DNA of 10,922 nt, taken from Candidatus Micrarchaeota archaeon (GTDB taxonomy: Archaea > B1Sed10-29 > JAJRYS01). The notes below the pieces were generated by a model that was not told the origin of the DNA, searched no databases, and saw nothing but the letters and a program-made list of their open reading frames with translations. The position numbers and the translations under genes were made by a program. This document shows, piece by piece, positions 1 through 10,922 of the stretch. The DNA lies in NCBI GenBank assembly GCA_964496415.1, contig CAZBZN010000024.1, positions 1-10,922 on the forward strand. The letters run 5' to 3'. Every line of letters starts with the position of its first letter. Positions within the stretch are counted from its first letter, which is position 1.

Positions 1-81
1 TCCATATCCCCTGCAAAGACCTAATCCTCGTCCAGTCATTGGTCCTAATCCTAATGGTCCTGTTCCATCAAGTCCTGGCAT
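1..81 (-). CDS. 5' part of a DUF5320-like small Gly-rich protein (runs off the window edge; not in the ORF track)
   Basis: Manual translation from ATG at 81 gives MPGLDGTGPLGLGPMTGRGLGLCRGYG..., matching the MPxxDGTGPxGxGPMTGRGxGxC N-terminus typical of DUF5320. An SD GGAGGTGG lies at 93-86. Confidence 0.85.
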   Translation of the reverse strand, partial: MPGLDGTGPLGLGPMTGRGLGLCRGYG

Positions 82-99
82 CAAACCACCTCCATTTTT

Positions 100-137
100 T
101 GAATTATTATTCAATAAGTGATATGAATTATAATTCA
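100..137. promoter_or_regulatory. Two tandem palindromic operator-like sites, TGAAT-TATW-ATTCA
   Basis: TGAATTATTATTCA at 100-113 and TGAATTATAATTCA at 124-137; 123-138 is a perfect 16-bp palindrome. Both lie just downstream of a minus-strand TATA box. Confidence 0.6.
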
Positions 138-142
138 TTTAG

Positions 143-156
143 TATTTAAAGGTTTC
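143..156 (-). promoter_or_regulatory. Archaeal BRE/TATA promoter for the DUF5320-like gene
   Basis: The minus strand reads GAAACC-TTTAAATA (156-143), about 60 nt upstream of the ATG. Confidence 0.55.
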
Positions 157-200
157 GGTTAGCACAGAGTTTAATAAAACAAAAACCTAAGAAAAAAAGC

Positions 201-2324
201 ATGTGCGGGATTATTGGTTTTTTTGACTACGATGACTCAGCGCAGAAAACAGTGAAAGGTCTTCAAATAATGAAGAACCGTGGAAAAGATTACTACGGAA
301 TAAGTAATGGAAAAGAAACAATCTACTCTAAAAAACTGAGCCAGTTAAAACTTGAAGGCAAGAACGTGATAGGGCATTGCCTTCATGCAATGGTTTCAGT
401 AGTCCCACAGCCTCTGAAAGCAAAAGGCTTCTTAGTCGCTAACTGCGAGATTTATAATTGGAAAAAAATAAGTAAAAAATACAAGTATGACGCGTGTAAT
501 GATTCAGAAGCTCTGCTTAAGTTGCTTGATGAAAAAGAGTTAAAAGCTTTAAAAGAACTTGACGGAGTGTATGCTTTTTGTTATTGGAAAAACAACAAAG
601 TAGTGTTATGCCGTGACATAATTGGAATAAAACCCTTATGGTATTCATATGATGAGAAGACAGGAAGGTTTTGTTTTGCATCTGAAAAGAAAGCACTTGA
701 ACAGCAGGGGGTAAAAAGAATAGTAGAACTTAATCCTAGAAAGATACTCATTTATGATACTAAAACAAAGAAAATAAGTTTTAGAAAAAGAAGGTTCTTC
801 ACTACAAAGCCAGAAGTAAAGGAAAGCGAAGAAAAGATAGTAAACAAGCTTAAGAGCTTAATTATTGAAAGCGTTAAGAAGAGAATAAGTAACCAAAAGA
901 CAGGGCTTCTTTTCTCATCAGGGATAGATTCTCTCATAATAGCTAAAGTGCTTAAAGACCTTGGAATAGAGTTTACTTGTTATGTTGCAGGATTTCCTGG
1001 TTCAAGAGACGTTGAAGCAGCTGAAAAAGCAGCAAAAGAATTAAGGTTAAAACTAAAAGTTAAAGAGCTTTCACTTCAAGAAGTTGAAGAACTGTTAAAA
1101 GAAGTAATTCCTTTAATAGAAGATAATAATGTTGTAAAAGCAGGAGTAGCGGCAACTCTTTTTGCAGCAGCTAAAAAAATGAAAGAAGATGGAGTGAAAG
1201 TGTGCTTTTCAGGGTCAGGAGCAGATGAGTTGTTTGCTGGTTACGAAAGACACAAAAAGAGTTATGATGTAAACAAGGAGTGCTTGTCAAGCATTAGGAA
1301 GTTCTATGAAGTAAACGCTTACCGGGATGACGTAATAACAATGAATAATAATATTGAACTAAGAGTACCTTTCCTTGACATCAAGCTTGTCAGGTACGCG
1401 TTAAGAATTCCTTCAAGCATGAAAATCAGTAATGGCCAGTCAAAATACGTGTTGAGGAAGGTTGCTGAAAGCCTTGGAATACCAAAACACTTGATAAGGG
1501 AAAAGAAAGCAGCACAATACGGAAGCAGGGTTGACTGGGCTATTCAAAAGCTTGCTAAAAAGCAAGGAAAAACAAAAGCAGACTACCTGAGGCAGTTTTA
1601 TGATTCAGGGAACGTTAAACTTGGAGTGCTGTTCAGTTCAGGCAAGGACAGTTGTCTTGCAATGGAAGTAATGATGAAACAAAACTATGACGTGAAGTGT
1701 TTGATAACAATAAAAAGCAAAAATCCTCACTCTTACATGTTTCACACTCCTAACATTCATCTAACAGAATTACAAGCAAAAGCCATGAACCTTCCAATAA
1801 TAATCCAAGATACTAAAGGTGAAAAAGAAAAAGAACTAAAAGACCTGAAAAAAGCGATTAAGAAAGCAATAGAAGAGTATGAAATTGAAGGAATAGTCAC
1901 TGGAGCATTATATTCTACTTACCAAAGAGACAGAATAGAAAAAATCTGCGACGAGCTTGGATTAAAATGTTTTGCACCACTATGGCATATGGATCAAGAA
2001 AAAGAAATGCGTAGAGTAGTGAAAAACTATAAAATCATATTCACTTCAATTTCAGCTTATGGACTTGATGAGTCATGGCTTGGTAGAAGGATAACTGAAA
2101 AAGACGTGGAAGAACTTGTAAAACTTAATAAAAAATACGGCATAAACGTTGCTGGAGAAGGAGGAGAGTTTGAAAGCTTAGTGCTTGACGCTCCTTTCTT
2201 CAACAAAGAAATAAGAATACTTGACTATGAAATAATTAAAGAAAATGAATTCACTGCAAGAATGGTGATTAAAAAAGCAGAATTAGCAAGAAAACAAGTA
2301 TTAAAAACCAAAAATACTTCTTAA
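201..2324 (+). CDS. Fusion of a glutamine-hydrolysing asparagine synthetase-like protein (Ntn amidotransferase plus synthetase domain) and a C-terminal diphthine-ammonia ligase (Dph6/ATP_bind_4) domain
   Basis: AsnB-type motifs: MCGI (catalytic Cys2), NCEIYN, RDIIGIKPL, PP-loop FSSGIDS, SGSGADELFAGY, ELRVPFLD. From about residue 471 there is a second PP-loop LFSSGKDS, then SYMFH, APLW and GEGGEFES (Dph6 family). Confidence 0.9.
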   Translation: MCGIIGFFDYDDSAQKTVKGLQIMKNRGKDYYGISNGKETIYSKKLSQLKLEGKNVIGHCLHAMVSVVPQPLKAKGFLVANCEIYNWKKISKKYKYDACNDSEALLKLLDEKELKALKELDGVYAFCYWKNNKVVLCRDIIGIKPLWYSYDEKTGRFCFASEKKALEQQGVKRIVELNPRKILIYDTKTKKISFRKRRFFTTKPEVKESEEKIVNKLKSLIIESVKKRISNQKTGLLFSSGIDSLIIAKVLKDLGIEFTCYVAGFPGSRDVEAAEKAAKELRLKLKVKELSLQEVEELLKEVIPLIEDNNVVKAGVAATLFAAAKKMKEDGVKVCFSGSGADELFAGYERHKKSYDVNKECLSSIRKFYEVNAYRDDVITMNNNIELRVPFLDIKLVRYALRIPSSMKISNGQSKYVLRKVAESLGIPKHLIREKKAAQYGSRVDWAIQKLAKKQGKTKADYLRQFYDSGNVKLGVLFSSGKDSCLAMEVMMKQNYDVKCLITIKSKNPHSYMFHTPNIHLTELQAKAMNLPIIIQDTKGEKEKELKDLKKAIKKAIEEYEIEGIVTGALYSTYQRDRIEKICDELGLKCFAPLWHMDQEKEMRRVVKNYKIIFTSISAYGLDESWLGRRITEKDVEELVKLNKKYGINVAGEGGEFESLVLDAPFFNKEIRILDYEIIKENEFTARMVIKKAELARKQVLKTKNTS

Positions 2325-2329
2325 TAGGT

Positions 2330-3049
2330 ATGATAAAAACAGGAATAAGTGAGTTTGACGAGTTAATTGGAGGCGGAATCCAAGCAGGATTCGTTATCTT
2401 AATAGAAGGGCCTGTTGGAAGTGGGAAAAGCTTCTTAATAAATCATCTTGCAATGAACGCGATAAAACAAAACCTGAAAATGGTCTACGTCTGCAGCAAC
2501 TCAAGAATAGGCTATCTAAAAGAGTTCTTTGAAAAAGAAGGAGCAGACGTACTATTTGTTGATTTTTACTCATGGAAAATAAGAGAAACAATCCCAGGAA
2601 CCATTGGTATAACAACACTTTCAAATATCGCTGAATGCTTAGAAGCAATCAAAAAAGCATGTGAAGAAAAACAACCAAACCTGCTTTTGTTTGACAGCCT
2701 AAGTGATGTGATTTTATATAATGATCAAAATGAATTTTTCAAGTGCTTATCAAATTTAGTTGCTTTCCTAAAAAGCAAAAGAATAACTACGGTCATGGTT
2801 ATTGAAAAGGACCTCCATGATGACAAAGTAATATCACTGGCAGAATACTTAAGTGACGGCGTGATAGAAACAAGAATAAACGAAAGTGAAAGACAATTAA
2901 GAGTGCTTAAAATGCTTGGAACAAGCATTCCTTTAAAATGGATTACTTATGAACTAACCCCTGAAGGAATAAAGCTAATTGAACAGAGGAAAAAAGAGAT
3001 ACAACAAGAAATAAAAAAAGCAGAAAAGAGAATAAGACAAACCTCATAA
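2330..3049 (+). CDS. RAD55/KaiC-like RecA-superfamily ATPase (single domain)
   Basis: KTGISEFDELIGGG start, Walker A GPVGSGKS, Walker B LLLFDS, EYLSDGVI and RQLRVLKMLG. Starts 5 nt after the previous stop codon. Confidence 0.88.
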   Translation: MIKTGISEFDELIGGGIQAGFVILIEGPVGSGKSFLINHLAMNAIKQNLKMVYVCSNSRIGYLKEFFEKEGADVLFVDFYSWKIRETIPGTIGITTLSNIAECLEAIKKACEEKQPNLLLFDSLSDVILYNDQNEFFKCLSNLVAFLKSKRITTVMVIEKDLHDDKVISLAEYLSDGVIETRINESERQLRVLKMLGTSIPLKWITYELTPEGIKLIEQRKKEIQQEIKKAEKRIRQTS

Positions 3050-3051
3050 TT

Positions 3052-4092
3052 TTATTTTTTTAAGTAAACAGTGGTTGTTGGGAAAGGAATGTTTATCTTC
3101 TCTTTCTTAAACCTCTTTAACAAGTTTTTCTTGAACTTGCTTTCAATCCTCCACCTGTCAGTGAAATCTTTTATCCTAAAGATTACTGTGAAATTCAAAG
3201 AATACTCGCCAAAATCACTGAACCTCACTATTGGTTTAAAGTCTTTTACTATCCCTTCGTCAGTTTTCCTGAGTTTTTCAACCTCCTCCTTAAGTATCTT
3301 TTCAACCTTATCAACGTCACTGTTATAATCTACTCCTATTGAAAAAATCAAAGAAGTTTCTTTCCTAGGTAAAGAATAGTTATAAATAATCATTTCAGAA
3401 AGCTTTGTATTAGGAATAACCACCAAGTAATTGGAAAGAGTTCTAATTCTAGTGGTCCTCCAGCCAATGCTTTCAATAAAACCTTCCTCGCCTGATTCAA
3501 GCCTTACATAATCACCAACCCTTATTGGCTTGTCAGCAAGCAAGTAAAACCCTGCAAAGAAAGAAGAAAGAGTATTCTGTAAAGCCAAAGCAACTGCAAG
3601 ACCAGCTATTCCAAGTCCTGCTAACAATGCTGTAACATCATAGCCAAAGATCGAGAGGATTATTGATATTGCTGCAAAATAAACAAAAGCCCTGAAAACA
3701 TTTCTTATCACTGGAAGAATCTGCTTGTCAACTTCTGGTCTTTGAACAACCCTCATCAAAGCAAAAGATATTATGAGGTTAAAAGATTCAATTGTAAGCT
3801 TAGCGCCTATCAAAACATAAACAACTTTAAACAACAAGTCAACAAGATGATAATAAGCTGAAAAGCTTGGAAGAAAACTAAAACCAACATGCAAGCCAAT
3901 AACAATAGCAAGCAAAGTTATTGGAAACTGAGTGTTTCTTATAAAAATATCATCAGCCTGCGTCTTAGTCTTCGCAGCTGCTTTTTTCAAAGCTGAAAAG
4001 ATAACTACATTAAGAACCTTAACAACTGCAAACACTCCAATTACTATCAGTATCAACGTCACTGCTTCTTCAACAGTCAACCCAAAAATCAT
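3052..4092 (-). CDS. mscS: Small-conductance mechanosensitive channel (MscS family)
   Basis: Several N-terminal hydrophobic segments, TM3 motif LLAGLGIAGLAVALALQNTLSSFFAG, KPIRVGDYV, IGWRTTRIRT, VVIPN and C-terminal INIPFP. The ATG at 4092 has SD GGTGG at 4104-4100, so it is preferred over the TTG at 4098. Confidence 0.93.
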   Translation of the reverse strand: MIFGLTVEEAVTLILIVIGVFAVVKVLNVVIFSALKKAAAKTKTQADDIFIRNTQFPITLLAIVIGLHVGFSFLPSFSAYYHLVDLLFKVVYVLIGAKLTIESFNLIISFALMRVVQRPEVDKQILPVIRNVFRAFVYFAAISIILSIFGYDVTALLAGLGIAGLAVALALQNTLSSFFAGFYLLADKPIRVGDYVRLESGEEGFIESIGWRTTRIRTLSNYLVVIPNTKLSEMIIYNYSLPRKETSLIFSIGVDYNSDVDKVEKILKEEVEKLRKTDEGIVKDFKPIVRFSDFGEYSLNFTVIFRIKDFTDRWRIESKFKKNLLKRFKKEKINIPFPTTTVYLKK

Positions 4093-4154
4093 GAACAAAC
4101 CACCGTAAAAAACAACACCAAAGGCATTAAAAAAACTAACTGTTTAATCCTGCT

Positions 4155-4901
4155 TTACCGCAATGGTTTCCTTGCAGTTAGGATTACTGTTTTCACGTCA
4201 ACAAGACAATCAACACAGCCATTATTCATCACCCTCATGTTATGTGCTCTTTTAAGCTCGTCGCTTTTCAGGTAAATGCTCAGTATTTTCTCCTGCTTTT
4301 TTAAAGGCACGCAGCTGTTCTCAAGCCAGTTTCTAACGCTTTTCTGCTTGAGAACATGGAAAGATTCATCAATTACTTCAAAACCAGCTTTTTCAACAAG
4401 TCTTCTAAGACTCTTCTCAGTAAACAGGATTCTTTTCTCTTTTAACCTGAATATTTTTTTATAGTACTTTACTGTGTCTTGTGATGGAGGTATTCCTTCA
4501 GAAATGACGAACAAGCTTCCTGGTTTAAGAGCATAAAGACATTGCCTTAGCGCTTTTTTTGTTCCTCTTGTAATGTGATGAAGCACAGACCTCATAAAAG
4601 CCTTGTTAAAAAACTCTTCTTGAAAAAGAGGTTTTCTAATATCCCATAACACAAAAGCCTTGTTATCTCCCCAGTTTCCTTGAGCAAGCATATGAGGAGA
4701 AATATCCACTCCTATTACTTGTTTTGCAACAACTGCTGCTGCGTCAGCTACTTTTCCAGTGCCAGTTCCCACGTCAAGCACAATGTCATCAGGCTTCAAG
4801 CAGGCTTTTCTTATAAAACAATCCATGTATTGCTTGTCATTAACCCATTCAAGGTTGTTGAACTTTTCAGCTCTTTTCTGCCAAAACCTTACTGCTCTCA
4901 T
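4155..4901 (-). CDS. Class I SAM-dependent methyltransferase, substrate unknown
   Basis: Motif I VLDVGTGTG, GVDISPHML, SVLHHI and LKPG. Confidence 0.88.
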   Translation of the reverse strand: MRAVRFWQKRAEKFNNLEWVNDKQYMDCFIRKACLKPDDIVLDVGTGTGKVADAAAVVAKQVIGVDISPHMLAQGNWGDNKAFVLWDIRKPLFQEEFFNKAFMRSVLHHITRGTKKALRQCLYALKPGSLFVISEGIPPSQDTVKYYKKIFRLKEKRILFTEKSLRRLVEKAGFEVIDESFHVLKQKSVRNWLENSCVPLKKQEKILSIYLKSDELKRAHNMRVMNNGCVDCLVDVKTVILTARKPLR

Positions 4902-5008
4902 TAAAACCTTCTTAAAACAAAACCAGTTTAAAAAATAAACGTATATAACTTCGACGATTGATGAAAAAAGGTCTTGTTTTAAAAACTTTAAAGCAGTAAG
5001 TAATATTC

Positions 5009-5491
5009 ATGATAAGAAAAAAACCAAAAGTCAATTCTTACAAAGCTGAAAGACTTCTTAATTATACAATAAGTCATGGCATGAAAGGATTTTGGGCTGC
5101 AAGAAACTACAGGAAAGCAATAAAAATAGCTGATGAAAGAGTTCTTGAAATGCTTGAAAGAACAATAAAAAAAGAAAAAGACCTTAATGAAAAAACAAAA
5201 CAAAAACTAATAGAACTAGTGAAAATCAGAAGAAACGAACTTGAAAACAAAACAAGAAGAGTAAACCTACGTGACTTAATGAACGCAATGCGTACTGGGA
5301 AAATGCCTGACGCTGACTATTATGCAAGAGTGGCAAAAGCAAGAGGGCTCTCTTTAGCGCAAGTAAAAGACATAAAAGCCATGATTAAGAAAAACCAAAT
5401 AACGAAAAAAGAACTTGAAAAAATAATAAAAAACGAAAAATCAGAAAGGATTAAAAAAGCTCTTCAAAAAGCTGCTGAAAAATGGTTATGA
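5009..5491 (+). CDS. Hypothetical Lys/Arg-rich, probably helical protein (160 aa)
   Basis: The ORF fills the gap between divergent and convergent neighbours. TTTAAA motifs about 20-30 nt upstream suggest a leaderless start. No family motif recognised. Confidence 0.7.
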   Translation: MIRKKPKVNSYKAERLLNYTISHGMKGFWAARNYRKAIKIADERVLEMLERTIKKEKDLNEKTKQKLIELVKIRRNELENKTRRVNLRDLMNAMRTGKMPDADYYARVAKARGLSLAQVKDIKAMIKKNQITKKELEKIIKNEKSERIKKALQKAAEKWL

Positions 5492-5493
5492 AT

Positions 5494-6075
5494 TCAGTAC
5501 TCCTCACACTTCAATTGGAAGTAAGCCTTTGGATGACCGCATGAAGGGCATGCTTCTGGTGGTTCTTCACCCTCATGAACGTACCCGCATTTCCTGCAAA
5601 CCCAATACACTTTCTTCTCTTTCTTGAAAACAGTCCCTGCTTCTACTTGCTCCAACAGCTTCTTGTACCTTTCTTCATGATGCTGTTCAGCTCTTGCAAT
5701 GGCCCTCAGCCTTGCAGCTATTTCAGGAAAACCTTCCCTCTCAGCCACGTCAGCAAATTCAGGGTACATTTTCGTGTACTCATAGTTTTCCCCAGCTATC
5801 GCTGCTTTCAAGTTCTCTGCAGTACTTCCAAGCACTACTGGAACAGGAGACTCTACCCTCAAGTCCACTTCCTCACCAGACTTCTTCAGCAACTCATTTA
5901 AAAGCCTGAATAACCATTTAGCATGCTCTCTTTCATTATCAGCAGTCACTTCAAACACTTCTGCTATCTGTTCGTATCCTTCTTTCTTAGCAATCTTAGC
6001 ATAGAAAGAATAACGATTCCTCGCCATGCTTTCTCCAATGAACGCTTTTGCAAGGTTCTCAATAGTTTCTTTCAT
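5494..6075 (-). CDS. rbr: Rubrerythrin
   Basis: Diiron motifs [23 protein letters not shown] and AEQHH, plus a C-terminal rubredoxin-like CRKC...CPSC. SD GAGGTGG at 6086-6080 places the start at 6075 or 6078 rather than 6111. Confidence 0.95.
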
Positions 6076-6183
6076 CATACCACCTCTTTGAAGTAAATAA
6101 GTAATAATCATTAAAAAACATCTAATAAAGGATAAGTATCAACTATTTTTTACCAAATTAGTAAAATAATCATAAAAACAAGT

Positions 6184-6205
6184 AAAAGAGGCAAAGCCTC
6201 TCTTT
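6184..6205 (-). terminator. Hairpin with a short T-tract downstream of the 44-aa gene
   Basis: Minus strand AGAGGC-TTT-GCCTCT followed by TTT; the stem spans 6187-6201, 14 nt after the stop codon. Confidence 0.5.
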
Positions 6206-6215
6206 CACATCTGGT

Positions 6216-6350
6216 TTAAAATCCTAGTTTTTCTGTCAACCTGCTCAAATGGCCTGTAAAATGTAGCACAGCTATAATAACTACTATTACAGCAACTACA
6301 ACAGCTCCAATTACTTGTGGATTTGAAGCTAATGCTGACAAATCAGTCAT
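6216..6350 (-). CDS. Unannotated 44-aa single-pass membrane protein
   Basis: MTDLSALASNPQVIGAVVVAVIVVIIAVLHFTGHLSRLTEKLGF*. Strong SD GGAGGTGG at 6362-6355, upstream BRE/TATA and a downstream hairpin. Confidence 0.8.
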   Translation of the reverse strand: MTDLSALASNPQVIGAVVVAVIVVIIAVLHFTGHLSRLTEKLGF

Positions 6351-6370
6351 TTCCCCACCTCCAAATTTAG

Positions 6371-6422
6371 ATGTATGAAATAATATTTTCATACATATGT
6401 AACAATTAATTATAAAGTTTTC
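6371..6422 (-). promoter_or_regulatory. BRE/TATA promoter with an overlapping inverted-repeat operator
   Basis: Minus strand GAAAAC-TTTATAAT at 6422-6409. A perfect inverted repeat ATGTATGAAA-N6-TTTCATACAT (6371-6396) covers the expected transcription start. Confidence 0.65.
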
Positions 6423-6425
6423 TAC

Positions 6426-6818
6426 TTAAAAAGACTTTCGGCTAGCTCGCTTTTTAAAAATATCATTCATCTCTTTTATTGCTTTTTCAACTTGGTTTTT
6501 GGTTATCTGCCATGCTTTTTCAATAGAAACAGAATAATAAATATACTTCAACCTTTTTCCTTCAGTTATTACTCTCCTCTTTATCAACTTTTTCTCTAAA
6601 AGAACTTTTATATACTTTCTAATGGTTCTTTCAGTTACATTCATTTGTTTTTTAATTTGGTTTATTGTAAGTTTTTTATTTAAAAGTAATTTGTAAAGTT
6701 TAATTTCTGTACTCTTAAAACCTAAAAACAAGAAAAAAGTGTCAAGTATCTTTTCTGGGTTATGTTTCTTTTTCAAATCAACTTTAAACTCTGCTAACTT
6801 GTCAATTTTTAACATCAT
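6426..6818 (-). CDS. Winged-HTH transcriptional regulator (TrmB-like N-terminal domain)
   Basis: LGFKSTEIKLYKLLL...LTINQIKKQMNVTERTIRKYIKVLLEKKLIKR...YIYYSV fits the archaeal wHTH pattern. Confidence 0.8.
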   Translation of the reverse strand: MMLKIDKLAEFKVDLKKKHNPEKILDTFFLFLGFKSTEIKLYKLLLNKKLTINQIKKQMNVTERTIRKYIKVLLEKKLIKRRVITEGKRLKYIYYSVSIEKAWQITKNQVEKAIKEMNDIFKKRASRKSF

Positions 6819-6846
6819 AATATTATTAACTTTTTCTATTATTTAA

Positions 6847-6863
6847 TTCATATGTATGAAAAT
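6847..6863. promoter_or_regulatory. Second copy of the operator motif, upstream of the regulator gene
   Basis: CATATGTATGAAAAT (6849-6863) is the exact reverse complement of 6385-6399, and TTCATA-TG-TATGAA (6847-6860) is itself a dyad. Confidence 0.6.
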
Positions 6864-6878
6864 TATCAAACCCTATTA

Positions 6879-7799
6879 TTAAAAAGCTTGTTTAAAAGGT
6901 TTACTTCTTGGAACAAACCTGACTCTTGGCCTTCCTTGCCCTGTTTTTGCTTTCATGTACTTGCTGAACTCACAGCAGCAGTTTTCAATGTTTGAAAGTG
7001 AAATCCTTTTAATCGGGTAATCTTTCCAGTAGTAATGCAAGAACTTGAAGTCAAGCCCAAACTCTTCAAAGTACTTGAACTGATTATCACGAAGGAATAT
7101 CATGGCGTCAAGCTCGTCTTTTGCCTTAAGATCAGGCCAGATGAACCTAAGGCCTCTCTTGCAGCCGTTCCCAGCAACAGCCCAGTCACCGTCCTCGCTG
7201 AAAGGAACAATTTTGTTATAAGTCAGGTCAAGAAGTATCTGGTAGCCAAGGAAATCACCTATTCCTGGAACGCTTGATATTACTTCAAAACACTCTTGCA
7301 TTGAATCAGCATGAGTAACCTCATCGTACAAGTCATCAAGGTTCCTGAACACGTGGTCTATTACTTCCACTATGTTAACGTACTTGTAAGGAGAGCCAGC
7401 GAACTTCTGGCCAGTGACTATGAAAGCAGAAGTGAATATCTTCATGCCTTTATTCTTCATCATAGTTAGCTTCTCAAGCAGTTTGCCCTTATCATACTCG
7501 TCGATTGTTTGAAAGCCGATGAAGCCAAAAGTCTCTGTCCGGTTAAACAACCTGTACACGAAAACGTTGAAGAACTGTTCCTTCTTACTGCCTTTGTTAA
7601 AAATGTGGTCGAACAAGTAGTAAGTGCCAGGGTCAAGTATCCTGTAAACGTTAGTGAACTTGTACTTCTTAAGTATTTCATCATTCGTCCATTCTTCTCT
7701 TGGAAGCTTCAGGATATTCCTCCTGTACCAAATCTCCTGCCTCTCTGTGACAAACCAGTAAAACATCCTCAGGTTTTCCTCAGCATCCTCAAAACGCAT
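6879..7799 (-). CDS. DNA base-hypermodification family protein (aGPT-Pplase clade 1 / 5-hmdU DNA kinase helical-domain-like, HhH fold)
   Basis: ERQEIWYRR...WTNDEILKKYKFTNVYR, YRLFNR, FTSAFIV, HhH-like VPGIGDFLGYQILLD, AGNGCKRGL and ENCCCEFSKY, recalled as motifs of this family. Confidence 0.75.
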   Translation of the reverse strand: MRFEDAEENLRMFYWFVTERQEIWYRRNILKLPREEWTNDEILKKYKFTNVYRILDPGTYYLFDHIFNKGSKKEQFFNVFVYRLFNRTETFGFIGFQTIDEYDKGKLLEKLTMMKNKGMKIFTSAFIVTGQKFAGSPYKYVNIVEVIDHVFRNLDDLYDEVTHADSMQECFEVISSVPGIGDFLGYQILLDLTYNKIVPFSEDGDWAVAGNGCKRGLRFIWPDLKAKDELDAMIFLRDNQFKYFEEFGLDFKFLHYYWKDYPIKRISLSNIENCCCEFSKYMKAKTGQGRPRVRFVPRSKPFKQAF

Positions 7800-7885
7800 G
7801 AACTAATTTAAAGAAATGCAAGGATATAATGCTAACGAAAAAAGAACAAAATCAACGTTAATGTCTTCTCATAATCCACTGCAAG

Positions 7886-7910
7886 GCTGCTCTGCAGTCA
7901 CAGCTTCATC
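7886..7910. repeat. Junction repeat copy 1
   Basis: GCTGCTCTGCAGTCACAGCTTCATC; the first 19 nt match 9486-9504 at 18/19. Confidence 0.85.
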
Positions 7911-7957
7911 AAACACTTTTCCATCTTATAGCACAGTAGTTACAAGTATAACTATTT

Positions 7958-8206
7958 TTACTCATCTACAAATATTTCTCTTTTTAATAAAACACTAATC
8001 AATTGGGTCACTTTATCTGCTATCTCTTCTTTACTTTCTTTACATTCCTTAGAAAGCTTTTCAATAACATACTCTACTGACTTTAAATCTATCTCGTCTA
8101 ATAACTTTTTACCTTCCTCTTTAACGACTATAATTGACCCAGGAACACCCATTATATATCCAAAACTTTCTTTTCTAACTCTTAATCTCGGATTATACTT
8201 TATCAT
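7958..8206 (-). CDS. Stand-alone PqqD/MftB-like RiPP recognition element (82 aa)
   Basis: Size and pattern fit an RRE: N-terminal strands PRLRVRKESFGYIM resembling MftB RPEPFGALL, then helices ending LISVLLKREIF. The start overlaps the radical SAM stop codon (ATGA). Confidence 0.75.
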   Translation of the reverse strand: MIKYNPRLRVRKESFGYIMGVPGSIIVVKEEGKKLLDEIDLKSVEYVIEKLSKECKESKEEIADKVTQLISVLLKREIFVDE

Positions 8207-9198
8207 TCATCCTCACATCCAACCAGATAATCCACATTATAAATCCTGTCATTCGTGCGGGGATCAGAAAAATAACAGCCACCTTCACAATCTTTAAAAT
8301 AAGGGCATTTCTTGCATTTATCACATAGCCAATCAAACTTTCTAAATTCTTTCAAAGTTTCTGAATTCCAAATCTCTGTTAGAGACTCTTTAAAAATATT
8401 TCCAACAACCATTTCAGTAGTCGGACAGATTTTAACATCCCCATTAGGAGTTATAGCACAAAAAGAAAACCCTGCGTTGCATTTATGAACTAAATCTTTA
8501 TACTCCTTACCTAGAACACATAAAGGTACCATATCAGCAAATGATATATTAACTTTAAAATCCTGGCTGGCTTTCTTCATTAATTCTGCTAACTCTTTAA
8601 TATCACTTTTCGACAAAGCAAGATCATTGTATTTTTTTCCTGAACCAGATTCAAAAAATCTATTTACAGCTATATTTTGAACATCAAATTTTTCTACAAA
8701 AAACTTAATATATTCATATATTTCTCTATAATTGCTTTTGATAGCGGTGAAATTTAAAGTTACTGGGATTCCTTTTTCTCTGATCTTTTTAAGAGATTCA
8801 ATTGTTTTGAACCAGGCCCCCTTTACTTGAACTATGCTATCATGCTTCTCAGGATTACATGAATGAATTGAAATGCCTATCCCTGAATCAGTTTCCTTAA
8901 TCACATCTATAATTTTCTCACTTATATTATAACAATTTGAAACTATTCCTGTAAATAACCCTATATCATAAGCATATTCAAAAAGTTCTTTAAGATAAGG
9001 ATAAAGAGTTGGCTCACCTCCAAAAAAGTTAACTTCAAACACATCCGCTTCTCTTAACCTATCAAGAATTTCTTTATGATGTTCTAAAGAATAAAAATTC
9101 TCAGCTTTTCTTTCTCCAGCATAACAAAATTTACATTTCAAATTACAATTATTAGTCACCTCAAAATTAACATACAAGGGAGCTTTTAAGTTAATCAT
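8203..9198 (-). CDS. Radical SAM/SPASM-domain protein, probable peptide maturase
   Basis: CxxxCxxC (CNLKCKFC), GGEP, and SPASM motifs CNAG...ITPNGDVKICP and CKKCPYFKDCEGGC (Cx2Cx5Cx3C). Confidence 0.93.
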   Translation of the reverse strand: MINLKAPLYVNFEVTNNCNLKCKFCYAGERKAENFYSLEHHKEILDRLREADVFEVNFFGGEPTLYPYLKELFEYAYDIGLFTGIVSNCYNISEKIIDVIKETDSGIGISIHSCNPEKHDSIVQVKGAWFKTIESLKKIREKGIPVTLNFTAIKSNYREIYEYIKFFVEKFDVQNIAVNRFFESGSGKKYNDLALSKSDIKELAELMKKASQDFKVNISFADMVPLCVLGKEYKDLVHKCNAGFSFCAITPNGDVKICPTTEMVVGNIFKESLTEIWNSETLKEFRKFDWLCDKCKKCPYFKDCEGGCYFSDPRTNDRIYNVDYLVGCEDE

Positions 9199-9249
9199 TT
9201 CATTAACTTTAAGCTTCTTTTCAAATGCAAAAGAAATTCCCAGCCCCCC

Positions 9250-9405
9250 TCAACACTTACCAGTCGGCGCACATTTACAATGACAACCAAGACATTTTTT
9301 CTTATCACTCATATGTACAGGCAAATCAGAAGATAAGTCTAATTCTTCAATTTTGAAATGGTCAAGAATCCCAAACATACCATCTATTTCACTAATGGAT
9401 TTCAT
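9250..9405 (-). CDS. Unannotated 51-aa Cys-rich putative RiPP precursor peptide
   Basis: MKSISEIDGMFGILDHFKIEELDLSSDLPVHMSDKKKCLGCHCKCAPTGKC*. SD GGGGTGA at 9416-9410. Acidic leader and five Cys in the last 14 residues; ends 51 nt before the radical SAM start. Confidence 0.82.
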   Translation of the reverse strand: MKSISEIDGMFGILDHFKIEELDLSSDLPVHMSDKKKCLGCHCKCAPTGKC

Positions 9406-9485
9406 GCCATCACCCCAATTATATTTTATTACTACTTATTTATAAAACCTCCTAAAATAGCCCCTTATAAAATATTTAATTTAAT

Positions 9486-9532
9486 GCTGCTCTGCACTCA
9501 CAGCAAGAGGACAACTGATGATCTGCTTCTAA
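9486..9532. repeat. Junction repeat copy 2 (long form, imperfect hairpin)
   Basis: GCTGCTCTGCACTCACAGCAAGAGGACAACTGATGATCTGCTTCTAA; 9489-9532 aligns to 10229-10273 at 37/45 columns. Confidence 0.9.
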
Positions 9533-9579
9533 CCTCTATTTAATAGCATAAGACCTAATATTCAAACCACCACAAATTT

Positions 9580-9798
9580 TTATTTCTTCAACATCCTCAC
9601 AGCAGTGCATAATGGGATCTCTTCTTTTTTGGAAACCTGTATTGCTTCTTCTACCCTGCTCCAAGAACCAAGTTCAGAATAAGCCCATGCTAAAGCAAAA
9701 GGCGGGCAGTAAAGCTTTTCTCTCTCCCATAACTCAAGAGCCTTGTCAGCAAGTTCAGGAAACTCTTCTTCCAACTCTTTCCTAAGAACTTCCTTCAT
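9580..9798 (-). CDS. Hypothetical 72-aa protein (MKEVLRKELEEEF...VRMLKK)
   Basis: The ATG at 9798 is preceded by GGAGGGGGTG (9813-9804). The longer 9945 start in the ORF track overlaps the cupin gene extensively and is unlikely. Confidence 0.7.
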   Translation of the reverse strand: MKEVLRKELEEEFPELADKALELWEREKLYCPPFALAWAYSELGSWSRVEEAIQVSKKEEIPLCTAVRMLKK

Positions 9799-10207
9799 AA
9801 ACACACCCCCTCCTAGCTGCTCTGCAGTAACCTGCTTTATCTTCGTTTTCAGGATACAAAATTTGATCATCCCTTCTAAAATTAATTTTAAGAACCAACA
9901 TTTCCAAGCTTTCATTTGAAAGATTTGTAAAACTGTGTTTTTCACCTACGTCAACAAAAAGAAGATCCCTTTCAGAGAGTTCAAATACTTTACCTTCAAT
10001 TTCTGCCCTCACATTACCCCTTGTTATATAAAATATTTCAGAAGTATAGTGATGAGCATGGGGAGGGATCCTTCCTCCAGGAGGTATGATAACATACTGA
10101 ATTAAATTAACAGATGGGGGTATGTTTTCCAATAACACTCTCTTTTGATAATTCATCTCTCCTTTTCCTTTAATCCATTTGCTTTCATCACTTTTAAAAA
10201 TTTTCAC
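9782..10207 (-). CDS. Cupin-domain protein
   Basis: Cupin motif 1 PPGGRIPPHAHHYTSEIFYITRG and motif 2 DLLFVDVGEKHSFTN. GTG start with SD GGGTGAGG at 10219-10212. The C-terminal tail reads through a junction repeat. Confidence 0.88.
   Translation of the reverse strand: MKIFKSDESKWIKGKGEMNYQKRVLLENIPPSVNLIQYVIIPPGGRIPPHAHHYTSEIFYITRGNVRAEIEGKVFELSERDLLFVDVGEKHSFTNLSNESLEMLVLKINFRRDDQILYPENEDKAGYCRAARRGCVYEGSS
9816..9841. repeat. Junction repeat copy 3 (short form)
   Basis: GCTGCTCTGCAGTAACCTGCTTTATC; the first 13 nt are identical to copy 1, and the ends are similar (GCTTTATC vs GCTTCATC). Confidence 0.8.
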
Positions 10208-10228
10208 CTATCCTCACCCACCGTACGA

Positions 10229-10273
10229 GCTACGCACTCACAGACAAGAGCACAGCTAATGATCTGCGGCTAA
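10229..10273. repeat. Junction repeat copy 4 (long form)
   Basis: GCTACGCACTCACAGACAAGAGCACAGCTAATGATCTGCGGCTAA; 37/45 identical to copy 2. Confidence 0.88.
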
Positions 10274-10282
10274 TTTCATTAG

Positions 10283-10813
10283 CTATTTCAATTTTTTAAG
10301 CTTTCTCTCGATTTCTCTCATCTTCTTCTCAGCATATTCTCTAGCCTCTGGAAGCATGAAAGAAGCTTCTAAATCTCTACGTAACTTCTGTAAGGCTTTC
10401 TCCAGTCCTAGGATTTTCACAAGTAATTCAAACCTACCAAAATGAGCCATGTTATCAGCTGATGCTACTATTTTTGCTTCTATTGTTTTTGGTTCAGGTG
10501 GTTTTCTTGTTCTATGAGTCTTAATGCAATGGACAATTTTGCTTATTTTCTCTTTGCTCATGTTAATAGAATTAAGAAATTCTTCTGCTTCTTTCGCAGA
10601 AGCAACTTCATGAGCTCTCCCCTTATAACCACCAACGGGATGTACTATGTCATGGAGCCACGCAGCAATCTCAACTACTTCCTCATCAGCTTCAGGATAG
10701 AAAGAGCAAAGCCACTTACTATGAGCAACAACTAATTTAACATGATGTTTAATAAACCAATCTGGAAGATTTTTCTTCACAAAACCCTTAACTTTTCTAA
10801 TATCCTTTCTCAT
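10283..10813 (-). CDS. HD-domain metal-dependent phosphohydrolase
   Basis: HHVKLV, AAWLHDI, HEVASA, IKTH and VASADN motifs. TTTAAATA about 25 nt upstream suggests a leaderless promoter. Confidence 0.88.
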   Translation of the reverse strand: MRKDIRKVKGFVKKNLPDWFIKHHVKLVVAHSKWLCSFYPEADEEVVEIAAWLHDIVHPVGGYKGRAHEVASAKEAEEFLNSINMSKEKISKIVHCIKTHRTRKPPEPKTIEAKIVASADNMAHFGRFELLVKILGLEKALQKLRRDLEASFMLPEAREYAEKKMREIERKLKKLK

Positions 10814-10844
10814 CAGTAAAATTAAGAACTTGGCTATTTAAAAA

Positions 10845-10877
10845 TTAGTGCTGCTCTGCACTCAAGATCTTCTTCAT
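10845..10877. repeat. Junction repeat copy 5
   Basis: TTAGTGCTGCTCTGCACTCA (10845-10864) matches 9481-9500 at 19/20. It is followed by AGATCTTCTTCAT, which resembles the GATCTGCTTC right end of copy 2. Confidence 0.85.
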
Positions 10878-10922
10878 ACAGCCATGCAGCTGTCTGTCAG
10901 CCTGGTGTCGTCATCGCAGCTG

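Follow-up and report, generated by a model that had tools for sequence, protein, structure and literature searches.

The window analysed here is a 10,922-nt stretch on contig C24 of a Candidatus Micrarchaeota archaeon, whose 687-kb genome (G000) is 91% complete and includes 40 further contigs. As listed below from right to left, it carries a small RNA gene, six protein-coding modules and four short motif copies, all on the minus strand.

10850..10920, minus strand: box C/D guide sRNA gene, 71 nt, intact (motif copy 5); its 3' end is the putative attB/attL
10911..10916, minus strand: box C, degenerate, with an ATGA core
10897..10906, minus strand: D'-side antisense element, complementary to tRNA D loops
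10860..10869, minus strand: D guide
10855..10858, minus strand: box D, a CAGA variant in this genome
10283..10813, minus strand: module 1, HD-domain protein of 176 aa (PF01966, E 2e-12)
10227..10267, minus strand: copy 4, shortened scar derived from the sRNA 3' end, together with an arm common to copy 2
9782..10207, minus strand: module 2, cupin (PF07883, E 9e-17)
9816..9844, minus strand: copy 3, eroded sRNA 3'-end duplicate, last 11 nt exact
9580..9798, minus strand: module 3, orphan ORF of 72 aa, no Pfam, PHROG or NCBIfam match
9486..9529, minus strand: copy 2, 3'-part copy of the sRNA carrying an 18-nt insert; its final 15 nt are exact
7958..9405, minus strand: module 4, RiPP-like cluster of three ORFs
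9250..9405, minus strand: module 4, Cys-rich ORF of 51 aa, putative RiPP precursor
8203..9198, minus strand: module 4, radical SAM/SPASM protein (PF04055, PF13186)
7958..8206, minus strand: module 4, PqqD-like protein (weak PF05402)
7886..7915, minus strand: copy 1, 30-bp eroded duplicate running from the C' box to the stem end
6879..7799, minus strand: module 5, PF18723 protein of a DNA-base hypermodification family (E 1.5e-66)
6216..6818, minus strand: module 6, TrmB-like HTH gene and a small membrane peptide, outside the motif tract, with no scar beside it

The modules are unrelated to one another. The closest match to the HD protein among 31 genomes of the phylum was 49% identical and located elsewhere in its genome (G014). 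The PF18723 protein was found in one of the 31 genomes and has a GC3 of 0.52; GC3 in the RiPP-like cluster is 0.22-0.25. A search with the orphan returned two candidates, and its sole match was itself. The TrmB module occurs in three of the 31 genomes, always downstream of the guide sRNA. No integrase was found within the modules by Pfam and recombinase search, and no informative locus emerged when viral sequences were scanned with the radical SAM protein, the PF18723 protein or an integrase.

The five motif copies described by the first-pass annotation, all in one orientation, were confirmed by sequence inspection and a genome scan, and they are confined to a 3-kb tract. The 11-mer that forms their left part is exact at 7886, 9486, 9816 and 10850 and has no exact copy on the other 40 contigs, where allowing one mismatch gained one unrelated match (on C9). 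Its expectation under a fourth-order Markov model is 0.0008 copies per 3 kb on one strand, so the probability of three or more extra copies is about 1e-10. The scatter beside core genes that would mark a genome-wide element was thus not seen, and the absence of exact copies outside C24, together with a single RNA-model match in this genome, speaks against a REP-like or MITE-like dispersed repeat. Other parts of the earlier description needed revision. Copy 5 is no junction motif; it forms the 3' end of a whole RNA gene reaching 10920, an identity that had been overlooked. Copy 3 does lie at 9816, but within a gene: the cupin frame meets no stop ahead of it and reads through it, whereas the cupin homologues of G018 and G022 end a few codons sooner and are without the motif. 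"CTGCTTC-like" describes the right part only loosely, and in copies 1-3 this part aligns to the C'-box/guide region of the sRNA. The foreign tract itself extends past 7800 to about 6216, and no copy is recognisable at the junctions of that part.

The RNA gene was then characterised by comparison across its order. It was present in 15-16 of 18 genomes by a scan with an RNA model that is effectively a sequence model, with covariation counted separately on the alignment; weak matches outside the order (G019, G021, G025, G030, G069, G090) were left out of this count. Some of these weak matches resemble related guides. Nineteen matches in the genome collection comprised four archaeal sRNA loci already in the set, one locus without the 5' part (L054) and 14 bacterial matches set aside as chance. 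Eight metagenome matches comprised three inside a GC-rich ORF, which were dropped, four representing the same DNA as genomes in the set, and one new locus (L037). As expected of archaeal box C/D sRNAs, in which some 50-70 nt separate the two boxes, box C is close to the 5' end and box D to the 3' end. Across 15 aligned sequences, the ATGA of box C, the TGA of box C' and the GA of box D are invariant; box D reads CUGA, the canonical form, in 7, CAGA in 4, CCGA in 3 and ACGA in 1, and D' is variable in position and degenerate (ill-defined in G009 and G013). In the terminal 5-bp stem 74 of 75 cells are paired and 15 changes are double-sided. None of 500 shuffles reached its paired percentage or covariation score, and slid controls were 4-66% paired; the number of stem pairs showing a change (three) was no higher than in shuffles.

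The antisense elements point to tRNA targets. The D guide is a 10/10 complement of the anticodon arm of mature tRNA-Leu(CAA) (-15.3 kcal/mol), placing C34 at N+5, while the unspliced form gives 8 bp; the tRNA gene lies on C2 and has a 38-nt intron, and the guide target is the same tRNA arm in relatives. The D'-side element forms 10 bp with elongator tRNA-Met, at -18.6 kcal/mol the best of 33 tRNA-like regions scanned, and reaches -14 to -16 kcal/mol with several other tRNAs. Fibrillarin, Nop5 and L7Ae are all encoded in the genome. Rfam scans of the tract and ten loci found nothing near threshold (best SNORD95, E 5.5), and readings as a ribozyme, riboswitch or group II intron had no Rfam support. 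From this anatomy we infer that the gene is transcribed and that the 71-nt RNA probably guides tRNA modification, with C34 methylation of tRNA-Leu(CAA) as the candidate reaction; a single guide may serve Leu(CAA) and, with a poorer fit, Leu(UAA) and Met. The gene would define a hitherto unannotated family of putative tRNA wobble-guide sRNAs in this lineage.

Alignment to the sRNA 3' part gave identity at 25 of 31 columns for copy 1, 26 of 30 for copy 2 and 21 of 30 for copy 3. Copy 4 is diverged, yet it has an arm of about 27 bp in common with copy 2; a pattern for this arm matched two places in G000, while the class's 30 other genomes and viral sequences gave no match. Box C is absent from copies 1-4, which keep only the 3' end. 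Copies 1-4 are best read as eroded duplicates of the 3' end of the sRNA gene. Elements that are GC-rich, co-oriented, at gene boundaries and able to form small hairpins might also be functional RNA sites for processing, termination or L7Ae binding, kept between the cistrons of a transcript. However, the five copies have no common fold, box C is missing, the motif is absent elsewhere in the genome, copy 3 lies within a reading frame, and the same layout occurs with tRNA-Ser ends in a relative (G024, described below), so that we regard this explanation as highly improbable.

Tightly packed, co-oriented, unrelated genes are also the picture of an integron cassette array without integrase (CALIN), here with atypical attC sites, and integrons exist in archaea (10.1101/2022.02.06.479319, in the part available). 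The first-pass annotation had held that the motifs are not attC, and this stood: a RYYYAAC...GTTRRRY end pair within 90 bp was found at 0 of 5 sites on either strand, under strict or relaxed matching. There is no long bottom-strand hairpin with extrahelical bases, the cores fold at only -3 to -6 kcal/mol with no structure in common, and the 91% complete genome has no PF00589 match, though IntI is not required for a CALIN. The motif is moreover accounted for by the sRNA, and the corresponding array in G024 has genes on both strands. A CALIN is, in our judgement, scarcely credible.

We next compared the same site in relatives, which are kin and not independent samples. An exact downstream same-strand repeat of at least 11 bp was present at 5 of 17 sRNA loci (G000, 16 bp; G004, 12 bp; G007, 11 bp; G009, 32 bp; G011, 20 bp), while upstream and opposite-strand controls at the 17 loci never exceeded 10 bp. 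The 11-32-bp duplicates in the four related genomes bound small gene modules, including a 770-bp module with perfect 32-bp repeats in G009. No such repeat was found at 12 of 17 loci, including four of the nine that end in GCAGC (G001, G002, G005, L037); the G001, G005 and L037 loci have less than 1.4 kb of downstream sequence. Cargo differs between the sRNA and the TrmB gene (G000 vs G002) and between the sRNA and the next core gene (G009 vs G013), in line with the expectation that relatives would vary at the motif. A DUF7557-ParE pair lies at the sRNA in both G004 and G011. In G007 the TrmB module comes first and is closed by an sRNA-end duplicate. This module is 71% identical across families (G007) and 60% within the family (G002), the opposite order to fibrillarin (55% vs 60%) and L7Ae (65% vs 71%). 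These results support the earlier view that the motifs are scars of recombination sites between unrelated, laterally acquired modules.

Such duplicates might have arisen without an integrase. A transposase or casposase with a preferred site could have left them as target-site duplications, for example, or they could stem from slippage or illegitimate recombination at the sRNA end. The repeats range in length from 11 to 32 bp, a 25-bp unit is repeated three times in tandem directly after the sRNA in G011, partial copies carry the box D allele of their own host, and sRNA duplications and MITE-like sRNA elements have been described (cf. Pyrobaculum, in the part of PMC6009581 available). Against this, no terminal inverted repeats were seen by eye at module ends, no Cas1, IS200 or IS110 was found in G000, the copies retain just the 3' end and never box C, and integrases adjoin the sites in G001 and G024. 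We consider this origin very unlikely.

The proposal that a recombinase beyond 10922 drives a new kind of cassette capture was not borne out. The array begins with the sRNA gene, which lies at the end of the contig, and a second assembly extends it there by just 114 bp, with the end of a gene and a TATA-like stretch. Searches of the 91% complete G000 for tyrosine and serine recombinases, IS200, IS110 and Cas1 found none, nor was a recombinase found in G002, G004 or G011, though all carry cargo. The one candidate lies on the other side: in G001 a putative tyrosine-integrase ORF begins 52 nt after the sRNA stem end, downstream of the gene in the first array position. It matched an HMM of five lineage integrases (E 2e-10; 34 bits vs 2.7 for the best of 200 shuffles) and integrase SAM-like clusters (0.96), and gave no match by Pfam, PHROGs, word search or phmmer on 1.84 billion proteins. 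As the ORF is a 103-aa N-terminal fragment at a contig end and those searches did not identify it, no catalytic domain has been seen. The same integrase family also sits after tRNA 3' ends in G017, G023 and G024. In G024, a class-level relative, six 11-17-bp copies of the tRNA-Ser 3' end separate modules of 133-1485 bp, one of them a DUF7557-ParE toxin-antitoxin pair as at the sRNA in G004 and G011.

Repeated insertion of elements at tRNA gene ends, leaving gene-end copies, is well known. Here an intact target gene is likewise followed by direct copies of its end that bound foreign DNA, the arrangement by which CIME-type islets are recognised. The reading we favour, and consider likely, is that the sRNA 3' end serves as attB, and that the tandem array of CIME-like islets without integrase was produced by serial integration followed by erosion. 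The site would be used by tyrosine-integrase elements of this small-genome archaeal lineage. An incoming circle would recombine within the last 11-32 bp of the gene, restoring box D along with the 3' strand of the stem. The guide RNA would thereby remain functional, and the displaced gene end would shift downstream as a direct repeat. Repeated visits would stack modules in tandem; through later internal deletions the integrases would be lost and the repeats eroded, with islets of 0.3-1.6 kb left behind, which a visiting integrase may re-excise. Recombination, the order of events and erosion are what we infer from features read directly in the DNA: a conserved sRNA with a covarying stem and a perfect guide, copies 1-3 aligning to its 3' end, downstream-only repeats, different cargo between the same anchors, the reversed identity order of the TrmB module, the integrase ORF adjoining the sRNA in G001 and the tRNA-Ser array. 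The preference of archaeal integrases for tRNA 3' ends with variable 5' limits, as given in the available part of PMC8371274, also counts for it.

Several results count against the attB reading. These are the missing recombinase in the four cargo-bearing genomes, the fragmentary state of the G001 integrase and the 12 loci without repeat. Damage is greatest in the copy closest to the sRNA, which should be the youngest, and no conserved arm sequences lie 3' of the core. Variable cargo was seen as the first-pass annotation expected, but neither joints nor module-less forms were found in three runs stored as contigs, which drop rare variants. No matching attP was found in viral contigs; a 15-letter sRNA-end pattern hit 83 viral stretches, taken as chance because none of the 80 retrieved extended the match convincingly. 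In contig run X2, one contig starts exactly at 9486, the end of copy 2; with a depth of 4-8 and no loose end, this was not counted as evidence. Mimicry, in which an integrase that targets the anticodon loop of tRNA-Leu would strike the antisense guide, was rejected because the 5' half of the sRNA, not its 3' end, would be duplicated.

The islets might instead not be decay products of larger elements. In an integron-like system, modules would be born and travel as integrase-free mini-circles, each a gene with one att copy, inserted in trans by a helper integrase at RNA-gene 3' ends. All bounded modules are indeed small and integrase-free (four in the window, one each in G004, G007, G009 and G011, and five intervals in G024), genes lie within about 90 bp of the sites, the G009 module keeps perfect repeats, and two modules are found in the first position in more than one family, namely the TrmB module and the toxin-antitoxin pair (78% and 68% identical in G004/G011). 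However, the scars are heterogeneous and eroded, the cupin stop is lost, the TrmB module is scarless in G000, only 3 of 12 copies of the DUF7557 gene (12/31 genomes) are bounded by RNA-end repeats, the integrase is in cis in G001, and the three contig runs showed no circles. We judge this system improbable. An extended form, speculative and likewise improbable, would have integrase-free mini-cassettes of 0.1-1.6 kb, each with a short RNA-gene 3'-end copy, circulating between families of a DPANN-type lineage and stacked in trans by roaming tyrosine integrases at tRNA-Ser or, after a target switch via the common GCAGC end, at the box C/D guide sRNA gene.

If the attB reading is true, box C/D guide RNA genes would join the RNA genes used as attachment sites, and island finders keyed to tRNA or tmRNA fragments would miss such archaeal hotspots. 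It would also offer a concrete route by which archaeal genomes of about 0.7 Mb without a recombinase of their own could gain toxin-antitoxin, RiPP and DNA-modification genes in small units, and the defined 11-32-bp site with a candidate integrase family would give a handle on dead remnants vs circulating cassettes. The accretion mechanism is already known for tRNA genes; what appears to be new is a C/D sRNA gene as the target, and our literature search found no box C/D sRNA gene reported as such.

In the parts of the cited sources available to this comparison, the closest parallel is tandem accretion at tRNA genes and CIMEs (PMC5704250), with integrase-less remnants between att copies, stacked at a target-gene end restored each time; here the target is a box C/D sRNA, the modules are much smaller (0.3-1.6 kb), the host is a small-genome archaeon and no conjugative helper was identified. 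Archaeal tyrosine-integrase elements (PMC8371274) are alike in the 3'-end target with a variable 5' limit, an att site that may extend outside the gene, an integrase adjoining it, tandem integration and integrase loss. Their target inventory in that text consists of tRNA genes, with "snoRNA" and "non-coding" occurring 0 times, whereas here the target is an sRNA gene. The Tycheposon islands of Prochlorococcus (10.1101/2020.12.28.424599) also show partial RNA-gene copies between successive insertions, new ones pushing old ones outward and remnants accumulating, but they are bacterial and larger, target tRNA/tmRNA genes and carry their own integration and replication genes. As for the guide, sR47 (tRNA-Leu CAA C34; PMC5558902) and sR49, with the Haloferax tRNA-Met guide (PMC2584109), are box C/D RNAs whose D guide likewise puts C34 at N+5. 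The likeness lies in guide placement, with no Rfam match near threshold, and here pairing is better with the spliced tRNA. Integrons and CALINs, archaeal ones included (10.1101/2022.02.06.479319), have small, unrelated, co-oriented, TA-rich modules and grow from one fixed site, whereas here there is no attC and no IntI, and what stands at the junctions is copied directly from the end of a host RNA gene. Phage attachment in ffs (SRP RNA; PMC12540744) concerns a bacterial prophage with its own integrase and another RNA class, but it likewise uses a non-tRNA structural RNA gene as attB.

The window takes up the whole of contig C24, one of 41 contigs in a 687-kb archaeal genome (G000, 91% complete) whose lineage is DPANN-type; a near-identical strain bearing the same array was found in hydrothermal-vent metagenome run X2, and another run, X1, may be where the DNA of the window comes from. 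The first-pass annotation had described a non-attC motif at every junction between unrelated modules. An exact GC-rich 11-mer was recovered at 7886, 9486, 9816 and 10850 (chance expectation 0.0008 per 3 kb), and a genome scan gave 0 exact occurrences in the other 40 contigs. The attC end pair occurred at none of the five sites, and the modules were as described, with GC3 ranging from 0.22 to 0.52. The claim of one motif per boundary held for the positions, but the cupin reading frame extends through copy 3; cupin homologues in G018 and G022 stop a few codons before the G000 cupin end. Copy 5 is a real site, but rather than a junction motif it is part of a conserved guide-RNA element. The copies compare with the 3' part of this sRNA as follows.

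7886, copy 1: 25/31 aligned columns identical
9486, copy 2: 26/30 columns identical, plus an 18-nt insert
9816, copy 3: 21/30 columns identical
10227, copy 4: diverged, 7 nt of core and the copy-2 arm, nothing more
10850-10920, minus strand, containing copy 5: box C/D guide sRNA gene

Box C is retained in none of copies 1-4, and no fold common to the copies was found. Copies 2 and 4 have an arm in common, for which there was no other match among 31 genomes of the class; it alternates with a substitution common to copies 1 and 3, and the two features may mark two integrase or attP types.

A DNA search of the 3.1-kb tract against 61 genomes placed the best matches, two cupin homologues aside, in its last 73 bp. 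On the minus strand, 10850-10920 reads 5-bp terminal stem, box C, invariant antisense element, variable hairpin, C' box, second antisense element and box D. A model trained on 9 copies, which acted as a sequence model since its stem register was one column off, gave hits at E 3e-7 or below in 15 of the order's 18 genomes (6 outside the training set), with a weak match in a 16th and none in G003 or G008. In the correct register, an alignment of 15 sequences had 74/75 stem cells paired and 15 double-sided changes, and none of the shuffles scored as high. Rfam assigned no family. The D guide is an exact 10-nt complement of the tRNA-Leu(CAA) anticodon arm: the mature G000 tRNA pairs at 10/10 positions with C34 at N+5, the unspliced form pairs at 8, Leu(UAA) gives a G-U at N+5, and elongator Met has two mismatches. 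The N+5 rule and box consensus follow PMC2584109. For the D'-side element, the best pairing is with the D loop of elongator tRNA-Met. G000 has genes for fibrillarin, Nop5 and L7Ae. We infer from sequence that the sRNA is expressed and directs methylation. Its predicted function resembles that of Pyrococcus abyssi sR47, a guide for tRNA-Leu(CAA) C34 (PMC5558902).

A second assembly (L032) extends the window by 114 bp past 10922, with the end of a co-oriented upstream ORF, HicA-like by eye, and then a TATA-like stretch preceding the sRNA. The tRNA-Leu(CAA) gene (G000:C2, ~44,700-44,940, minus), missed by ARAGORN, contains an intron of 38 nt in the anticodon loop and apparently another insert in the T loop; immediately upstream is a DUF7557-ParE-type pair. 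Two more box C/D-like candidates with terminal stems were seen at G000:C6:9085 (+) and C8:22516 (-). The central hairpin is ~50-60 nt larger in L030:9999-10130 (G002) and in metagenome contig L037, and, with respect to the conserved neighbours they share, the sRNA gene of G005 and G007 has the opposite orientation to that of G006, G012 and G014-G017 (different families).

We compared 17 sRNA loci, from 16 genomes and L037. An exact downstream same-strand repeat of at least 11 bp overlapping the sRNA end was present in 5/17, and upstream and opposite-strand controls gave repeats of at most 10 bp.

G000: 16 bp
G004: 12 bp
G007: 11 bp
G009: 32 bp
G011: 20 bp

All five are found where the stem terminates in GCAGC (9 loci), against 0/8 with other ends; as a single family with fixed neighbours accounts for 6 of the 8, the association is not an independent test. 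In G009, perfect 32-bp repeats enclose a 770-bp pair of small genes (no Pfam match, resembling a toxin-antitoxin pair by eye); an additional copy next to an N gap is probably an artefact of scaffolding. The congener G013 carries a different gene between the same anchors, the sRNA and the next core gene. DUF7557-ParE is the first module in both G004 and G011, which belong to different families (78% and 68% identity), each time closed by a repeat, the G011 closing copy being 16 bp and cut by the contig end. Directly after the G011 sRNA (L017:9720-9800) stand three tandem 25-bp units, each the sRNA end pentamer plus a 20-bp hairpin, which may be genuine or may come from the assembly. Three of 31 genomes have a TrmB-like gene accompanied by a small membrane peptide, every time downstream of the sRNA.

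G007: first module, scar-bounded
G002: after an AbiEi/AbiEii pair
G000: 6216-6818

Across families this module is 71% identical, within the family 60%; fibrillarin and L7Ae show the opposite order.

Taken together, the array probably formed by serial site-specific integration, in which elements would enter one after another at the sRNA 3' end, each integration would restore box D and the stem, and the repeat copies would later erode. Against this count the absence of a recombinase from four cargo-bearing genomes (G000, G002, G004, G011), the absence of joints in three contig sets and of attP in viral contigs, and the innermost scar being the most damaged. That the modules circulate as integrase-free cassettes seems unlikely: the uniformly small modules, the perfect G009 repeats and the modules common to different families speak for it, but DUF7557 copies are scar-bounded in only 3/12 cases.

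With regard to an enzyme for serial integration, G000 gave no match to PF00589, PF00239, PF01797, PF02371 or PF01867; as PF00589 was unmatched genome-wide in this incomplete genome, no XerA-like recombinase was found, and PF00589 was also unmatched in the incomplete same-family genomes G002, G003 and G004. In G001, an ORF begins 52 nt past the sRNA stem, truncated after 103 aa where the contig stops. It scored 0.96 against integrase N-terminal clusters and E 2e-10 against an HMM of 5 lineage integrases (best of 200 shuffles, 2.7 bits), and standard libraries (Pfam, PHROGs) gave no identification. In G017, G023 and G024, members of its family come after the 3' end of a tRNA; the G005 member is found on a tRNA's 5' side, and those of G025 and G007 have no tRNA end upstream. 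The clearest parallel to the sRNA array is G024.

G024:C28:6716-9775 (L278): array of six 11-17-bp copies of the tRNA-Ser(GCT) 3' end, spaced 133, 216, 606, 1485 and 608 bp
G024:C33:1-872 (L279): intact tRNA-Ser(GCT), then tyrosine integrase

In the array, the copies separate small modules; DUF7557-ParE lies in the final interval, and genes occur in both orientations. Both the tRNA-Ser end and the sRNA end carry GCAGC. The highest score of the G001 fragment, by a small margin, is with the G024 integrase (31 vs 28 bits); a target switch from tRNA-Ser to sRNA is a weak hypothesis.

Other partial tRNA copies were noticed. At G023:C12 (~74,900-78,400), 3.4 kb beyond a tRNA, part of that tRNA's 3' end is repeated immediately ahead of a same-family integrase. 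The tRNA-Glu gene at G000:C32 (~3800-3900) has a partial copy of its own 3' end 64 bp further downstream, and 1.6 kb past tRNA-Gly (G000:C5, ~33,950-35,565) there is another 3' end resembling that of tRNA-Gly, which may be another split tRNA. Within the window, 7958-9405 holds a compact RiPP-like cluster in a reduced archaeal genome (Cys-rich 51-aa ORF, radical SAM/SPASM, PqqD-like; no NCBIfam family at its cut-off), 6879-7799 a stand-alone gene of the phage DNA hypermodification family PF18723 (1/31 genomes; best other homologue 53% identical), and 201-2324 a 707-aa fusion of asparagine-synthase-like amidotransferase and diphthamide-synthase domains.

What has been described in Pyrobaculum, sRNA duplication and MITE-like copies of sRNAs, is of another kind; the word integrase has 0 occurrences in that paper (PMC6009581). 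In a full-text literature search with few subscription papers, no attachment site located in a box C/D sRNA gene was found, and the words snoRNA and non-coding are absent from an archaeal recombinase review (PMC8371274). A large provirus survey gives 13.5% of RNA targets as unspecified ncRNAs, and its supplements might list sRNA cases (PMC13626063). The serial-integration mechanism itself is already known. Tandem accretion of CIMEs follows the same scheme (PMC5704250), the partial-tRNA pattern of tycheposon islands matches our account (10.1101/2020.12.28.424599), and the preference of archaeal integrases for 3' ends (PMC8371274) agrees with an sRNA 3'-end target.

Follow-up and report, generated by a model that had tools for sequence, protein, structure and literature searches.

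Three adjacent genes, encoding a 51-aa cysteine-rich precursor peptide, a radical SAM/SPASM enzyme and a stand-alone RRE, constitute an undescribed family of RRE-dependent radical SAM RiPPs that reaches beyond the archaea. The assignment is made because the third protein has an RRE fold, because the SPASM enzyme stays under the cut-offs of the curated models and because a CxCxC peptide co-occurs with the enzyme in its relatives; all three parts had been named in an earlier sequence-only reading and were borne out by Pfam, fold comparison and co-occurrence. The layout of peptide, SPASM enzyme and RRE is a standard one, and the chemistry is one that we infer. The window, by which we mean the whole stretch of 10,922 nt that was analysed, is contig C24 of a 687-kb, 41-contig genome that is 91% complete, and the public datasets that match its DNA are both hydrothermal-vent metagenomes, one of them possibly the source, with no RNA dataset among the listed matches. 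The features of the locus are collected in Table 1.

Table 1. Features of the three-gene unit and its surroundings in the window.
Feature	Position	Strand	Basis and remarks
51-aa precursor peptide ORF	9250..9405	-	Composition; motif also found beside relatives
Precursor Shine-Dalgarno sequence GGGGTGA	9410..9416	-	Read from the sequence; 4 nt before ATG
TATA-like TTTATAAA	9439..9446	-	34-41 nt before precursor start; putative promoter, by sequence
331-aa radical SAM/SPASM enzyme	8203..9198	-	Pfam, AF2 model, alignment
82-aa stand-alone RRE (PqqD-like)	7958..8206	-	AF2 fold, family HMM; ATGA overlap with enzyme
Upstream boundary repeat TGCAGAGCAGC	9486..9496	-	Exact repeat search
Downstream boundary repeat TGCAGAGCAGC	7886..7896	-	Exact repeat search
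~70-nt RNA-like element, 3' end identical to the boundary repeat	10850..10920	-	Putatively C/D-box-like; single-copy; presumed anchor for the array

The precursor carries cysteines at positions 38, 41, 43, 45 and 51, that is, a CxxCxCxC motif and a terminal Cys within a C-terminal GKC; its residues 1-34 form an acidic leader with a net charge of -6, and the core, which lacks aromatic residues, has a charge of +5. The short ORF is real, as had been proposed; it has a Shine-Dalgarno sequence, FKIEELD and IDGMFG in the acidic leader, and a basic core. Cys-rich shadow ORFs are frequent in this genome; among its 5146 small ORFs of 25-90 aa, 682 of which are unshadowed by a long ORF, a CxCxC motif within the last 20 residues was found in three, and the window peptide is the sole unshadowed one (1/682). 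A word search with the precursor gave no homologue candidate, an atlas search gave matches below 0.9, which are uninformative, and no family in Pfam or NCBIfam matched it. The IDGMFG in the leader had been read as a hint of a link to mycofactocin, and this hint did not hold up, the motif being present in none of the 11 related peptides aligned. Mycofactocin itself was rejected since the enzyme reaches 122.5 of the 265 bits of the MftC model and the precursor ends in GKC and not in the C-terminal Val-Tyr that a mycofactocin precursor requires (PMC10288494).

The AF2 model of the 82-aa protein (pLDDT 92) consists of three strands followed by three helices, and it superposes on the lasso-peptide RREs TbiB1 and lasso B1 with TM scores of 0.78-0.81, though with E values of 0.013-0.024. 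The Pfam PqqD score is 19.8 bits, below the cut-off of 23.4, and an HMM built from the RREs of relatives matches this ORF alone among 6112 ORFs (E 4.4e-8). These results confirm the RRE fold that had been predicted, and the translational coupling of its gene to the enzyme gene is present in the sequence. As had also been stated, no protease or exporter lies inside the three-gene unit; a C39 peptidase was not found in the 91%-complete genome.

The enzyme matches Radical_SAM (E 1.7e-27) and SPASM (E 1e-14) in Pfam above their cut-offs and has CxxxCxxC at residues 18-25. Its AF2 model (pLDDT 93.6) gave SuiB, SkfB and anSME as the top Foldseek matches, with SuiB first, and when the family profile was compared with solved structures the sactisynthase SkfB was the best match (E 5e-41) and PqqE the second. 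Among the best 25 of the 90 NCBIfam models matched, the enzyme stays under every cut-off, the best score being 149 bits for the GeoRSP model TIGR04303, whose cut-off is 400; no curated family among those searched in NCBIfam and Pfam covers it, and the claim that the family is undescribed stands. In the SPASM region, Cys227, 240, 258, 295, 298, 304 and 308 are invariant in 30 of 30 sequences and Asp323 is kept in 27 of 30, giving eight conserved candidate cluster ligands. Judged by alignment and general ligand patterns, the extra Cys227 upstream on the linker and Asp323 at the last position may saturate both auxiliary clusters. In CteB the thiol of the substrate is bound by an open iron of an auxiliary cluster (PMC8172795), a site that saturated clusters would lack. 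At six positions close to the active site the window enzyme has Y-F-V-S-P-T, which matches none of CteB (F-F-T-S-H-Q) and StsB (Y-T-I-S-K-L), as given in PMC10288494, or SkfB (Y-T-F-S-Q-L in our own alignment).

The window enzyme has no close relative, its best matches being about 35-40% identical (39-40% at most). Loci from genomes and metagenomes were counted as distinct enzymes with at least 450 nt upstream. A CxCxC peptide within 450 nt upstream was present at 24 of the 28 loci with a family-HMM score of at least 300, at one of nine loci scoring 230-300 and at two of 115 loci below 230, one of these two being a truncated family member. The expectation that similar Cys peptides would lie upstream of enzyme homologues is supported by close as against distant loci. 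Among the 28 close loci are L132, a copy of the window, and numerous almost identical enzymes from a single clade, which leaves about four to six independent lineages. L132 shows five differences from the window in 5702, all of them outside the three-gene unit. The four motif-negative close loci are L118, L039, L119 and L198: at L118:2246-3178 a fusion of an RRE with a PrmC/MTS-type methyltransferase comes after the family enzyme, and no peptide was seen in the vicinity; L039, probably from Desulforhopalus, has a peptide with CAGHCRCV, in which there is CxC only; L119 has a different Cys peptide, downstream of the enzyme; and at L198 the upstream peptide is incompletely readable and an HExxH gene lies upstream.

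The order of peptide, enzyme and RRE is common to the window, L038, L120 and the large clade. At L038, from Ca. Methanoperedens, a 44-aa peptide ending in CVCRCGN precedes the enzyme and an overlapping RRE, and another CxCxC peptide is also present; at L120 the peptide, of 46 aa, ends in CTCPCRCY and the enzyme and the RRE come after it; and the 40-43-aa peptides of the large clade end in CAGQCTCRCCK or close to it. The peptides of L149-151 end in CKCRCRCNSG. Many relatives have a C-terminal tail on the enzyme, which in P0123 and P0128 is a fused PqqD domain above the Pfam cut-off, the same order as that of the separate enzyme and RRE genes of the window. Codon changes in the precursors of the large clade (53 synonymous versus 49 non-synonymous) are as expected of a coding gene. 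This clade differs from the window in that the enzymes are ~34% identical and lie on different deep branches, and in that the window leader is acidic and the HExxH gene is missing; this protease-like fourth gene was present in four of the four large-clade loci checked and was not found in the 91%-complete window genome.

In the aligned peptides the cysteines are the only strictly conserved core residues and no acceptor residue is conserved, GxGxG downstream of CxCxC is absent in all 12 peptides, and only one to three residues follow the last motif Cys in eight of the ten motif-bearing peptides aligned. Five cysteines, which had been put forward as the mark of the family, are not what is shared: the conserved part is CxCxC, often with one Cys 3-4 residues earlier, and Cys51 is private to the window. 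The leaders differ, with YxxP in several of the Methanoperedens-side group and none in the window, and the window leader has no detectable likeness to those of its relatives; of the 8-9 peptides scanned, none matched NCBIfam or Pfam.

A quick tree pairs the window enzyme with P0121 (support 98) on a deep branch apart from both the large clade and the Methanoperedens/L120 group, and support is weak (79) for the 48-row group in which it is joined with the motif-bearing relatives. An orthologue of the enzyme was found in none of the other 30 genomes of its own phylum, in one of 251 genomes from the phylum to which G061 belongs (a search of 301 gave that one genome once more) and in none of 42 in one further lineage search; two of 251 genomes in the class of G063 match, among them L201 with an N-terminal extension and without a peptide. 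Viral contigs gave one weak match only, and all 598 plasmid records were below 60% identity, the best 10 of the 598 being at 28-29%. The family had been called archaeal, and this must be widened, as its members probably include Desulforhopalus beside Ca. Methanoperedens. No paper on the family was found in the accessible literature; six uncharacterised precursor groups in the PDF supplement of PMC10288494 may include it.

Among known systems, StsA/StsB/StsC of Streptomyces sparsogenes (PMC10288494) shares a CxCxC precursor, a SPASM radical SAM enzyme related to the MftC/PqqE group and a stand-alone RRE. StsA has a CxCxCx4GxGxG core that forms a Cys-Gly hairpin, whereas the window family lacks GxGxG and has another active-site profile; an StsA-type sactipeptide was rejected, as the core is absent and NF045574 gives 80.2 bits against a cut-off of 625. 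CrpA/CrpC of Methanococcus voltae (TIGR04463) likewise combines an archaeal SPASM enzyme and RRE with an adjoining Cys-rich substrate, but CrpC carries its RRE as an N-terminal fusion and acts on a 29-kDa substrate in which CxxQ/D is repeated (PMC13692751), whereas the window family has a separate or C-terminal RRE and a putative substrate of 40-51 aa. The SCIFF/ranthipeptide systems (CteA-CteB, PapA-PapB), SkfB and AlbA also pair an RRE-dependent SPASM/twitch enzyme with a Cys-rich precursor; they differ by an N-terminally fused RRE, by other Cys spacing and, in CteB, by an open auxiliary site, and on the window enzyme all SCIFF/ranthipeptide and hairpin sactipeptide models are far under cut-off. 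GeoRSP (TIGR04302-04304), which gave the best NCBIfam score, shares a short enzyme and a separate PqqD-like protein but stays under its cut-off, has no SPASM-only partner in the unit and is itself uncharacterised. PQQ was rejected on 117 of 381 bits for PqqE and 23 of 46 bits for PqqD, and the SbtM thio(seleno)oxazole system, which would call for a GGUG precursor and selenium machinery, on a TIGR04082 score under cut-off and on selD, which was not found.

Our best guess for the reaction, held with slightly less than even confidence, is that the enzyme cross-links the CxCxC tail by thioethers, as had been suggested. The RRE would hold the acidic leader while the enzyme would abstract a hydrogen in the core and join the sulfurs of Cys41, Cys43 and Cys45 to carbons of nearby residues, giving thioether rings; metal binding may be the role of the product. 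Thioether formation leads because only Cys is conserved in the core, because SkfB is the best solved match, because CxCxC is the set of thioether donors in StsA (PMC10288494) and because CrpC, an archaeal SPASM/RRE enzyme, makes thioethers (PMC13692751). To judge from their tails, most relatives are unable to form a hairpin of the StsA type: with one to three residues after the motif, acceptors would lie between or before the cysteines, in a ring pattern unlike that of StsA. Since the unit has no protease or exporter, the product would stay intracellular with its leader or would use host enzymes. The unmatched Y-F-V-S-P-T profile, the lack of GxGxG and of a conserved acceptor, the possible saturation of the clusters and the presence of SuiB and anSME among the top folds all argue against thioethers. 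The motif-negative loci (four of 28 close ones and eight of nine in the next score band), the weakly supported group in the tree and the dissimilar window leader likewise count against this explanation.

An alternative that we regard as unlikely is that the enzyme oxidises the C-beta of Cys, in the manner of anSME or SbtM, to thioaldehydes which would yield 5-thiooxazoles or be hydrolysed, leaving a metal-chelating tail. Such a reaction would suit cores without conserved acceptors and tails that end so soon after the last motif Cys, and the eight conserved candidate ligands recall anSME, which is among the top fold matches and whose auxiliary clusters are fully ligated. SbtM is a SPASM enzyme that does carry out C-beta oxidation on Cys (PMC9204691), but it is the single characterised precedent in the literature consulted and acts at Gly-Cys, whereas most motif cysteines here follow other residues, and its model TIGR04082 gives 93 bits against a cut-off of 350.

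We give a similarly low probability to a peptide that is the substrate but keeps its cysteines free, for metal or disulfides, while the enzyme acts on other residues, epimerising them or forming a C-C bond. In its CxxCxCxC the peptide is similar to metal sites of the metallothionein type, and neither the top Foldseek match nor the second profile match is a thioether enzyme, SuiB forming a C-C cross-link and PqqE likewise making no thioether. No non-Cys target residue, however, is conserved across the lineages, and the window core offers no aromatic residue.

Less probable still, the peptide may be unprocessed here, either with a cassette that was imported and is recent, silent or decaying, or with an enzyme that acts on another substrate. 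The low G+C of the enzyme gene (fifth lowest of 317 long ORFs), the lack of an orthologue in the rest of the phylum, the missing HExxH gene and the family enzymes without a visible peptide would fit an import of this kind. Against it, all three frames are intact, the Shine-Dalgarno sequence, the coupling and all invariant cysteines have been kept along a long branch, and contigs from a second DNA run are identical over 7936-8677 and 8726-9422; as this run matches without difference, the stop between peptide and enzyme is no assembly error.

Precursor and enzyme share one frame that is interrupted by this single TGA and no other stop, and the enzyme ATG has no clear Shine-Dalgarno sequence, yet it is very improbable that the TGA is read through (selenocysteine or a leaky stop) and that the peptide forms the N-terminal part of an enzyme of 400 aa, given that an open in-frame gap exists in only six of 31 family loci (13 are out of frame and 12 have extra stops), that TGA terminates 189 of 447 long frames in the window genome, that selD was not found in the 91%-complete genome, that no stable hairpin follows the TGA (z 0.66) and that homologues start near ATG 9198. 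A longer enzyme beginning at a CTG after a G-rich run is possible but was rejected, also on the start of the homologues.

The unit has natural borders. The genome has exactly four copies of the 11-nt boundary repeat, at 7886, 9486, 9816 and 10850 on the same strand, with a degenerate fifth near 10228; four copies were seen in none of 200 shuffles (mean 0.2). Two of the copies enclose just the three genes, which makes these the complete unit, and since the repeat duplicates the 3' end of the ~70-nt element, the unit resembles a single cassette in an array whose members can be exchanged. The array at 7886-10920 (-) holds an HD domain, a cupin, a 72-aa orphan and the RiPP unit, then a 5-hmdU kinase-like gene; its genes are separated by copies of the element 3' end, and relatives have other genes at the same place. 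In G007, an orthologue of the window's TrmB-like gene, the repeat and a HicB/HicA-like pair stand behind the element, and in G004 and G011 an antitoxin/RelE-like pair, these pairs being named by eye; in the L132 assembly, the end of a HicA-like gene precedes the element.

The element is found once per genome in seven of 31 phylum genomes. It contains C/D-box-like motifs, and two of its stretches are complementary to tRNA-Leu(taa), at the D loop and at the anticodon; it is a candidate guide RNA for wobble-position methylation; Rfam gave no match to it, and only a chance match (E 0.29) inside the enzyme gene. The repeats, the differing genes behind the element and the low G+C and missing phylum orthologues of the enzyme gene suggest that the unit arrived as a tandem insertion behind a small RNA gene, at its 3' end. 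The cupin frame at 9782-9835 (-) runs through a boundary repeat into the start of the next gene, and the end of the cupin gene appears altered as if by insertion. An integron array was rejected, as folding of the internal sites is weak (-3 to -6 kcal/mol), inspection by eye revealed no R-box pair, and a tyrosine recombinase (PF00589) was not found in the 91%-complete genome. A sigma-70 scan gave chance-level hits, and no terminator was found.

A bolder reading combines these observations, and we think it rather improbable as a whole: a cross-domain RiPP family of small genomes, whose enzyme with saturated clusters would perform a new reaction on CxCxC (stacked thiooxazoles, or thioethers from Cys to Cys or to upstream residues), giving an intracellular metal-binding peptide, and whose 1.6-kb cassette would insert 3' of a C/D-box tRNA guide gene.

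Several other genes were observed in passing. At 6879-7799 (-) the window encodes a stand-alone 5-hmdU DNA kinase helical domain (PF18723, E 1.5e-66), which was not found in four genomes of the same family; 5-hmdU kinase genes are tied to base hypermodification. The gene at 201-2324 (+) joins an asparagine synthase to an archaeal diphthine-ammonia ligase; the latter is above cut-off and, together with the genome size, indicates an archaeon with a small genome. In G000, a 45-aa peptide ending in AHPGCCKQ (C3:31404-31541 (-)) stands directly before the gene of a 428-aa radical SAM protein with 16 Cys (C3:30104-31390 (-)), a RiPP-like pair, and at C8:28767-32028 (-) three radical SAM/SPASM genes overlap, and a short ORF with Cys lies close by on the opposite strand. 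An 86-aa ORF with repeated SCKLAC at L002:2785-3045 (G045), upstream of a 416-aa SPASM enzyme, is a candidate archaeal RiPP, and at L077:652-3136 (Ca. Altiarchaeota) a 114-aa His-Ser-rich precursor-like ORF ending in CSCGCVGRIGSA precedes two radical SAM genes.

Few archaeal radical SAM peptide pathways have been characterised, and symbionts with small genomes have little room for them. The unit is made up of three short genes, and as its borders are natural it lends itself to testing in a single co-expression. For most relatives the geometry of the tail excludes the CxCxC hairpin that is already known, so that a new ring pattern would result even in the ordinary case, and the enzyme may perform new chemistry. 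The repeat borders, in turn, suggest how such pathways may enter tiny genomes.
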